Shown here: positions 1 through 64,000 of the stretch, piece by piece
Layout of the letters: every line of letters begins with the position of its first letter
Numbering within the stretch: the stretch's first letter is position 1
Source of the DNA: an uncultured delta proteobacterium
GTDB taxonomy: Bacteria > Desulfobacterota > Syntrophia > Syntrophales > Smithellaceae
Assembly (NCBI GenBank): GCA_963811325.1
Contig: CAWEQT010000002.1
Coordinates: forward strand, 316,777 to 380,776
Length of the DNA: 64,000 bases
Reading direction: 5' to 3'
Notes under the pieces: model-generated
Told to the model about the DNA's origin: nothing
Databases searched by the model: none
The model's input: only the letters and a program-made list of their open reading frames with translations
Position numbers and translations under genes: made by a program

Positions 1-1943
1 GGACGGCTTTCCTGTCTGGGAATTAACTTTCACAAACACAATGCCCTGCGGCACAGGAAATGATTCCACCGGCGTTTTTTGCAGGGCCTTTTCCATAAAA
101 TAAAGCCATATAGGAGCCGCCGTTCTTCCACCTACTTCCTGTTTCCCCAAAGTCATTTCGTGATCAAAACCCACCCAGACTCCGGTAATCAGGGAAGGAG
201 TCGCACCGATAAACCAAGCGTCACGATTATCATTTGTCGTTCCAGTTTTAGCGGCAACGGGTCTTCCTATGCCTCTAACCATCGTTCCGGTACCCTTTGT
301 CACTACATCCTGCATGACATAAGAGGTAATAAAAGCGATGCGGGGATCAATAACTTGTTCCGACTGAACCTTTGTTTCTTCAAAAACATTACCGGTGCGG
401 TCAACGATTTTTTTAATGAAAAAAGGCGTTACCTTTTTGCCCTGATTGGCCAGAACACCATAGGATTGGACAAGTTCCTGCAACGTCACACCGGATACGC
501 CTAAAGCCAATGATAATGTATGCACCAGAGGTGAAGTAATTCCCATATTCGCGGCATATGACACAACATAATCTACACCGATTTCCTGCAAAATTTTAAC
601 GGTAACAACATTGCGGGAGAGAACAAGCGCGGTTCTCATGGTAATCGGACCCATAAATTTTTCATCAAAGTTTCTCGGTTTCCAGATACCGCCTTCCTGA
701 GATGGATCTTCCAGAGCAATAGGCGAATCAACAAATACCGATGCCGGAGTCAAGCCCTTATCAAAAGCCGCTGTGTAGATAATAGGCTTAAAGGCTGAAC
801 CGGGCTGCCTCAGGGATTGTGTCGCGCGGTTGAATTCGCTTTTATTAAAATCACGTCCCCCGACCATCGCACGAATAGCGCCCGTTTTCACATCCATGCA
901 CAAAAGCGCGCCCTGAACAAGACCGGGTTGATATTTCTCCCTTTCTTCCAGCTCCTTCAGACCTTTTTCCATAGCATCGCTCGCGTATTTTTGCGCGTTT
1001 AAATCCAAAGTCGTATAAATGGAAAGACCTTCCTTGTATAGAACGTCGGCGCCATACTTTTCCTGTACATAGCGGCGGACGCTTTCCACGAAATAAGCGG
1101 CCATTTTGTCTTTTGGTTTGATTGGCCGCAATTTCAGCGGAGCGGCGGCCGCTTTTTCCATTTCTTCCTTTGATATGTAACCGTCTTCCATCATGCGCGT
1201 AAGAACGTAAAGTTGTCTTTCCTTTGCTTTCTCATAATGAAGAAACGGGGAATAGTTATTGGGAGCTTTAGGTAAAGCAGCCAGAAGGGCTGCCTCTTGC
1301 AGCTTCAGATCTTTGGCGCTTTTGCCAAAGTAACCTAATGACGCCGATTCTATTCCGTAAGTTCCGTGTCCCAGATAAATCTGGTTTAGATATAAATTAA
1401 GAATTTCATCTTTATTCAGATACTTATCAATTTTATAAGCAAGAATTGCTTCTTTGAGCTTACGAGTGTATTTTTTTTCAGGTGAAAGATACATCATCTT
1501 GGCTACCTGTTGCGTAATCGTGCTGCCTCCCTGGATGATATGCCCTGCCTCAAAATTTTTTAATACTGCTCGGGAAATGCCCAGTATATCCACACCCTTA
1601 TGCTCATAAAAACGGGAATCTTCCGCAGCAACAAAAGCATGGATCACTATCTTCGGAACTTCGGCAATCCTGACAAGTTTTCTGTCTTCCAAAAAAAATT
1701 CATCGATTAGCTGGTTGTTATCATCATAAACACGTGAGGCAATACTGGGACGATAATCTTTAAGCGCGTCAATGCCTGGTAAATCCAGCGTAAAGGCATA
1801 ATAGGCAATCGTTCCACCAACCGTCACCAGCAAGACAACAACGATTACACCCAGAAAAAGAGTAAAAAGCGAGGAAAGTTTTTTAACTTCTCCCTCTCTT
1901 TCTCTTTCAATTTTTTTATTTGACCTTCTACGGCGCAACGGCA
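1..1943 (-). CDS. mrcA: class A penicillin-binding protein 1A (glycosyltransferase + transpeptidase), C-terminus beyond window edge
   Basis: Absent from the ORF track because it runs off the window. My own translation of the minus strand from the ATG at 1941-1943 gives MPLRRRRSNKK... It has one TM helix, GT51 motifs EDSRFYEHKG and GGSTITQQ, and transpeptidase motifs SxxK (PGSAFKP) and KTGTT. The frame stays open to base 1. Confidence 0.9.
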
Positions 1944-1959
1944 TAATTTTTACCAACCA

Positions 1960-2748
1960 TTATTCTTTATTTTCGGATTCTTCTTTTTTCTTCCCGGCGA
2001 ATCGGGAAACAAATATACTCACTTCATACAAAAACATCAAGGGAATTGCCATTAATACCTGGCTTAAAGCATCCGGTGAAGGCGTTAAAATAGCGGCAAC
2101 TATAAAAATAATTAAAATAGCGTACCTTCGTTGTTTGGAAAGCATTGCAGCATTTACTATCCCCAGTTTGGTCAGGAAAAAAATAAATACCGGCAACTCA
2201 AAAGATATGCCAAATCCTAGTAAAAATGTCACAAAAAGCGACAGATAATCTTTAAATGACAGCATCGCCTGCAAATATTGATTATTAAAACTGACAAAGA
2301 ACTTAAAGGCGGGAGGCAAGGCAACAAAATATCCAAATAAAACACCGCTTATAAAAAGAATAGAGGAAGAAACCACAAAAGGAACCACATATTTTTTTTC
2401 CTTGAGCAATAATGCCGGTGAAATAAATTTCCATATCTGATAAAGAATATACGGGCTGGTAATTATCAGGGAGGCAAAAAAAGCTACTTTCATGTATGTA
2501 AAGAAAGCTTCCGTTAAACCGGTATAAATCAGATAACTGTTCTTAGGCAGAACTTGAGTTAGCGGCCTGGTAACAATATTAAAAACCACATCCTTATAAT
2601 AATAACAGATACCAAAACCTATACCAATCGCTATTAAAGAACGGGTAAGGCTTTTGCGAAGCTCTATTAAATGTTCGGTCAGAGACATTTTCCTGTCTTC
2701 GCTATTTTCGCTGTTTTCGTTATCTTTTTTATCTTCGTTATTTTCCAT
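1960..2748 (-). CDS. tatC: twin-arginine translocase subunit TatC
   Basis: 262-aa polytopic membrane ORF. It has the TatC-type N-terminal box MSLTEHLIELRKSL, preceded by an acidic 20-aa extension. It lies next to a tatA-like gene. Confidence 0.9.
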   Translation of the reverse strand: MENNEDKKDNENSENSEDRKMSLTEHLIELRKSLTRSLIAIGIGFGICYYYKDVVFNIVTRPLTQVLPKNSYLIYTGLTEAFFTYMKVAFFASLIITSPYILYQIWKFISPALLLKEKKYVVPFVVSSSILFISGVLFGYFVALPPAFKFFVSFNNQYLQAMLSFKDYLSLFVTFLLGFGISFELPVFIFFLTKLGIVNAAMLSKQRRYAILIIFIVAAILTPSPDALSQVLMAIPLMFLYEVSIFVSRFAGKKKEESENKE

Positions 2749-2840
2749 AATTCAACGTTTCGCTTATTCTTGACTTTACAATCCGGAAAAACTTATTTTT
2801 GAATTTATTGTTTGTCGGAAGTTTTATTGAATGAATCTGG

Positions 2841-3080
2841 TTAGAATTCTTCGGCATCACTTTGTTTCAACCAAGGCGAATCTTTCAGTTCATCGTCTTT
2901 TGGCTTTTCGTCGTTTTGTAATGTTTGTTTAAAATCGTCGGTTACTCCATCAAGAGCCTTACCGAATTCATTAAATCCCCTGCCAAGAGTTCTGGCCAAA
3001 TCAGGCAATTTTTTGGGATCAACGACAATTAACGCGATTACTGCAATTACAATAAGTTTCAGCATTCCTACGCCAAACAT
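2841..3080 (-). CDS. tatA: twin-arginine translocase TatA/TatB-family protein
   Basis: 79 aa. It has an N-terminal TM helix (LKLIVIAVIALIVV), a hinge plus amphipathic helix (DPKKLPDLARTLGRGFNEF) and an acidic tail. Confidence 0.85.
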   Translation of the reverse strand: MFGVGMLKLIVIAVIALIVVDPKKLPDLARTLGRGFNEFGKALDGVTDDFKQTLQNDEKPKDDELKDSPWLKQSDAEEF

Positions 3081-3312
3081 TGATAATTAATCCCCTGCTT
3101 CCATATTTGACGTATACCTATATATTGATTGCTGTTTTTGTCAATGTTTTTTGTAATATGCCTTTATCGGGATTTTATCGAATTTGTTTAATTAAAAATT
3201 AATAGAAGCATAAAATAGATATTGAAAAATCAGGGGAAATACTTTGCTCTTTAAAGCTATTTGTGATAAATAAACTAAAATTATAAATTGATTTTTACAA
3301 AAGAAGGATCGC

Positions 3313-4371
3313 TTGTCCAGAAAAACAGGTATTGTCAAGGATACAAGGTATTTACAGCATTCGGTTGGATTTGCTCATCCGGAAAGTCCGGAAAGGCTGG
3401 CGTCAATTTATGAAATGCTGGATAATCCACTGGAATCCTGGAAATTCAATTATATAGAGCCGCGTGAAGCCACTCACAAAGAGATTGAAGCCATTCATTC
3501 TCCTTCCTACGTAGAATTTATAGCGAGTACCGCAGGCAAGCGCAGTGTATATCTTGATCCTGATACAGCCACATCTCCGGAAACATACGAAATAGCAAAA
3601 CTGGCGGTCGGTGGAGTCTGTAATGCCATTGACAGCGTTATTGAAGGTAAGGTGGATAACGCGTTTGCTCTTGTACGGCCTCCGGGACACCACGCGGAAA
3701 AGGATACCGCCGCCGGTTTCTGTGTTTTTAATAATATTGCTATTGGGGCAATGCATGCCATTTTAAAGTACAATTTAAAAAAAATATTAATAGTTGATTG
3801 GGATTTACATCATGGCAACGGTACCCAACACAGTTTTTATGGCGATCAGCGTATTTTATATTTTTCCACGCACCAGTATCCCTATTACCCGGGAACGGGA
3901 GATTTGCAGGAAATCGGCCGGGGTGAGGGAGAATATTATACAATCAATATTCCTTTAAGCATGGGAGCAGGAGATTCCACTTTCGTTAAAATATTTCACA
4001 AAATTCTACAACCGGTAGCTTTGGAATATAAACCGGAATTGGTTTTATTATCCGCGGGCTTCGATACTTATTTTCAAGACCCGCTGGGCGGCATGCGCGT
4101 AACACCGAAAGGATTTGCCGCCATGACGCGCATATTGCTCAATATTGCCGATACCTGTTGCCAGGGACGTCTTGTAGCCGTGCTGGAAGGCGGTTATCAT
4201 GTAGCCGGATTAACCAAATCTGTAAAGGCTGTTCTGGAAGAGATGCTGGATGAAACACATTTTACGGAAGAAAAACTTTCTTCACTGGAAAAAGAGGTTG
4301 ATGAGGAAGCCAGTCAATCAATTATTAATAAAGTTATATCCAGAATCAGTCACTACTGGAAAGTGTTTTAA
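3313..4371 (+). CDS. histone deacetylase-family (AcuC/HDAC-like) deacetylase
   Basis: 352 aa with HDAC signatures VRPPGHHA, DWDLHHGNGTQ and LEGGYH. The start is TTG as given in the track. Confidence 0.85.
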   Translation: MSRKTGIVKDTRYLQHSVGFAHPESPERLASIYEMLDNPLESWKFNYIEPREATHKEIEAIHSPSYVEFIASTAGKRSVYLDPDTATSPETYEIAKLAVGGVCNAIDSVIEGKVDNAFALVRPPGHHAEKDTAAGFCVFNNIAIGAMHAILKYNLKKILIVDWDLHHGNGTQHSFYGDQRILYFSTHQYPYYPGTGDLQEIGRGEGEYYTINIPLSMGAGDSTFVKIFHKILQPVALEYKPELVLLSAGFDTYFQDPLGGMRVTPKGFAAMTRILLNIADTCCQGRLVAVLEGGYHVAGLTKSVKAVLEEMLDETHFTEEKLSSLEKEVDEEASQSIINKVISRISHYWKVF

Positions 4372-4386
4372 AAAGGAGGATGTGCT

Positions 4387-4674
4387 TTGAAAATAAGCTC
4401 CGGAGAAGTTGAATATGTGGCGAACTTAGCGCGTCTGGAAGTAACGGACAGGGAAAAAGAAAAATTTACCGCCCAACTCAACGATATTCTGCTTTACATA
4501 GATAAGTTAAACGAGTTAGATACCAAAGGCGTTGAGCCGATCAGCCACGCGATTGCCATAACTAACGCGTTTCGCGAAGATAAAATATTGGATTCAATCG
4601 GCACGGAAAATTCATTGGCCAACGCGCCGGACGCGCGCGGCGAGTTCTTCCGCGTGCCCAAAGTCATCGACTGA
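4387..4674 (+). CDS. gatC: Asp/Glu-tRNA amidotransferase subunit C
   Basis: 95 aa (LARLEVTDREKEKFTAQLNDIL...). An AGGAGG sequence sits about 8 nt upstream of the TTG start. It is followed by gatA and gatB. Confidence 0.9.
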   Translation: MKISSGEVEYVANLARLEVTDREKEKFTAQLNDILLYIDKLNELDTKGVEPISHAIAITNAFREDKILDSIGTENSLANAPDARGEFFRVPKVID

Positions 4675-4867
4675 CGATGCCATAAAAAGTTCCCGGTACG
4701 TGTGACCTTTAGGTTATTCGCCGGACTAAGCATCTACGTGGTTTATCCGGCGCATGCCGGATTGTGCTTCAGGCTTTGCGCACTTCGTATCTGAATCCTT
4801 TTACGACATCGTTAAAAATTTACAAGTTTGATATTTTCAAATATTCATCAATGATTTAGAGGGTACT

Positions 4868-6325
4868 ATGGAGTTACATCAGTTAACCATTCACGAATTG
4901 CAGAAAAAAATTAAAAACGGCAACATCTCGGCGACGCAGATTACTCAGTCCGTTTTTTCACGAATTGATGCTGTCGAAGAACGGGTACATTCCTACATTC
5001 GCCTGATGAAGGAAGAAGCTTTTGAGACCGCGGCAAAGGCTGACCAGAACATTAAAAACGGCGATATAAAACCATTAACCGGAATTCCCATCGCCTTAAA
5101 AGATATTGTCTGCACTAAAGGCATCACTACAACATGTGGTTCGCACATATTGCACAATTTTATTCCCCCTTATAATGCGACCGTTGTGAAAAAACTTCTA
5201 GACGCCGGAGCCATATTTGTCGGCAAAACTAACATGGATGAATTTGCCATGGGCTCTTCCACGGAAACTTCATATTTCGGCCCTACCCGCAATCCATGGG
5301 ATTTAGAGCGTATTCCCGGCGGTTCCAGCGGAGGTTCGGCCACAGCGGTTGCCGCCGATGAATGCATCGCTTCCATTGGTTCTGATACAGGAGGTTCTAT
5401 CCGCCAGCCTGCGGCGCTTTGCGGCATTGTCGGCATGAAACCGACTTATGGCCGTGTATCTCGCTTTGGTCTTATCGCGTTCGCATCATCGCTTGATCAA
5501 ATCGGCCCTTTTACCAAAGATGTGAAAGACTGTGCCATTATGATGAATGTTCTGGCAGGCTTTGATTCCAGAGAATCAACTTCCGTACCTGCGGAAGTTC
5601 CCGATTACCGGCAGTTTGCCGGACGGGATATTAAAGGCTGGAGGATAGGCATTCCCAAAGAATACTTCGTGGAAGGCATTGATCCGGAAGTGAACACCTC
5701 CATTCAAAAAGCAATCTCGGTAATCGAACAAAACGGCGGGCAATGTGTGGATATAACGCTTCCGCACACTCAATATTGTCTGGCTGTCTATTATATTATC
5801 GCTCCGGCAGAGGCCTGCTCCAATCTGGCGCGTTACGATGGCGTTAGATATGGCCATAGAGCAACCGATGTCCGCGATCTTTTGGATATGTACAAAAAGA
5901 CGCGTATGCAGGGATTCGGCGCGGAAGTTAAAAGAAGAATCATGATTGGCACTTATGCTTTATCTGCCGGCTATTACGATGCCTATTATAAAAAAGCTTC
6001 CCAGGTACGAGCTTTAATCAAGCGGGATTTTGAAGAAGCCTTTAAAAATTGCGATGTTATTCTTACTCCAACTACACCGACACCGGCTTTTAAAATCGGC
6101 GAAAAAACCGACAATCCATTACAAATGTATCTTTCCGATATTTTCACCATATCAACAAACCTTGCGGGAATTCCGGGAATTTCCGTCCCTTGCGGATTTA
6201 CTTCCGGCGGCCTGCCGATAGGAATGCAGTTTCTGGCCAGCCATTTTGAGGAAGGAAAATTAATTCAAATTGCCTCTGCTTATGAAAAGAGCGCTGAAAT
6301 TGAAAAGAGGAGGCCTTCATTATAA
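4868..6325 (+). CDS. gatA: Asp/Glu-tRNA amidotransferase subunit A
   Basis: 485 aa with the amidase signature GGSSGGSA...[12 protein letters not shown]. Confidence 0.95.
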
Positions 6326-7755
6326 TGGAATTTGAAATAGTAATCGGGCTGGAAGTTCACGCCCAACTGTTAACGGACACAAAAATTTTTTGCGGCTGTT
6401 CCACTAAATTCGGTGGAACGCCTAACAGCCATACGTGCCCTGTTTGTCTGGGCATGCCCGGAGTTCTGCCGGTTTTAAATAAAAAAGTTGTGGAATACGC
6501 CATGAAGATGGCGCTGGCGACAAATTGTGAAATTAACAAATCATGCAGCTTTGCCCGAAAAAATTATTTTTATCCCGACTTGCCCAAAGGCTATCAGATA
6601 TCGCAATACGCCTATCCGCTCGCGGAGCACGGCTATGTTTTCCTGGATGTCAACGGGACGCAAAAGAAAATAGGCATCACCAGAATTCATATGGAAGAAG
6701 ACGCCGGCAAACTGATGCACGATGAACATAACCCGTCAAGTTATGTTGATTTGAACCGCACAGGCGTTCCCTTGATTGAAATTGTCAGTGAACCGGATAT
6801 GCGTTCATCCGAAGAAGCGGCCGACTATCTCAAACGACTGCACGAAATTCTGGTTTATCTGGAAATTTGCGACGGGAATATGGAAGAAGGCTCTTTCCGC
6901 TGCGACGCCAATGTCTCCATTAGACCAAAAGGCCAGAAGGAATTCGGCACGAGAACGGAATTGAAAAATATGAATTCTTTCCGCAATGTACAGCGAGCGC
7001 TGGAGTATGAAATCAAACGTCAGCAATACATCGTGGAAAACGGCGGCACTGTTATTCAGGAAACACGTCTGTGGGATGACGCACAGGGCGCAACTAATTC
7101 CATGCGCAGCAAGGAAGAGGCTCATGACTACCGTTACTTCCCCGATCCCGATTTAGTTCCGGTTTTGGTTGATAAGCCTTGGATTGAAGAAATTAAGAAA
7201 GATATGCCCGAATTGCCACTGGCCAAACGTGAAAGATTTATCAAAGAATATCTAATTCCCGCCTACGATGCGGGCGTGCTTACCGCCGACAAGGCGCTGG
7301 CTAATTATTATGAAGAAGTGGTGAAGCTTTGCGCTCAGCCTAAAGCAGCCAGCAACTGGATAATGGGCGATGTTATGCGTTTTCTCAATGAAGAAAAGCG
7401 AGACATTCGTCAATGTCCTATCATGGCTAAATCTCTGGCCGATATGATTCGGTTGATTGACGAAGGCGCGATCAGCGGGAAAATGGCCAAAGAAATAGTT
7501 GAAGATATGTATAAAACAGGTAAATCGCCGCAGACGATTATCGAAGAAAAAGGACTGGTGCAAATTACGGATGAAGGCGAGTTGATTAAATCAATCACCT
7601 CTATCATTGAAGCAAACCCCCATCAGCTCGCGGATTATCGCGGCGGCAAGGAAAAGCTTTTCGGCTTTTTTGTCGGCCAGGTAATGAAGGCTACTCAGGG
7701 CAAAGCGAACCCACAGATCGTCAACGAACTTCTCAAAAAGATGCTTGCCGGATAA
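6325..7755 (+). CDS. gatB: Asp/Glu-tRNA amidotransferase subunit B
   Basis: 476 aa with the canonical N-terminus [15 protein letters not shown] and a cysteine cluster CGC...CPVCLG. The start overlaps the gatA stop by 1 nt. Confidence 0.95.
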
Positions 7756-8804
7756 TGATTAAAACAATTATTTGGAAAAATAATTCGGTGGTTTTAATTG
7801 ATCAGAACGCTCTGCCGCATGCCGAAAAATATGTTACCTGCACATCCTATAAAGAAGTAATTGCCTCCATCAAGGATTTAACCGTGCGCGGCGCTCCCGT
7901 TATCGGCGTCGCCGCCGCGATGGGCGCCGCTTTGGGAGCATTATGTCTCCCGTCCGGGCCACCAGAAAAATTCCGGAAAAATTTTTTCGCTATTTGCGAT
8001 GAAATTGCTAAGGCGCGACCAACAGCACGCAACCTCTTCTGGGCGCTGGAACGCATGAAAAAACTCTTTGATCGGACAAAAAAAGTAAACCAAAGCGAGC
8101 AGGTCACAGAACTTATCAATGAAGCCAAGCGCATTTGTTCGGAAGATATAGAAATAAACAAGCAAATGGGAAAATACGGAAGCCAGCTTCTTGCCGATGG
8201 CGAGAATATACTGACTCACTGCAACGCCGGCGCGCTGGCGACAGCCGGATATGGTACAGCGCTGGGTGTAATTCGTGCGGCCCGTGAGCAGGGCAAAAAG
8301 CTGCATATCTATGTAGACGAGACAAGGCCTGTTTTGCAGGGAGCAAGGCTCACCTCATGGGAATTAAAAAAAGAAAAAATCCCCTTCACACTGATTACGG
8401 ATAATATGGCGGGATTTCTCATGCGACAGGGAAGGATTGACAAAATTATTGTGGGAGCCGATAGAATTGCCGCCAATGGAGACACGGCCAATAAAATCGG
8501 CACCTATTCTCTGGCGGTTTTGGCTTGGGCGCACTATGTTCCGCTTTACGTGGCCGCTCCCATTTCGACAATTGATGTTTCTTTAAAAACAGGCGACGCC
8601 ATACCTATTGAAGAAAGGAAAAGTGAAGAAGTAACGTATTTTAAGGGCGTTCGCAGCGCGCCGGAAAAAACAAAAGTTTATAATCCGGCATTTGACGTAA
8701 CGCCGGCGCTATTTATCAAGGCGATTATTACCGAAAAAGGCATTTTGAAAAAACCTTATCGCATATCCATCGCTAGTCTGCATAAAGGGGAAAAGCGTTC
8801 ATGA
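7755..8804 (+). CDS. mtnA: S-methyl-5-thioribose-1-phosphate isomerase (eIF-2B alpha/beta/delta-like)
   Basis: 349 aa with DETRPVLQGARLT and VGADRIAANGDTANKIGTY motifs. It overlaps the gatB stop. Confidence 0.85.
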   Translation: MIKTIIWKNNSVVLIDQNALPHAEKYVTCTSYKEVIASIKDLTVRGAPVIGVAAAMGAALGALCLPSGPPEKFRKNFFAICDEIAKARPTARNLFWALERMKKLFDRTKKVNQSEQVTELINEAKRICSEDIEINKQMGKYGSQLLADGENILTHCNAGALATAGYGTALGVIRAAREQGKKLHIYVDETRPVLQGARLTSWELKKEKIPFTLITDNMAGFLMRQGRIDKIIVGADRIAANGDTANKIGTYSLAVLAWAHYVPLYVAAPISTIDVSLKTGDAIPIEERKSEEVTYFKGVRSAPEKTKVYNPAFDVTPALFIKAIITEKGILKKPYRISIASLHKGEKRS

Positions 8805-9415
8805 AGTTGTTTCTTTTTGATTTTGATGGTGTCCTTGTTGATTCTCTGGATGTTTATGAAAAGACTGTGACCGATTGTCTCCAAAGCATAAATCAACCGC
8901 TAATTCGCAACAGAGAAGAATTTCTGGAACTCTTCGAAGATAATTTTTATGAATCCCTGAAAAATAAAGGTATAAATTTAGATGTGTTCATGAAAAACGC
9001 CGAGGACATTCTCGCGCGGGTAAAAATTAAGAATATGAAACCTTTTCCCGCTGTCGCGCCGGTTATAGAAGAATTGCACAAGAACCATTGCCTGATTGTT
9101 ATTTCATCCAATGATTATGCATCCATTAAAGAAGCCCTAGAACTTTTTAATTACGATGGGTATTTCAGAGAAATTCTGGGGTCAGATTTTATGTTCAGCA
9201 AAAAGGAAAAAATACTTTACGCCTCAAAAAAATACCATGTTACTCTACAGGATATTTATTATATTGGTGATACAATGGGTGATATCAAGGAAGGCAAGCA
9301 GGCAGGCGTAAAAACTGTCGGTGTGACTTGGGGCTGGCACAGTAAAGAAAAAATGGCTGCAACCAAACCCGATTATCTTTTTGATAATCCAAGGCAACTA
9401 CTTATATTAAATTAG
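8801..9415 (+). CDS. HAD-superfamily hydrolase (phosphoglycolate-phosphatase-like)
   Basis: 204 aa with HAD motif I FDFDGVLVDS and motif IV GDTMGDI. It has an ATGA overlap with mtnA. Confidence 0.75.
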   Translation: MKLFLFDFDGVLVDSLDVYEKTVTDCLQSINQPLIRNREEFLELFEDNFYESLKNKGINLDVFMKNAEDILARVKIKNMKPFPAVAPVIEELHKNHCLIVISSNDYASIKEALELFNYDGYFREILGSDFMFSKKEKILYASKKYHVTLQDIYYIGDTMGDIKEGKQAGVKTVGVTWGWHSKEKMAATKPDYLFDNPRQLLILN

Positions 9416-9751
9416 GATGTTAATTTACCGATGACAGACATTCTGAAATACATAGGCTCCTTGTCTGTCCTTAAATGGATCATCCTTGTCCTCATTGCCG
9501 GCTTCATCGCCAGTTCAGCAGGATGACGGCGAAGGCCATAGCCAAAAAAATCTGGCAGCGCCTCGCGAAAAAATCGCAGTTGACAAGTGAAGGCATACTG
9601 TCGTCAGATTCAACAACTAGAGTTGCTCCGGATTTCCTAAAGTAAAAATAATCTTTAACCATGCCTGACTCAGCAGAAAAGCTCGATAAAAAAATTATCA
9701 AAGTAATGACCAAAACCAGGGAAAAAGAAGCGAAGGAGAAATAAAAAATAA

Positions 9752-10654
9752 TTAATCTACTAGAGTTTTCAAATGTGTTTCCAAAAGGCGATTTTTGTCA
9801 AAATCTTTGAGCTTCAGGTATTCAGGCTTCGTACCGGCAAAGGCACATTTAGGCACCAGACCTATTAATTCCGACTCTAATATCTCGACACCACGTTCGG
9901 CCGCTAGCTTTTCCACCTGATCATAAATAACTTTAAAAGGCGTTTCCTTACAATTAGTGAGGTTTATGGATACCTGCGCCACACCATGGTTTTTCAGGAT
10001 TACTCCGATTGCCCTAACATTTCTCAATCCGCCGTTCTTTTCCCTGATTTGTGAAGCAATATTTCGCACCAGACGCAAATCATCGGAATTTAGATTAATG
10101 TTATAAGCAACTAGCGGCTCACGCGCACCTACAGCAGTTGCGCCGGCTCGCGCGTTAAACTCGGGATTGCCAATATCGGGGGCGTCATCAGGATTAAGCA
10201 TTTTACTTTGCAGCGCTTCATAACCACCGTGGCGGACAGCGGCTAATTCCTTTCTTCCAGGCACCATTGCCGCATGGCCGTAAAAATATATGGGGACACC
10301 GAAGCGCTCATATAATTGTTGTCCGAAAGTATGAGCTAAATCAATGGCATATTTCATCTTCGCTTTACCCAATGGAATAAAAGGCACAACATCAACAGCG
10401 CCCAGACGCGGATGCACTCCGACCTGTTCGCGCATATCAATTAAATTCACAGCTTTGCCGCAAGCCGCGAGCGCCGCCTCCAGCACATCCTCCGGCTTTC
10501 CCAAAAAAGTAAAAACGCTCCGGTTATGATCGGCATCCCCGCTGAAATCGGCCAGCCGTACTCCAGGGAATGATTTAAAAACATGGGCAATCGCTGCGAT
10601 TTTTTTTCGATCGCGTCCTTCACTGAAGTTCGGCACACATTCGATAATTTTCAT
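9752..10654 (-). CDS. glutamate formimidoyltransferase (FtcD N-terminal domain type)
   Basis: The ORF track extends to 10696. MKIIECVPNFSEGRD, starting at 10654, is the canonical family N-terminus. That start lies 2 nt below the upstream stop codon. Confidence 0.85.
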   Translation of the reverse strand: MKIIECVPNFSEGRDRKKIAAIAHVFKSFPGVRLADFSGDADHNRSVFTFLGKPEDVLEAALAACGKAVNLIDMREQVGVHPRLGAVDVVPFIPLGKAKMKYAIDLAHTFGQQLYERFGVPIYFYGHAAMVPGRKELAAVRHGGYEALQSKMLNPDDAPDIGNPEFNARAGATAVGAREPLVAYNINLNSDDLRLVRNIASQIREKNGGLRNVRAIGVILKNHGVAQVSINLTNCKETPFKVIYDQVEKLAAERGVEILESELIGLVPKCAFAGTKPEYLKLKDFDKNRLLETHLKTLVD

Positions 10655-10656
10655 AT

Positions 10657-11301
10657 TTACACCTGATAAATCTTTATTTTGGGCATCTCCACACAAGTAA
10701 GTTTTCCGCCGTAAACCGCTCCGGTATCTATACCTATCATATTTTTGTTAATTAAAGGCTTATTTAAAGGAGTATGGCCAAAAACAACTATTTTACCGAA
10801 GTCATCCTCCGATTCTATGAATTCGCGCCGTATCCATAACAAATCATTCATTGTCTGCTCTCTCAGCGGCAATCCCGGCTTCATGCCGGCGTGAACAAAT
10901 ATGTAATCATCCGTTTCATAATATGGCAAAAGCGATCCGAAAAATTTCCGGTGCTCCGCAGGAATTTTACGCTTTCTTTCTTCAATATCATCCGAAAGAA
11001 AAATCCCATAGGAATGAAGGGTAATTCTGCCTCCATTATTCAAATACATTTCTTCATCCACACCTTCCAGATAATGCGCCAGCATTTGCTCATGATTACC
11101 AAGGAGACAGACTACTTTTTTATATTCACTCTGCAACCGGATAACATAATCAACAACTTCCGAGCCAAATTCACCACGATCAATATAATCGCCAATGAAA
11201 ATTAATGTGTCATTTTGATTATCGATGCCAGTTTTCGGTATCAGCTCTTTAAGCTTTTCCAGACAACCGTGAATATCTCCTATAGCAAATATTTTATTCA
11301 T
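10657..11301 (-). CDS. metallophosphoesterase (PPP-family Ser/Thr phosphatase / ApaH-like)
   Basis: 214 aa with GDIHGC, GDYIDRG, GNHE and GHT motifs. Confidence 0.8.
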   Translation of the reverse strand: MNKIFAIGDIHGCLEKLKELIPKTGIDNQNDTLIFIGDYIDRGEFGSEVVDYVIRLQSEYKKVVCLLGNHEQMLAHYLEGVDEEMYLNNGGRITLHSYGIFLSDDIEERKRKIPAEHRKFFGSLLPYYETDDYIFVHAGMKPGLPLREQTMNDLLWIRREFIESEDDFGKIVVFGHTPLNKPLINKNMIGIDTGAVYGGKLTCVEMPKIKIYQV

Positions 11302-11328
11302 AATACCTTGCCGAAGTTTCGTAATGTT

Positions 11329-12249
11329 TTAATCCAAAAGAGCCTTTGTGAAATTATTACTGTCGAAAACGCGCAAATCATCCAACCCTTCACCGACTCC
11401 GATATATTGAACGGGCAGAGCAAGCTCACTGACAATCCGTACAACTACGCCGCCCTTGGAGGTTCCATCAAGCTTAGTCAAGACAATCCCGGTTGCTCCG
11501 ATTTCTTGTTTAAATATCTTCGCCTGAACAACGGCATTCTGGCCGGTTGTCGCGTCAAGAACTAGTAATATCTCCGGCACAACGCCCGGCAATTCCTTGT
11601 TAATAATTCTTTTTATCTTTTTGAGCTCTTCCATCAGATTTACACGAGTATGCAATCGCCCTGCCGTATCCACGATAACAACGCCGGAATAACCGGCTTT
11701 AATTTTTGCCATAGCGTCAAAGACAACTGCTGCCGGATCGGCATTCGTTTTTTGCTTAATAACCGGCGCGCCCACACGTGAACCCCATACTTCCAACTGT
11801 TCGACAGCCGCCGCCCGGAAAGTATCGGCGGCAACAAGCATAATCTCGTGACCGTTACTTTTCAGTAAATTGGCTAATTTACCGATTGTAGTTGTTTTGC
11901 CGCTGCCATTTACCCCGATTGCCACAATAATAAAGGGCTTCCCGCTGGGAATGGTCGTGGGTTTCTCCATCTTTTGTAAAATAGCAGTCATCCGCTCCTG
12001 TAAAACCTTTTTTATTTCCTGAGCGTTTTTCAGTTCATTACGGCTGACCCTCTGTTTGACATCATCAATCAAATCATAAGTAAATTGGGGCCCCATATCC
12101 GCCGAAATAAGAATCTCTTCAAGTTCGTCAAAAAGCTCTTTGTCTATGACCCTTTTACCGAAAATAAGATTATCCAGATTTTTCGTCAGGGCATTTCGCG
12201 TTTTGGTCAGCCCTGTTTTTAATTTTTCAAAAAAACTTATATTCCCCAT
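11329..12249 (-). CDS. ftsY: signal recognition particle receptor FtsY
   Basis: 306 aa with an SRP-GTPase NG domain: GVNGSGKTTTIGKLA, DTAGR, TKLDG. Confidence 0.95.
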   Translation of the reverse strand: MGNISFFEKLKTGLTKTRNALTKNLDNLIFGKRVIDKELFDELEEILISADMGPQFTYDLIDDVKQRVSRNELKNAQEIKKVLQERMTAILQKMEKPTTIPSGKPFIIVAIGVNGSGKTTTIGKLANLLKSNGHEIMLVAADTFRAAAVEQLEVWGSRVGAPVIKQKTNADPAAVVFDAMAKIKAGYSGVVIVDTAGRLHTRVNLMEELKKIKRIINKELPGVVPEILLVLDATTGQNAVVQAKIFKQEIGATGIVLTKLDGTSKGGVVVRIVSELALPVQYIGVGEGLDDLRVFDSNNFTKALLD

Positions 12250-12388
12250 AACAATACCTTTCCTGTGCGATAATTAGTTAATAACTATTTTTTGTGAATA
12301 AGTAAAGCGATGTATTGTACCATTTCTAAATCAAAGATGATATTGCGGCTAGGCGGATTATACACATGTAACCTTCAGATTATACATT

Positions 12389-12543
12389 GAAGAAACCGGC
12401 AACGACCCAATTATACACCGGGTTTCGCTGCCAACAAAATAGCGCTTTGATCGGAAGCGCATTCCCTTTAGGAAGGTGCATAATAAATAGAAACTTACAT
12501 TGCCGGGAGTTTTCGCCATGCTGGCGAAAACTCTCTTTAGAAT
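12389..12543 (+). repeat. structured intergenic repeat, copy A (strand is the arbitrary element-sense)
   Basis: The reverse complement of 12429-12506 aligns to 25200-25277 with about 10 mismatches and 1 indel over 79 nt (hand count). A perfect 11-bp hairpin lies at 12507-12533 (gagttttcgcc/atgct/ggcgaaaactc), followed by CTTTAGAAT. The element sits between the smc stop and the ftsY start. Confidence 0.8.
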
Positions 12544-12548
12544 GGGAA

Positions 12549-15500
12549 TTAATTCAAATTGACGGAAACCAGAGTTGATATTCCATGTTTTTGCATGGTC
12601 ACGCCAAAGAGCGTGTCAGCAACTTCCATTGTACTCTTGTTGTGCGTAATCATGACTACTTGAGATTTTTGGGCAACATCCTTAATTAAACGGTTAAAGA
12701 GATTGGTGTTGGCGTCATCCAAAGCGGCGTCAACTTCGTCTAAAATCAAAAACGGCGATGGACGGTATTTTAAAATGGCAAAAATAAGAGCAACAGCCAC
12801 TAGTGATTTTTCACCGCCGGAAAGTAAATTAACATTTTGCTTTCTTTTACCGGGGACCTGAATATCAATATCCACTCCTGTTTCCAGCAAATCATTTTCA
12901 TCAGTCAGCAACAATTCTCCATGGCCGCCTGGAAATATTTGCGCGAATACTTCTTTAAAACAGACGTTGACGGCTTCAAAGGTTTCGGCAAATCTGGCGC
13001 GGGAAATTTTATTAATGCGCGTAATCGTCCTTTGCAGAACATTAAGAGATGAGCTTAAATCGGATACTTGCGTTGATAAGAAGTTGTAACGCTTATCGAG
13101 TTCTTCATATTCATTAAGAGCAAGCAAATTAACTTCGCCGAAAGTGTCTATTATTTGTTTATTGTTTTCCAATAAGGTGATAAGTTCGGCAAGTTTTTCT
13201 TCTTCAATCTTTTCAAATCCCGAAACCATGCTTCCCAGATCAACATCGTGTTTTTCGGCAATTACTTTTTTCAGATTTTCGCTGTTTAAGGCCACTTCCC
13301 TGCATTGAATTTCCATTTCATTTAGCTGCTGGCGCAATTCATCAAGTTTCTTTTTTGTTTCCCTGATTTCATTTTCTCTTGTTTTCAGTTGCGCGTCTTC
13401 ACGATTTTGTCCCGCCCTCTTTTCCGCCAGAAGCGTTTCCTGCGCTGCGAAGCCCTGATAATGTTCTTTGAGCAATTCCTGCTCATTTTCGATTGTTTGA
13501 GTTAATTCCACAATCTTTTTTTCGCACAAAACAATCTCCTCGCCCTTAATGTTATTTTCACTGGCTATGTCGTTGATATCATTTTGCAGTCGTGATATTG
13601 TTCGCAAATCAGCTTCTTTTTTCTCTTCCAGAGAAGCCATCTCTATTTTCTTGCCTGTTAAATAACGTTCCTGTTCATTAATTTCCGCCCGGGACTGTTC
13701 CATCTTCTGGTTAAAGACGGAAATGACTTCATTGATTTCTTTTTCTTCTTCATCTTTATGTAAGATATCGGCGTTAAATTTTTGCGACTTTTCTTCATCT
13801 TCCGATTTTTCCGCATTAAGATTTTGCCGGTTAAATTCCAAAACAGCAATCCTCTGTTTTAACCTATTTGTCTCGGCTTCAAACCGTTCGTGATCCTTCT
13901 TTCTACCGTTAACGGCAATTTCCAATGAATGAATATCCGTCTTTATTTGACTGAGTTCTTCTTCCCATCGTAAAATAGTGGAAACAAGATTATTTTTTTG
14001 ACTTGTTTTTACATCCAGATCCGCAACCAGCGATGATACTTCCATTTCCAGTTCGCCAATTTCTCTTTTTGTCGCCAGAAGGCTTTTCTCTACCACCGAA
14101 CCACTGCCGCCGGTCAATACACCTTGCGGACTGATGATATCTCCCTCCGGTGTGACAAAAGTGCCCCTAAAACCATTTTTCTTCCAGAGAGAAATTCCAT
14201 TTTCAATTGTTGGTATCAGCAAAACGTCGCCCAACAGGCAATCAACAATTTGTTTAAAATCTTCATGGACTTTAACTTTCTGCAGTAGGGATTGGGCTTC
14301 CTGGAGGTGTTCGTCGCCGTAAGTTTTCGCGTCATGATTTCTCAAATCTACCGAGACAAAACTGCCCCTGCCCAACTGATAGTTTTTTAAATAATCAATC
14401 GCGCGCACGCCGTCTTCCTGACTTTTAACCACCACATACTGTAATTTTTCTCCCAAAACCGCTTCCACGGCTTCTTCATATTCGCGGGGCACACTTATAT
14501 GATCGGCTATGACTCCGTAAAATTTATCGCTGTGTTCCTTATTTTCGATTATTTTTTTGATGCCTTCATTGCACCATTTATACGATTCCCGAAACTCTTT
14601 CAGGGAAATTAACCGGGACGACTTGACGCTGTTTTCTTCCTTGATTTTAGCGATATCTTCTTCGTTTAACTGCAAATCTGATTTGGATCGCTCAAGTTCG
14701 GACGAAGCTTCCCCTTTTTTTTCTTCCAGTTTAATGATTTGGGCTTCATCCTTCTTTAATTCTTCATTTACCGACTCCAGTTTGTTTACCAGACCAGCAA
14801 ACATCTTTTTATCTTCGTCAAGTTCGCGTGTTTCTCTTTCCTCGCGTTTTATTAAATCCTCAATATTTTTGCTCAGGCTGGAAACCATGTTTTTAAGCTT
14901 GGCTTTTTCCGTCACGATATCAATAAATAAAATCTTCTTTTTTTCCAGTTGATTACTTACTTCTTTATTGGCATTGATAAGCTCTTGAACTTTCTGCTGA
15001 CCTTCTTCATGCTCTGTTTTAAGAACGGCAATTTTATTTTTAGCTTCAGCCGCGCTTTTTTGTAGATTTTCAATTTCGTCCATTAAATCTATTTTCTTCG
15101 TCTGCAGCAACTGAATTTCCGCCAAATCTCTTTGCTTGCGTTCGGAAGTATCAGTGATTTGGCGGCGGGCAAATTCGATGCTTTTCTCTTTAATGCTTAT
15201 AGTGTTTTTAATCTCGTAGAGTTCATGCTGGCTTTTAGCTATTAACTCTTCATTTTCCAGGAGCTTTACTTTAAGTTCATCTATTGCCGATTCTTTAGCT
15301 TCGATACTCGCGTGTATGACTGCATCCTGATTTTGCAGATCTGTGCGCTCGGCCTGCAGCGAAGATTCCCTTTCGGCAAGTTCAACATAGCTTTGCATGG
15401 CAATCGTCAATTCCGTTTCTCTGCTTTGTTGTTTTATATTTTTATACTGTTCCGCTCTCTTGGCCTGCCTGGAGATAGCATTGAGTTGGGATTTCACTTC

Positions 15501-16097
15501 CTTAAGAATGTCGTTGAGCCGAACCATGTTTTGCTTTGTCGCTTCCATTTTCCGGACAGCAGCATCCTTCCGGCTTTTGTATTTGGATACACCGGCGGCA
15601 TCTTCTATAAACAATCTTCTATCTTCTGGTTTGGCTTCGACAAGATTGGACACATGTCCCTGTTCGACCAGAGAATAAGTTCTGGCGCCGACACCGGTGC
15701 TCATGAAGAATTCTTTAATATCAAGAAGACGGCAGGGAGCCCTGTTGATATAGTATTCGCTCTCGCCATCAAGAACAACCTTACGGGAAATGGATATTTC
15801 ATTCAAATCGGAATAAGCGCCGGGGAAACTGTTTCCATTGGCAATCAGAGTCATCGTGATTTCCGCCATACTTACCGGCGCGGAATCCTGACTGCCGTTG
15901 AAAACAACATCATCCATCTTTTTACCGCGCAGAGCCTTGACCCTTTGTTCGCCCATTACCCACCTGATAGCGTCAACGATATTGGACTTTCCACAACCGT
16001 TGGGGCCAACAATTCCTGTTGTGCCGTTGGAAAAATCAAGGACAACCCTGTCGCGAAACGACTTAAAACCAGATATTTCTAATCTTTTTAAATTCAT
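12549..16097 (-). CDS. smc: chromosome segregation protein SMC
   Basis: 1182 aa. It has Walker A GPNGCGKSN, long coiled coils, a hinge, and a C-terminal LSGGEKS followed by LILDEVDAALD. Confidence 0.95.
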   Translation of the reverse strand: MNLKRLEISGFKSFRDRVVLDFSNGTTGIVGPNGCGKSNIVDAIRWVMGEQRVKALRGKKMDDVVFNGSQDSAPVSMAEITMTLIANGNSFPGAYSDLNEISISRKVVLDGESEYYINRAPCRLLDIKEFFMSTGVGARTYSLVEQGHVSNLVEAKPEDRRLFIEDAAGVSKYKSRKDAAVRKMEATKQNMVRLNDILKEVKSQLNAISRQAKRAEQYKNIKQQSRETELTIAMQSYVELAERESSLQAERTDLQNQDAVIHASIEAKESAIDELKVKLLENEELIAKSQHELYEIKNTISIKEKSIEFARRQITDTSERKQRDLAEIQLLQTKKIDLMDEIENLQKSAAEAKNKIAVLKTEHEEGQQKVQELINANKEVSNQLEKKKILFIDIVTEKAKLKNMVSSLSKNIEDLIKREERETRELDEDKKMFAGLVNKLESVNEELKKDEAQIIKLEEKKGEASSELERSKSDLQLNEEDIAKIKEENSVKSSRLISLKEFRESYKWCNEGIKKIIENKEHSDKFYGVIADHISVPREYEEAVEAVLGEKLQYVVVKSQEDGVRAIDYLKNYQLGRGSFVSVDLRNHDAKTYGDEHLQEAQSLLQKVKVHEDFKQIVDCLLGDVLLIPTIENGISLWKKNGFRGTFVTPEGDIISPQGVLTGGSGSVVEKSLLATKREIGELEMEVSSLVADLDVKTSQKNNLVSTILRWEEELSQIKTDIHSLEIAVNGRKKDHERFEAETNRLKQRIAVLEFNRQNLNAEKSEDEEKSQKFNADILHKDEEEKEINEVISVFNQKMEQSRAEINEQERYLTGKKIEMASLEEKKEADLRTISRLQNDINDIASENNIKGEEIVLCEKKIVELTQTIENEQELLKEHYQGFAAQETLLAEKRAGQNREDAQLKTRENEIRETKKKLDELRQQLNEMEIQCREVALNSENLKKVIAEKHDVDLGSMVSGFEKIEEEKLAELITLLENNKQIIDTFGEVNLLALNEYEELDKRYNFLSTQVSDLSSSLNVLQRTITRINKISRARFAETFEAVNVCFKEVFAQIFPGGHGELLLTDENDLLETGVDIDIQVPGKRKQNVNLLSGGEKSLVAVALIFAILKYRPSPFLILDEVDAALDDANTNLFNRLIKDVAQKSQVVMITHNKSTMEVADTLFGVTMQKHGISTLVSVNLN

Positions 16098-16304
16098 AAA
16101 GACATCTTTTTAATACTTGTAAAAATTTATGAAATCGTAACAAAAGATTTACCCTTTGTAAAGAAAAAAACACAATAAAATGTGGTGCATTTATAATCAT
16201 ACCACAATATGTAGTGATTTGATCTTTTTAAACTTTTTGACCAACCTTCTTTCTTACAAGATAATGTATAGTCAAAAATTTACACCAAAGACAAGTTCCG
16301 TAAT

Positions 16305-16332
16305 ATAAAAGGCAGGGTGTAATAACCCTGCC
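16305..16332 (-). terminator. intrinsic terminator downstream of the CBS gene
   Basis: The stem GGCAGGG/CCCTGCC (16311-16332) is followed on the minus strand by TTTTAT. It lies about 40 nt past the stop at 16371. Confidence 0.6.
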
Positions 16333-16370
16333 CTGAAAAATCATGATGTAACACTATGATATCCTGAAAA

Positions 16371-16820
16371 TTAATACCTTCCCGCAATATAATTGCTCAG
16401 GTGATCAATCAGTATATCTTTCTCGGAAATAGTTGATTTTACAACATCTCCTATAGAAATGAGCCCAACAAATTTGGCGCCGTCAAAAACGGGCACGTGT
16501 CTAATATGTTTAGCCGTCATCAGCACCATACAATCCTCTATAGGAGTATCAGGATTTACCGTAAACATTTTACTGGAAGGCGTCATAATTTCTTTAACAA
16601 GAGTTTTCGGAGAAGTTTTTCCTTTCAGGACAATTTTTCTCGCGTAATCGCGTTCCGTCATAATGCCAGCAACCTTGCCCTTTTTATCAACGACCATTAA
16701 TGCCCCGATTTCTTTTTCCGCCATGAGCTTCAGAGCATCAAATACCGAAGCGTCCGGCAGAATTGCCCATAACTCTTTCGTCTTGCTTTTTAAAAGATCG
16801 CTAGTTCTCTGCATAACCAA
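16371..16820 (-). CDS. CBS-domain pair protein
   Basis: 149 aa made of two CBS repeats (IMTERDYARKIV..., VGLISIGDVVK). Confidence 0.85.
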   Translation of the reverse strand: MVMQRTSDLLKSKTKELWAILPDASVFDALKLMAEKEIGALMVVDKKGKVAGIMTERDYARKIVLKGKTSPKTLVKEIMTPSSKMFTVNPDTPIEDCMVLMTAKHIRHVPVFDGAKFVGLISIGDVVKSTISEKDILIDHLSNYIAGRY

Positions 16821-16883
16821 ACACCTCCTGTTTAATCTATGTTTTGAGTCATATTAAAAGAAAAATCAGAAGATGGCAAGCAT

Positions 16884-17156
16884 TTATATAAGAACCTGTC
16901 CCATGTTCGATTCATATTCTTCATTAGACGCATTCTTTGAAATGAATACCTTTTCAAGCGTAATGCCCATCGAGGCAGCTTGTCGCTCAAGCAGAATCCG
17001 CCGAACGCCGTGCATGCTGATCCGGTCATAGTCTTCGGTTACAGTGGTGAGCAAAGCGAAAATTTTGTATTTTTTATTTTTGATAACTTGATACAGGGTG
17101 ATAGCATTATCCTTTCCACCACTCCACGAAAGGAGTACACCTTCCATTATTGTCAA
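16884..17156 (-). pseudogene. truncated Dph6-like / MJ0570-family ATP pyrophosphatase (N-terminal ~90 codons only)
   Basis: The ORF has the PP-loop N-terminus VLLSWSGGKDNAITLY and HGV..LLERQAASMGI. It stops after 90 aa, whereas family members are about 220 aa. Only about 60 nt remain before the next gene. Confidence 0.6.
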
Positions 17157-17270
17157 CCCTTCTTTCTAATAGTGGTTCGTGTCTTTGCTGAAAAACGGAT
17201 AGAACACTAAGCGGCCAAACAATTAACACTCGAACTTCGTAAGACATGGAACATATGCCCCTAAAAAATC

Positions 17271-19199
17271 CTATATTTCTTCTCCTGCCTTATGACCTTC
17301 GTGGATGGCCTCCAGAATACGGCGAGGACTTTTGGCGTCACCGGCTATTCGATAAGGAATGACCAGTTCCTTGAGCACATCTTCCAGAGCATTCTCCGAT
17401 TTGACGCCCATGGCGGTTATGATCATGGCCGCGTTCTCCACCTTTTCAGTATCCATTTGTCGATAGCGCACAGCGCCATCTTCAACACTTAACACCTTGG
17501 CGCCAAAGAGCAACCTGCCGCCGGCATCCTTGATGCGCTTGTGCAGCCAGTATCCATGTGCGGTGAGCTTGCCCACAGGCGGAAAAGCCTGCATTTCAAG
17601 AACCGTGACCATAATTCCCTTGTCCAGCAGATAATCAGCGGTTTCCATACCGACATACCCTGCACCCAGAATTACGGTTGGTCCTTGAGGCTCGACCTTG
17701 CCTGTAAGCACATCACGAGCATCCGCCACTATTTTGGAGTCAAGACCAGGAATTGGAAACACGACAGGATAGGCGCCGCAGGCCAGGATCACGGCATCAG
17801 GCCGTTGGTGCTGTATTTCACCGGCACTCACTGTTTGACTGCTGTGAATCTCAATGGAAGCTTTCTTCAGGCGCCGCAGCGCCCATGTGACCCAGTCCAT
17901 GAAGGCCGCCTTGTGCGGTGGCCGGCTGGCTGATAACAACTGCCCTCCGGGTTGCGATTCTCTATCAAAGACTTCCACCTTATGCCCCCGGGTGGCCGCT
18001 GCCATGGCGGCAGACAGACCGGCAGGCCCGGCGCCGATAACCCACACGCGCTTGGCCGGATCGGCCTTAGGTGCTGGCCCTTTGTATTCACGGCCGCACT
18101 CGGGATTAAAACTGCAGGTAGCGGACTTCATCTCGAAACTCAGGCGTTCGATGCAACCCTGATTGCAGGCTGTGCACCAGCATATATCGTCAATAGCTCC
18201 GTCGCGGGCTTTGTTGATGAAATCCGGATCGGTTAAATGTTGTCGCCCGAAACTTATCAGGTCGGCATCGCCCCTGCCAATGGCCTGATCGGCCAGATCA
18301 GGGTTATTTATACGTCCCACACCTATAACTGGCACATCCACAACCGATTTCAGCGCCCGGGCACGGAACAGGTTGAACCCGGGATCGGTATCCATGGAAG
18401 CAATGGACAGGTTGCCGGGGGTGGAATAGACCCCAACTGAACAGTGAATGGCGTCAATTCCGGCCGCAACCAGCCTAGGAGCGAACTTCTGCATAAAGGT
18501 CAGGTCATATCCCCCGCGCACCAGTTCATCGGCCGATACGCGAATCCAGACAGGGAAATCACGTCCCACAATCTTGCGCACGGCTGCAATAATTTCCAGA
18601 ATGAAACGCATGCGATTTTCATCAGTCCCGCCATATTGATCATCACGCTGATTGGAAAAAGGAGAAAGAAACTGATTCAACAAGTATCCATGCGCGCCGT
18701 GAAGCTCCACGGCATCGAAGCCCGCCTGACGCGCACGCGCGGCTGCCCGGGCAAAGGCATGGATCACTTCGGCAATACGTTCCTCAGACATAGCCTCGCA
18801 GGGCTGACCCAGAATAACACTGGGTATGGCCGAAGGCGCCTCGGGCATGGCGCCGGCCGCATTTTCAAAGGTTTCGCGTCCGGCATGATGCAGTTGCAGC
18901 GCCGCCTTGGCCCCATAGCGATGCAAAGCCTCTGGAATACGCGCCAGCCCTGGAATAAATTCATCATTCCAGACGCCGATCTCATTGGGGAAACCCTTGC
19001 CGCGCGGAGCGACCGCGCATACCTCGGTAATGATCAGACCGGTGCCGCCTTCTGCCCGTCGGTCAAGATATCGCACCAAACGGTCACTGACTGTGCTGTC
19101 GGCATTGCCATACCCCGTGCCCATGGGCGGCATTACAGCCCGGTTTTTTAAGGTCATCCCGTTAATGGTAACAGGTGAAAAAAGATGTGGGAATTGCAT
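17271..19199 (-). CDS. OYE-like NADH:flavin oxidoreductase fused to an FAD/NAD(P) domain (2,4-dienoyl-CoA reductase FadH-like)
   Basis: 642 aa. It has an N-terminal TIM-barrel OYE domain, an Fe-S motif CWCTACNQGC, and a Rossmann fold VWVIGAGPAGLSAAMAAATRGHKVEVFDRESQPGGQ. It is markedly GC-rich compared with its flanks. Confidence 0.85.
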   Translation of the reverse strand: MQFPHLFSPVTINGMTLKNRAVMPPMGTGYGNADSTVSDRLVRYLDRRAEGGTGLIITEVCAVAPRGKGFPNEIGVWNDEFIPGLARIPEALHRYGAKAALQLHHAGRETFENAAGAMPEAPSAIPSVILGQPCEAMSEERIAEVIHAFARAAARARQAGFDAVELHGAHGYLLNQFLSPFSNQRDDQYGGTDENRMRFILEIIAAVRKIVGRDFPVWIRVSADELVRGGYDLTFMQKFAPRLVAAGIDAIHCSVGVYSTPGNLSIASMDTDPGFNLFRARALKSVVDVPVIGVGRINNPDLADQAIGRGDADLISFGRQHLTDPDFINKARDGAIDDICWCTACNQGCIERLSFEMKSATCSFNPECGREYKGPAPKADPAKRVWVIGAGPAGLSAAMAAATRGHKVEVFDRESQPGGQLLSASRPPHKAAFMDWVTWALRRLKKASIEIHSSQTVSAGEIQHQRPDAVILACGAYPVVFPIPGLDSKIVADARDVLTGKVEPQGPTVILGAGYVGMETADYLLDKGIMVTVLEMQAFPPVGKLTAHGYWLHKRIKDAGGRLLFGAKVLSVEDGAVRYRQMDTEKVENAAMIITAMGVKSENALEDVLKELVIPYRIAGDAKSPRRILEAIHEGHKAGEEI

Positions 19200-19445
19200 T
19201 TATGCCTCCTTTATAATCACATTTGATAAGTCATTGAGGGCTATTAAATAAGTATAAGAAGAACAGTTTTGTCTGTCAATTAAATATAGATAACCCTATT
19301 CAAGTGTTTAGTTATCGATGATCCCTGTTCTGCCATATTACACAAGTCCACAATCTAATGGAATAAATTAAATCAAAGATTACTATTTGAAAGGTGCAAT
19401 GTGCCGATCAACGGACGGCTTACAGCCGCCGTATGATCGATCGTA

Positions 19446-20462
19446 TTATATAAAGTTCTTATAATCTGCCCAGTTATCCTCTAGAAGTTTTGGTGTATTT
19501 AGGCCATAAGGGCAATGATCCTTACAATGGTTGCAATGAGTACAATCATCGATCTTCTTCATCTTTTCCTTCCAATTATCATTCAGATATACGGAAACAG
19601 GTGCACGACGAATCATAAGTGACATTCTAGCTGCTGTAGGAATATCAATTTCCGCAGGGCAGGGCAGACAATAACCGCAACCTCGGCAGAAATCTTTGCT
19701 GAGCTCGTCACGGTCTTTTTTGATAACCGCCTCAAGCTTCTTTGTTAGCACTGGCGGATCATCAATATAGCAAATGAATTCGTCTAATTCCTTATCTTTT
19801 TGTATACCCCAAATTGGTAATACATTATCATATTGCGATAGATAGGCATAGGCTGCTGCTGAGTTGGTGATAAGCCCGCCGGATAAGGATTTCATAGCAA
19901 TGAATCCAATCCCTTTTTCTTTACATAGATTAACCAAGGCAACTTCCTTCTTAGTAGCCAAATAGCTGAAAGGAAATTGAATTGTCTCATACAATCCGGA
20001 CTTGGCAGCTTTCCGCGCAATGGGAAGACGGTGATTCGTGATACCAATATGTCTTACCATCCCTTTTTCTTTTGCTTCACGCATCGCCTCATATAAACCT
20101 GTACCATCACCAGGTTTTGGACAAACGCTCGGATTGTGGAACTGGTAGATATCTAGATGATCCGTCTTCAGTAATCGAAGTGATGTATTTAACTGATCCC
20201 AGAACTCTTCCACTTTCGTGCACATCGTCTTTGAAGCAATATAGATATTCTTTCGTACTTCACTCAGGGCATAACCTATTTTTTCTTCACTATCGGTATA
20301 AAACCTAGCCGTATCAAAAAATGTAATACCGCTTTGATATGCTTTCTTTAATAATCCTGCTGCATCTTCCTTACTGATTCTTTGAATCGGAAGTGCACCA
20401 AAACCATTTTTATTCACGACCACTCCTGTTTTACCCAATTTTACTTGATCCATAGTAATCAT
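19446..20462 (-). CDS. aldo/keto reductase with C-terminal 4Fe-4S dicluster domain
   Basis: 338 aa. The AKR core is followed by CRGCGYCLPCP and CTHCNHCKDHCP. Confidence 0.8.
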   Translation of the reverse strand: MITMDQVKLGKTGVVVNKNGFGALPIQRISKEDAAGLLKKAYQSGITFFDTARFYTDSEEKIGYALSEVRKNIYIASKTMCTKVEEFWDQLNTSLRLLKTDHLDIYQFHNPSVCPKPGDGTGLYEAMREAKEKGMVRHIGITNHRLPIARKAAKSGLYETIQFPFSYLATKKEVALVNLCKEKGIGFIAMKSLSGGLITNSAAAYAYLSQYDNVLPIWGIQKDKELDEFICYIDDPPVLTKKLEAVIKKDRDELSKDFCRGCGYCLPCPAEIDIPTAARMSLMIRRAPVSVYLNDNWKEKMKKIDDCTHCNHCKDHCPYGLNTPKLLEDNWADYKNFI

Positions 20463-20697
20463 TCCTCCTACTCAAAGGAAACATACTTTTCTTGTTGCAT
20501 CTATAGCCATAGATTATTTAATCAAAATGTTTGAGAATATTGGTGATAAACATTCTTCTAATTCACTCCACAGAACCTCAAGTTATATTATTATAGCATT
20601 ATTCGTGTCTGCTTTAAATGTCTTTGGTACGATTTTTGAGAATTACAGGTTGTAACCGATTATAAAACGTCAAAATAGAAAATTGAGGAAAAAATCC

Positions 20698-21708
20698 TTA
20701 AAACACCCCTTCCAGTTCCGTCCCACATTTAGGGCATTTATTTCCTTTGAGGTTAATGCTGTTGATTTTATAACCGTAACGTTCAATTAAACGATTGCCA
20801 CAATTGAAACAATGTGTGCTTTCACCTTCATCACCGGGAACGTTGCCGCTGTAGACGTATTTTAATCCGACCTGTTTCCCAATCTCCGCCGCCAGATGTA
20901 ATGAAGAAATCGGGGTTACCGGCAGGTTCTGTGATTTGAATTGCGGGTAAAAGCGGCTGATGTGCCAGGGAGTTTCCTTACCCAATCTGGCAATAAATTG
21001 AGCGATGTCCTTGAGTTCTTCTTTGCTGTCATTGAGCGTGGGAATAAGCAACGTGGTTATTTCTACCCATATTCCCAATTCTTTCATTTTTTTCAAACTC
21101 TCCAGAACCGGATCCAGCCTGGCTCCGCATTGTTTTTTGTAAAACTCATCACGAAAAGATTTTAAGTCCACATTGGCGGCGGCCAAATATGGGGCTATCG
21201 TTTCAATTGTTTCGGTGGTCATAAAACCGTTGGTGACAAACACGTTTTTCAAACCATTCTCACTGGCAATTTTCGCGGTATCATAGGCCAGTTCAAAATA
21301 GATTGTCGGTTCGGTATAAGTATAGGCGATTGTTTTCGAGCCGCTTTTTTTCGCCCTGGCTGCAATCTCCGCGGGCGGCAAATCAACGCCTGTTATCATT
21401 CGCGTGGCACGCGGCGCCTGGGAAATTTCATGGTTCTGGCAAAATTCACAACTGAAATTGCATCCTGCTGTGGCGATGGAATAGGATTTGGAGGATGGGT
21501 AAACATGAAAGAATGGTTTCTTCTCGATGGGATCAATGTTTTCGGCAATTAATGTTCCGTAAACCAGTGAATATAGAATGCCGTCCCTATTTTCCCTTAC
21601 TCCGCAGACGCCCCGTCTATCAGGTTTAATCGTGCATCTATGCACGCATAGATTGCAACGCACGCGCTGGTCATCAAGTTTTTCGTAAAACATCGCTTCT
21701 TTAATCAT
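20698..21708 (-). CDS. amrS: AmmeMemoRadiSam-system radical SAM enzyme
   Basis: 336 aa. It has the N-terminal cysteine motif CNLCVHRC...GVCGVR, DPIEKKPFFH, the radical-SAM motif CNFSCEFCQN, and a C-terminal CFNCG...CPKCG. Confidence 0.8.
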   Translation of the reverse strand: MIKEAMFYEKLDDQRVRCNLCVHRCTIKPDRRGVCGVRENRDGILYSLVYGTLIAENIDPIEKKPFFHVYPSSKSYSIATAGCNFSCEFCQNHEISQAPRATRMITGVDLPPAEIAARAKKSGSKTIAYTYTEPTIYFELAYDTAKIASENGLKNVFVTNGFMTTETIETIAPYLAAANVDLKSFRDEFYKKQCGARLDPVLESLKKMKELGIWVEITTLLIPTLNDSKEELKDIAQFIARLGKETPWHISRFYPQFKSQNLPVTPISSLHLAAEIGKQVGLKYVYSGNVPGDEGESTHCFNCGNRLIERYGYKINSINLKGNKCPKCGTELEGVF

Positions 21709-22487
21709 TTACCGTTCTGCCTCAACATATTCCGCACAGCTTCTGGAGCTGTTCCAGGGGCTTCTGCTTTTAGTTTAAATGAATTCACAATCGGACTTTG
21801 CGCTGTCCGGTAAATGTATTTCACAGGAAAGTTCAGGCCAACGAAAGCGCCAAATGGATTTTTTCGGACAGGAAACACGTCTTCCAGTTCCTCAAAAAAA
21901 TCGTAAACAATGCCGGGGAAATAAATAACACTGCCCCATGTGATGACAGTATCGCCTGCTATACTTTTCACCATATTTCTGATTTCAGGAAAACTGAAAA
22001 AGCGCATTTCCGGTGAAAGGGGAAACCCGAATATTTCTTTTAACCGTTGTCTCGTTCCCACAAAAGAATAGTTATTTAAGAATCCGATAAAAACACGGCC
22101 CCGGCAGACTCTGATTGCTTCTTCAACGACTTTTCGCGGATTATCCGCGATTTCCAGGAAATTAATTATGGTTACAATATCGAATTCATCGTCGGAAAAG
22201 GGAAGTTCCTGGGCTTGACCTGAAATTAATTCGGCGCGGCGGCCATATTTTTTCCGGGCAATTTCCAGCTTTTCGCTGGAGGAATCAATTCCAGTTAAAG
22301 AACATCTTTTTTCATCAAAGAATTGTAAATTATTGCCCGTGCCGCAACCTATATCAAGGATTCTTTCTCCGGCTTGCGGAGCCACTAAATCCAGAATTAA
22401 TTCTTTCTGCCGCAAAAGGATATAACTGCTTCGTGGTGTCTTCAATCTTTCACCGGAAAATCCGGCCGTTCTTTGATCGAAAAACAT
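21705..22487 (-). CDS. class I SAM-dependent methyltransferase
   Basis: 260 aa with motif I ILDIGCGTGNN. There is a 4-nt overlap with the downstream radical-SAM gene. Confidence 0.75.
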   Translation of the reverse strand: MFFDQRTAGFSGERLKTPRSSYILLRQKELILDLVAPQAGERILDIGCGTGNNLQFFDEKRCSLTGIDSSSEKLEIARKKYGRRAELISGQAQELPFSDDEFDIVTIINFLEIADNPRKVVEEAIRVCRGRVFIGFLNNYSFVGTRQRLKEIFGFPLSPEMRFFSFPEIRNMVKSIAGDTVITWGSVIYFPGIVYDFFEELEDVFPVRKNPFGAFVGLNFPVKYIYRTAQSPIVNSFKLKAEAPGTAPEAVRNMLRQNGK

Positions 22488-22681
22488 TTGAGTTGTCCCT
22501 GGCTAAACTTTTACATTAAATCCATTATAAATTTATTGGGAATTCGCCGCCTCGCGATAACCCGACATTCCCCGCCCACTTTTCATTATATGATTATACC
22601 TTATTTCTTTTAAAATATATCCTTTTGATTACTGTTTTTCAACCGCCAATCTCCGACATGTTCCGGTAACATTTTTTCAAA

Positions 22682-23346
22682 CTATTTTCCGTGCAGATCA
22701 TGTTGTTTTGGTTTTAATAATATGGCGTCCCGAATAAGCTTTTCCAATTCCGTATCGCTGCAATTTCCCCGCAGCGCCTTCTTTAAATCAATTTCCGCTT
22801 CCTTGAGCAGGCAAACCCTTAATTTTCCATCGGAAGTAAGGCGCAAGTGATTGTAGGCCGAACAAAAATGTTCGCTCACCGGATTAATAAAACCGATTTC
22901 ACCGTGTCCGCCTTTTATCTTATAGATTTTGGCCTGACCGTCTGATTTGTTCTTCTTGTCTTTTATCTGCTCCAGTTCGAAACTTTCGCTGATTTTCTTA
23001 ATTAATTGCGCTGCCGGCATTAAAGATATCCTGGGCGAATTCTTCCATAAGAATACCGTTTGTTGTAATACTGATATCCCGCAAGCCACTGATTTTTTTT
23101 CAGCTTGGCAATAAAGTCTATGAAACCCCGGCGGAAGAGCGGCTCGCCTCCTGTTATCCGCACCTTGACCAATCCCATTTTTATGGCAATGGAAACAATG
23201 CGAATTATTTCCTCATAACGCAGAATATTGTCATGCCCCTGCAAGGAAATTCCCTCTTTGGGTCGGTAATAACTGCATCGCAAATTAAATCTGTCGGTTA
23301 TAGAAACGCGCAAGTAATTTATTTCTCCGTTGAATTGATCAAGCAT
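22682..23346 (-). pseudogene. moaA: decayed moaA (GTP 3',8-cyclase)
   Basis: Two track ORFs (23020-23346 and 22682-23089) carry MoaA N- and C-terminal similarity. A third frame reads DISITTNGILMEEFAQDIFNAG and then stops. The radical-SAM CxxxCxxC motif is replaced by FNLRCSYY. The total length is about 665 nt against about 1 kb expected. Confidence 0.75.
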
Positions 23347-23521
23347 AATTTCTAAAAACCTTAATTTTTATCATGGTTTTAATAGCATAATTGGCAAAAC
23401 AGAGCCATTAAATGTTTCTTGACAGGGTACTTATTCTTTACTAAACAAAGCTTAAGTAATTATCCTGCCCGTAGTTTTAAACAAATCACGTCAGGACGAA
23501 GCAAAATAATCTGGAGTTACC

Positions 23522-24001
23522 ATGGAGAAAATACCTATTACCAAAGCTGGTTTTGAAAAATTAAAAAAAGATATTGAGACAATAAAGAATGTGTCCATTC
23601 CTGAAAATGTTCGCGATATTGAAATCGCGCGCGCACACGGCGACATTTCCGAAAACGCCGAATATTCCGCTGCCAAAGAAAGACAGTCTTTTCTCTATGG
23701 AAGAAAGCAGGAACTGGAAAATCAACTCGCTCTGGCCAATATTATTAATTTGAAAGGGTTGACTACCGACAAAGTAGTTTTCGGCTGTTATGTCAGCCTG
23801 GAAGATACTGACAGCGGCGAAAACATAAAATATCAACTGCTCGGCCCTTATGAATCCGACATTAATAAAAACAAAATTTCCGTGACATCTCCTATCGGCA
23901 AAGCCCTAATCGGTAAACGTATCGGTAGTGAAATCAGCGTGCAAACACCAGGCGGTATGCGCAACTTTGAAGTCATTGACATTTCGATTGAAGAAGAATA
24001 G
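23522..24001 (+). CDS. greA: transcription elongation factor GreA
   Basis: 159 aa with an N-terminal coiled coil (ARAHGDISENAEYSAAKE) and a C-terminal FKBP-like domain. Confidence 0.92.
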   Translation: MEKIPITKAGFEKLKKDIETIKNVSIPENVRDIEIARAHGDISENAEYSAAKERQSFLYGRKQELENQLALANIINLKGLTTDKVVFGCYVSLEDTDSGENIKYQLLGPYESDINKNKISVTSPIGKALIGKRIGSEISVQTPGGMRNFEVIDISIEEE

Positions 24002-24011
24002 CTTTTTTCAT

Positions 24012-25142
24012 TTAAACCTTTGCCGGAAATGATTTAATAGCCTGTTGGATTTCTTCCTTAACAATACCCCTGCTTTTTTTTGAAAATAGTTTCAGTCCGG
24101 ACATCGCTTCGAAATTGCCTATGCGGCCCAGCGCCCAAGCGATCATGCTGTTAACACGCTCATCAGAATTTTCTTTAAACGCACGGGTGAGATCCGCAAC
24201 ATAAACCGGATTAAGAGTATTGCCCATAGCACGGGCGACATTCATCTTCCAACGCCAGATATCATCAGCAGACATATAGAACATGTGCGGCCAGATTTTC
24301 TGCTCGAAATATGGTTTATCCATATGCAGCAGACGAAAAAGGTCGAAATCCGCGGATTTGGCCAAAACACGGGAATTTAGGGGCTTTCCCTCTGTTATCC
24401 GATTTACATTACGGGGACAGACATTTTGACAGCGATCACATCCATACACGTATATGCCCATCGGTTCGCGAAGTTCAAGCGGAGTGAGTCCTGCGCCATA
24501 ATACGTTAAAAAAGAGATACAGCGGCGGGGATCAATTTTTCCGTCTCCTTTGATGGCGCGGGTAGGACATGCCGCCACACAGGCATTGCGGCACCAATCG
24601 GGACAGCCAACGGAAATATCAGGTTCATCCGCAGCAAATTCATGGTCAACAACAATGGCAATGGGCAAAACAAACGAACTTTTGCGGGCGACACGCCGGG
24701 CGTAAAAAAGACAATTCTTGCCAAAAGTTCCCAAGCCGGCGCGAGCGGCTGACAACCGGTGCGGCAGATTAAATGGCACTTTGGAATCGACACCATTCAC
24801 CTGGAGAAACTTCCTGAAAGCCTTGATTTTAAGCACCAGACCATCTTTGGTAACCCGGTCATCATCAAGATAGCACCGGCCAAAATGACGCTCCATTTGC
24901 AGCGGAAAAGATTCTTCGAAATAAGATTCCAACAGCACGATTATGGATTTAGCATTGGGAAGAATGTTGTGGGGATCCGTTCCCGCTATCAAACTCAAAC
25001 CGGCTTTCTCCACCCAGCCATATTCTTCCTGACGCGCCAGCAGGTATTCCTTCTGAGACGCGAAAGGCTCAGCATTGGTGAACCCAATATCGGCAAATTT
25101 CAACCGTCTTGCTTCCCCGATGATGTCTTGTTTAGTCAGCAT
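24012..25142 (-). CDS. queG: epoxyqueuosine reductase QueG
   Basis: It has a DUF1730-type N-terminus, Fe-S motifs CRNACVAACP and CDRCQNVCP, and a C-terminal HEAT-like tail. The track ORF runs to 25205 through repeat copy B. MLTKQDIIGE at 25142 is preceded by AGAGG. Confidence 0.85.
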   Translation of the reverse strand: MLTKQDIIGEARRLKFADIGFTNAEPFASQKEYLLARQEEYGWVEKAGLSLIAGTDPHNILPNAKSIIVLLESYFEESFPLQMERHFGRCYLDDDRVTKDGLVLKIKAFRKFLQVNGVDSKVPFNLPHRLSAARAGLGTFGKNCLFYARRVARKSSFVLPIAIVVDHEFAADEPDISVGCPDWCRNACVAACPTRAIKGDGKIDPRRCISFLTYYGAGLTPLELREPMGIYVYGCDRCQNVCPRNVNRITEGKPLNSRVLAKSADFDLFRLLHMDKPYFEQKIWPHMFYMSADDIWRWKMNVARAMGNTLNPVYVADLTRAFKENSDERVNSMIAWALGRIGNFEAMSGLKLFSKKSRGIVKEEIQQAIKSFPAKV

Positions 25143-25160
25143 AATATACCTCTTTACATC

Positions 25161-25296
25161 AATTCTAAAGGGAATTTTCGCCATGCTGGCGAAAATTCCC
25201 GGCAAGGTGGGTTTCTATTTATTATACGCCCCCCTAAAGTGAATGCGCTTCCGATCACAGCACTATTTTTGTTGGCATCGTTGTCGGCTTCGGGAA
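25161..25296 (-). repeat. structured intergenic repeat, copy B (inverted relative to copy A)
   Basis: See copy A. A perfect 13-bp hairpin lies at 25170-25200 (gggaattttcgcc/atgct/ggcgaaaattccc). The core spans 25200-25277. A weaker match to A continues to about 25296, where A carries a 23-nt insertion. Confidence 0.8.
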
Positions 25297-25622
25297 CGTT
25301 TGTAAATCCGGGAGTTCATCCCCGAAGGGGCACAATATAATTTGTCTCAATATAATAACGGGCCTTACAAAATTTATACATTAACCTTAAAGTGATTACA
25401 AGAACATACATTATTCTGAAAAAGCTGGTGAAATCTGGTTCGAAAAGATTTGACAATATCGTTTATTGTCTAGTAAATGTATTTATGTGGAGGTTTGACT
25501 AAAACCTTACAAGACAATTTCAGATGTTTTTGTAAAGAGCCCCGCCATGCCACTTTCAGTAATGGCGGGAGAATGAGGGGGAAAATATTCTCATCTATAA
25601 ATTACACAAAAAATTGCACAAA

Positions 25623-26576
25623 ATGAATTCGATATATTCGCTAATCATTGTATCTATGATCTTTATGTTTCTTGGCTGCGCGGCAAATAATGAACAGGTT
25701 AAGAGAATTCAAACATTCAAAGCAAAAACACCTTATGAAATTCCGATTGTTCCTGAATTGAAAAATAATCCGGACTCAGTTATCCCGGTCAAGATTGAAG
25801 AACTGAAGCAGACTCTGATCACAAACGGAGTACCAGGAGAATGGTTCGATGAGCAGATTCAAAATGAAACTTTCAGGATTCACCCCAATATAGGCCAATA
25901 TTTTAAGAAATCTGCGGAAAAACAGACCGATCATGACAAGAAACATGATATATTGTGGTATTTTGCACGAATAGGCGTGGATGCTAAAATCGAAAAAGGA
26001 AAACCATTCATCGAAGACCACATCGAAATATTCAAAAAGGCCGAGGCAAAACATGGAATACATAAGGAATTGATCGCCGCTATCATTGGCGTCGAAACAA
26101 ATTTCGCCGATCATCAACAGCGCGGCAAATTCTATGCGTTCAATGCTTTAGTGTCTCAATACATTTTCACAAACCGGACAAAATTTGCTGTTCGTGAACT
26201 CACGGCTCTTTATAAATTTTCACGAATGACAGAACATCCGCCGCAATATTTCACGAGTTCCTATGCCGGCGCAATCGGCTGGGGTCAGTTTATTCCTTCG
26301 TCCCTGCTGGCTTTTTTCATCGATTCAAATGGAATTGATGATGATATTGATCCATTCTCCATTGAAGATACTATCTTCAGTGTGGAAAACTACCTTTACA
26401 AGCATAAACTATCCGGAGCAAACATCGGCGATGATGATAGTAAATACAAAGCCGTTTTTGCCTACAACCACAGTGACGTTTACGTTAAAGCAGTTCTCTA
26501 CGTCTACGACGGGTTGCGGGATTACTTTTCTCCAGGAGAAACAGTCGTTCGCGCAGAGCAGTCGGCTAATAATTAA
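25623..26576 (+). CDS. mltB: lytic murein transglycosylase (MltB-like lipoprotein)
   Basis: It has a signal peptide with lipobox FLGC and the catalytic region IIGVETNFA. ATG at 25623 is preferred over the track's TTG at 25614. Confidence 0.8.
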   Translation: MNSIYSLIIVSMIFMFLGCAANNEQVKRIQTFKAKTPYEIPIVPELKNNPDSVIPVKIEELKQTLITNGVPGEWFDEQIQNETFRIHPNIGQYFKKSAEKQTDHDKKHDILWYFARIGVDAKIEKGKPFIEDHIEIFKKAEAKHGIHKELIAAIIGVETNFADHQQRGKFYAFNALVSQYIFTNRTKFAVRELTALYKFSRMTEHPPQYFTSSYAGAIGWGQFIPSSLLAFFIDSNGIDDDIDPFSIEDTIFSVENYLYKHKLSGANIGDDDSKYKAVFAYNHSDVYVKAVLYVYDGLRDYFSPGETVVRAEQSANN

Positions 26577-26927
26577 TGTTTTGGAATTCCTTTTTATCTT
26601 TACGATATGCCAGATAGCTGTGCAGGAACCATATTTGCCTTTGCAAATCAGATTTCAATAATCTCTTTGCATAAATATTGGGATTGATACCACTCACTGA
26701 AGCTCTCTACGTCAAGCCGCAGAAAATCTTCGATTCTTAAGGAACTATATAAATCAATATTCGCTCGCTTACCCTGCAGCAAGCGAAGGTGTTTGCGCTC
26801 GCTGCCGAATTCAAGTGAGTAAACTGATATTTCAAACCCTGAATTACTCTTTTATTATACAGAAAGAATTTCTTAATTACTGAGTTTGAACAACCCTTTC
26901 TAATATCACCCATCCCCTAAAATATTT

Positions 26928-29588
26928 TTATTTAATTACCGACTTATCAAAACCGGCCAGTGAGAATTTAAGTGAAAATCCAGTGTAGGTAGAAGTCTGG
27001 GTAAAATCCAATCCCATGCTCCAGCACTGTTTGTGATAAACAAAGCCCAGCGTGTTTTCTACTGTTTGGGAATTAAACAGATCATATCTCGAAATAAATG
27101 TGGCATCAATATTTTTTGCAATTAGCGCTTTCAAGTTAAAGTCTATTTCTTCAACAGAATTCACGGTATAACGGTAACCGATTGACAACGAATCGCCGCG
27201 CCAATCTTTGACATTCAAATCATAACTCGACTGATCCCAGCCGCCGTAAACATTGTATAGATTACGCACCATAAAAGAAAAATATTTATGAGGAGTAAAA
27301 TCAAATTCCATTCCGATATCAGAGAAAGGCATTCTTTCTTGAGTAATTCCCTCCATATTTTTATTGGCTTCATTTATGTCATACGTCTGGAATAATTTAA
27401 ATCGTAGAAACTCCAGATAGCTGTAAGCGCCGGTATCATCCTTTACTTTGGCCGTAAGGGTGTTTGTAAGTGACCAGGCAACGGCGTTTTGTCCTTCTAA
27501 GCCGTATGAAGCAATCGTGACAGGCAAAGAAGAAAAAGTGCCAACAATGCCCTCAAAAGCTTTACCGGATGCAGTTGTGATGGGAGTTGTACCGGGCATT
27601 ATAAATGGCGAAAAAGCAGGCAAATAATAATCAGGCATGTTGCCTTGGGACACGTTGGGGACGTAAGAATATATTATTTCCGGTTTTATTTCATGACTTA
27701 TTTTTTCCCAATTTCCCAAATTTATATCAAAGACACGGGATGCCTGACTGCTTAAGGATAATAACGCATTGTAAATAGTTGTATCACCGGATTTACTGCC
27801 TGAACCGGTTTGGTTGTCATCGCGGTCCCAGGATGTCTCTTTGAGAGAAAACTGCGGGGTTACTTTAAGATAGTTGGATATATTAAAAGGCATGGAAACA
27901 GTTGGTGAAAAATCAATGTAGTGCCCTTTTTGTCCCGCTCCACTATAGAAATAATCATAAGTTCCGGTAAAGTCATAATATAATGGCGTATTCATAAATT
28001 GCTGTTTACTGCCCGCCAAAACGATCTCCGGATATCTTTGCAAAGTTTGATCATTAATGACGGCATTATAATCTTCTGTGGTGTCTATCAATCCCGTCAA
28101 ACTGTAATTAGACCATTCTTTAAACACGCGGACGGTTGATTCTAAATAACGAAGAGTCTGGTCGGCCTTGAAAGGAACATTTTTAAAACTGTCACCTGTC
28201 GTCTCGGCATAATTATTAAAAAAGTAATTATGAGCCGAAAAATCCTGAAAATACCATTTGTCGGATATATCTATTATATCTGTTCTTACATAAAATTGCG
28301 GATCAAAATTTGTTTGACTATTAAAATAATAAGACCAGCGCTTATGCATTTCCTGCCAGTCGCGGTTTGTTGCCTCATAGGTCGTTTCGGTGACATGTTC
28401 CGTATCCTCGATGTAATCGCCATAAAAAGTTCCGAAGGAATTATTCCCCAGATAGTATCTGTATTCCGCACCTTCTTGAAATCCTCTTTTTTCGATGTAA
28501 TTTTGGTAAAAAGTCGCATCCATCTGGGGGGAAATAGCCCAGAAATAAGGAACCTCTATATCGATGCCATCATTATTTGAACTGGAAAGATACGGAATAA
28601 GAAATCCCGACTGACGTTCACTTTTCGCCGGAAATGGAAGATACGGGGAATAGAACGCCGGCAAACCTTTCACGAGGAACTGGGCATCTTTCATTAAACC
28701 ATAGCCTTCCATTGTTACCTTCATTTCACTGCCGGCGATTGCCCAATCAGGCTTGTCGCCATCACAAGTTGTCGCAACAGGTTGTTCGATCAAATATGTA
28801 TTCTCTCCGGTTTTCTCAATTTTATCGCCATTTACATAAAAATTATTCATCGCGTAAAAGGCATGGGCCATATAAGCGGCGCCTGTTTTATCTTCAATAT
28901 TTAAAACAATTTTTTCACCCTGCAGAGTATCTTCTCCCGTTTTAAGAAACGCATTGCCCTGAGCCGTGGCAACATTATTTTTATTATCCAACTCCACGTC
29001 ATCGGCGGAAAGAGCGGCTCCGCTGTATGTTATGTTTACTTTACCCTTAGCGTGATACACATCGCGAACATTGTCGTAGTCCATGCTGTCCGCTTCGATA
29101 TTCACAGGATTCTCATTACTCCTGGCACCAAAATTTTTCAGAAGGTTATTGCTCTGAACGGGAGCGGCATTTTTTTTATTATCCAACTCATCGTCACCGG
29201 CATAAATAGCGTCATCGCTGTAAATTACGATTACTTTCCCCTGGACTTGATACACATCTCTGGAATTGTCGTCGTCCATGCTTCCGGCCCCATCAGCAAA
29301 AGCTGCGGGAGGTAAAAATAAAATTATTATCGCAATCAGAAAGGCAATCGTTAAATCGAAATTACTACATGGTCGCCTTCCTTGGCTGACTTTGTCGGCC
29401 TCGCCGTATCCTCCTTGCCGCCGCGTTATCCTTTGACCGGGGGTGCGATTGCAAGGAGCACAATAAATAACATTTTTTACTTTACCGCGAACTGACGCCT
29501 CTTCGGCGTCAGATTCCATGCAACTTGGTACTAATATAAAAATATCGTTATTTTCTGATTTAATATTTTTATACCCGATCAAGTTCAT
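26928..29588 (-). CDS. lptD: LPS-assembly outer-membrane protein LptD (start codon unresolved)
   Basis: This is the maximal 886-aa ORF. It has an OstA-type N-terminal domain (ADSMDYDN..AKGKVNITYSG..LSADDVELD), a large beta-barrel, and the signal-like segment LTIAFLIAIIILFLPPAAFA at residues about 78-100. No in-frame ATG, GTG or TTG lies just upstream of that segment. Confidence 0.85.
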   Translation of the reverse strand: MNLIGYKNIKSENNDIFILVPSCMESDAEEASVRGKVKNVIYCAPCNRTPGQRITRRQGGYGEADKVSQGRRPCSNFDLTIAFLIAIIILFLPPAAFADGAGSMDDDNSRDVYQVQGKVIVIYSDDAIYAGDDELDNKKNAAPVQSNNLLKNFGARSNENPVNIEADSMDYDNVRDVYHAKGKVNITYSGAALSADDVELDNKNNVATAQGNAFLKTGEDTLQGEKIVLNIEDKTGAAYMAHAFYAMNNFYVNGDKIEKTGENTYLIEQPVATTCDGDKPDWAIAGSEMKVTMEGYGLMKDAQFLVKGLPAFYSPYLPFPAKSERQSGFLIPYLSSSNNDGIDIEVPYFWAISPQMDATFYQNYIEKRGFQEGAEYRYYLGNNSFGTFYGDYIEDTEHVTETTYEATNRDWQEMHKRWSYYFNSQTNFDPQFYVRTDIIDISDKWYFQDFSAHNYFFNNYAETTGDSFKNVPFKADQTLRYLESTVRVFKEWSNYSLTGLIDTTEDYNAVINDQTLQRYPEIVLAGSKQQFMNTPLYYDFTGTYDYFYSGAGQKGHYIDFSPTVSMPFNISNYLKVTPQFSLKETSWDRDDNQTGSGSKSGDTTIYNALLSLSSQASRVFDINLGNWEKISHEIKPEIIYSYVPNVSQGNMPDYYLPAFSPFIMPGTTPITTASGKAFEGIVGTFSSLPVTIASYGLEGQNAVAWSLTNTLTAKVKDDTGAYSYLEFLRFKLFQTYDINEANKNMEGITQERMPFSDIGMEFDFTPHKYFSFMVRNLYNVYGGWDQSSYDLNVKDWRGDSLSIGYRYTVNSVEEIDFNLKALIAKNIDATFISRYDLFNSQTVENTLGFVYHKQCWSMGLDFTQTSTYTGFSLKFSLAGFDKSVIK
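28951..29282 (-). repeat. internal duplication of the LptD N-terminal OstA motif
   Basis: Units 29146-29282 (SMDDDNSRDVYQVQGKVIVIYSDDAIYAGDDELDNKKNAAPVQ) and 28951-29090 (SMDYDNVRDVYHAKGKVNITYSGAALSADDVELDNKNNVATAQ) are similar at both DNA and protein level. Confidence 0.7.
29431..29512 (+). repeat. structured repeat, diverged copy D (antisense inside the lptD 5' extension)
   Basis: The sequence ttgaccgggggtgcgattgcaaggagcacaataaataac...ccgcg is followed by an 8-bp hairpin at 29492-29512 (ctgacgcc/tcttc/ggcgtcag). It is colinear with copies A, B and C. Confidence 0.6.
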
Positions 29589-29802
29589 TATTTTACCTTT
29601 GTCAGCTAAGATTGTATCTTTCTTACTTATTTTTTTACTATCATATAAGATTATTTTATGAAATGGGATTGTTTAAAAACCCATGATTATTGACTGTTCA
29701 ACAATGCTCAGATGCAAGGCGCGTAAAAACCGAATCGCGAGACGCAGATGGATATACGTTGAGCGGTGCGTTTTGCAGTGCAACAAAGCAGATGAGTGTT
29801 TT

Positions 29803-29885
29803 GTAAAACCCTTCGGCTTTTACCGGCAAGGAATATTATTATTCATTATTGCGCCTCCTACCGGAATGCGCCCCCGGTTAACAGT
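29803..29885 (-). repeat. structured repeat, diverged copy C (overlaps the folC stop codon)
   Basis: The reverse complement reads ttaaccgggggcgcattccggtaggaggcgcaataatgaataataat..ttgccg, followed by a hairpin (gtaaaa...ttttac, 29803-29823). It is inverted relative to copy D, 290 bp away. Confidence 0.6.
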
Positions 29886-31137
29886 CAATAAACGCCTGTT
29901 TTACTTCACCGGCCAAATAAAAAGAACCTGTCGCGCATATCAAGTCCTGATTTTTTGCGAGGGCCAGCGCCTGCTTAATTGCCTGATTTACATCTTTAGT
30001 GACAACTGCCGTATAGCCCATTTTTTTCAATGTTTCCGTAATATCGTTCACCGGCACAGCCCGCACGGTTTTTATTTGTGTTAATATTATTATTGAGGCG
30101 AGTGGAAGTATCTTTTGCAGCATTTGCCGGTAGTCCTTATCGGCAAGAACACCAAAGATAAGAATTAAACGCCGATGAGGAAAATCTCTTTTTAAAGACC
30201 GGCATAAAGCGTCAATACCTGCGGGATTATGAGCTCCATCGAGAAGAAAAAGAGGCTGCTCTTGTAAAATTTCCATCCTTGCTTCCCAATGCGTATTTTT
30301 GAGTCCCGAATAAATCGCTGTATCATCAATATGGAAACCTTTTTTAGAGCAAAATTCAATTGCCGCCAGAGCCACAGCGGCATTGGATAATTGATGATCG
30401 CCTCTTAGAGGGATTGTCAGATTTTTTATATTACGAAACAATCCCCGATAGGTAAAAAAACCGTCTTCTTGTTTTTTAATTTTTATATCACGTCCCAGAC
30501 AATAAAGCTTCGCCCGGCTGCGCAGGCAAACGTTTTCCAGAATCTCCAGAACTATTTTTTGTCTTACCGCTGTAATACAGATGCCGTTTTTTTTGATGAT
30601 TCCCGCTTTTTCGCGGGTGATTGATTCCAGAGTATTGCCCAGATAGGCCGTATGATCAAAAGCAATATTGGTGATTATCGAAGCCAGTGGAAAACAAACG
30701 TTTGTCGCGTCAAGTCTGCCGCCTAAACCAACTTCCAGCACGGCAATATCCACTTTCCGGTTTTGAAAATATACAAAGCCAACAGCAGTCAAAAATTCAA
30801 AATAAGTTACCGGATACTCCATTTTATCTTTCACATACGCGATAATCCGTTTAAATTCCTTCAGGGCGATTTTCTTCCCGTTGATGACAATCCTCTCCCG
30901 GACATCAACCAGATGCGGGGACGTATAGAGACCAACTTTATAGCCGGCGCGGCATAAAATCGAAGAGGTCATCGCCGCGGTTGATCCCTTACCATTGGTG
31001 CCGGCAATCAATATTGTCTTATAGGAATCTTGCGGATTTCCCAAACGCGAAAGCAGTTGGGAAATTGCCTTAAGCCCGAAATGCATCTTGTCAACATTTA
31101 AGCTGGTAAGATATTCAGATGGTTTAAATTTATTCAT
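29878..31137 (-). CDS. folC: bifunctional folylpolyglutamate synthase / dihydrofolate synthase
   Basis: 419 aa with the Mur-ligase P-loop AGTNGKGST and LDGAHNPAG. Confidence 0.9.
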   Translation of the reverse strand: MNKFKPSEYLTSLNVDKMHFGLKAISQLLSRLGNPQDSYKTILIAGTNGKGSTAAMTSSILCRAGYKVGLYTSPHLVDVRERIVINGKKIALKEFKRIIAYVKDKMEYPVTYFEFLTAVGFVYFQNRKVDIAVLEVGLGGRLDATNVCFPLASIITNIAFDHTAYLGNTLESITREKAGIIKKNGICITAVRQKIVLEILENVCLRSRAKLYCLGRDIKIKKQEDGFFTYRGLFRNIKNLTIPLRGDHQLSNAAVALAAIEFCSKKGFHIDDTAIYSGLKNTHWEARMEILQEQPLFLLDGAHNPAGIDALCRSLKRDFPHRRLILIFGVLADKDYRQMLQKILPLASIIILTQIKTVRAVPVNDITETLKKMGYTAVVTKDVNQAIKQALALAKNQDLICATGSFYLAGEVKQAFIDC

Positions 31138-31370
31138 TTATTTATCGGTTGTCTAAATGATGATTATTCCTCTTGAATTATTCGTAAACTAGCACACCTT
31201 ATGCATACAGGCAACGAATTTGTAAAGCTGCAGGAAAAAATAACCAAAAAGAAAAGAGAACTAAGACACAATGAGATTGGACAAGCAACGCATCTAATCT
31301 TCTTCCCTTTTCATACTTGCCAGGAATTATAAATTGGAAATTTTCAGAACATCATATCGGTGAGCGCTAA

Positions 31371-31405
31371 AAGACTTCTCACATCCGTTCGATGTGAGAA
31401 GTCTT
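31371..31405 (-). terminator. strong hairpin, probable terminator of the porin transcription unit
   Basis: A perfect 15-bp stem aagacttctcacatc/cgttc/gatgtgagaagtctt. On the minus strand the stem runs into CUUUUAGCG. Confidence 0.6.
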
Positions 31406-31473
31406 AAATAGCGAAAATCATCAGAGCACCAACGCTTTATACTGCTACCGGAGACTGTCTCATCTCCTCTTCG

Positions 31474-31612
31474 TTAGTCAATGAAACAATTCCATGTTTT
31501 ATTTTGCGTTTGTGGTTGCGAGAAACTTTCTTTTACCAATTCCTTTTCTGTACATCCCGTAAGAAAAGTAAAAGTTAATCCAAACACAGCTTTTAAAATG
31601 TCTTAATTTCAT
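31474..31612 (-). CDS. possible small lipoprotein, frame disrupted at a T4A4 tract or using a non-ATG start
   Basis: The ATG at 31612 gives MKLRHFK. The +1 frame continues AVFGLTFTFLTGCTEKELVKESFSQPQTQNKTWNCFID and then stops. That frame carries a classic lipobox (LTGC). The 139-nt span is not a multiple of 3. Confidence 0.35.
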
Positions 31613-31654
31613 GTTTGTTAAGTATTCGCTTTAGTCAACAGACCCGCAAGAAGC

Positions 31655-33088
31655 CTATTGCCAATTTAAACGAAGACTTGATAATATCATACTGTCGTTA
31701 GCCTGAGGACCTCCTGTAGTACCGCTAAAGTATGTGTTTTTTGTATAGGAATATTGCAAACCGGCCTGCATATTCCCAAACCTGCCCTGAAAAAACTTCC
31801 ACCATGCCCCGACAGTGAACTGATCGATCGAATTGATTTGGCCATTAAATGCTTTGCCTACGGCGGTGCCGGGCAAACCCATTTCAGTTTCATCTAAAAC
31901 ACTGCCATAGCCATAGGCTTTACCACCTGCAGCTAAGTCTTTGCGCTGAGCGTTTTCCCAGCCGTAATAACTGTATACTGTCAGGGAACTCATGGGATTC
32001 CAGTTTAAGCCGGCAAGCAGCTGGAGCTCTGTAATAGGAGCGAGTTCGCCATCCGCATATTGAGTGACGTCAGGCAATTGACCGGAACCATAACGCCCGA
32101 TGCCTTCACCATACATACCACTGACCTGCAAACTTAATTGTTTCGAAAATAGCGGCAGAATAACGCCGCCACCTACAGCAGTGGTCGTAAGCTCATTACC
32201 ATTAACGTTGCCGTTTGAGTCTTGCAGAGTCGACTTGAAGGTGCGGGTCAAGTTAAAGACTTCAAAATGTATCCAACCAGGATCATATGCCGCTTTTACG
32301 ACCAAATCAGGGTAGGTGTTCGCGGATACACTGACGCCGGTAAGACTGCCGCCGCCGGATTGACTAAGCGACGAATTAACCGCCGTCCCTGTCAAAGCGG
32401 TCGGTGTGCTTGCGGCAACGGTTTGGGGAGCTTCGATGGAAACCGCCAGCCAATATGTCTTGTCCCAGTCTTTTACGATACGCAACTGGGGTTGTCGTGC
32501 CCATGAAAAGCCGGGTACGTACTGGGCGTCAATCGTCAGCGGGATATCTTCTTTGCGCGGGGTGATGCCCTTATTATTCATCGTGACCAGCGACCAGGTT
32601 TGACCGCCTAATAAATGCAGTCCGAGGTTATCCCAATCAATCGTTGTGTACAGATGACGAATCCGGGGGTTATAGGAGTCACTTTCTGCGGAATTGGCGG
32701 TAGAGGCCGCGCCCAAAAAGTCCATCTCATAGAATCCGGCCAGGTGGATCGTGGGACTGTAATCGCCCTGCGCCAGAATGTTAAGTCTGGATTGCCTTGC
32801 GCTGAATCTTGTTTCGTCCTGGTAATAACCTACTTGATTCGGCAGGGGAATTGCATTAAACTTCGATGAAATATCGGAATTTTCATTCCTGGCGCGGTAA
32901 ACACCTTCCGCCGCTATGAAACCGCCCAATTTGACGTTGACCCCCATCATTTTCAGGGTTATGTCGCCAGTGTCAGCGGCAGCTGCCGTCTGACCGTTTG
33001 CCGGTGCGGTAGCTGCCGGCTGATCGTCCGCCAGTGCCGGCGATGCCAGCAGTATTAATGCGGCAATTAAAATAAACCTTTTCTTCAT
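31655..33088 (-). CDS. outer-membrane beta-barrel porin, likely Pho-regulated (phosphate-selective?)
   Basis: The start MKKRFILIAALILLASPALA is preceded by CAGGAGGG (the track ORF extends to 33142). The sequence shows an alternating beta-strand pattern. A Pho box lies upstream. Confidence 0.7.
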   Translation of the reverse strand: MKKRFILIAALILLASPALADDQPAATAPANGQTAAAADTGDITLKMMGVNVKLGGFIAAEGVYRARNENSDISSKFNAIPLPNQVGYYQDETRFSARQSRLNILAQGDYSPTIHLAGFYEMDFLGAASTANSAESDSYNPRIRHLYTTIDWDNLGLHLLGGQTWSLVTMNNKGITPRKEDIPLTIDAQYVPGFSWARQPQLRIVKDWDKTYWLAVSIEAPQTVAASTPTALTGTAVNSSLSQSGGGSLTGVSVSANTYPDLVVKAAYDPGWIHFEVFNLTRTFKSTLQDSNGNVNGNELTTTAVGGGVILPLFSKQLSLQVSGMYGEGIGRYGSGQLPDVTQYADGELAPITELQLLAGLNWNPMSSLTVYSYYGWENAQRKDLAAGGKAYGYGSVLDETEMGLPGTAVGKAFNGQINSIDQFTVGAWWKFFQGRFGNMQAGLQYSYTKNTYFSGTTGGPQANDSMILSSLRLNWQ

Positions 33089-33149
33089 TTTTCCCTCCTG
33101 AATTAAAATTATTTTCTTGTGCAATTGCAGGGCAATGTACATGTTTTGT

Positions 33150-33176
33150 GTTACAGAATTATGACAATTCTGTTAA
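33150..33176 (-). promoter_or_regulatory. Pho box plus -10 element of the porin promoter
   Basis: The minus strand reads TTAACAGAAT-TGTCATAATTCTGTAAC. The core TTGTCAT-AATT-CTGTAAC matches the E. coli PhoB consensus CTGTCAT-N4-CTGTCAT. It is followed 10 nt later by TACATT. A near-identical site lies at pstS. Confidence 0.7.
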
Positions 33177-33359
33177 GGTATAAAGAAATAAAGATTATGG
33201 TTGGAAATAGTGCATTTTAATCAAGGCTGACGATGTGATATTTTCAGAGGAGATGAATAAATAATACAGAAAGTTTTTAAATTATATGATTATTTCTTCC
33301 TCCGCCTTCGGGGGATTAATCTCTGTAAAAGAATACTAACTTTTTTCGGAAAGCAAACT

Positions 33360-33710
33360 CTACCAGGCGTGACGCTCCAGAAAAGAACCGGATGCGTTTT
33401 GCTCCATTTCTTCGAAGAGCGCAAAAGGCGCTGTGAAGGTCATCAAATGAGGATCGTTCAACTGCTTGCGAACGTAAACGCGGGCGGAAAGATCGGTTAG
33501 CCCTATAAAACTGCGCGTGGCTTTGTTGATTTTTGCCTCACAATAAGGATAAATACCGATGGTCTGGCAATCGGCAGTTTAGGGAATAATCACATTTTAA
33601 TTATCACCACGTCCACAATTGGCCAAAACAACCAATGCGGAGAGTTGATCGGGATTGACAAAGAAAATGATCGACTTAAGTTGTATTGCCTTGGCTATTT
33701 GGCTTTCCAT
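33360..33710 (-). pseudogene. DUF169-family gene remnant (C-terminal half, two in-frame TAA stops)
   Basis: A single frame reads MESQIAKAIQLKSIIFFVNPDQLSALVVLANCGRGDN*NVIIP*TADCQTIGIYPYCEAKINKATRSFIGLTDLSARVY...ERHAW*. The N-terminal half is absent. Confidence 0.55.
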
Positions 33711-33738
33711 TTTCTACTCCTTTGAAAATTTGGAAAGA

Positions 33739-35484
33739 TCATGCCTTCTGAATCGGAAAAAATAAAGATACTTTAGTGCCGTGACCCAACTGGCTTTCGA
33801 TCTCCATCCTGCCGCCGTGCGCCATCATCAGATGCTTTACTATGGATAAGCCTAATCCTGTGCCTCCCAAATCACGTGAACGAGACCGGTCCACCCGATA
33901 AAAACGCTCGCCCAAACGCTGAATTTCTTCTTTTGATATACCGATGCCTGTATCTGTTATTATCAACACAGTATGGTTATCTTTCTGTCCGGCCTCAATA
34001 AAAACATTGCCAGCCTCCGATGTAAATTTAACAGCATTATCTAAAACATTTACCAGTATCTGGGCAAATCTGTCTCTGTCAGCACGAATGTGTGGCATAT
34101 TTTCCTGCACGTCGTTATGTATGTTTATCTTTTTTAATCTGGCTTGTGCTTCAATTAATGGAATGACACCTTCCAAAGCGTCACGCAAAGAAACTTCTTC
34201 AAAACGGAATTGAAGTTCACCCAGTTCAATTTTTGATATGACCAGCAAATCTTCAATCAGACGATTCAAGCGCTGGGCTTGTTTCAAACTGATATTAACA
34301 AATCTTTTCGCATCATCTTTACTAACGGTTGCTCCTGCTTTCATCGTTTCCAGATAACCAATAATTGCCGTCAGTGGAGTTCTGATTTCATGCGTAACAT
34401 TAGCCACAAAATCCACTCTAATCTGTTCTAGTTTTTTAAGCCGTGTTACATCGTGAAAGACAATCATCGTTTTTTCTTCTTCAGGATAACCATGAACGGC
34501 GGAGATGCTAACACTTAAAATAACCGGTTCTATATTGCCAAGAATAATTTCGCAGGACACATTTACTCGCGTTTCTTTAAAACCCAGAAAAGCTTTTTGC
34601 AAATCAGCGTTGCGGAAGGCTTCCATCAGGGTCTTTCCGTTTATATCTCCGTATTGTTCAGAAAATATATTACTCAACGCCTGATTGACGAATTCGACTT
34701 TATCTTCCGCATTGAGAATCAAAATCCCCTCGGTCATGCTGGTAAACGCTGTCATCAACTTGCTCTTCTCTTCATTGGCCAGCCGAATCTGGCTTTGCAG
34801 TTCATCCACAAGATAATTGATGTTATCGGCCAATTTCTTTGTTTCGTCCGCCGTCTCTAAAAAAATTGTCCCAACCGGATGTCCCTGACGCAGTTTTTCA
34901 GTGAATCTTTCCATTGCCAAAATCGGCGCTGCCAAGCTGTAAGAAAAGATCAGGGCAATGACAAGCGCTGTAACCCCAATAATTATCATTGCCAGAAAAA
35001 TAGATTGATAGACTTTTTCGATAACGTTTTGCACATCATGCAGAGGACGAGCCAACCGTATATAACCGGAAGTTTCCTGCCCATCTTTGATGGCAATGGC
35101 TACGTAGAGAAAATCGATGCCGATAGTGCTACTGAATCTGACTGACCTGCCCATACCCTTAAGCCTGGCTTCCTGTACTTCCGGCCGGTTTAAGTGATTT
35201 TCCATAAGAGAGACTTCTTTTTCCGAATCAGCCAAGACCTTCCCCCGAGCGTCAATCAGAGTGACCCTGGAGTTCGATATCTTTGCAATTTGCTTAAGCT
35301 GTTCCGCAATTTTCCCGGAGGAACTCAGGTCAAGAAGCTGGGCATAGGAAAACAATTCCGTTTCAACTTTGGAAATGAGCACATTCTTTATTTCATCGCG
35401 CACAAACAGATCCAAAAGGAAAAAAGACAGACATATAATGACAAGATAGCTAAAAAATATTTTGATAAAAATATTTTTCTTCAC
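33739..35484 (-). CDS. phoR: phosphate-sensor histidine kinase PhoR
   Basis: 581 aa. It has TM, HAMP and PAS domains, the H-box FVANVTHEIRTPLTAI, and an HATPase domain (DTGIGI, GGTGLGLSIV). It overlaps the phoU stop. Confidence 0.85.
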   Translation of the reverse strand: MKKNIFIKIFFSYLVIICLSFFLLDLFVRDEIKNVLISKVETELFSYAQLLDLSSSGKIAEQLKQIAKISNSRVTLIDARGKVLADSEKEVSLMENHLNRPEVQEARLKGMGRSVRFSSTIGIDFLYVAIAIKDGQETSGYIRLARPLHDVQNVIEKVYQSIFLAMIIIGVTALVIALIFSYSLAAPILAMERFTEKLRQGHPVGTIFLETADETKKLADNINYLVDELQSQIRLANEEKSKLMTAFTSMTEGILILNAEDKVEFVNQALSNIFSEQYGDINGKTLMEAFRNADLQKAFLGFKETRVNVSCEIILGNIEPVILSVSISAVHGYPEEEKTMIVFHDVTRLKKLEQIRVDFVANVTHEIRTPLTAIIGYLETMKAGATVSKDDAKRFVNISLKQAQRLNRLIEDLLVISKIELGELQFRFEEVSLRDALEGVIPLIEAQARLKKINIHNDVQENMPHIRADRDRFAQILVNVLDNAVKFTSEAGNVFIEAGQKDNHTVLIITDTGIGISKEEIQRLGERFYRVDRSRSRDLGGTGLGLSIVKHLMMAHGGRMEIESQLGHGTKVSLFFPIQKA

Positions 35485-36188
35485 GCCGGCTCCTTTGCGT
35501 TGATATCTTTGATATCTTTTGTCTGATGTCGAACGTTTTCACCGGTTACCATATATGTTACCATATCCGCAATACCTTTGGCGTGATCGGCTATGCGCTC
35601 CAGATTTTTAGATACGTGCATTATCAGCAAAGCTCTGTGGATGCATTTGGAATCTTCCATCATAAAAGTTAAAAGCTCACGGAAAATTTGTTCATTAAGG
35701 TCATCCGTTATCTGTTCCGTTTGACGGACTTTTTCGGCAATGTTCAAATCATTTCTGATAAAACTATCCAGCGAATTATTAACCATCTCTACAACAAGGT
35801 CAGCCATGCGGGGCAAATCAATGTATGGTTTGAGTCTAGGCTCTTCGTTTAACTGGATCGCTTTTTCGGCAATATTCACCGCCATATCGCCGATTCTTTC
35901 CAGATGACCGGTAATCTTGATCGCCGTAGTAATAAACCTCAGATCGTTGGCGGTCGGCTGACGCAGCGCCAGATTTCGAATGCAACGTTCTTCCATCTCC
36001 GCATCGAGTTTATCGATTTCATCATCGTCTTTAATTACCTTATGCGCTATTTCGGAGTTTCTCTCCGAAAGGGATTTCATCGCATTCTGAATAGCCTTCT
36101 CGGTAAGCGCGCCAATGTAAATAAGTCCGTTTTTTATTTCCTGCAGTTCTACTTCATAATGCGAACTTGTATGCCTTCTTTCTTCCAT
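35481..36188 (-). CDS. phoU: phosphate signalling complex protein PhoU
   Basis: 235 aa with two PhoU repeats carrying ERIGD/ERIAD motifs. Confidence 0.9.
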   Translation of the reverse strand: MEERRHTSSHYEVELQEIKNGLIYIGALTEKAIQNAMKSLSERNSEIAHKVIKDDDEIDKLDAEMEERCIRNLALRQPTANDLRFITTAIKITGHLERIGDMAVNIAEKAIQLNEEPRLKPYIDLPRMADLVVEMVNNSLDSFIRNDLNIAEKVRQTEQITDDLNEQIFRELLTFMMEDSKCIHRALLIMHVSKNLERIADHAKGIADMVTYMVTGENVRHQTKDIKDINAKEPA

Positions 36189-36353
36189 AAAATGTCCTCC
36201 AATTAAAAACTGATTACATATAAAAATAAGACAGCTTTGTAAAAGGGAAGCACTCCCGGAGAGTGAGGAATGCGGCGTATATTATCATAAGCCGCAATGA
36301 CGAAAATGCAGCGCAACGCAGCAGATAATCCTTTTTCCAAAGTCGTTCCCGCA

Positions 36354-37121
36354 TCAACCGAATCTCCCTGTTATATAGTCTTCTGTTTGCTTTGCATCAG
36401 GATTGGTAAATATTTTATCAGTCTTATTATATTCGACAAGATTCCCCAGATAAAAGAACGCCGTCTCATCGGAAATACGAGCAGCCTGCTGCATATTATG
36501 CGTCACGATAATAATAGTATAGTCCTTTTTCAGCTCTTCAATCAACTCTTCAATTTTCGCCGTGGAAATAGGATCAAGCGCAGAGGTCGGCTCGTCCATT
36601 AACAAGACATCCGGTTTCATGGCCAAAGCTCGCGCGATGCAAAGCCGCTGCTGTTGTCCTCCGGAAAGAGCCATTGCCGATTTATTCAATAAATCTTTTA
36701 CTTCATCCCACAAAACAGCTTGTTTGAGACTTTGCTCCACTAGAGTATCAAGATCGCTGTTTCCCAATCCGTTTAGTTTAGGTCCATAAGAGATATTGTT
36801 ATAGATAGTTTTCGGGAAAGGATTTGGTTTTTGAAATACCATCCCGATCTTCCGGCGAGTTTCCACCGGGTCAATATTATCGGCATAGATATCTTTTCCT
36901 TCAAAAACGACCTTCCCTTCCACCCTTGTCCCGATAATAAGATCATTCATCCGATTCAAAAGCCTCAGCAATGTAGATTTGCCGCAACCGGATGGCCCAA
37001 TCAGAGCGGTCACCTTCTTTTCAGGAAAATCCATGGAGATGTCATTCAGGGCGCGCGATTGGCCATAGTAAAAATTTACATTATGCAGACTAATTATCAT
37101 GTTCACATCCATACTTACCAC
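36354..37121 (-). CDS. pstB: phosphate ABC transporter ATP-binding protein PstB
   Basis: Walker [10 protein letters not shown], signature LSGGQQQRL and Walker [12 protein letters not shown]. The start is either the GTG at 37121 or the ATG at 37112. Confidence 0.95.
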
Positions 37122-37993
37122 CTTTTATTTTTCCTCATGCGGCCGCGGATAATAATGGCCAACATATCGATCCCCAGAACAACAGCAATAAGAACAAGCA
37201 CGGTTCCAAATTGCATCGGCCTGGTTTCTTCAATATGAGTGCCCGCCGTAGCCAGAACGTATATATGATAGGGCAGAGCCATAACTTCATCAAAAATGGA
37301 ACCCGGTAATTTTGCGGTAAAGAAAGCCGCCGCCGTAAACATAATTGGCGCAGTCTCTCCGGCAGCGCGGCCGACGCCTAGAATAGAGCCTGTCAGGATT
37401 CCCGGCAGGGCGTTGGGCAAAACAATCCGGAAAATAGTCTGCCACTTGGTGACGCCAAGCGCCAGAGATGCCTCGCGGAATGACTGAGGCACAGCTTTCA
37501 GCGCCTCTTCGGCAGCGCCAATGATTGTCGGCAGAATGAGAAATCCGAGGGTTAGTGAACCGGACAGAATGCATGAACCAAATTTCAGCATTACTACAAA
37601 CAAACCAAGACCAAATAGTCCGAAAACAACTGAGGGCACTCCCGCCAGACAATTTATCCCTATCTTGATAATTCTGATCACCCTGCCTTGTACGGCATAT
37701 TCCGTTAAATATATTGCCGAAGCCACACCCAGCGGCAAACCTATGCAGATCGCCCCAACAGTTAAATATATAGTACCCACGATAGCCGGCATAATCCCGC
37801 CTTTCGTCATGGAATCCATGGGCATCTTGGTGATGAAATCCCAGCTGATGACGCCAATCCCGTTAATTACAATATATAATAAAAGCCCGCCCAGAGCGAG
37901 GGCAATGATCAAAAATGATAATCGCACAATGCCGAAGAAAAGTGTTTGCTTTAGATATCGCCACCTCATTGAACTGTTCATTGATTTATTCAT
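37115..37993 (-). CDS. pstA: phosphate ABC transporter permease PstA
   Basis: 292-aa permease with the EAA-type loop [18 protein letters not shown]. Confidence 0.9.
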
Positions 37994-38005
37994 ATATCAA
38001 TCCAA

Positions 38006-38893
38006 TCAAAGCGTTGCCGAACCTGATTGATGAAACTTATGAGAAAGATAATCCGCAATCAAATTAAACGCGAGTGTCAGAAAAAACAAAACTATGCCTA
38101 TGGCAAACAAAGCTTGATAATGGGCGCCACCAAAAGGCGCCTCTCCCATTTCCGCGGCAATGCTGGCTGGCATTGGCCGGACTGAATCAAAAATACTTCC
38201 GGGAATGGCCGCTGCTCCGCCCGCAACCATCAAAACAACCATTGTCTCACCAATCGCTCTCGATATTCCCAGTATAACCGCAGTAGAAATACCCGATAGC
38301 GCGGAAGGGACAATCACTTTAGCGATTGTTTCAAATCTGGTCGCGCCCAAAGCATAGGACGCTTCTTTAAATTCATTGGGAACGGCGTAGAGAGCGTCTT
38401 CTGAGATGCTGGATATAGTTGGTATTGCCATAATTGCCAGTATAACAGACGCGTTTAGAATGTTCAGACCTGTCGGCAAATCAAAAGTCTCCTGCATCCA
38501 CGGGGCGACAATGACCATACCGAAAAAACCTAAAACTACGGAAGGTATTCCGGCTAAAAGCTCAATAATCGATTTAAGTATCTCTTTTATTGAAACCGGC
38601 GCAATTTCCGCGATGTAGATAGCTGAAAGAACTCCTAGAGGAACGGCTATTAAAATTGCCAGAAAAGTTACGATGACAGATCCCACGATCAGTGAGAAAA
38701 TACCGAAAGACGCCGGATCAGATGTCGGATACCAATCTTTTCCTAAAAGAAAATCACTTAAGGAAACTAATTTGAATATCGGCATTCCTTCGCGGAAAAG
38801 AGAAATAACAATCAGGCCCAGCACGATAATTGACACCAGCGCAAAAGAAAAAAAGATATATTTAATAATATTTTCACTGGTTTTTCTCTTCAT
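38006..38893 (-). CDS. pstC: phosphate ABC transporter permease PstC
   Basis: 295-aa permease (EDALYAVPNEFKEASYALGATRFE). Confidence 0.9.
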   Translation of the reverse strand: MKRKTSENIIKYIFFSFALVSIIVLGLIVISLFREGMPIFKLVSLSDFLLGKDWYPTSDPASFGIFSLIVGSVIVTFLAILIAVPLGVLSAIYIAEIAPVSIKEILKSIIELLAGIPSVVLGFFGMVIVAPWMQETFDLPTGLNILNASVILAIMAIPTISSISEDALYAVPNEFKEASYALGATRFETIAKVIVPSALSGISTAVILGISRAIGETMVVLMVAGGAAAIPGSIFDSVRPMPASIAAEMGEAPFGGAHYQALFAIGIVLFFLTLAFNLIADYLSHKFHQSGSATL

Positions 38894-38935
38894 TATTTTG
38901 CCTCTAATTTTTAGTTTTCCGGGAGAACGTCGTTT

Positions 38936-39163
38936 CTATTTAAATTTTCTTCCGATCAGTTTTTTTATTTCATCACGGATTTTTCTAAATTCTTCAGCAA
39001 TATCTTCCGGTGATCCTTTCAGCACTGACATAGTAATCGGCTTTACCTATGCTGTCGCTGAAGGCATCATAACGCTTTCCATAAAAGTAATTTAGAATCG
39101 CTTTGGCCATTTGTGAACGAACTGAATTATTAGTGCAGATAAATATAACTCTTTTCTTTTCCA
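38936..39163 (-). pseudogene. internally deleted LMW-PTP / thioredoxin-type arsenate reductase (ArsC-like) remnant
   Basis: The N-terminus reads [22 protein letters not shown] (CX5R loop) for about 43 codons. After a frame shift, the family C-terminus [25 protein letters not shown] follows. About 60-70 central codons are missing. Confidence 0.6.
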
Positions 39164-39196
39164 TAGTCACTTAGATTTTGTTTCTAAAATATAATC

Positions 39197-39224
39197 GGCA
39201 ACCCCGTTAATTTGCGGGGCTGCC
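39197..39224 (-). terminator. hairpin downstream of pstS (possible intra-operon attenuator)
   Basis: ggcaaccccg/ttaatttg/cggggctgcc has a 9-10 bp stem with 1 mismatch. It is followed on the minus strand by GAUUAUAUUUU. Confidence 0.45.
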
Positions 39225-39248
39225 TGATTAAAGCAATTTTCTGAAAAA

Positions 39249-40097
39249 TTATTTTTTGGTTTTTTTCCTTTCTTTAGAAGCTGTAAGCGGCACGAACCCT
39301 TCTTTCTTTACAATTTCCTGTCCTTTAGGACTTTTAACAAAAGCGATAAATTTGGCAACTTCACCCTTAGGTTCACCGTTAGTGTACATGTAAAGTTCTC
39401 GGGACATTGGATATTGTTTGGATAATGCAGTCTGTGCCGAAGCCATGACGCCATTTACTTTCAGTCCCTTAACACTGTTATTCACATAACCCATACCAAG
39501 ATAACCGATAGCATATTTATTTTTAGCAACCGCTGTGAGTACTGCTCCGTTGGATGCCAGCATCTGTGCGGTCTGAGCAACTCTGGCTTTTTTCATAACA
39601 AAGTTATCCCATGAATCGAATGTGCCAGAGGAAGAATCTCTGGAGATAACGATTATTTTTAAATCAGCGCCACCTACTTCCTTCCAGTTGGTAATTTTCC
39701 CCTGATATATCTGGCTTAACTGATCAATTGATAAACCTTGAACATTATTTTTCGGATTTACCACCGGCATAATTGCATCATAGGCTATAACATGGGCAAC
39801 GGGTTTAACTCCCTTGGATTCGGCCAATTTGATTTCTTCTTTTTTAATCTCTCTGGAGGAATCGGCAATATCAGTGGATTGATCGATTAATGCTTTGATT
39901 CCCTCACCGGAACCTCCGCCCGATAAAGAAATCTGGACGCCTTTATTTTCTTTCATATAGGCTTCGAGCACAGCCTGCGCTATGGGTAAAACGGTTGTCG
40001 ACCCTTTAATTACTATGGAATCGGCAGCAACAGCGAGGCTACCCATAAAAGTTACTAAAACCATGCTGAAAATTATTTTCTTAACAATATTGATCAT
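39249..40097 (-). CDS. pstS: phosphate ABC transporter substrate-binding protein PstS
   Basis: 282 aa with a signal peptide and PBP-fold motifs (GSTTVLPIA, SGGGSGEG, SRDSSSGT). Confidence 0.9.
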   Translation of the reverse strand: MINIVKKIIFSMVLVTFMGSLAVAADSIVIKGSTTVLPIAQAVLEAYMKENKGVQISLSGGGSGEGIKALIDQSTDIADSSREIKKEEIKLAESKGVKPVAHVIAYDAIMPVVNPKNNVQGLSIDQLSQIYQGKITNWKEVGGADLKIIVISRDSSSGTFDSWDNFVMKKARVAQTAQMLASNGAVLTAVAKNKYAIGYLGMGYVNNSVKGLKVNGVMASAQTALSKQYPMSRELYMYTNGEPKGEVAKFIAFVKSPKGQEIVKKEGFVPLTASKERKKTKK

Positions 40098-40145
40098 TTT
40101 CTATACCTCCCTGATTTTAAATTTAAAGTATTATAAATATTAAAT

Positions 40146-40163
40146 GTTACAGTTTGATGACAA
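40146..40163 (-). promoter_or_regulatory. Pho box of the pstS promoter
   Basis: The minus strand reads TTGTCAT-CAAA-CTGTAAC. It is followed 10 nt later by TATAAT, and then by GGGAGG and the ATG (40097). Confidence 0.75.
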
Positions 40164-40236
40164 AACGATAAATAAATGAAAATAAATTATGGTTACTTTA
40201 ACAATACGAATGATTTTGTCTGTCTTGACATGGAAA

Positions 40237-41289
40237 CTAAATATTCTTTTCTATGATTTGGATGTTTATTGAAGAGCAGGTTACGCTACTCTTGCCGGCA
40301 TAAACAAAGGCAACTATCCATAAAACAACCAGGAAAATAATTAGACCGGGATTCCAGAGAGATTTAATACCAATTAACAAATTGGGCAAACCGCTATCAG
40401 GCTCTTTAATAAATGGAACCACCAGGAGAGTATAACCAATGGCAAACAATATCATAATCTGGTAAGCAGAAATGAAACCTTGCCCCCGATAATCGGCCCG
40501 CAGGAATTCGGAAGCAAAACGCCATCCCTGCGTTATTAAAAGCGCGATTATCAAAGCTGCATAGGCCGTACCTCTCAAAAACAAGTAAAAGCTAATAAAC
40601 CCCGCACCAGTATATATAACTGCTGTAAGTGCTTGGATAGGAACAACCGTTTGACCTTCGAGCTGCTGGGCATACGCAATTTTTTTCGTCTTCCCCCGAA
40701 ATACAAAATTCCACTTACGAAAGATTCTTTTAATTAACGGATGACATGCAGAGAGAGGTTTCCCATAACAACAACCGAAACTTATGCAGGCAAGCCGGCC
40801 TATCCCTTCACCGAAAGCATAGGCAACAACTATTGCTGCCATGGTTTCTAACATCGGCACCCGGAACTCCAGCCAGTTACCTAACGTTATATTGACCAGC
40901 CATATGATCCACGGTGCAATCAAGATACCGGCAAAGGAAGCACCTCCTATGGAAAATGTGTGATGTTTCTTTTCCACCAAGCGGGCAATTAAGCGAGAGG
41001 CCAGCATGCAAATTGCTAAAAACGGTGTAACAAGAGATATGGTTCCTGCAATCTTAATGCCCAGCGAACCCATCATTATCAAGAATATGACAACTGCAAA
41101 CAGATAGGCCAAAGCATTAAAAAATCCATAATAGGTTAAATTAATACCATTCCAAATTCCATCTTGCCCCTTGCGCGTAGGCAGACAGGCAAGAACTTGC
41201 CAATTTTCTTCGGGCAGTGTTCTAAAAGCCCATGAGAATAAAACTGCAATCACTCCTGCAAGAACCAATGTAAAGATTTCATCATACAT
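40237..41289 (-). CDS. prolipoprotein diacylglyceryl transferase (Lgt) family membrane protein
   Basis: 350 aa and polytopic. It has the Lgt-family variant motif GRLACISFGCCYGKP and a distal FASEFLRADYRG. This is a family-level call only. Confidence 0.6.
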   Translation of the reverse strand: MYDEIFTLVLAGVIAVLFSWAFRTLPEENWQVLACLPTRKGQDGIWNGINLTYYGFFNALAYLFAVVIFLIMMGSLGIKIAGTISLVTPFLAICMLASRLIARLVEKKHHTFSIGGASFAGILIAPWIIWLVNITLGNWLEFRVPMLETMAAIVVAYAFGEGIGRLACISFGCCYGKPLSACHPLIKRIFRKWNFVFRGKTKKIAYAQQLEGQTVVPIQALTAVIYTGAGFISFYLFLRGTAYAALIIALLITQGWRFASEFLRADYRGQGFISAYQIMILFAIGYTLLVVPFIKEPDSGLPNLLIGIKSLWNPGLIIFLVVLWIVAFVYAGKSSVTCSSINIQIIEKNI

Positions 41290-41695
41290 GATTATAAGAT
41301 ATACCCCTTACAGCTAATCGTCTGCTCTTTTGTTTATTATTAATCTCGCATTTCTCCTGACATTCCACACATAGTTTGCTCATCGGTTCAATTAAAAGTC
41401 TTTTTTCACGAATAACTCTTCCGCAATGATCGCAAATGCCAAACAAGCCTCTGTCAATACGCATAATCGTTTCCTTGATATCGAGAATTAATTCTCTTTC
41501 TCTATCTCTGCAGGTCAATTCAACAAACTTGTTAGTCTCGATTGCTGCTTGGTCAAATGGATCGGCAAATTTACCATCACCATTTTTCATTTTAGAAATT
41601 GTATTGTCCGCACTCGACCAAAGCTCTTCCATCTTTTTCACTAAGGCATTCCTGATAAACTGGATTTTTTCTTGCTTCATAATTATTACCTCCAT
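41282..41695 (-). CDS. dksA: DksA/TraR-family C4 zinc-finger RNAP-binding regulator
   Basis: ADPFDQAAIE (the DxxDxA tip) is followed by RDRERELILDIKETIMRIDRGLFGICDHCG...CVECQ. There is an 8-nt overlap with the downstream gene. Confidence 0.8.
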   Translation of the reverse strand: MEVIIMKQEKIQFIRNALVKKMEELWSSADNTISKMKNGDGKFADPFDQAAIETNKFVELTCRDRERELILDIKETIMRIDRGLFGICDHCGRVIREKRLLIEPMSKLCVECQEKCEINNKQKSRRLAVRGISYNHV

Positions 41696-41723
41696 CCCAT
41701 GATTAAACTAATTTCATTCAGTC

Positions 41724-42728
41724 TCAATGATTGCAAGAACTGGCAATAAATGATCTAACCTTAACATCAGTTTCGACCAGAGATTTACCAAAACCACTGC
41801 TGAAAATACTTTTGGCAGAAGGATAAAACATGTTGGCTGAAATATCATCCGCAAATCGTACTCTATTTTTTTGAAATATGAGGACTACTGTCGAACTCCC
41901 CGGACGGAAAAGGCTTTTGGGAGCACCCTTATTCACAAACATTCCTGTTCCGATAGGAATAGGACTTTCATATTTTTTTTCGCTATAGCACTGAACTATA
42001 TCGCCGATCATTAGCGCAACTACTTCAACCATGGCCACTAAACCAGCTTTAGTTCCACCTTCTATATCGGTATCAATAATGGTAACGAAGCGCTTATTTT
42101 TAGAATAAGGCGTTACAACGGAAACAACGGCATTAGGATTACATGCGTGATAATTGCCCTGAATTTGATAAAAGTCGATAATTTTTCCGGCAACAGGCGT
42201 ATGATTGTAATGATATTTTTCCGGTGTCAACCTGAAAACCGCAAAGTCACCATCCTGAAAGGCTGCAAGCCATGTGCGTTTATCACAGCCAAACATCTCC
42301 TCATAATCAAAGAACTTTCCCTTAACAAACAAACCCGACTCTTCCAAAAATGATCCCAATAGCATCCGGGAATCGGCTGGTGATACAATGGCACGCGGAT
42401 CATTGGGCATGGGACGGCATTCCCAATAACGAATTCTTCGTTCGAATATTTTTCTCAATGAATCCAAACTTTCCGGAGCATCCAGGCATTCTTGCGTTTC
42501 AATATTCAATTGTTTGTGTATATCAAGATAATGCTTCATCCTGGCAGCAAGGATTCCATCATAGTTCATATAACTAAGCACACGCGAAACTCTGGCGCTT
42601 GTCAATTGGCGAAAGAGCCAGGAAGATCGCTCACGGATACTGGCATAAAGAAACTGTACAGCCTGATCGCCGTAGAACTGTTCCGTTTTTATTTGGCGGG
42701 TATCACGCTCGATATAATTATGCTGCAT
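41724..42728 (-). CDS. psd: phosphatidylserine decarboxylase proenzyme (pyruvoyl type)
   Basis: 334 aa. It has IVSPADSRML (an SPADG-like motif) and the self-cleavage region FRPGSSTVVLIF. The start overlaps the upstream ORF by 11 nt. Confidence 0.75.
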   Translation of the reverse strand: MQHNYIERDTRQIKTEQFYGDQAVQFLYASIRERSSWLFRQLTSARVSRVLSYMNYDGILAARMKHYLDIHKQLNIETQECLDAPESLDSLRKIFERRIRYWECRPMPNDPRAIVSPADSRMLLGSFLEESGLFVKGKFFDYEEMFGCDKRTWLAAFQDGDFAVFRLTPEKYHYNHTPVAGKIIDFYQIQGNYHACNPNAVVSVVTPYSKNKRFVTIIDTDIEGGTKAGLVAMVEVVALMIGDIVQCYSEKKYESPIPIGTGMFVNKGAPKSLFRPGSSTVVLIFQKNRVRFADDISANMFYPSAKSIFSSGFGKSLVETDVKVRSFIASSCNH

Positions 42729-45162
42729 AATTTTTTTCCCGATCCTTAATGTCTTGAATTTTTTGATTAAGTTCAGTCTTATAGTGGATGTGCACTAAAA
42801 TAATACTGATCAGTTTCTCCAGCGTATCTCTGGACGCGTTTTCTTCAATGATTTCCCGTTCGGCCTGATTTATAAATTTTGTTGTATTCGTTTCTTTCAA
42901 AACCGTATTGAGCAAACTTCTAACGTCCTGCAATAAACCATCGGATACATGATCCAGTTTGATCATATCTTCGCCAAGAAACTCAAATGCTTCCCGAATA
43001 TGCCGATTGCGGAGATCTGTCCGGTAATATTTCTCTGCCGCCTGATTAAACTTATCGGCAGTCAAATCCAGCGGCGACCTGGCATCAGCCGTGTTAAGAA
43101 TGCCACTTGTTAGCCTGCCGCAAGCAGAATAAAGTTCCGGCTCGTTGAGACGGAGTTCAAGCTCGTCGATGCTCTCTCTCATTGACAGCATTTCAATGAG
43201 ATCTGACGCGTCCTCGCGGAGAATTTTCAACAGCGCCCGCCGGTATTCAATGTTGTAAATTCGCGCGTATCCCGGATACCTTCGACTGGGGCGCACGCGA
43301 TCCGTTTTACTTATAATCTTTTTTATGAAGGTATTGCCGCTTTTGTTATGCACAAAGAAAGTCGGAATGCCTATCGCTGAACCAAAAAATATTTGTCTTC
43401 TTTCACTTTCGATAGAAGGATCATCAGGAATATTATCATGACTTATCTGACCGGAGAAAATATACTTAAATGCTAAAAGATAGAAAAGGTTTTGCATGCT
43501 CACTGCCGGCCCCATATCCTGTGTAAAACTTTCAAAGAGGCTGTAATGACGTCCTTCAAAACCGGAAAAACCCATTACGTCGTATTCGCGAAGCTTCTCG
43601 AGAAGATAAAGCGACATCTTTGTATCAAACACACCAAGATCGGCAAGGTCTTCTTTTAAAGTCTGACTATTGCGTAGTTCACCGTTTAACGCGGGGCTCT
43701 TATCCGTACTCATCAAAACTATCAGATAATCAATTAGCCGGAAATCGGCAATAAAATCTCCCTTTAAACTGAAGGCCGTACTAATTAGATTGTCTATCCA
43801 TCTGGGGCCAAAAGGAGTGATGGACTTGCCCAATATATTCAGATTAGCTTTCTTCTGCCAGCGCCGCCAGAGCATACGCAAATGGGTATAGTCCAATTCA
43901 TGAGGAAGGAAGCCTAGGGCTTTCTCCGGATGAAAATCGTTAAATTCAAGGCGATAGGGAGCAGCGCTGTATGTACCTACAAAAAGCGGTAAAAAATGCT
44001 CGACAATTTTAACAACCAGATCGCCAATGTATTTTTCTTCTCTTCTGGAAAATCCCGAAGAATGATCCTGCAGCATAAGGCTGAGTTTCCGGCTTCCCAG
44101 ACTCACGTGTGTACCATTATTGGCGAGGCTGATATTAGATAAATTAGGCAGTGATACCAGATTACTGGTAATGATTCCTGCTTCCCTGAGTTTCAATACA
44201 GCGTTGAATTGGCTGCGACTCAGAACCCGGTGACACAGATGCATGTATTCATTCTTTTCTTCACCTCTATCCCATCCCGATAAGCAGGGGTTCATGAACA
44301 GTTCACGATAAAAAGCATCAGAAACGCAATTACTTAAAACTTTCTGTCTGGTTGGCGGATGAGGCGATAAAAAGATCATCGCTTTTTGTCCTGTCTCCTG
44401 AAGTGAGTAATTCAGGTTGGCATGCATGATCAACAACTGGCTTAATAAAAAGCGGACCGCCATCTCCTTGGCTGCGGCACGCCCCATACCGGCCTCCGAC
44501 TGCATGAAAGTAACATAGAAAGATGAAGTTTCCGGCGATGTATTGTCATTCAAATAATATTGCATAATATTCAAACCGGTCTTGCTAATCAGAGGATGGA
44601 CTTTCCGTTGCGGATCAATTATCTCCGCAAGAGATAGCTTCAGGAGATAACTAATCGGAACCCGAATATATTCAAGATTATCTTTTTGAAAAATAAATCT
44701 GTTCAAGTCCGACCGTTGACCGGCAGAAATATTTCCCTTGTCCGCCAGCATATCTCGCCGGAAAATACTCTCAGCGAGAACTCCCATCTTATCTCTAGGA
44801 AAACGAACCCAACTGTTTTCCCAGACACCTTCAGTATTTATATTTAAATATTTTTCCAGGTCGGTCATAACTTTTTGGGAAGCATCTCCCGTTTTTGCCC
44901 GTCTTTTAGTGTTGGCAAAGTAATTGGATTGTTCTATTAAAAGGGGCAGGTCAACATTGTTCTTGTTGCCGACGACAACTGTCTGCATTTCCGATTCACT
45001 ACCAGCAGTTGTATCCGAAGGTGCAAAAGGCAATGAGCTGACATTTAAACCTGAGCGATCATGTTTTACACCAATTAGTTCCGATATCTCTCTGATAGAT
45101 TTGGGGGTAATATGGTCTAGTCTTACCAGATAATTAAGCGTGGCAGTGTTTACTTTGCTCAA
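42718..45162 (-). CDS. large soluble protein of unrecognised family (814 aa)
   Basis: A long uninterrupted ORF. The TTG start lies 7 nt after GGAAGGGG. I spotted no TM segments, Walker A, HExxH or HKD motifs by eye. GC content looks native. Confidence 0.7.
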   Translation of the reverse strand: MSKVNTATLNYLVRLDHITPKSIREISELIGVKHDRSGLNVSSLPFAPSDTTAGSESEMQTVVVGNKNNVDLPLLIEQSNYFANTKRRAKTGDASQKVMTDLEKYLNINTEGVWENSWVRFPRDKMGVLAESIFRRDMLADKGNISAGQRSDLNRFIFQKDNLEYIRVPISYLLKLSLAEIIDPQRKVHPLISKTGLNIMQYYLNDNTSPETSSFYVTFMQSEAGMGRAAAKEMAVRFLLSQLLIMHANLNYSLQETGQKAMIFLSPHPPTRQKVLSNCVSDAFYRELFMNPCLSGWDRGEEKNEYMHLCHRVLSRSQFNAVLKLREAGIITSNLVSLPNLSNISLANNGTHVSLGSRKLSLMLQDHSSGFSRREEKYIGDLVVKIVEHFLPLFVGTYSAAPYRLEFNDFHPEKALGFLPHELDYTHLRMLWRRWQKKANLNILGKSITPFGPRWIDNLISTAFSLKGDFIADFRLIDYLIVLMSTDKSPALNGELRNSQTLKEDLADLGVFDTKMSLYLLEKLREYDVMGFSGFEGRHYSLFESFTQDMGPAVSMQNLFYLLAFKYIFSGQISHDNIPDDPSIESERRQIFFGSAIGIPTFFVHNKSGNTFIKKIISKTDRVRPSRRYPGYARIYNIEYRRALLKILREDASDLIEMLSMRESIDELELRLNEPELYSACGRLTSGILNTADARSPLDLTADKFNQAAEKYYRTDLRNRHIREAFEFLGEDMIKLDHVSDGLLQDVRSLLNTVLKETNTTKFINQAEREIIEENASRDTLEKLISIILVHIHYKTELNQKIQDIKDREKNYAA

Positions 45163-45448
45163 ATACTATCCCCTTCCAATATATTTCTTTAGTTTTACGA
45201 AGAGATGATAACTTTTCAATATTTCATTATGATGAAGTAATAGAGAAGATTTGATTAAACATTCCAACAAGAATTATCTGAAAAAATGATTTTCCGGGAA
45301 GCTATCTTTATAAATTCAACTATTTAGAAAGTTTGTGTCAGCTTTTCTATGATTAGATAATGATTTTTCACTTAATTAAAAATATTCATAACTCTGAAAT
45401 AATGGTCTGCACACAGATAGGCCAAACGTCATTTAAGGGAAAGGGGCT

Positions 45449-46147
45449 TTATTTGATTTCGGCAAATTTATAACCGAATCCCCGAACTGTTAAAATGTAA
45501 CGAGGATTTTCTATATCCTTTTCAATTTGGCTGCGCAGGCGGCGGATATGAACATCCACGGCGCGGTCTGTGATAAAAGTATCATCACCCCAAACATAAT
45601 CAAGAAGCTGATTTCTCGAATATACCCTGCCGGGATTGCGGGAGAAAAAGAAAAGGAGTTTGAGTTCCGTGGGGCTTAATGTTACCGGCTTACCGTCAAT
45701 CTTCACGGCGCAAGAGGCGTAATTGATAGCCAGACCCTTGTAATGAAACGCTTCCGGCGCCTTTGTTTCCGGTCTTTCCTGCAAACGCCTCAGAACAGTT
45801 CTTACGCGGGCGACCAATTCTTTGACGCTGAAAGGTTTGGTCATGTAATCATCGGCGCCGATTTCCAGCCCGAGTATCTTATCTAATTCTTCGCCCTTGG
45901 CCGTAAGCATGATTATCGGCAAGTCAGCGGTCGCCGGATTGGCACGAATCTTTTTACAAATATCAAGCCCGTTCATACCGGGCAACATTAAATCAAGAAT
46001 CAGCAGGTCAGGTTTTTTCGTCGCGATTATATTGAAAACAGAGACACCTTCATAGGCTTTTATTGTAGAAAATCCTTCTTTCTCCAGATTATAAGAAATC
46101 AGTTCCACAATATCCTGTTCGTCATCAACAATCAGAATTTTAGACAT
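45449..46147 (-). CDS. phoB: OmpR/PhoB-family response regulator, likely PhoB
   Basis: 232 aa. It has a receiver domain (DDEQD...DLMLPGMNG) and a winged-helix domain (RAVDVHIRRLRSQIE). It lies near the pst-phoUR cluster. Confidence 0.75.
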   Translation of the reverse strand: MSKILIVDDEQDIVELISYNLEKEGFSTIKAYEGVSVFNIIATKKPDLLILDLMLPGMNGLDICKKIRANPATADLPIIMLTAKGEELDKILGLEIGADDYMTKPFSVKELVARVRTVLRRLQERPETKAPEAFHYKGLAINYASCAVKIDGKPVTLSPTELKLLFFFSRNPGRVYSRNQLLDYVWGDDTFITDRAVDVHIRRLRSQIEKDIENPRYILTVRGFGYKFAEIK

Positions 46148-46263
46148 AATAATTTAAACCATTGGCAGGAGATGTGATGAATGTTGCATTTTAAGTGAAC
46201 CACCTCTTTAACTTGTTGCAAAAGGAGCTTACAAAAGTTTGGAACACATCAATGAAATGGAAA

Positions 46264-46530
46264 TTAATCCGGTATGATCTTAAATACCTTGTCGCCGGGC
46301 CGCACACGATCGGAAACCTTAACGCCGATGAAATCGCCGGCTACAGCCTTTTGTACCGACTTATTTTCCACTTCCATAGATTCGATAACATCTGTAAAAT
46401 CAGTAGTATGTCCGGAAAACTTAATGCTGTCGCCTACAGATATTTCTCCGTCCATAATTTTTACCGCAGCAACTGATGGTTTCGAAAAATACTTCATTAC
46501 TTCGCCAATTTTCTTTTCTGACATAATCAA
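46264..46530 (-). CDS. small EF-Tu-domain-2-like protein (translation elongation factor-like)
   Basis: 88 aa with beta-barrel-like sequence GDSIKFSG...AVAGDFIGVKV..RPGDKVF. This is a family-level guess. Confidence 0.5.
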   Translation of the reverse strand: MIMSEKKIGEVMKYFSKPSVAAVKIMDGEISVGDSIKFSGHTTDFTDVIESMEVENKSVQKAVAGDFIGVKVSDRVRPGDKVFKIIPD

Positions 46531-46646
46531 ACCTCCACTGTTATTATATATGCAAACTAATGCTTCAACAAAACAATTAATAGAAATGGCATTAACAAAA
46601 ACGCCTTTTGAAATAAATACATTTTTTGTTACTAAAAAACAACAAT

Positions 46647-46678
46647 AAAAAAGGCAGGGTTTTAGCCCTGCCTTTTTT
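46647..46678 (-). terminator. intrinsic (bidirectional-looking) terminator after rplQ
   Basis: AAAAAAGGCAGGG-ttttag-CCCTGCCTTTTTT lies about 25 nt past the rplQ stop. Confidence 0.85.
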
Positions 46679-46700
46679 AGTCTTTAATTTTATTAACAAG

Positions 46701-47120
46701 CTATTCTGTTGCCTTTGCTTTCACTTTTGCTTTGGCCTTTGGTTTTGCTTTTTCCTTTTTTTTCTCATCAGGAATAAATTCTAAAATAGAAACAGGAGCA
46801 TTATCACCAAAACGATAACCTGTCTTGATAATTCTTGTGTATCCCCCCTCACGGTCGCGGTATCGTTCGGTAAGTTCGCCAAAAAGTTTACCAACTAGAG
46901 TTTCATCCCTGACAACAGCCAAGGCCTGACGGCGCGCATGCAAACTGCCTCTTTTGCCCAAAGTAATCATCTTCTCGGCTATTTTTCTTAACTCTTTTGC
47001 CTTCATGTCTGTTGTACGAATACGTTCATGTTTTATAACAGAAGTCACCATATTACGAAGCATCGCTTCCTTATGGCTGGAAGTTCTGCCTAATTTACTA
47101 CCCGTTTTACCATGATGCAT
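46701..47120 (-). CDS. rplQ: 50S ribosomal protein L17
   Basis: [24 protein letters not shown] is a canonical N-terminus. A Lys/Ala-rich C-terminal tail is present. Confidence 0.95.
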
Positions 47121-47197
47121 CGCTGATATCTTCCTTTCCTAACTGATTAAATTAAAAAATAAATCCCTCGCGGCAATATTAAACCGATTTTTTTATG

Positions 47198-48166
47198 CTA
47201 ATTTTCGGAATTAATATCCATTCCAAAAGTAAGATCATATTCGCCGAGAATATCTTTTATTTCGCTTAATGATTTGCGCCCGAAATTCTTTGTTTTGAGC
47301 ATCTCCGCTTCCGTTTTTTTCACTAACTCGCCAATGGTGTTGATTCCTGCATTCTTCAGGCAATTGGCTGAACGGACAGAAAGCTCTAAATCTTCTACCG
47401 AACGCAACAAGACTTTATTTACATTATCTTGTTCATCCAGTTTTTCTGGAATAATTTCTTCCTCAATTTCCTCAAAGTTAATAAACACGTCTAGCTGTTG
47501 TTTCAATATTTTCGCGGAATAAGCAATGGCATCTTCAGGCTTCACACTGCCATCCGTCCAAACTTCCAGTGTTAGTTTGTCATAATCGGCAATTTGACCT
47601 ACGCGCGCATAGGAAACGATATAATTCACTTTTTTAATCGGTGAAAAAATAGCATCGATATTAATTGTTCCTTTAGGTTGGTCAGGCTCAAGTTCCTTTT
47701 TGGCCGGCACGTAACCCTTGCCCATTTTAACTATCAATTTTGCCTTAAAAGAACCGCTGGATATAGTGGCAATATGATGATTTGGATTCAAAACCTCAAT
47801 ATTGCTGTCAGTGATAATATCTGCTGCTGTTACGGTTCCGACACGAGTTACATCAATACTGACTTCTTTCGTGTTCGCCTGTCCCATTTTAAAGCGCACA
47901 CCTTTTAAGTTCAAAATAATATCTGTTACATCTTCCTTAACTCCGGGTACAGTAGAAAACTCGTGCAATACGCCTTCTATCTTAGCTGAAACTATAGCAC
48001 AACCCTGAACAGAAGAAAGCAACACTCTCCTTAACGCGTTGCCTAATGTTATGCCAAAACCCCTTTCCAAGGGCTGAATGGTAAACTCTCCATATAAATT
48101 CGTATGAGTTGCTTCATCAACATCAATACGCTTGGGACGAATCAAACTTGACCAGTTCCTTTGCAT
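47198..48166 (-). CDS. rpoA: DNA-directed RNA polymerase subunit alpha
   Basis: It has an alpha NTD and CTD ([15 protein letters not shown]). ATG at 48166 is preferred over 48178 on SD spacing. Confidence 0.95.
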
Positions 48167-48212
48167 AATTAAACCCATCCTTTAGTAGCTGGTTTATGAA
48201 AATAATTTATTT

Positions 48213-48842
48213 TTACTTCGAATAAAGTTCGACAACAAGTTGTTCCTGTACCGGCATTATTAAATCTTCACGCACAGGCAGTATTTTAATGGAGGCCTTG
48301 AAGTTATCTTTATCCAATTCCAGCCAATGAGGCACACCACGTCTCGCGACCGTTTCAATCGCTCCCATTATACGAGTTATCTTACGGCTGCCTTCTTTAA
48401 CGCAAACTTCATCCCCGGCCTTAAGCAAATATGATGGAATATTAAACGGCTTGCCATTAATTAGAAAATGACCATGACTGATTAATTGCCTTGCCTCAAC
48501 TCTGGAATTTGCAAATCCCATACGGAATATCATATTGTCCATTCTTCTTTCCAAAAGCACAAGCAAATTCGTTCCTGTAACTCCTTTTTGCTTATCGGCC
48601 TTTTCAAAATAGCCTCTAAATTGCTTTTCCAAAAGCCCATACATTCTCTTGAGCTTTTGTTTTTCACGTAATTGTACACCATAATCAGAGCGCTGCTTTT
48701 TATGCGCCTGACCATGATCTCCCGGAACATAATCCCTTCTTTCGAAGGAACATTTTTCCGAATAGCATCTGTCTCCTTTAGAAAATAGTTTTAATCCTTC
48801 ACGGCGACACAGCCTGCATGATGAATCAGTATATCTTGCCAA
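48213..48842 (-). CDS. rpsD: 30S ribosomal protein S4 (zinc-finger type)
   Basis: [16 protein letters not shown]...CYSEKC, with an S4 domain. Confidence 0.95.
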
Positions 48843-48891
48843 AAAAAGCCTCCCTTATTCTCTATATTATTATTCGTAATTTACGATCCTT

Positions 48892-49284
48892 TTATACTCT
48901 GCGACGTTTTGGTGGCCTGCATCCGTTATGCGGAACCGGCGTCACATCGCGAATCAGAGTAATAGTAAGCCCGGCAAGCTGTAATGATCGCAATGCCGAT
49001 TCTCTCCCCGATCCGGGACCTTTTATATATACTTGCACCCTGCGCATTCCCTGTTCCTTGGCTTTACGCACAACATCTTCCGCAGCCATTTGTGCGGCAA
49101 AAGGAGTGCTTTTGCGCGAACCCTTAAAACCCTGTAATCCGGATGACGACCATGCAATGACATTACCACTCAAATCAGTTATTGTGACAATTGTATTATT
49201 AAAAGTGGATTGAATATGCGCGATACCATCGGTAATATTCTTCTTTTCCTTTTTTTTGCCAGTTTTTCTGACTGCCTTAACCAT
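48892..49284 (-). CDS. rpsK: 30S ribosomal protein S11
   Basis: [18 protein letters not shown]...[13 protein letters not shown]. Confidence 0.95.
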
Positions 49285-49296
49285 TATGCCTCCAAG

Positions 49297-49665
49297 TTAC
49301 TTTTTCTTGCCTGCAATAGCGCGCCGTGGACCTTTTCTTGTTCTTGCGTTAGTGTGCGTCCTCTGTCCATTGACCGGAAGTCCCTTACGATGCCGCAATC
49401 CACGGTAAGCGCCAATATCCATCAATCGTTTGATCGATATGGATATTTCCCTGCGCAGATCGCCCTCCACCTTACCCTCTTTATCGATGATGCCTCTGAT
49501 CGCCGATATTTCGGAGTCGGCCAGTTCGTCAGTTTTTGTATCCGGGTTAACACCCGAATCTTTCAGGATTTGCTTTGCCCTTGTTTTGCCGATACCATAA
49601 ATATAAGTTAAAGCAACTTCCATTCTTTTATTTTTCGGTAAATCAACACCTGAAATTCGTGCCAC
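49297..49665 (-). CDS. rpsM: 30S ribosomal protein S13
   Basis: [14 protein letters not shown]... Confidence 0.95.
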
Positions 49666-49690
49666 CTATAAACCTCCTGAATATTAAAAA

Positions 49691-49804
49691 CTAGCCCTGA
49701 CGCTGCTTATGCTTGGGGTTTTCGCAGATAACCCGCAAAACTCCCTTGCGTCTGACAATTTTGCACTTCTCACATATTTTTTTCACTGATGATCTTACTT
49801 TCAC
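49691..49804 (-). CDS. rpmJ: 50S ribosomal protein L36
   Basis: Too short for the ORF track. My own translation from a GTG start gives [37 protein letters not shown], followed by a stop. Confidence 0.9.
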
Positions 49805-49840
49805 GATTTTAACTCCTTATTTTCAGTAAAAAAATATTTT

Positions 49841-50059
49841 TTACTTCGTCCTATAAGTAATTCTGCCCCGGGTTAAATCATAAGGGGAAAGTTCTACCGT
49901 CACTTTATCCCCAGGCAATATCTTGATAAAATGCATGCGCATTTTACCGGATATATGAGCTAATACTTTATGCCCGTTTTCGAGCTCAACCCTGAACATT
50001 GCATTGGGTAACGGCTCAATAACCCGACCTTCAACTTCTATTGCTTCCTCTTTGGCCAT
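49841..50059 (-). CDS. infA: translation initiation factor IF-1
   Basis: 72 aa, [30 protein letters not shown]... Confidence 0.95.
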
Positions 50060-50110
50060 ACCTTTTATCTGTCTTACTAAATGCTTTCACCTTTCAAATC
50101 AAGGAAATCA

Positions 50111-50863
50111 TTAATTCAATTTACTTAATATGTCCGGTCCGTTATCAGTAATTGCTACCGAGTGCTCAAAATGAGCCGATAAACTTCCATCCTCTGTAAT
50201 CACTGTCCAGCCATCCGGTAAAACCTTTACTTTATATTTCCCAGCATTTACCATCGGCTCAATGGCCAAAATCATACCTCTTTTCAGTTCGATTCCTCGT
50301 CCTTTTTTCCCAAAATTTGGAATCTGCGGATCCTCATGCAGATTTTTACCTATTCCATGACCAACAAAATCCCGAACTACCGAATAACCTGCATCTTCCA
50401 CTACACATTGCACAGCGGCTGATATATCACCCAGTCTATTACCATCTTTAGCTTGTTCTATACCTGCGTACAGGCTCTGTTCGGTAACTTGTATAAGCCT
50501 TAAAGCCTTTTCAGTAACTTTACCTATTGGTAACGTTATAGTTGCATCACCGAAAAAACCCCGATAATAAACGCCAAAATCGAGTCCGACAATATCGCCT
50601 TCTTCCAACACACTTTCTTCTGAAGGCATCCCGTGTACTACTACTTCATTTACCGATATGCAAAGGGAATAAGGATAACCATTGTAACCTTTAAATGCCG
50701 GTCTAGCTCCTCTTTTCTCCGCAATTTCCTCAGCAAATTTATCTAGGTCTTTTGTTCTAACACCCGGCTTTACTTTTTCCCTGAGTTTACTTAAAACCTC
50801 TGCAACGATACGATTACTTGCTCTCACTTTTTCAATTTCATCCGGAAGCTTCAAAATTACCAT
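50111..50863 (-). CDS. map: type I methionine aminopeptidase
   Basis: 250 aa with metal ligands in the D..D..H..E..E pattern (GHGIG, EPM). Confidence 0.92.
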   Translation of the reverse strand: MVILKLPDEIEKVRASNRIVAEVLSKLREKVKPGVRTKDLDKFAEEIAEKRGARPAFKGYNGYPYSLCISVNEVVVHGMPSEESVLEEGDIVGLDFGVYYRGFFGDATITLPIGKVTEKALRLIQVTEQSLYAGIEQAKDGNRLGDISAAVQCVVEDAGYSVVRDFVGHGIGKNLHEDPQIPNFGKKGRGIELKRGMILAIEPMVNAGKYKVKVLPDGWTVITEDGSLSAHFEHSVAITDNGPDILSKLN

Positions 50864-50886
50864 TATTAATAACCAACAATCTTCCG

Positions 50887-52194
50887 TTATCTCCTGCGGA
50901 CAATATGTCCCTTTTTCATGAATCCTTCATATTGCCTTGTAAGTAAATGCGATTCAACTTGACTGGCTGTATCCATTGCCACACCAACAACAATGAGCAA
51001 CGCCGTTCCACCAAAATAAAAAGGAACATTCAGTTGAGCAATTAGAACGCTGGGCAGCACACAAACTATGGAAACGTAAATAGCCCCGCTAAAAGTTAAT
51101 CTTTCCAATATGTTTTCAATATATTCAGCTGTTTTTTTACCTGGCCTTATACCCGGCACATAACCGCCAAATTTTTTCATATTGTCGGCAACATCATCTG
51201 GTTTAAAAGTAACTGCCGTGTAAAAGAAACAAAAGAAAAAGATAAGAGCCACATAAAGAATTTCATAAACAAACTGACCTGGTTTTAAATGTCCGGCAAT
51301 TGTTTGCATCCATCCCTGCGGCGCAAAATTGGCAATGGTTGCCGGAAACATGATCACCGATGATGCAAAAATCGGGGGAATAACACCTGAAGTATTTACC
51401 TTCAGAGGCAAATGTGTGGTCTGACCACCATACATTTTACGCCCAACTATTCTTTTAGCATATTGCACGGGAATGCGGCGTTGACCAGCTTCAACAAAAA
51501 CAATTGCGCCAACCACTAATACCATTAACATGGTAATAAACAAAATTACCAATACGCCCAGTTCGCCGGCTATGGCCAATCTGAATGTATTACCAATTGC
51601 CGCAGGTATTCGGCAAATAATACCGGCAAAAATTATCAGCGATATACCGTTGCCTATACCTTTTTCCGTAATTGTCTCACCAAGCCACATAATAAAGGCT
51701 GTACCGGAAGTCAAAGTTATAACTGTCAGGATTATAAACGACCAGCCAGACTGCAAAACAATCGGAGCGCCCGAGGGGCCACTCATTTGCTGCAACCCAA
51801 TAGCAATACCAAAACCCTGAATCATACTTAAAAGAACTGTTCCATAGCGGGTGTATTGCGTAATTTTGCGTCGTCCCGTTTCTCCTTCTTTAGAAAGCCT
51901 TTCCAGATGAGGAACAGCGATGGTTAATAACTGTAAGATAATCGAAGAACTAATATAGGGCATAATGCCCAAAGCAAAAATGGAAAAATGACTAAAAGCT
52001 CCACCGGCAAACATGTCCATCAAGCCAAATAAGGAAGTTTTTGCATGTTCAAAATAAGCCAGTAATGCCACATTATCAATTCCCGGAGTAGGAATATATA
52101 CACCAATTCGATAAACACCTAAAAGAAGAATCGTGAATAAAACCCTTCTTTGCAATTCCGGAATTTTGGATACGCTGCCCAGCCCTTCTAACAA
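50887..52194 (-). CDS. secY: preprotein translocase subunit SecY
   Basis: 435 aa with 10 TM helices (LGIMPYISSSIILQLL). Confidence 0.95.
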   Translation of the reverse strand: MLEGLGSVSKIPELQRRVLFTILLLGVYRIGVYIPTPGIDNVALLAYFEHAKTSLFGLMDMFAGGAFSHFSIFALGIMPYISSSIILQLLTIAVPHLERLSKEGETGRRKITQYTRYGTVLLSMIQGFGIAIGLQQMSGPSGAPIVLQSGWSFIILTVITLTSGTAFIMWLGETITEKGIGNGISLIIFAGIICRIPAAIGNTFRLAIAGELGVLVILFITMLMVLVVGAIVFVEAGQRRIPVQYAKRIVGRKMYGGQTTHLPLKVNTSGVIPPIFASSVIMFPATIANFAPQGWMQTIAGHLKPGQFVYEILYVALIFFFCFFYTAVTFKPDDVADNMKKFGGYVPGIRPGKKTAEYIENILERLTFSGAIYVSIVCVLPSVLIAQLNVPFYFGGTALLIVVGVAMDTASQVESHLLTRQYEGFMKKGHIVRRR

Positions 52195-52195
52195 A

Positions 52196-52642
52196 TTATA
52201 TTACCTCTTCAATTGAACCGCCAGCTGCGGTAATTTTGTTTTTCGCGGCCTGACTGATTTTGGTTAGTTTTAAAGTGACGGGAAAATTAATTTCTCCCTT
52301 GGCCAAGATTTTAATGCTGCTGTTTTTTTTCTTTACAATGCCACTTTGCAAAAGAGCCGCTTCATCAATTACAGCTCCTTTGCTGAATTTGCGGCACAAG
52401 TCTGTAAGGTTTACCGCAACGAATTTTTCACGGAAAGGATTACGGAAGCCCCGTTTGGGCAAGCGGCGGGCCATTGGCATTTGTCCACCTTCAAATCCAG
52501 CTCTCACCTTTCCGCCTGAGCGAGCCTTTTGTCCCTTATCACCTTTGCCGGATGTTCCACCATGACCGGAAGCATCACCACGCCCCACGCGCTTCCGTTT
52601 TTTTGTCGCACCGACAGGAGACTTCAACGAACCCAAATCCAT
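52196..52642 (-). CDS. rplO: 50S ribosomal protein L15
   Basis: KRVGRGDASGHGGTSGKGDKGQKARSG. Confidence 0.95.
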   Translation of the reverse strand: MDLGSLKSPVGATKKRKRVGRGDASGHGGTSGKGDKGQKARSGGKVRAGFEGGQMPMARRLPKRGFRNPFREKFVAVNLTDLCRKFSKGAVIDEAALLQSGIVKKKNSSIKILAKGEINFPVTLKLTKISQAAKNKITAAGGSIEEVI

Positions 52643-52645
52643 ATA

Positions 52646-52825
52646 TTACTCCTTTGACTCTTCCACAGAAACTAAATGAATAACTTTATTTATCATGCCG
52701 CGTACCTGCGGAGTATCAACTAAAGTTACAGTGCTATTTAATTTATTCAGTCCCATTCCTCTTAAAACTTTTCTATGCTTCTCGGGACGGCCGATTTCAC
52801 TTTTTACTTTTTTAATTCTCAACAT
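52646..52825 (-). CDS. rpmD: 50S ribosomal protein L30
   Basis: MLRIKKVKSEIGRPEKHRKVLRGMGL. The track ORF extends upstream to 52888, overlapping rpsE. Confidence 0.9.
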   Translation of the reverse strand: MLRIKKVKSEIGRPEKHRKVLRGMGLNKLNSTVTLVDTPQVRGMINKVIHLVSVEESKE

Positions 52826-52865
52826 CTTACCCACTCTAATCCACCTCATCGTATGGTTGACAAAA

Positions 52866-53345
52866 CTACTTGCCTCTTTGCGCCGCAATTTCCTCTGGAT
52901 TTTTCAACTGACAAAGGCCTTCAAGAGTGGCTTTCACCAGATTATGCGGATTATGAGATCCCAGGCATTTGGTTAAAATATTATGCACACCGGCAACTTC
53001 CAACACTGCCCTTACAGCCCCACCCGCAATCAAACCGGTTCCTTCTGATGCCGGTTTTAACAGAACTTTGCCCGCACCGGCGCGGCCAATCACTTCATAA
53101 GGAATCGTCCTTCCCACAATGGCAACTTTCACCATATTTTTCTTGGCCATGTCCATGCCCTTGCGAATAGCTTCCGGCACTTCATGAGCCTTACCCAATC
53201 CCGTCCCGATCATACCTTGGCCATCGCCTATAACAACAATAGCGCTGAAACGAAAACGCCTACCGCCCTTGACTACTTTCGCTGTTCTGTTAATTGCAAC
53301 AACTCTGTCAAGGAATTCCACATCTTTCATTTCTCTCTTATCCAA
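52866..53345 (-). CDS. rpsE: 30S ribosomal protein S5
   Basis: [28 protein letters not shown]. Confidence 0.95.
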
Positions 53346-53381
53346 GACTTTTCCTTTATTATCGGTTATTATTTAATAAAT

Positions 53382-53747
53382 TTAAAATTTCAGACCACTT
53401 TCCCTTGCGGCGTCTGCTAATGCCTTTACGCGGCCGTGATAGAGAAATCTCCCTCTATCAAAAACTACCTTATCAATTCCCATGGTTTGTAATCGTTCCG
53501 CGATTAATTTGCCCACTTCTCTTGCTATATCTACTTTCTTCTTGTCTTTAATCTTTTTAGCCAATTCTTTGCAGAGAGTAGATGCCGTTGCCAAGGTGCT
53601 CGCCTGTGTATCATTGATTGCTTGAGCATAAATATGCTTATCACTCCGGAACACGGAAAGACGAGGCTTTTCTTGTGTCCCGACAAGTTTTGCCCTTGTT
53701 CTTTTTTCTCTCTTTTCTCTGATCTTTAATGTCTTTTTGGAAGCCAA
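53382..53747 (-). CDS. rplR: 50S ribosomal protein L18
   Basis: [17 protein letters not shown]...[26 protein letters not shown]. Confidence 0.95.
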
Positions 53748-53786
53748 TGTTCTACCTCTTTACGACTATATAATTTTTTCACTTAA

Positions 53787-54326
53787 TTAAGCACTCGCCG
53801 ATTTGCCAGCCTTACGCTTAATATATTCGTCAACATATTTAATGCCTTTGCCCTTGTATGGCTCCGGTTTCTTTAGCGCCCTAATTTCCGCGGCAACCCT
53901 GCCAACTAATTCCTTATCAATACCGGAAACGACTATATTAACTTGTTTGTCCACTTTAATATCTATTCCCTTGGGAATATCGTACTGCACAGGACTGGAA
54001 AAACCTAAAATAAACTTTAAGCTTTTATCAGTAAATTCAGCGCGATAACCAACCCCAGATATTTCCAGTTTTTTTTCAAAGCCAGTCGTAACACCCGTCA
54101 CCATGTTTCCTACTAATGTTCTCGTTAAGCCATGATAAGACCGCACACGTAATTCTTCAGAGTTTCTTTCAACCACCAAGTTGCCGTCGCCAATTTTTAC
54201 AGTAATCCCTTCCGGCAATTTAGAAGCCAGCGTTCCTTTGGGACCTTCCACTTTAACTACACCGGCACTTTGACTGATTTTAACACTTTTGGAAAAAGTT
54301 ACTGGTTTTTTACCTATTCTCGACAT
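53787..54326 (-). CDS. rplF: 50S ribosomal protein L6
   Basis: MSRIGKKPV from the ATG at 54326, 9 nt after AGGAG. Confidence 0.95.
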   Translation of the reverse strand: MSRIGKKPVTFSKSVKISQSAGVVKVEGPKGTLASKLPEGITVKIGDGNLVVERNSEELRVRSYHGLTRTLVGNMVTGVTTGFEKKLEISGVGYRAEFTDKSLKFILGFSSPVQYDIPKGIDIKVDKQVNIVVSGIDKELVGRVAAEIRALKKPEPYKGKGIKYVDEYIKRKAGKSASA

Positions 54327-54361
54327 GAACAAGCGCTCCTGCTTAATATCATTTATTCAAA

Positions 54362-54763
54362 TTACCAAACGTTACAAAGAATTTCACCGCCAACATTCAA
54401 TTCCCTTGCTTCCGCATCAGTAATAACTCCTTTTGAAGTCGAGAGAATAGAAATTCCAAAACCATTCAAAACTTTAGGAATAGTGTCAGAAGCGACATAA
54501 ACCCTGCGCCCCGGCTTACTGATTCTTTTAATATTTGTAATCACAGTACGTTTGGCATCCGGATATTTAAGAATGATTTCTAACATCTGCTGGCCTTTTT
54601 CATTTTTTACCTTATCATAATTACTGACATAACCAGCCTTCTTCAGTACTTTGGCAATATTAATATTCATCTGGGACACATTAATATTAACCGTTTTGAA
54701 ACGAGCCTTATTCGCGTTTCTAATTCTGGTTAGCATATCGGCAATAGGATCAGTCATTCCCAT
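54362..54763 (-). CDS. rpsH: 30S ribosomal protein S8
   Basis: MTDPIADMLTRIRNA. Confidence 0.95.
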   Translation of the reverse strand: MGMTDPIADMLTRIRNANKARFKTVNINVSQMNINIAKVLKKAGYVSNYDKVKNEKGQQMLEIILKYPDAKRTVITNIKRISKPGRRVYVASDTIPKVLNGFGISILSTSKGVITDAEARELNVGGEILCNVW

Positions 54764-54786
54764 GCTTTTTTCTCCTTAAACTAAAG

Positions 54787-54972
54787 TTACCAACTCGATT
54801 TTATTACCCCGGGAAGTTCTCCCTGCAAGGCAAGTTTACGCAAACAAATTCTGCACATATCAAATTTTCTGTAATATGCTCGCGGCCGTCCGCAAAGCGG
54901 GCACCGGTTATATTGCCTAACCGAAAATTTCATTTCCCTCTTCGCTTTTACAGTTAATGACTTCTTTGCCAC
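54787..54972 (-). CDS. rpsN: 30S ribosomal protein S14, type Z (zinc-binding, 61 aa)
   Basis: [20 protein letters not shown]. Confidence 0.95.
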
Positions 54973-54999
54973 ATCAAATTCCTCCGGAGCTTCACTAAT

Positions 55000-55539
55000 T
55001 TATTGTTTAAAAGGAACCCCCATTAACTTCAGCAAAAACCTGGCTTCCGCATCAGTTTTTGCCGTAGTCACGATGGTGATATTCATTCCTCTTATTTTAT
55101 CCACTTTATCATATTCAATTTCAGGGAAAATAATTTGTTCCTGTAAACCAATAGAAAAATTTCCCCTGCCATCAAACGCATTTGGTGATATACCGCGAAA
55201 ATCTCTTACCTTGGGCAGAGCGGCATTGACCAGACGATCAAAAAATTCATACATGTTGCTTTTTCTTAATATAACCGAACAACCAATGGGCATACCCTGC
55301 CTTAACTTAAACGTTGCTATGGATTTCTTTGCCTTGTTTATTACCGGTTTTTGCCCGGTAATCGCAGCCAACTCCTGCACCGCGCCATCAATAATCTTTA
55401 CGTTTTGAATGGTTTCGCCAAGACCCATATTGATGACAATCTTTTCCATCTTGGGCACTTGCATCCGATTCTTATAGTTAAATTCCTTTGTCAGAGCCGG
55501 AACCACTTTTTCCAAATAATAATCTTTTAGTCTTGCCAT
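55000..55539 (-). CDS. rplE: 50S ribosomal protein L5
   Basis: [24 protein letters not shown]... Confidence 0.95.
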
Positions 55540-55543
55540 TTTT

Positions 55544-55867
55544 TTAACCTACATTAATTACGTCGTTGCACTTACTGCAAATGCGCACCTTCTTTCCATC
55601 ATCGAGCTTTTTGCTCTTTATCCTAACGGCGGTATTGCATTTATTACACAATAATCCTGCTTTAGAAATATGAATCGCCCCTTCTTTTTCCACGATACCG
55701 CCTTTGCTTTTTTGATCCGGTCTTTTATGTTTCTTAATTAAATTAACTTTTTCTATTACTATTTTGTTTTTCTCGGGAATAACCGTTAATACTTTACCGG
55801 TCTTGCCTTTATCCTTACCAGCAAGAACCTTAACCATATCCCCTTTTTTCAATTTGTTTAAACTCAT
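55544..55867 (-). CDS. rplX: 50S ribosomal protein L24 (with CxxC-x19-CxxC in the C-terminal part)
   Basis: [26 protein letters not shown] from the ATG at 55867, after GAGGGG. Confidence 0.93.
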
Positions 55868-55889
55868 TTTTCCCCTCTGCAAAGCATTT

Positions 55890-56258
55890 TTACAAAACTT
55901 CTGGTGCTAGAGATATAATTTTCATGAACTGTTTTGCTCTTAATTCACGAGCAACAGGTCCAAAAATTCGTGTTCCAACTGGTTCCATCTGGTTGGAAAT
56001 TAAAACCGCCGAGTTATCATCAAACTTCAGATAAGAACCGTCCGGTCTTTTTACCTCCTTAACTGTGCGCACTATAACTGCTTTTATCACGTCACCTTTT
56101 TTAACCTTGGAATTCGGAATTGCTTCCTTTACCGAAACAACAATAACATCACCCAAACTTGCATAACGCCGCTTCGATCCACCAAGCACCTTAATACAAG
56201 CAACCTTTTTGGCACCGGAATTATCCGCAACATTTAGAATGGTCTGCATCTGAATCAT
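55890..56258 (-). CDS. rplN: 50S ribosomal protein L14
   Basis: [18 protein letters not shown]. Confidence 0.96.
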
Positions 56259-56301
56259 AAAAAACCCTCATCAAACTACTTGTTCAAACAAGTTAATCAG
56301 T

Positions 56302-56559
56302 CTATTTTGCTTTTTCCAGAATTTTCAGCATCCGCCAGCGTTTTTCTTTACTCAACGGCCGCGACTCAATAATCAAAACCGTATCTCCCAATTTACTCTC
56401 ATTTTGTTCATCATGAGCCTTATATTTCACATGTTTACGCACATACTTATGAAAAATAGGATGCTTTACTAAACGTTCGGCTTTAACCACGATTGTCTTA
56501 TCCATCTTGTTACTTATAACTACGCCCTTAATAGTGCGTTTATTCCCTCTTTCAGCCAT
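56302..56559 (-). CDS. rpsQ: 30S ribosomal protein S17
   Basis: 85 aa, [15 protein letters not shown]...[11 protein letters not shown]. Confidence 0.95.
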
Positions 56560-56562
56560 CTG

Positions 56563-56757
56563 TTAACTTGCAGCCTCCTTTTCTTTCAACACGGTGTTGA
56601 CACGGGCAATATCTTTACGGAAGCGCGCAAGCATCACTGTTGATTCCAATTGCCCTGATGAATGTCTAATCTTTAAGCGAAAAAGTTCTTCACTTAATTC
56701 AACGATCTTTTGTTTGAGCCCGTTTACGTCGAGAGCTCTGATTTCACTAATTTTCAT
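56563..56757 (-). CDS. rpmC: 50S ribosomal protein L29
   Basis: 64 aa, [19 protein letters not shown]. Confidence 0.93.
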
Positions 56758-57169
56758 CAGATATCTCCCTGGATAAAAATTTAGTTGCTATGGATAATTT
56801 ATGCGCGGCCAGACGGAATGCTTCTTTGGCAACGTCTCTCGTTACGCCTTCCATTTCATAGAGAACCGAACCGGGTTTAACCACGGCCACCCATCCTTCG
56901 GGAGCTCCTTTTCCTTTACCCATGCGGGTTTCGGCAGGCTTACTCGTAACTGATTTATGAGGAAACACTCTTATCCAAATCCTTCCGCCACGCTTAACAT
57001 GACGGGTCATGGCGATACGTGCGGCTTCGATTTGTCTGGCAGTAATCCAACCACACTCCGCTGCCTGCAATCCATATTCACCAAAAGCTATCGAGCTTCC
57101 CCTTGTTGCTTTGCCCCCCATTCTGCCTTTTTGTAACTTTCTATATTTTACCCTTTTCGGCATTAACAT
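56747..57169 (-). CDS. rplP: 50S ribosomal protein L16
   Basis: [19 protein letters not shown]. Confidence 0.96.
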
Positions 57170-57251
57170 AAGCTAAACTCCCGTTATTCCTAACTACATA
57201 ATTCCTTACTCAGCATAATCCAGACCAATAAATCGGCAGGGAAGAAGAACT

Positions 57252-57893
57252 TTATTTTTTATTCTTACCTGGTAAAACTTCTCCGTGGAAAATAAAAACC
57301 TTAACTCCTATCAATCCATAAGCTGTACTAGCCTCGGTAAATCCATAATCAATATCAGCCCGTAAAGTATGCAATGGCACACGACCCTCTCTATACCATT
57401 CCGACCGCGACATTTCTGCGCCGCCTAATCTTCCGGAACAGGCTATTTTTATTCCCTTAGCGCCAAATTTTAAGGCGTAACCTACACATTTCTTCATCGC
57501 ACGGCGAAACGCAACTCTTTTCTCCAGTTGCATGGCAACATTTTCCGCAACAAGCTGAGCATCGACTTCCGGTTTGCGTATTTCTAAAATATTGATAATA
57601 ATTTCCGATTGCGTAAATTTTTCTACTTCCGATTTCAGTTTTTCTATTTCGGAACCTTTTTTACCTATTATTACACCGGGCCTGGCCGAGTAAATATTCA
57701 CCTTGGCTTTATTGGCTGCTCTTTCAATCTCAATCTTAGAAATTCCTGCATGGTACAGATTCTTCTTGAGGTACTTTCTTATCTGTAAATCCTCATGCAA
57801 CACTTCGCTATATTTTTTATCGGCGAACCATACTGATTGCCACTTCTTAATGTAGCCTAATCGTAATCCAACCGGGTTAACCTTCTGACCCAA
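57252..57893 (-). CDS. rpsC: 30S ribosomal protein S3
   Basis: [20 protein letters not shown]. Confidence 0.96.
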
Positions 57894-57905
57894 TATTGTA
57901 CCTCC

Positions 57906-58238
57906 TTACATTTCATCCAAAATAACTGTAATATGTGAACTCCTCTTTTTAATGCCTGCCGCTCTTCCTTGTGCTCTTGCCCGCCAACGCTTTAATGACG
58001 GCCCTTGATCCACGAAGATTTCCTTTACATAAAGAATATTTTCGTCAATGTTAGGATTTTGGGCGGCACTGGCAACAGCTGATTTCAGCACATTAGCAAC
58101 GATACCTGCCGCATATTTTCTGGTGTAAAGAAGGATATTGCGTGCTTCCTGCACCTTCTTCCCTCTTATTAGATCAACCACAAGTCTGACTTTCTGTGAT
58201 GACATTCTTATATGTTTTGCAACTGCTTTGGCTTCCAT
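57906..58238 (-). CDS. rplV: 50S ribosomal protein L22
   Basis: 110 aa, [19 protein letters not shown]. Confidence 0.95.
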
Positions 58239-58264
58239 ATTTATCCTCTGTATCTTCGAAATAT

Positions 58265-58546
58265 CTAAGCGTGGACTTTCGTCTTTCGATCACCTGAATG
58301 TGAATAAAAAATTCTTGTCGGCGCAAATTCACCAAGTTTGTGCCCCACCATATTCTCTGTCACATAAACCGGGATGAATTTTTTTCCATTATGCACGGCA
58401 AAAGTATAACCGATCAGTTCTGGTGTTATGGTTGAACGCCGCGACCAAGTCTTTATGACATTCTTGTTGCCTTCAGCTTCCATCTTTCTGGTTTTAGCTA
58501 GCAACCTTTCTTCAATATATGGACCTTTTTTGACCGAACGTGCCAC
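58265..58546 (-). CDS. rpsS: 30S ribosomal protein S19
   Basis: [16 protein letters not shown]...[11 protein letters not shown]. Confidence 0.96.
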
Positions 58547-58551
58547 GCTTT

Positions 58552-59373
58552 TTAACCCCTTCTCTTGATAATATATTTATCAGTTCTCTTGTTTTTCCTT
58601 GTTTTGTGACCTTTTGTTGGTATGCCCCATGGCGTACATGGATGCCTGCCACCTGAAGACTTACCTTCGCCACCACCCATGGGATGGTCGACCGGATTCA
58701 TTACGACACCACGATTATGCGGTTTTTTACCTAACCAACGTTTTCTTCCGGCTTTACCGATACTGATATTTTCATGCTCATTGTTTCCCACTTGTCCAAT
58801 GGTCGCTATGCAGTCAATAAATACTTTGCGCACTTCGCCTGACGGAAGTCGAACTTGAGCATAATTTTCTTCTTTTGCCATTAATTGACCATAAGTTCCG
58901 GCAGATCTTATTAATTGTCCACCGCGGCCAACTTTTAATTCCACATTATGAATTAATGACCCCAAAGGTATGTTTTTTAGTGGCACGGCATTGCCTGGCT
59001 TAATATCGGACTTATCACCACTGAATAAAACATCTCCAACATTAACTTGCGCCGGCGCGACGATATATCTTTTTTCGCCATCCCGATAGTTGAGCAGAGC
59101 AATCCTTGCCGTTCTGTTTGGATCGTATTCGATTGTGGCAACTGTAGCCGGGATATCGGCTTTATTGCGGCAAAAATCTATTACTCTATATTTTTGTTTA
59201 TGACCGCCGCCAATAAACCGGGCTGTAATTCTTCCATAAGAATTACGTCCGCCTTTCTTCTTTAATGGCTTCAGCAGCCTTTTCACTGGCTCAGAAGAAG
59301 TAATCTCTACAAAATCGGAAACACTCTGAAATCTTCTGCCCGGTGATGTTGGTTTATACTTAATAATTCCCAT
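58552..59373 (-). CDS. rplB: 50S ribosomal protein L2
   Basis: 273 aa, [13 protein letters not shown]...[14 protein letters not shown]. Confidence 0.96.
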
Positions 59374-59396
59374 CAGTCTAATCCTTAAACCAATTC

Positions 59397-59684
59397 TTAT
59401 ATGCCTTCAGCAAATTCGATACTGCTGCCGGCATTTAAAGTCACTATAGCTTTTTTCCAGGAACTCTTTTGCCCCATGACTTTTCCCATTCTTTTCTTTT
59501 TTCCTAAAACGTGCATAACACGAACGTCAACAACCTGGACTTTAAAAAGCTTTTCCACTGCGTTAGTTATTTCTACTTTATTTGCTTTGCGATCGACTTC
59601 AAAGAAATATTTATTTGATGTCTCCCGCGCAGCTGTGCTTTTTTCCGTAACCAGTATTTTCTTAATAACTTTATTAATTTCCAT
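59397..59684 (-). CDS. rplW: 50S ribosomal protein L23
   Basis: 95 aa, [24 protein letters not shown]. Confidence 0.94.
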
Positions 59685-60307
59685 TATACCAGCAATGCCC
59701 CCTCAATCTTTTTTACAGAGGGTTCAAGAAGGATTAAATGTTCATGATTTAAAATATCATAAACGTTAATGCCCTCTGACCTGACCATCTTGACATTTTT
59801 TAAATTTCGCGATGACTTTAATAAAACTTCATTGTTATCATCCAAAACAAAAAGCGCCTTTTTAAGGCTAAAAAGATCAAAAACTTTTTTGAATGCACGC
59901 GTACCGATTTTTTCCATAGGAAAATCTTTCAGGATCACCATTTTGTTCTCTTTGAACTTCATACTCAAAGCGGATATCAAAGCTTTTTTACGCACCTTCT
60001 TGGGTATGCTGTAAGAGTAGTCTCGGGGATGCGGACCAAAAACAATTCCTCCACCACGCCAGATAGGCGACCTCGTGGTTCCCGCTCTGGCCCGGCCTGT
60101 TCCTTTTTGGCGCCAGGGTTTTTTCCCGCCGCCGCTGACATCGCTTCTTGTTTTAGTTGAGGCTGTGCCGGAACGGCGCGAGGCCAATTGCATTTTAACT
60201 ACATCGTATATAATAGCTTCGTTGACTTCAGCTCCAAATACAGCATCGTTCAAATCAACCTCAGCAACTTTCTTCTTTTCAATATCAAAAACATCCGCAA
60301 CTGCCAT
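59684..60307 (-). CDS. rplD: 50S ribosomal protein L4
   Basis: 207 aa, GGGKKPWRQKGTGRARAG. Confidence 0.95.
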   Translation of the reverse strand: MAVADVFDIEKKKVAEVDLNDAVFGAEVNEAIIYDVVKMQLASRRSGTASTKTRSDVSGGGKKPWRQKGTGRARAGTTRSPIWRGGGIVFGPHPRDYSYSIPKKVRKKALISALSMKFKENKMVILKDFPMEKIGTRAFKKVFDLFSLKKALFVLDDNNEVLLKSSRNLKNVKMVRSEGINVYDILNHEHLILLEPSVKKIEGALLV

Positions 60308-60328
60308 GTTTATAACTCCAGATGTGAC

Positions 60329-60961
60329 TTAAGCACTCTTTTTCTTAGCTTTTTTAATTAATACCAAACCGTTTTGGCTGCCAGGAACCGAACCCTTCAA
60401 CAAAAGTAAGTTTCTATCGGAACGAACCTGCCATACTTCTAAATTCTGGATAGTTTTACGAACATTACCCATTTGACCAGGCAATTTAGTTCCCTTAAAA
60501 ACACGCGACGGATCCGCGCTGGCGCCAATGGAACCAGGCGCCCGATGGAACATGGACCCGTGCGTTGCCCTGCCTCCGCTAAAGCCATGTCTTTTAATAA
60601 CACCCTGGAATCCTTTCCCCTTCGAGGTTCCAACAATATCAACATAATCGCCAATCTTGAATATATCAGCGGTAATTTCCTGCCCCACCTCGTATTTTTC
60701 AGACTGCACAGTAAATTCTTTCACAAAACGGAAGAATCCTTTATTGGCCTTATTAAAGTGACCCTGTAGAGGTTTGGTAACATTTTTCTGTTTAATACGG
60801 CCATAACCAATCTGAATGGCATCATAACCATCCTTTTCTTTTGTTTTTACCTGCAAAACAACTGATGGTTCAACCTCAATAGCAGTAACACCGACAGTGG
60901 CTCCGTCTTCGGCAAACACTTGAGCCATTCCCAATTTTTTTCCAATAATTCCATTACTCAT
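60329..60961 (-). CDS. rplC: 50S ribosomal protein L3
   Basis: MSNGIIGKKLGMAQVF from the ATG at 60961. The track ORF begins at a TTG at 61027. Confidence 0.93.
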   Translation of the reverse strand: MSNGIIGKKLGMAQVFAEDGATVGVTAIEVEPSVVLQVKTKEKDGYDAIQIGYGRIKQKNVTKPLQGHFNKANKGFFRFVKEFTVQSEKYEVGQEITADIFKIGDYVDIVGTSKGKGFQGVIKRHGFSGGRATHGSMFHRAPGSIGASADPSRVFKGTKLPGQMGNVRKTIQNLEVWQVRSDRNLLLLKGSVPGSQNGLVLIKKAKKKSA

Positions 60962-61064
60962 CTGATATTCCAATATTCCAACTTTTAAATAAATTAAGTC
61001 AATAATACTCATTTTGAAGAATGGCAATTACTTGATGCCATCTTCCAAAAATCTAAAAGCATGC

Positions 61065-61373
61065 CTACGCTTTTATTTCCACATCCACGCCGGCGGAGAG
61101 ATCCAGTTTCATCAAAGCGTCCACCGTGGCTTGAGTAGGCCCGACGATATCAACCAATCTTTTATGTGTTCTGATTTCAAACTGCTCGCGAGATTTTTTG
61201 TCCACATGAGGTGAGCGATTTACACAATACTTATTGATTTCCGTAGGAATAGGGATAGGACCGGCAACACGCGCACCTGTTTTCTTAGCGGTCTCTACTA
61301 TTTCCTCTACTGAACGATCTAATAATTTATAATCGTAAGCCTTGAGACGAATTCTAATCTTTTGCTCTTTCAT
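61065..61373 (-). CDS. rpsJ: 30S ribosomal protein S10
   Basis: [16 protein letters not shown]. Confidence 0.96.
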
Positions 61374-61398
61374 TGATCAAATAACCTATTCCCTGTTT

Positions 61399-62592
61399 CT
61401 ATTCAATAATCTTGCTTACGACTCCAGCACCTACTGTTCTTCCACCCTCACGAATAGCGAATCTTAACTGCTGTTCCATAGCAATGGGCATGATTAACTC
61501 AATGGTCATATTGACGTTATCGCCAGGCATAACCATTTCCACTCCTTCAGGAAGTGTCGCTATTCCCGTCACATCGGTTGTCCGGAAATAAAACTGCGGA
61601 CGATAACCGGAGAAGAATGGCGTATGACGGCCACCTTCTTCCTTGGTCAGAACGTAAACAGCCGCTTCAAATTTGGTATGAGGAGTAATGGAACCTGGTT
61701 TTGCTACAACCTGACCTCTTTCCACTTCTTCACGTTTGATTCCACGGATCAACAAACCGACGTCATCACCGGCACGGCCTTCGTCAAGGGTTTTGCGGAA
61801 CATTTCCACACCGGTAACAACCGTCTTGATTGTCGGCCTGATTCCGATGATTTCAACTTCCTCGCCAACCTTTATGATACCTCTATCCACTCTGCCTGTA
61901 ACAACCGTGCCACGTCCGGAAATAGTAAAAACATCACCGACAGGCATAAGGAAAGGTTTCTCTGTATCACGTTTGGGTTCGGGAATGTAATTATCCACAG
62001 CGTCCATTAATTCCTCAATGCTTTTCACATCGGGAGAATTAACATCATCGGCTTCCAGTGCTTTCAGTGCGGAGCCACGGATGATGGGAATATCATCACC
62101 AGGAAATTCATACTGAGTCAAAAGTTCTCTCAGTTCCAGTTCAACCAGATCCAGAAGTTCAGGATCGTCAACCAGATCAACTTTATTAAGATAAACGACA
62201 ATGTAAGGAACCTGCACCTGACGGGCAAGGAGAATATGTTCACGTGTTTGGGGCATAGGACCGTCGGAGGCGGCAACAACAAGAATCGTTCCGTCCATAT
62301 GGGCGGCGCCGGAAATCATGTTTTTGATATAGTCGGCATGGCCGGGGCAGTCCACGTGGGCGTAATGTCTTTTAGCCGTCTCGTATTCTACGTGGCAAAT
62401 GTTGATGGTAACGCCGCGTTCTTTTTCTTCCGGAGCATTATCAATCGAATCGAAAGCCCGGAATTCCGCCAAACCCTTCTTCGCCAGATATTTTGTAATT
62501 GCGGCCGTTAATGTGGTTTTACCATGATCCACGTGACCGATTGTTCCTATATTTAAATGCGGCTTAGTCCTTTCAAATTTTTTCTTTGCCAT
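61399..62592 (-). CDS. tuf: elongation factor Tu
   Basis: 397 aa with [17 protein letters not shown] and NKVD. Confidence 0.97.
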
Positions 62593-62648
62593 CTCACCTT
62601 TCCTCCTTAACTTTGAATGGTTTGTTTCCTTATCGTTTAAATAGTCTC

Positions 62649-63119
62649 TTAAAATTTATAATGGGCAAAAGCTTTATTTGCTTCAGCCATCTTATGAACA
62701 GCTTCTTTTTTCTTGATCGCTCCGCCCCGATTATTGGCGGCGTCAATCAATTCACCGGCAAGTTTTTCACGCATGGCCTTTTCCGTGCGTTCCTGAGCGT
62801 TGGATATCAACCAGCGAATTGCCAGTGCAGTGCGTCTGGCCGGCACAACTTCTGTCGGTACTTGATAAGTAGAACCGCCGACACGCCTTGATTTCACTTC
62901 AATTACCGGCTTTACGTTATTTACAGCCTTTTCGAAAAGTTCAACCGGTTGCTCTTTTAATCTCTTTTCAATAATATCAAAAGCTCCATAAAGAATACTT
63001 TCGGCAACACTTTTTTTACCTCGTTTTAATAAAGAATTAACAAATTTTGCTACAAGTTTATTATTAAACTTGGGATCGGGCAAAATATCTCTTTTTTCGA
63101 CTTCCCGTCTTCTCGGCAT
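62649..63119 (-). CDS. rpsG: 30S ribosomal protein S7
   Basis: [18 protein letters not shown]. Confidence 0.96.
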
Positions 63120-63138
63120 TTAATTATCTCCGTTTAAT

Positions 63139-63510
63139 TTAGCTTGGCTTTTTTGCGCCGTACTTTGATCTACCTTGTTTGCGGTCTTGTACTCCCACAG
63201 TATCAAGCGTACCTCTGATAACGTGATACCTTACACCAGGCAAATCCTTAACTCTGCCTCCGCGCACCAGAACAACGGAATGCTCCTGCAGATTGTGACC
63301 GATACCCGGAATGTAAGAAGTAACTTCATAACCGCTGGTGAGACGCACCCTGGCGACCTTCCGTAAAGCTGAATTCGGCTTTTTGGGTGTCGTCGTATAA
63401 ACTCTTACACAGACACCGCGACGTTGCGGCGAACCCGCCAGCGCCGGTGTATTTGTTTTCTTTTCAACTTTGATCCGGCCTTTCCGAATCAACTGACTTA
63501 TTGTAGGCAT
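63139..63510 (-). CDS. rpsL: 30S ribosomal protein S12
   Basis: [12 protein letters not shown] from the ATG at 63510, after AGGAGGG. The track ORF extends to 63576. Confidence 0.96.
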
Positions 63511-63621
63511 TTCCCTCCTGAACCCGATCACTGCTCTTGTTTTTTTCAGTAGCAGTAAATCGTTAATAATTATCAATTCAAATTATATATGTCAAGCATT
63601 TTCTGAGCTTATTTTAATTTA

Positions 63622-64000
<379 letters not shown>

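Follow-up and report, generated by a model that had tools for sequence, protein, structure and literature searches.

What is the repeated, hairpin-ending element at positions 12389 to 12543 of this DNA, and is its structure kept for the sake of an RNA or of the DNA itself? The stretch analyzed here, referred to as the window, comprises 64,000 nt of contig CAWEQT010000002.1 (assembly GCA_963811325.1, positions 316,777 to 380,776 of the forward strand) from an uncultured delta proteobacterium of the Smithellaceae, and its FtsY and FolC proteins have Smithella proteins as homologues, at 83 to 100% identity. A sequence-only reading had described four copies, A to D, of a conserved core followed by a hairpin that is fixed in position and variable in sequence. 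The match between A and B is real, and it extends further than the approximately 80 nt claimed: blastn aligned 12426-12543 (+) with 25162-25280 (-) over 119 nt at 84.9% identity (E = 3.3e-33). C and D are indeed diverged homologues, since a multi-genome profile of the A/B type found D at 29431-29535 (+) (E = 3.6e-7) and C at 29823-29881 (-) (E = 1.6e-5); in the rest of the 64 kb it returned only reverse-strand, self-complementary echoes of the hairpins. The genes surrounding the window copies, namely, those for FtsY, SMC, QueG, an MltB-like transglycosylase, LptD, and FolC, had also been named correctly.

The "core plus variable hairpin" proved to be a module of about 85 to 95 nt that makes up only the 3' part of a larger element. 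This core is usually nested in a second module of about 130 nt, referred to here as the carrier, whose terminal helix holds it within one of its two arms; the nested two-module architecture and the outer terminal helix had both gone unnoticed. The carrier (about 125 to 135 nt) has ends that form a helix of 15 to 19 bp, typically ATACCA+N10 ... N10+TGGTAT. It starts with ATACCA+N10+TCAAAG(A/G)ATAACG and ends with the complement of that arm, and the inner sequence of the terminal helix varies from copy to copy with its complementarity kept. The carrier interior contains a conserved purine-rich stretch, GAGGCGGCAAGGAGGAGGCGAC, and then a conserved hairpin, GGCGTATTAATAATACGTT, followed on the 3' side by GAGGAAGCCGACAACGA, an optional extra hairpin, and CGCCAACAAAGTTAGC. 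The core starts with a conserved imperfect hairpin (CGGRRGCGC-A-TTCCC..GGGAR-GCGC) and continues with the AT-rich ATAATAAATAG, TTAC.TTRCCG, and a subfamily-specific hairpin. No conserved open reading frame is present in the carrier, and the core alone lacks inverted termini.

Copy A is a complete composite of 232 nt at 12318-12549 (+) (full-length nhmmer model, E = 2e-55), so that the bounds given previously were too narrow. It lies in the smc-ftsY spacer, antisense to both genes, and is closed by the terminal inverted repeat TACCATTTCTAAATCAAAG ... TTTAGAATGG. The left arm, TACCATTTCTAAATCAAAG (12318-12336), pairs with CTTTGAT (12445-12451) plus TTTAGAATGG (12536-12545). Alignment with the carriers of other genomes placed the carrier interior at 12337-12451, where 12405-12423 form the optional hairpin and 12438-12451, AATAGCGCTTTGAT, are the part of the right arm that precedes the core. 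The core occupies 12452-12535, as delimited by the core alignment and by the absence of a core at the same site in relatives whose FtsY proteins are 95, 94, 91, and 89% identical. It contains the conserved hairpin P4 (within 12452-12479), the AT-rich stretch plus TTAC..TTGCCGG (12480-12506), and the variable hairpin P5 (12507-12533), after which the distal right arm, TTTAGAATGGGAAT, follows at 12536-12549; all of these parts are on the forward strand. What had been taken for the tail of the A/B hairpin, CTTTAGAAT, is thus the resumed arm of the outer helix.

Copy B (25157-25306, -; nhmmer E = 5.5e-38) consists of a carrier 3' half (25254-25306), a core (about 25170-25253) with its variable hairpin at 25172-25198, and an arm remnant, TTTAGAATTGATG (25157-25169, -), and it lies directly upstream of the queG ribosome-binding site. 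Just upstream of it, at 25319-25331 (-), we observed a perfect CCCC-TTCG-GGGG tetraloop hairpin, adjoined by an 8-bp direct repeat, TTATATTG ... TTATATTG. Copy C (29789-29884, -; nhmmer E = 1.6e-5) is a solitary core of a second subfamily with the hairpin GTAAAAGCC..GGTTTTAC at 29803-29823 (-). This core has the orientation of folC, begins in the region of the folC stop codon, and aligns with L005 7707-7809 and L026 2036-2095, both of which abut stop codons of unrelated genes (L numbers denote the loci or contigs fetched from other assemblies: L002, L005 to L010, L014, L017 to L020, L022, and L024 to L031). Beside copy C, a tentative carrier remnant with the central hairpin motif GAGACGCAGATGGATATACGTTGAG was recognized by eye, below the nhmmer threshold, at 29739-29770 (+).

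The remaining copy, D (29437-29512, +; nhmmer E = 3.6e-7), is a core with a third type of hairpin, CTGACGCC..GGCGTCAG (29492-29512, +). It had been placed at the 5' boundary of lptD; it is in fact inside the lptD reading frame, as part of a composite of 168 nt (56 codons) inserted in frame at 29364-29531. The carrier of this composite lies on the reverse strand; read on that strand, its left arm occupies 29513-29531, and its right arm, which is shortened, lies at about 29364-29377. The previous statement that all copies sit at gene boundaries therefore does not hold, one copy being inside a coding frame. Two further matches to the terminal motif, at 41144 and 41590, were rejected as chance matches inside coding sequence.

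With the relatives included, four unrelated stem sequences occur at the same position after TTRCCG: GAGTTTTCGCC.. in copies A and B, GTAAAAGCC.. in C and in the cores L005b and L026b, CTGACGCC.. in D, and GTAATTGCTAC.. in one copy in L028. In A and in most of the relatives, the core is located in the right carrier arm, between CTTTGAT and TTTAGAATGG, and in D it occupies the mirror-image point of the other arm, inverted with respect to its carrier. C, L005b, and L026b are solitary cores that begin at or just past the stop codons of three unrelated genes. Carriers also occur without a core, at L007 9868-9996, L006 2716-2842, L002 366-498, L002 1930-2058, and L030 15384-15512, as well as in the smc-ftsY spacer of four relatives. 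A hairpin-like remnant without a core in L029 had raised the idea that the variable hairpin is a pre-existing terminator beside which the core inserts; this was rejected because the arms of core-less carriers have no hairpin there, so that the hairpin comes with the core. The same carrier locus in different samples (L008 versus L009, L010, and L014) differs by a 9-nt indel between CAACGA direct repeats, and small internal deletions are therefore ongoing. Two other identities were discarded as well: a small open reading frame, since MILRRQGGGDEAY-like frames are not kept and the stretch is missing from some copies, and an integron attC site, since there are no cassette arrays and the center of the element is conserved rather than variable.

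A search with a degenerate core pattern among 185,579 species genomes found six loci, five in Smithella metagenome-assembled genomes and one in an "uncultured delta proteobacterium." None of the six shares the flanking genes of the window; their neighbors are unrelated housekeeping genes encoding a penicillin amidase, a histidine kinase, a BrkB-like protein, OmpA, and a GT87 glycosyltransferase. Eight metagenome contigs carried the pattern as well, mostly at the same loci and in peat samples, and searches of viral contigs, plasmids, and phages gave no match. Across Smithella assemblies, the cores amounted to 16 distinct copies and the carriers to about 12. A literature search yielded no description of repeats in Smithella or Syntrophus. 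We conclude that this is a real and previously undescribed repeat family of unusual nested build, restricted to the Smithella lineage within the genomes and metagenomes searched.

Comparison with the orthologous sites fetched from relatives showed that presence or absence is lineage specific at four sites. The smc-ftsY spacer measures 299 nt in the window, where it holds composite A; it measures 148 to 203 nt, with a core-less carrier, in L031, L024, L025, and L026 (relatives with FtsY identities of 95, 94, 91, and 89%) and 77 nt in L027, an 85% relative. The core at this site is therefore confined to the species of the window. The carrier of the window differs from that of the 95% relative far more than the flanking spacer does, which could be explained by gene conversion or re-insertion rather than by simple insertion of a core. 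L024 also carries, at 1879-5387, an island between an Oxidored_FMN gene and a CBS gene that is lacking in the window and contains Bro-N, a RelA_SpoT-domain protein, and a faint IS1-like open reading frame. Copy B is missing from the orthologous site in three of three relatives (L028, L029, and L030), which have an AAA-ATPase gene or its remnant there and no element. This gene, encoding an AAA_23/SMC_N-type ATPase of about 240 amino acids, lies between the MltB-like gene and queG at L029 15376-16098 and L030 20640-21320; L028 retains only its first codons, and the corresponding interval of the window (25143-25613) has none of it and copy B instead.

The folC and lptD genes overlap in L030 and are separated in the window by a spacer of about 290 nt with copy C and the carrier remnant. 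Copy C is common to the window and L028 (an 88% relative), degraded in L029 (an 83% relative), and absent from L030. L028 and L029 also have this AT-rich spacer (29589-29877 in the window), which includes the carrier remnant and seems to consist of debris accumulated from repeats. The insertion in lptD, absent from the three relatives, follows codon 20 and adds 56 residues ahead of the signal-peptide core. An LptD of 886 amino acids was called in three independent assemblies of the same species, and the contig of a fourth ends within the gene. The inserted residues, VPSCMESDAEEASVRGKVKNVIYCAPCNRTPGQRITRRQGGYGEADKVSQGRRPCS, lie between residue 20 and the hydrophobic core of the signal peptide. 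The Met start of LptD in one relative (MAIIILFL) corresponds to Ile in this species, so that the extension may really be translated.

A repeat present in several copies breaks the de Bruijn graph during assembly. Five Logan short-read assemblies of the same species (L017 to L020 and L022) stop at the same base, 219 nt upstream of ftsY and inside the A core, which implies near-identical copies elsewhere in that genome. We consider it very probable that the family is selfish mobile repeat DNA.

The structure of the element, said by the sequence-only reading to be conserved where the sequence is not, bears closer inspection, because covarying helices would also be expected of an RNA. In the comparison of A with B, the compensatory G-C to A-T change at the base of the stem is present (GAGTTTTCGCC/GGCGAAAACTC in A versus GAATTTTCGCC/GGCGAAAATTC in B), as is the second small stem, which reads GCGCTT/AAGCGC in A and, kept paired by a G·T wobble, GTGCT/AGCGC in B. 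Among all copies, seven of the eight pairs of the variable hairpin change on both sides and 100% of its cells pair. The terminal helix was scored in the nine copies whose arms are ungapped: both partners change in 10 of 16 pairs, and 88% of cells pair compared to 71% in shuffles and 35 to 44% in slid controls; the arms were picked by hand from those already seen to pair, which inflates the pairing statistics, and the copies are related by descent, so that the counts of changes are not counts of independent events and overstate independence. Even the apparently conserved ATACCA end has become ACACTG in L028, with its partner changed to match, and a second long-range helix switches between TAAC/GTTA and TATT/AATA. 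The predicted helices thus covary strongly through compensatory change, and structure is kept without sequence conservation, as had been proposed.

These changes are distributed asymmetrically between the strands. The conserved core hairpin contains 19 G·T cells versus 3 A·C cells, two stacked pairs of the carrier hairpin vary among G·U, A-U, and G-C, and, regardless of the surrounding sequence, five of nine copies have T·G at position 9 of the terminal helix. It follows that one strand, the strand as written here, is the folding strand.

Such folds might be maintained for the function of structured RNAs, acting either in trans as small RNAs or in cis as leader or 3'-end cassettes that stabilize, terminate, or regulate neighboring messages. 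Several features would suit this explanation, which we nevertheless regard as unlikely: the multihelix folds with their compensatory changes and one-strand G·U pairs, a predicted RNA fold of copy A (-67.7 kcal/mol) that is stabler than those of shuffled sequences (z = -4.4), the location of all three independent solitary subfamily-2 cores directly after stop codons in the sense orientation, the position of B within the queG leader, and a terminator-like hairpin, GCGCTTCCGATCAAAGCGC followed by TATTTTGTTG, on the reverse strand of composites. The only plausible transcription, however, would read about half of the copies in the antisense direction; where tandem genes make the context unambiguous, about six were sense and five were antisense. 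There is no conserved promoter (TTGCCG and TAGAAT, tried as a promoter, are 32 nt apart, with no consensus site within the element), and the variable hairpin has no U tract. One composite lies in frame inside an essential gene, and copies come and go between close relatives while the surrounding genes are conserved. Taken together, the antisense orientation of about half of the copies, the lack of a promoter and of a T run, the in-frame copy, and the turnover argue against an RNA function and fit selfish DNA that depends on its fold.

Known RNA families were of no help to the RNA explanation either. Scanning the 64 kb with the Rfam release 15 covariance models at gathering thresholds gave no match, and E-value scans of A, C/D, and three L002 copies gave only subthreshold ones, to RsaJ (23 bits versus a threshold of 100) and PrrB_RsmZ (21.9 versus 44). 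The lone RsmZ-like match, obtained with one copy and not reproduced on A, C, or D, was dismissed as noise, so that the earlier view that this is not an Rfam family stands. A subthreshold match to the ribosomal protein L20 leader (37.4 bits; gathering threshold, 58.7; E = 4.7e-5) at L002 2909-3012 (+) adjoins a composite repeat and overlaps a terminator-like hairpin. The suggestion of a mobile terminator or leader cassette did not survive: the tails after the variable hairpins (TCTCTTTAG, CAAAAC, ATTCCATG, and AAGCAAAA) contain no T run in any subfamily, unlike a SPRITE-like intrinsic terminator cassette, in which a T run follows a G+C-rich hairpin, and the orientation is about half sense and half antisense. 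A terminator scan left the variable hairpins of A and B unflagged and marked only the small GCGCTT..AAGCGC stem of A, on both strands. A riboswitch or preQ1 leader for queG was rejected since the same element occurs at unrelated genes.

If the family moves as DNA, its insertion sites should bear on how it does so. The lptD site is empty in L030 (ATATTA^AATCTCG) and filled in the window (ATATTA[GTACCAAG...CATGTAGT]AATTTCG), and this clean pair shows no target-site duplication. At the A locus, relatives without the core read GCGCTTTGAT^T(G/T)AGGAATGG, with the window core at the caret, that is, a junction of TTTGAT^T(G/T)AGG. The flanks of 12 carrier copies share no direct repeat of at least 3 bp. 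TA adjoins CCA and TGG on both sides in most carrier copies, and in L030 the terminal TA/TA has become TG/CA, which is complementary and not repeated; the terminal TA therefore covaries as a base pair. Cores are preceded by TTGAT, GTGAT, TTGAC, TTAAC, TTGGC, TAAAC, or TAAAT, and about 7 of 13 carriers have a TAT(T/C)-like flank directly before them.

Of the candidates that had been listed, a MITE-like element came closest, as copies are gained and lost and short-read assemblies break at them; the target-site duplication that was to be looked for is missing. A classical MITE, i.e., a deletion derivative of an insertion sequence with a DDE transposase (for example, IS630/Tc1-like with a TA target) that is moved as a duplex by cut and paste via its terminal inverted repeats, would be small, noncoding, dispersed, and assembly breaking, and the carrier is all of these, with complementary ends of 15 to 19 bp and CCA.../...TGG termini bordered by TA on both sides in most copies. 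TA is self-complementary, however, and hence indistinguishable from a helix pair, and its mutated form (TG...CA in L030) is complementary; together with the lptD pair without duplication, this makes a duplex mechanism improbable. A transposase that binds duplex DNA would likewise leave unexplained the compensatory changes in the inner arms, the one-strand wobbles, and a core module without inverted termini. Nor did a scan of about 385 to 400 kb of Smithella DNA for matching ends 0.3 to 4 kb apart around an open reading frame reveal any longer element that shares the ends of the family.

We thus favor the view that the family probably consists of Smithella-specific, small, noncoding, nonautonomous mobile DNA repeats of two modules, moved in trans via a folded single-strand intermediate. 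On this view, the elements would spread as DNA and depend on an enzyme whose gene lies elsewhere; instead of a duplex sequence, this enzyme would recognize the folded form of a single strand, in a peel-and-paste or REP/RAYT-like route through single-stranded DNA. Locus tables revealed no transposase of any kind adjoining a copy or in the window, and the mobilizing enzyme is therefore one that we infer. The lack of duplication, the wobbles and bulges on one strand, and the lack of a nearby transposase are best fitted by a trans-acting enzyme that reads a single-strand fold, such as those of the RAYT/REP or IS200/IS605 family. Covariation would then reflect selection for transposability and not for RNA function, and effects on the host, such as stable hairpins in read-through transcripts and the N-terminal addition of 56 residues to LptD, would be by-products.

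The assignment to an HUH-type single-strand route in particular is tentative, and we rate it as possible rather than probable. Elements of the IS200/IS605 type lack terminal inverted repeats, and their strand distribution is biased with respect to replication. Counter to such a route, the carrier does have a terminal inverted repeat, and no strand bias is visible in the window, where the copies split 2:2 between the strands in a small sample from a region whose genes, including a ribosomal operon, are nearly all on one strand.

It is also conceivable, though improbable, that carrier and core are a parasite-on-parasite pair moved by a novel structure-reading system with a mechanism outside the described families of insertion sequences. 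In that case the core would home to a single fixed site in the terminal helix of the carrier, on either of its arms, without causing a duplication, and the enzyme would read shape (the fixed T·G wobble and the bulged A) instead of sequence; the forward-strand fold might possibly serve as an RNA cofactor as well. Least probable are orphan ends or guide-RNA scaffolds of an RNA-guided or site-specific element (an IS110 bridge RNA or a TnpB/IscB omega-RNA), left as nonautonomous copies with the sequence-variable helices as specificity segments, since the variable segments are self-complementary hairpins rather than single-stranded guides matching the flanks, no recombinase, TnpB, or IscB gene lies near any copy, and HEARO and other Rfam scaffolds do not match, even if the missing duplication, the conserved scaffold with variable segments, the nesting of the core at one fixed point of either carrier arm, and the TTGAT-, TTGAC-, or TTAAC-like pentamers before cores would agree with it.

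The Smithella family is best seen as an addition to a known class of genomic parasites rather than as a new regulatory RNA. REP/REPIN sequences are short hairpin repeats mobilized in trans by RAYT (TnpA-REP) tyrosine transposases, which are encoded by a single-copy gene elsewhere (PMC3116915, PMC8266576). As in REPINs, the Smithella elements are nonautonomous, mostly extragenic, and vertically persistent in one lineage, with compensatory changes in hairpins, no target duplication, and a substrate presumed to be single stranded (PMC3116915, PMC8266576). In contrast to REPs, which are palindromes of 20 to 40 nt with a GTAG-type head and inverted doublets, the Smithella units of 85 to 135 nt have several helices and conserved unpaired segments, and REP-style inverted doublets were not seen among them. 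PATEs derived from IS200/IS605 share the lack of duplication, subterminal imperfect hairpins with bulges and wobbles on one strand, and possibly insertion next to a short motif (TTGAT-like before cores). Unlike those of IS200/IS605, whose ends are not complementary and whose two hairpins are alike, the carrier ends are complementary and the two core hairpins are unrelated; moreover, the window copies show no strand bias, and no Y1 transposase was seen near them or in the fetched loci, for which no Y1_Tnp domain is listed.

ERIC sequences are imperfect palindromes of about 127 bp; internal deletions give rise to shorter variants, and insertions at fixed sites within the element give rise to longer ones (PMC10969869). 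Their copy number, too, varies among related taxa, copies are occasionally intragenic, and no mobilizing enzyme has been identified (PMC10969869), but the inverted repeat of ERIC is conserved in sequence whereas the Smithella arms differ between copies, and the two have no sequence similarity. Pneumococcal BOX elements are built of boxA-boxB-boxC modules with complementary ends, and BOX, RUP, and SPRITE elements insert into one another and cluster, a modular composition and nesting that resemble those described here; SPRITE is a hairpin-ended cassette, which recalls the mobile terminator idea (PMC10969869). The SPRITE hairpin is terminator-like with a T run, which the Smithella core hairpin lacks, and RUP differs in having an IS630-type parent and a TA duplication (PMC10969869). 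Rickettsia palindromic elements (RPE), of about 100 to 150 bp, are tolerated in frame in protein-coding genes (PMC10969869). The 168-nt insertion in lptD is similarly tolerated, and for RPE as well the transposase has not been identified; RPE are predominantly intragenic, unlike the Smithella family, with one of five window copies inside a gene. The family is not a sequence member of REPIN, ERIC, BOX/SPRITE, or RPE.

Smithella species, key uncultured syntrophic degraders of alkanes and propionate, have become known almost exclusively through bins recovered from metagenomes. Being dispersed and disruptive to assembly, the repeat accounts for contig ends and can lead binning astray, and since it turns over between close relatives, it offers a fine-scale strain marker. 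That an in-frame copy is possible in an essential outer-membrane gene is relevant to genome annotation. The helices of the family are a clean natural example of maintenance by compensatory change on one strand with no sign of an RNA function, and they call for caution in covariation-based RNA discovery. Finally, the search for the enzyme by which such elements move without duplicating their target can start from this family.

Follow-up and report, generated by a model that had tools for sequence, protein, structure and literature searches.

A glutamate-cysteine-ligase-fold protein encoded with Psd- and Lgt-like enzymes, and its possible role in making phosphorus-free cysteine lipids

The 814-aa protein described here, encoded in the 64,000-nucleotide stretch of DNA that we analyzed (the window), appears to be the founding member of an unannotated family, presumably of ligases, with the glutamate-cysteine-ligase (GCL)/glutamine-synthetase fold. 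Together with a Psd-type and an Lgt-type enzyme it forms a unit whose probable product, under phosphate scarcity, is a phosphorus-free membrane lipid that contains cysteine. On balance, the best explanation of our observations is that this GCL-fold ligase, encoded at the head of a conserved unit of three enzymes, contributes to a lipid of the 'butyramide cysteine glycerol' (BACys) type.

The ligase gene and the predicted fold of its product

The ORF list and translation place the gene on the minus strand, which the first-pass annotation had left unsaid; the reading frame, its TTG start codon (45162-45160) and the spacing of the Shine-Dalgarno sequence were otherwise as that annotation had described them (Table 1). 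The TTG start and an AGGAG-type Shine-Dalgarno are kept in 13/13 close relatives. The stop codon (42718-42720) lies within the next ORF, which opens with an ATG at 42728, and the predicted 11-nt overlap is indeed present (ATGCAGCATAA). With a GC content of 42.5%, against 42.0% for the window, the composition is native, as claimed. The absence by eye of transmembrane (TM) helices and of Walker A, HExxH and HKD motifs from the 814-aa protein also held, the maximum Kyte-Doolittle 19-residue mean being 1.35. Nor did any recognizable family emerge from searches of Pfam and NCBIfam (E ≤ 0.1), PDB sequences or PDB profiles. The protein has more than 2,900 homologues, every one named 'hypothetical', and 865 representative clusters were obtained; 78 family sequences (identity down to 33%) share dozens of invariant residues, so that the ORF is not a chance reading frame.

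Table 1 Features of the cassette and its surroundings (positions in the window).
Feature	Position	Strand	Basis or remark
PhoB-type response regulator (context)	45449..46147	-	directly upstream, same strand
Predicted promoter: Pho-box-like ACTTCATCATAATGAAAT (45238-45221), 10 nt, -10 TATCAT (45210-45205)	45205..45238	-	layout as at pstS
Shine-Dalgarno GGAAGGGG	45177-45170	-	exactly 7 nt 5' of the TTG of the ligase ORF
814-aa soluble protein, presumed ATP-dependent carboxylate-amine ligase	42718..45162	-	fold and invariant motifs
334-aa Psd-family pyruvoyl decarboxylase paralogue	41724..42728	-	PF02666, 131.5 bits vs cut-off 22, E 4e-38
137-aa DksA/TraR-family zinc-finger protein	41282..41695	-	PF21157 and PF01258
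350-aa polytopic Lgt-family paralogue, presumed diacylglyceryl transferase	40237..41289	-	PF01790
pstS-pstC-pstA-pstB (context)	36354..40163	-	directly downstream, same strand; perfect Pho box 40146-40163

AF2 produced a confident model of the protein (pLDDT 90.7, pTM 0.92). Using Foldseek, we found that the top 11 matches to this model were all GCLs, followed by PafA/Dop and glutamine synthetases; nothing assigned the protein to a family unrelated to the role proposed for it. The GCL matches (including 3nzt, 2d32, 1va6, 1v4g, 2d33, 3ln7 and 3ig5) had probabilities of 0.84-1.00, modest E-values of 1.5e-3 to 0.14 and target TM-scores of 0.32-0.48. The best structural match was thus to GshA-type γ-glutamylcysteine ligases, the structures matched being those of E. 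coli GshA (PDB 1V4G/2D32/1VA6), Francisella (3NZT), the GshF N-domain (3LN7) and yeast (3IG5).

The invariant motifs of the ligase family, G54-x-E56-x-E58, N348-x-G350-x-H352, P392...P402 and E536-x-R538, form the framework of the segments AGSESE (54-58), NNGTHVSLGS (348-357), LPLFVGTYSAAP (391-402) and FEGRHYS (535-541). E56/E58, H352 and E536/R538, all invariant in the 78 sequences, fall on strands 51-58, 351-357 and 534-540 of the AF2 model, respectively. The same order of a G-x-E-x-E strand, a G-x-H strand, a P..F.G..S..P segment and an E-x-R strand is found in GshA (GLERE, SGVHYNFS, IPYLFGASPA and IEVRS), collinearity here referring to the order of short motifs. These GshA segments reportedly carry the Mg-binding residues E27, E29, H150 and E328 (Hibi et al. 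2004). The resemblance of LANNGTHVSLGS to a carboxylate-amine-ligase or glutamine-synthetase-type strand, initially only an impression, is thus supported both by the fold matches and by its alignment with SGVHYNFS, the strand that bears His-150 in E. coli GshA. In its fold, judged on a predicted model with modest E-values, and in the placement on strands of the ExE, H and ExR residues, which serve metal and nucleotide binding in the superfamily, the protein agrees with the glutamine-synthetase/GCL enzymes, whose active site sits on a curved antiparallel β-sheet, and it presumably shares with GshA a chemistry in which ATP is used to form an acyl-phosphate on a carboxylate that is then attacked by an amine.

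The protein nevertheless differs from GshA-type ligases in showing no detectable sequence-profile similarity to them, in being ~300 residues longer, with ~200 additional residues in the stretch that joins the ExE strand to the His strand, in having a C-terminal helical domain (~640-814 in the AF2 model) and in belonging to a family always linked to two lipid enzymes. Its fold class is common to the YbdK/GCS2 carboxylate-amine ligases (PF04107), PafA/Dop and the glutamine synthetases, but it does not reach the gathering scores of the curated GCL families PF04262 (Glu_cys_ligase) and PF04107 (GCS2), and a six-frame search with PF04107 missed the ligase family in this genome and in every carrier genome searched. 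Alignment of the family with hhalign was not significant against either nine GCS2 proteins (E 0.3, the sole aligned stretch being FLPLFVGTYSAAP vs lPll.AlsAnSP) or GshA (E 0.15). Because both the HMM and the hhalign searches fail, we treat the protein as representing a new sequence family and not as a member of PF04262 or PF04107. One predicted structure and a set of short motifs point to its placement within the GCL/glutamine-synthetase fold superfamily, and ATP-dependent amide formation is its predicted activity.

Conserved linkage and phosphate context

The Psd-like gene lies directly 3' of the ligase gene on the same strand in 83/89 related loci, and the Lgt-like gene comes next in 82/89. 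Among 301 phylum genomes, ligase and Lgt-like genes were each found in 35 and occurred together in 34, a co-occurrence of 34/36 carriers; the two carriers with only one of them are fragmented assemblies. This conservation of the neighborhood strongly supports the shared function with a pyruvoyl decarboxylase that the first-pass annotation had proposed; the adjacency to psd, which that annotation had named as a check, proved to be conserved outside this genome. The two-gene unit envisaged there was right as to the coupling with the psd-like gene but incomplete, since a third constant member, the Lgt-like membrane transferase, had gone unlinked. Canonical psd and lgt genes are retained elsewhere in this genome, and the cassette copies are extra paralogues. 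The DksA/TraR gene between the decarboxylase and Lgt-like genes occupies that position only in Smithella-type loci (~21/100) and is a lineage-specific insert outside the core trio.

In the window, the cassette is flanked by phoB upstream and pstSCAB-phoU-phoR downstream, and PhoB-type orthologues with 74-93% identity occupy the same position in relatives. The pstS promoter combines a perfect Pho box, a 10-nt spacer and TATAAT, and the same architecture recurs at the cassette, where the Pho-box-like element matches the pstS box weakly, at 11/18 positions; a Pho-box search allowing ≤3 mismatches did not detect it. The element is kept in 14 related genomes, in several of which it is nearer the Pho-box consensus, and Pho-box-like sites are ~9-fold enriched upstream of orthologues. 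In about 22/100 loci, apparently from at least six families, pst or pho genes lie no more than 6-8 kb away, in varied arrangements, while the cassette neighbors in Desulfatibacillum alkenivorans are not Pho genes. Other neighbors, judged by eye from their sequences, include an alkaline phosphatase, a PhoH-like protein and a PHP::GT4 fusion. Taken together, the sequence data suggest that the cassette may be regulated by Pho in this genome.

The Psd-like and Lgt-like partners

The annotation of the downstream gene as psd stands insofar as its product is a PF02666 protein; it is, however, a second, divergent paralogue, and a better-scoring canonical Psd is encoded elsewhere in the genome (G000:C1:1258089-1258592). 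The family profile matches E. coli Psd at 1e-15 and also PsiD tryptophan decarboxylases. In common with E. coli Psd (PDB 7CNW/6L06) and PsiD, the protein has the Asp/His/Ser autocleavage residues and the G-S-(S/T) site, D119, H173 and G277-S278-S279 being invariant in the Psd-like family, and it aligns to E. coli Psd at PADG and PRDYHRVH. Unlike E. coli Psd, it falls below every equivalog cut-off (best NCBIfam Psd equivalog score 136.5 bits vs 371) and is not the sole Psd of its genome, so that it does not qualify as a bona fide phosphatidylserine decarboxylase; its substrate is presumably other than phosphatidylserine. We know of no PSD-family enzyme that decarboxylates a γ-glutamyl or S-alkyl-cysteine head group.

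The third gene encodes a member of the Lgt family. PF01790 matched 18/19 cassette Lgt-like orthologues (best E 7e-11), and the gene in the window scored 29.9 bits vs a cut-off of 24.9 in a six-frame search; hmmscan of its protein returned no match at E ≤ 0.1, and the canonical Lgt elsewhere in the genome scores 241.8 bits. To our knowledge, no Lgt has a small-molecule acceptor. The invariant residues Y54, G55, R165, R257, E261 and R264 correspond to Y26, G27, R143, R239, E243 and R246 of E. coli Lgt, in which R143, R239, E243, R246 and Y26 are essential and the signature loop is periplasmic (PMC4728403). Compared with that enzyme, the Lgt-like protein has a different signature (GRLACISFGCCYG vs canonical GRLGNFINGELWG, the general form being GR.GNF.N.E..G) in which N146 and E151 are replaced by invariant Cys, and it carries additional TM helices at both its N and C termini. 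Its charge bias is reversed, with ~20 K+R on the side of the signature motif vs ~2 on the other. The charge bias and the extra N-terminal helix predict an active site facing the cytoplasm, and both this predicted loop placement and the altered signature set this second genomic copy apart from canonical prolipoprotein Lgt.

Two other readings of the trio bear on these partners. We consider it unlikely that the trio modifies an aminophospholipid, with phosphatidylethanolamine or a similar amine formed by the Psd paralogue and then γ-glutamylated or otherwise amidated by the ligase to an N-acyl-amino phospholipid, and with the Lgt-like protein being accessory or flippase-like. Such a scheme draws on the facts that phosphatidylserine is the normal substrate of Psd-family enzymes, that enzymes of the GS/GCL fold γ-glutamylate varied amines (a 1-naphthylamine GS is among the fold matches) and that the translational coupling of the ligase to psd fits a product-substrate pair. 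It gives no role, however, to a strictly co-inherited Lgt-like enzyme with its catalytic Arg pair, it would add to a canonical Psd already present in the genome, and it saves no phosphorus and therefore leaves the repeated Pho-regulon context unexplained.

Less likely still, in our view, is a soluble small molecule made by the ligase and the decarboxylase (a low-molecular-weight thiol or a polyamine-like amide, with γ-glutamyl-cysteamine and 4-aminobutanoyl-cysteine as examples) or a PafA-like tagging of proteins or peptides, with the Lgt-like enzyme lipidating a specific peptide or protein. The closest folds do include both the GCLs, whose product is a soluble thiol dipeptide, and the protein ligases PafA/Dop; PsiD and similar PSD-family members act on soluble amino acids, and protein cysteines are the canonical substrate of Lgt. 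Yet among the loci compared the trio is not accompanied by any conserved small ORF or by a substrate gene with a lipobox, the predicted inversion of the Lgt-like core would turn it away from exported prolipoproteins, a membrane diacylglyceryl transferase would be superfluous for a soluble thiol, and the Pho-regulon context is better explained by lipid replacement.

A proposed route to BACys-type lipids

By exact look-up, one locus of our set (L045) is the contiguous trio SHK73306.1, SHK73347.1 and SHK73389.1 of D. alkenivorans DSM 16219, and the trio also occurs in strain AK-01. We take DSM 16219 to be PF2803T, the BACys-producing strain, and on that identification the trio is present in a BACys producer. 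Under phosphate limitation, D. alkenivorans PF2803T raises BACys from <1% to ~65% of its lipids, these being phosphorus-free lipids that replace phospholipids on phosphate starvation (Ding et al. 2024, PNAS, PMC11181052). Their composition implies an N:S ratio of 2:1 and a C7 head group, the structure being tentative and derived from MS2 only, and the paper names no genes for these lipids (PMC11181052); our literature search likewise returned no candidate BACys genes. The trio in a BACys producer provides correlative support, with a likelihood ratio of ~8, which is weak because the cassette occurs in ~12% of phylum genomes. BACys lipids resemble what the trio would make, since they are phosphorus-free, N2S1 and induced by phosphate starvation and their head group is the product expected of the three chemistries.

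In the pathway that we propose, the ligase would form an amide between the γ-carboxyl of glutamate and the cysteine amino group, the cysteine being either free or already lipid-linked. The Lgt-like enzyme, with its active site predicted to face the cytoplasm, would move the diradylglyceryl group of a phospholipid to the thiol and release glycerol phosphate, making the phosphorus reusable. The Psd-like enzyme would remove the α-carboxyl of the free α-amino-acid end, yielding S-diradylglyceryl-N-(4-aminobutanoyl)cysteine; decarboxylation ahead of ligation would give the isomer S-diradylglyceryl-(γ-glutamyl)cysteamine. Either lipid would be zwitterionic, lack phosphorus and contain two N and one S, matching BACys; Glu-Cys-type ligation, S-diacylglyceryl transfer and α-decarboxylation would together give an N2S1 C7 head group or its isomer. 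The substrates, the sequence of reactions, the topology, the nature of the product and, for this genome, the regulation are inferred. In place of the serine-containing substrate first suggested for the pair, a cysteine/glutamate head group in thioether linkage to diacylglycerol seems more likely.

We give the least credence to the trio making another phosphorus-free or remodelled lipid, such as a diacylglyceryl-serine, a homoserine-derived equivalent or another amide, with BACys arising from unrelated genes. The correlative nature of the occurrence in a BACys producer and the tentative BACys structure leave room for it, as do the merely presumed thiol acceptor of the Lgt-like enzyme and the differences between its signature and that of Lgt. 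Against it, the superfamily chemistries converge on cysteine (Glu and Cys for GCL, the Cys thiol for Lgt), the trio chemistries predict the reported N2S1 C7 head group, and the literature, as far as it was covered, offers no alternative genes.

That the trio constitutes a complete, previously unreported pathway for butyramide-cysteine (N2S1) glycerolipids in phosphate-starved anaerobes, with an inverted-topology Lgt-type enzyme that transfers the diradylglyceryl group directly to a cytoplasmic small-molecule thiol, is a proposal that we hold with slightly less than even confidence. PlcP/Agt glycolipids, BtaAB betaine lipids, OlsBA/OlsF ornithine lipids and SqdB sulfolipid likewise represent Pho-linked swaps of phospholipids for phosphorus-free lipids, but the enzyme families that make them are entirely unlike the trio. 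Two features would be new: an amino-acid head group attached through a thioether, and the direct use of a phospholipid as the donor in trans-diacylglycerylation. If the proposal is true, synthesis of a bulk membrane lipid would be a first among Lgt relatives, and the reaction of the Lgt-like protein would at once recycle the phosphate head group; the amide bond would come from a new GCL-fold family, and a PSD-family enzyme would act as decarboxylase on a head group other than that of a phospholipid. Such a pathway would then have a broad distribution in Desulfobacterota, among syntrophs, Geobacter relatives and sulfate reducers, and a sporadic one in anammox Planctomycetota, Acidobacteriota, Nitrospinota and some Gammaproteobacteria.

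Fold and family of the probable ligase

The 814-aa protein encoded on the minus strand is very probably a glutamate-cysteine ligase (GCL)-fold carboxylate-amine ligase that acts with two paralogues of lipid enzymes; we refer to it as the ligase. Its ORF translation begins at a TTG codon behind the Shine–Dalgarno (SD) sequence GGAAGGGG, and a TTG start with an AGGAG-type SD is retained in the ligase gene of 13/13 close relatives, so the start call is sound. The recurrence of TTG in every close relative examined, that is, in the window and at 13 related loci, hints that weak or regulated translation initiation is deliberate. Across 78 ligase-family sequences, down to 33% identity, dozens of positions hold an invariant His, Glu, Asp or Arg; the gene is clearly real and constrained. 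Its GC content is native, and the idea of a horizontally acquired island was dropped for this reason.

We found no TM segment, Walker A, HExxH or HKD motif in the ligase, nor any match in Pfam, NCBIfam or the PDB (phmmer and PDB profile search). Profile searching of 1.84 billion representatives yielded 865 clusters; the 150 listed all matched strongly (E 1e-65 or better), and among these matches listed none formed a bridge to a named family. The homologues, more than 2,900, are all named "hypothetical" except for two jgi-derived "DivIVA" labels.

From only 40 close homologues, an initial AF2 model reached a pLDDT of 65, and the fold search from it was meaningless. This was resolved by adding a divergent gammaproteobacterial subfamily to the alignment: one of its members served as the seed of a second homologue search, which produced the diverse alignment A2, and on A2 the AlphaFold model attained a pLDDT of 90.7 and a pTM of 0.92. 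Foldseek analysis against the PDB returned GCLs as all 11 top matches (probabilities 0.84-1.00), including Francisella GshA, E. coli GshA, the N-domain of Pasteurella GshF and yeast GCL, followed by the Pup ligase/depupylase PafA/Dop and glutamine-synthetase (GS)-type enzymes, all of which represent the other branches of the GCL fold. Four hallmark segments, built round family-invariant residues, occur in the same order in the ligase and in the E. coli GshA sequence; in GshA they hold the Mg-binding Glu27, Glu29, His150 and Glu328. The first-pass annotation had described LANNGTHVSLGS as reminiscent of carboxylate-amine ligase or glutamine-synthetase strands, "only an impression" that the Foldseek matches and the GshA-ordered motifs bear out. 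HMM and HH comparison with GCS2 and GshA (in hhalign, A2 was set against E. coli GshA and nine GCS2 proteins) gave nothing significant, and the ligase thus constitutes a new sequence family in a known fold superfamily; it is outside the curated GCL families and, judged from the model, inside the GCL/GS fold superfamily.

Coordinates of the gene cassette, predicted regulatory elements and the hallmark segments of the ligase
Feature	Position	Strand	Remark
Perfect TTGTCATNNNNCTGTAAC copies	33150-33167 and 40146-40163	minus	Upstream of porin and pstS
Lgt-like gene	40237..41289	minus	PF01790
DksA/TraR-family zinc-finger gene	41282-41695	minus	3' end overlaps Lgt-like start
Psd-like gene	41724..42728	minus	PF02666; ATG at 42728
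Ligase gene	42718..45162	minus	Stop codon 11 nt within the Psd-like ORF
Ligase TTG codon	45160-45162	minus	
Ligase SD	45177-45170	minus	Exactly 7 nt before TTG
Ligase-upstream element	45238-45205	minus	ACTTCATCATAATGAAAT, 10 nt, TATCAT
AGSESE	Ligase residues 54-58		GLERE in E. coli GshA
NNGTHVSLGS	Ligase residues 348-357		SGVHYNFS in E. coli GshA
LPLFVGTYSAAP	Ligase residues 391-402		IPYLFGASPA in E. coli GshA
FEGRHYS	Ligase residues 535-541		IEVRS in E. coli GshA
Tandem PF01645 proteins and GAF-ANTAR regulator	L045:2908-6582		Just upstream of the D. alkenivorans trio

A three-gene unit with paralogous partners

The window's neighbours were compared by tblastn with 100 related loci, 89 of which had enough sequence to be counted. 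In 83 of these 89 loci the Psd-like gene follows the ligase immediately and in the same orientation, in agreement with the functional coupling to a decarboxylase proposed in the first-pass annotation, and the gene of an Lgt-like membrane protein, a third member which that annotation had missed, comes next in 82. Among 301 genomes drawn evenly as a phylum sample, the ligase and the Lgt-like protein were each present in 35 and occurred together in 34, the two exceptions being fragmented assemblies. The trio is patchily distributed (~12% of Desulfobacterota, ~3% of Planctomycetota and ~1% of Acidobacteriota) and was absent from one genome of the same genus and three of the same family. Very high bit scores between phyla suggest that the unit spread horizontally among them. 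Carriers comprise Smithella and other Syntrophales; Syntrophorhabdus; the Geobacteraceae Trichlorobacter thiogenes, Citrifermentans bremense and Geomonas; Desulfuromonadales and Desulfobacterales, with Desulfococcus and Desulfonema ishimotonii; and, beyond these, anammox bacteria, Nitrospinae and some Acidobacteriota and Gammaproteobacteria. At three loci (L081, L083 and L102), ligase homologues stand near phoB/phoR/phoU, and the 6 kb downstream of them contain neither a Psd-like nor an Lgt-like gene; the partner genes may lie at other sites in these genomes. The DksA/TraR-family gene between the Psd-like and Lgt-like genes was seen only in Smithella-type loci and was dropped as a member of the core unit; through it the operon may be coupled to stringent or starvation control.

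The label "psd" given to the downstream gene in the first-pass annotation holds at the level of the family (PF02666); the gene is a paralogue, with a better-scoring Psd (169.7 bits) elsewhere in the genome, and its reading as the housekeeping Psd was dropped because of this other copy. In the cassette protein the Asp/His/Ser residues are retained, as is the G-S-S site of self-cleavage, and its score is far under all curated Psd equivalog cut-offs. The genome likewise encodes a canonical Lgt (241.8 bits) at another site. Pfam scanning of the Lgt-like orthologue set recovered PF01790 (18/19 orthologues, best E 7e-11); E. coli Lgt was missed when the Lgt-like alignment was used for a profile search of the PDB. 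The Lgt-like protein keeps equivalents of Y26, G27, R143, R239, E243 and R246, residues of Lgt essential for diacylglyceryl transfer (Mao et al., PMC4728403). It differs from Lgt in its signature, GRLACISFGCCYG, with invariant cysteines at the positions of Lgt N146 and E151, and in one extra N-terminal TM helix. In canonical Lgt the signature loop and the segment corresponding to WRxxSExxRxDYRG are periplasmic and acidic (PMC4728403), whereas in the Lgt-like protein the side bearing them carries ~20 K+R, against ~2 on the other side. Under the positive-inside rule, this bias implies an inverted core, with the active site predicted to face the cytoplasm, the workplace of the soluble ligase and the Psd-type enzyme. 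Public entries for the cassette partners labelled "phosphatidylserine decarboxylase" or "prolipoprotein diacylglyceryl transferase" (e.g., SHK73347.1, SHK73389.1 and ACL02231.1) are probably mis-annotated specialized paralogues.

A plausible link to phosphate limitation

On the minus strand of the window the genes run phoB, ligase, psd-like, dksA-like, lgt-like, pstS-C-A-B, phoU and phoR, an order that recurs in Smithella-type genomes. The trio lies near pst or pho genes in ~22 of 100 loci, in varied arrangements and apparently in at least six families. Read by eye, the sequences of further recurrent neighbours suggest an alkaline phosphatase, a PhoH-like ATPase and a fusion of a PHP-phosphoesterase with a GT4-glycosyltransferase.

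Two perfect copies of TTGTCATNNNNCTGTAAC, each with a -10 hexamer 10 nt further downstream (TATAAT at pstS), define the Pho box of the organism. A strict search of the window with TTGTCATNNNNCTGTAAC, allowing up to 3 mismatches, detected the pstS and porin boxes only and none upstream of the ligase. Alignment with 13 relatives, and this alone, exposed a conserved degenerate element there (see table), whose spacing is identical to that at pstS and whose sequence is nearer the Pho-box consensus in several relatives (e.g., CTGTCATCATAGTGAAAC). Within 350 nt upstream of ligase orthologues, Pho-box-like sites show ~9-fold enrichment. A search for RNA runs covering the window's cassette or the D. 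alkenivorans gene returned none. On these sequence grounds, phosphate regulation of the cassette in the window's genome is plausible.

A candidate pathway for butyramide cysteine lipids

GCL forms an amide between the gamma-carboxyl of Glu and the amino group of Cys. Lgt takes a diacylglyceryl group from phosphatidylglycerol and places it on a Cys thiol, releasing glycerol-1-phosphate, and pyruvoyl enzymes of the PSD type remove the carboxyl from a free alpha-amino-acid end. By analogy, cysteine would be the point at which these three canonical chemistries meet; a cysteine/glutamate head group is more likely than the serine-containing one suggested in the first-pass annotation. The ligase would form a Glu-Cys-type amide bond, the Lgt-like protein would attach diacylglyceryl to the cysteine thiol, and the Psd-like enzyme would decarboxylate the free alpha-amino-acid end, the combined product being S-diacylglyceryl-N-(4-aminobutanoyl)cysteine. 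With decarboxylation ahead of ligation, the product would instead be an isomer, S-diacylglyceryl-(gamma-glutamyl)cysteamine; either candidate head group has the formula C7H14N2O3S. We infer the substrates and step order of the trio, as we do its topology and regulation.

Under phosphate limitation, Desulfatibacillum alkenivorans PF2803T replaces PE, PG and CL with glucuronosyl lipids and new "N-butyramide cysteine glycerol" (BACys) lipids, the latter rising from <1% to ~65% of all lipids (Ding et al. 2024, PMC11181052). A content of two N and one S for each BACys molecule follows from the reported change in P:N:S to 5:63:32; the structure is tentative and the paper proposes no genes (PMC11181052). 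In the literature searched, we found no later paper naming genes for BACys and none describing the trio. An exact-sequence look-up matched the trio at locus L045 of genome G038 to SHK73306.1, SHK73347.1 and SHK73389.1 of D. alkenivorans DSM 16219; these genes are contiguous and on the same strand, with a ligase 52% identical to the window protein, and we take this strain to be the type strain PF2803T. Strain AK-01 also carries the trio. With a prevalence of 12% in the phylum, its presence in a BACys producer is supportive, short of decisive, and we rate the chance that the product of the unit is a BACys-type lipid, a thioether aminolipid without phosphorus, as even or marginally better.

Just upstream of the D. 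alkenivorans trio, a GAF-ANTAR regulator accompanies two proteins of ~550-580 aa encoded in tandem that contain a glutamate-synthase core domain (PF01645); they may be linked to glutamate supply or regulation. Beside or inside the cassette in L034, L038, L039 and L051 (genomes G300, G223, G278 and G200), an ~820-aa protein combines, by eye, an N-terminal PHP-type phosphoesterase domain with a C-terminal GT4 glycosyltransferase; it is a candidate phospholipase-C-plus-glycosyltransferase for glycolipids (e.g., glucuronosyl lipids) accompanying BACys under phosphate starvation.

Lipid replacement under phosphate starvation is well understood in aerobes and phototrophs, which turn to glycolipids, betaine lipids, ornithine lipids and sulfolipid. 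In anaerobic sulfate reducers, a new class of S- and N-containing lipids makes up to ~65% of the membrane, with no known biosynthetic genes (PMC11181052), and the trio is a specific three-gene candidate for this orphan class. With the ligase, the GCL/GS fold would be enlarged by one new sequence family and more than 2,900 "hypothetical proteins" would receive a fold-level assignment, Lgt-type and PSD-type chemistry would extend to previously unrecorded substrates, and the decarboxylase and transferase labels on neighbouring genes would be marked as probable functional errors. Should the candidate prove right, the lipid biomarkers of anoxic sediments would become readable in genomic terms, and the phosphorus economy of syntrophs, metal reducers and anammox bacteria would become predictable.
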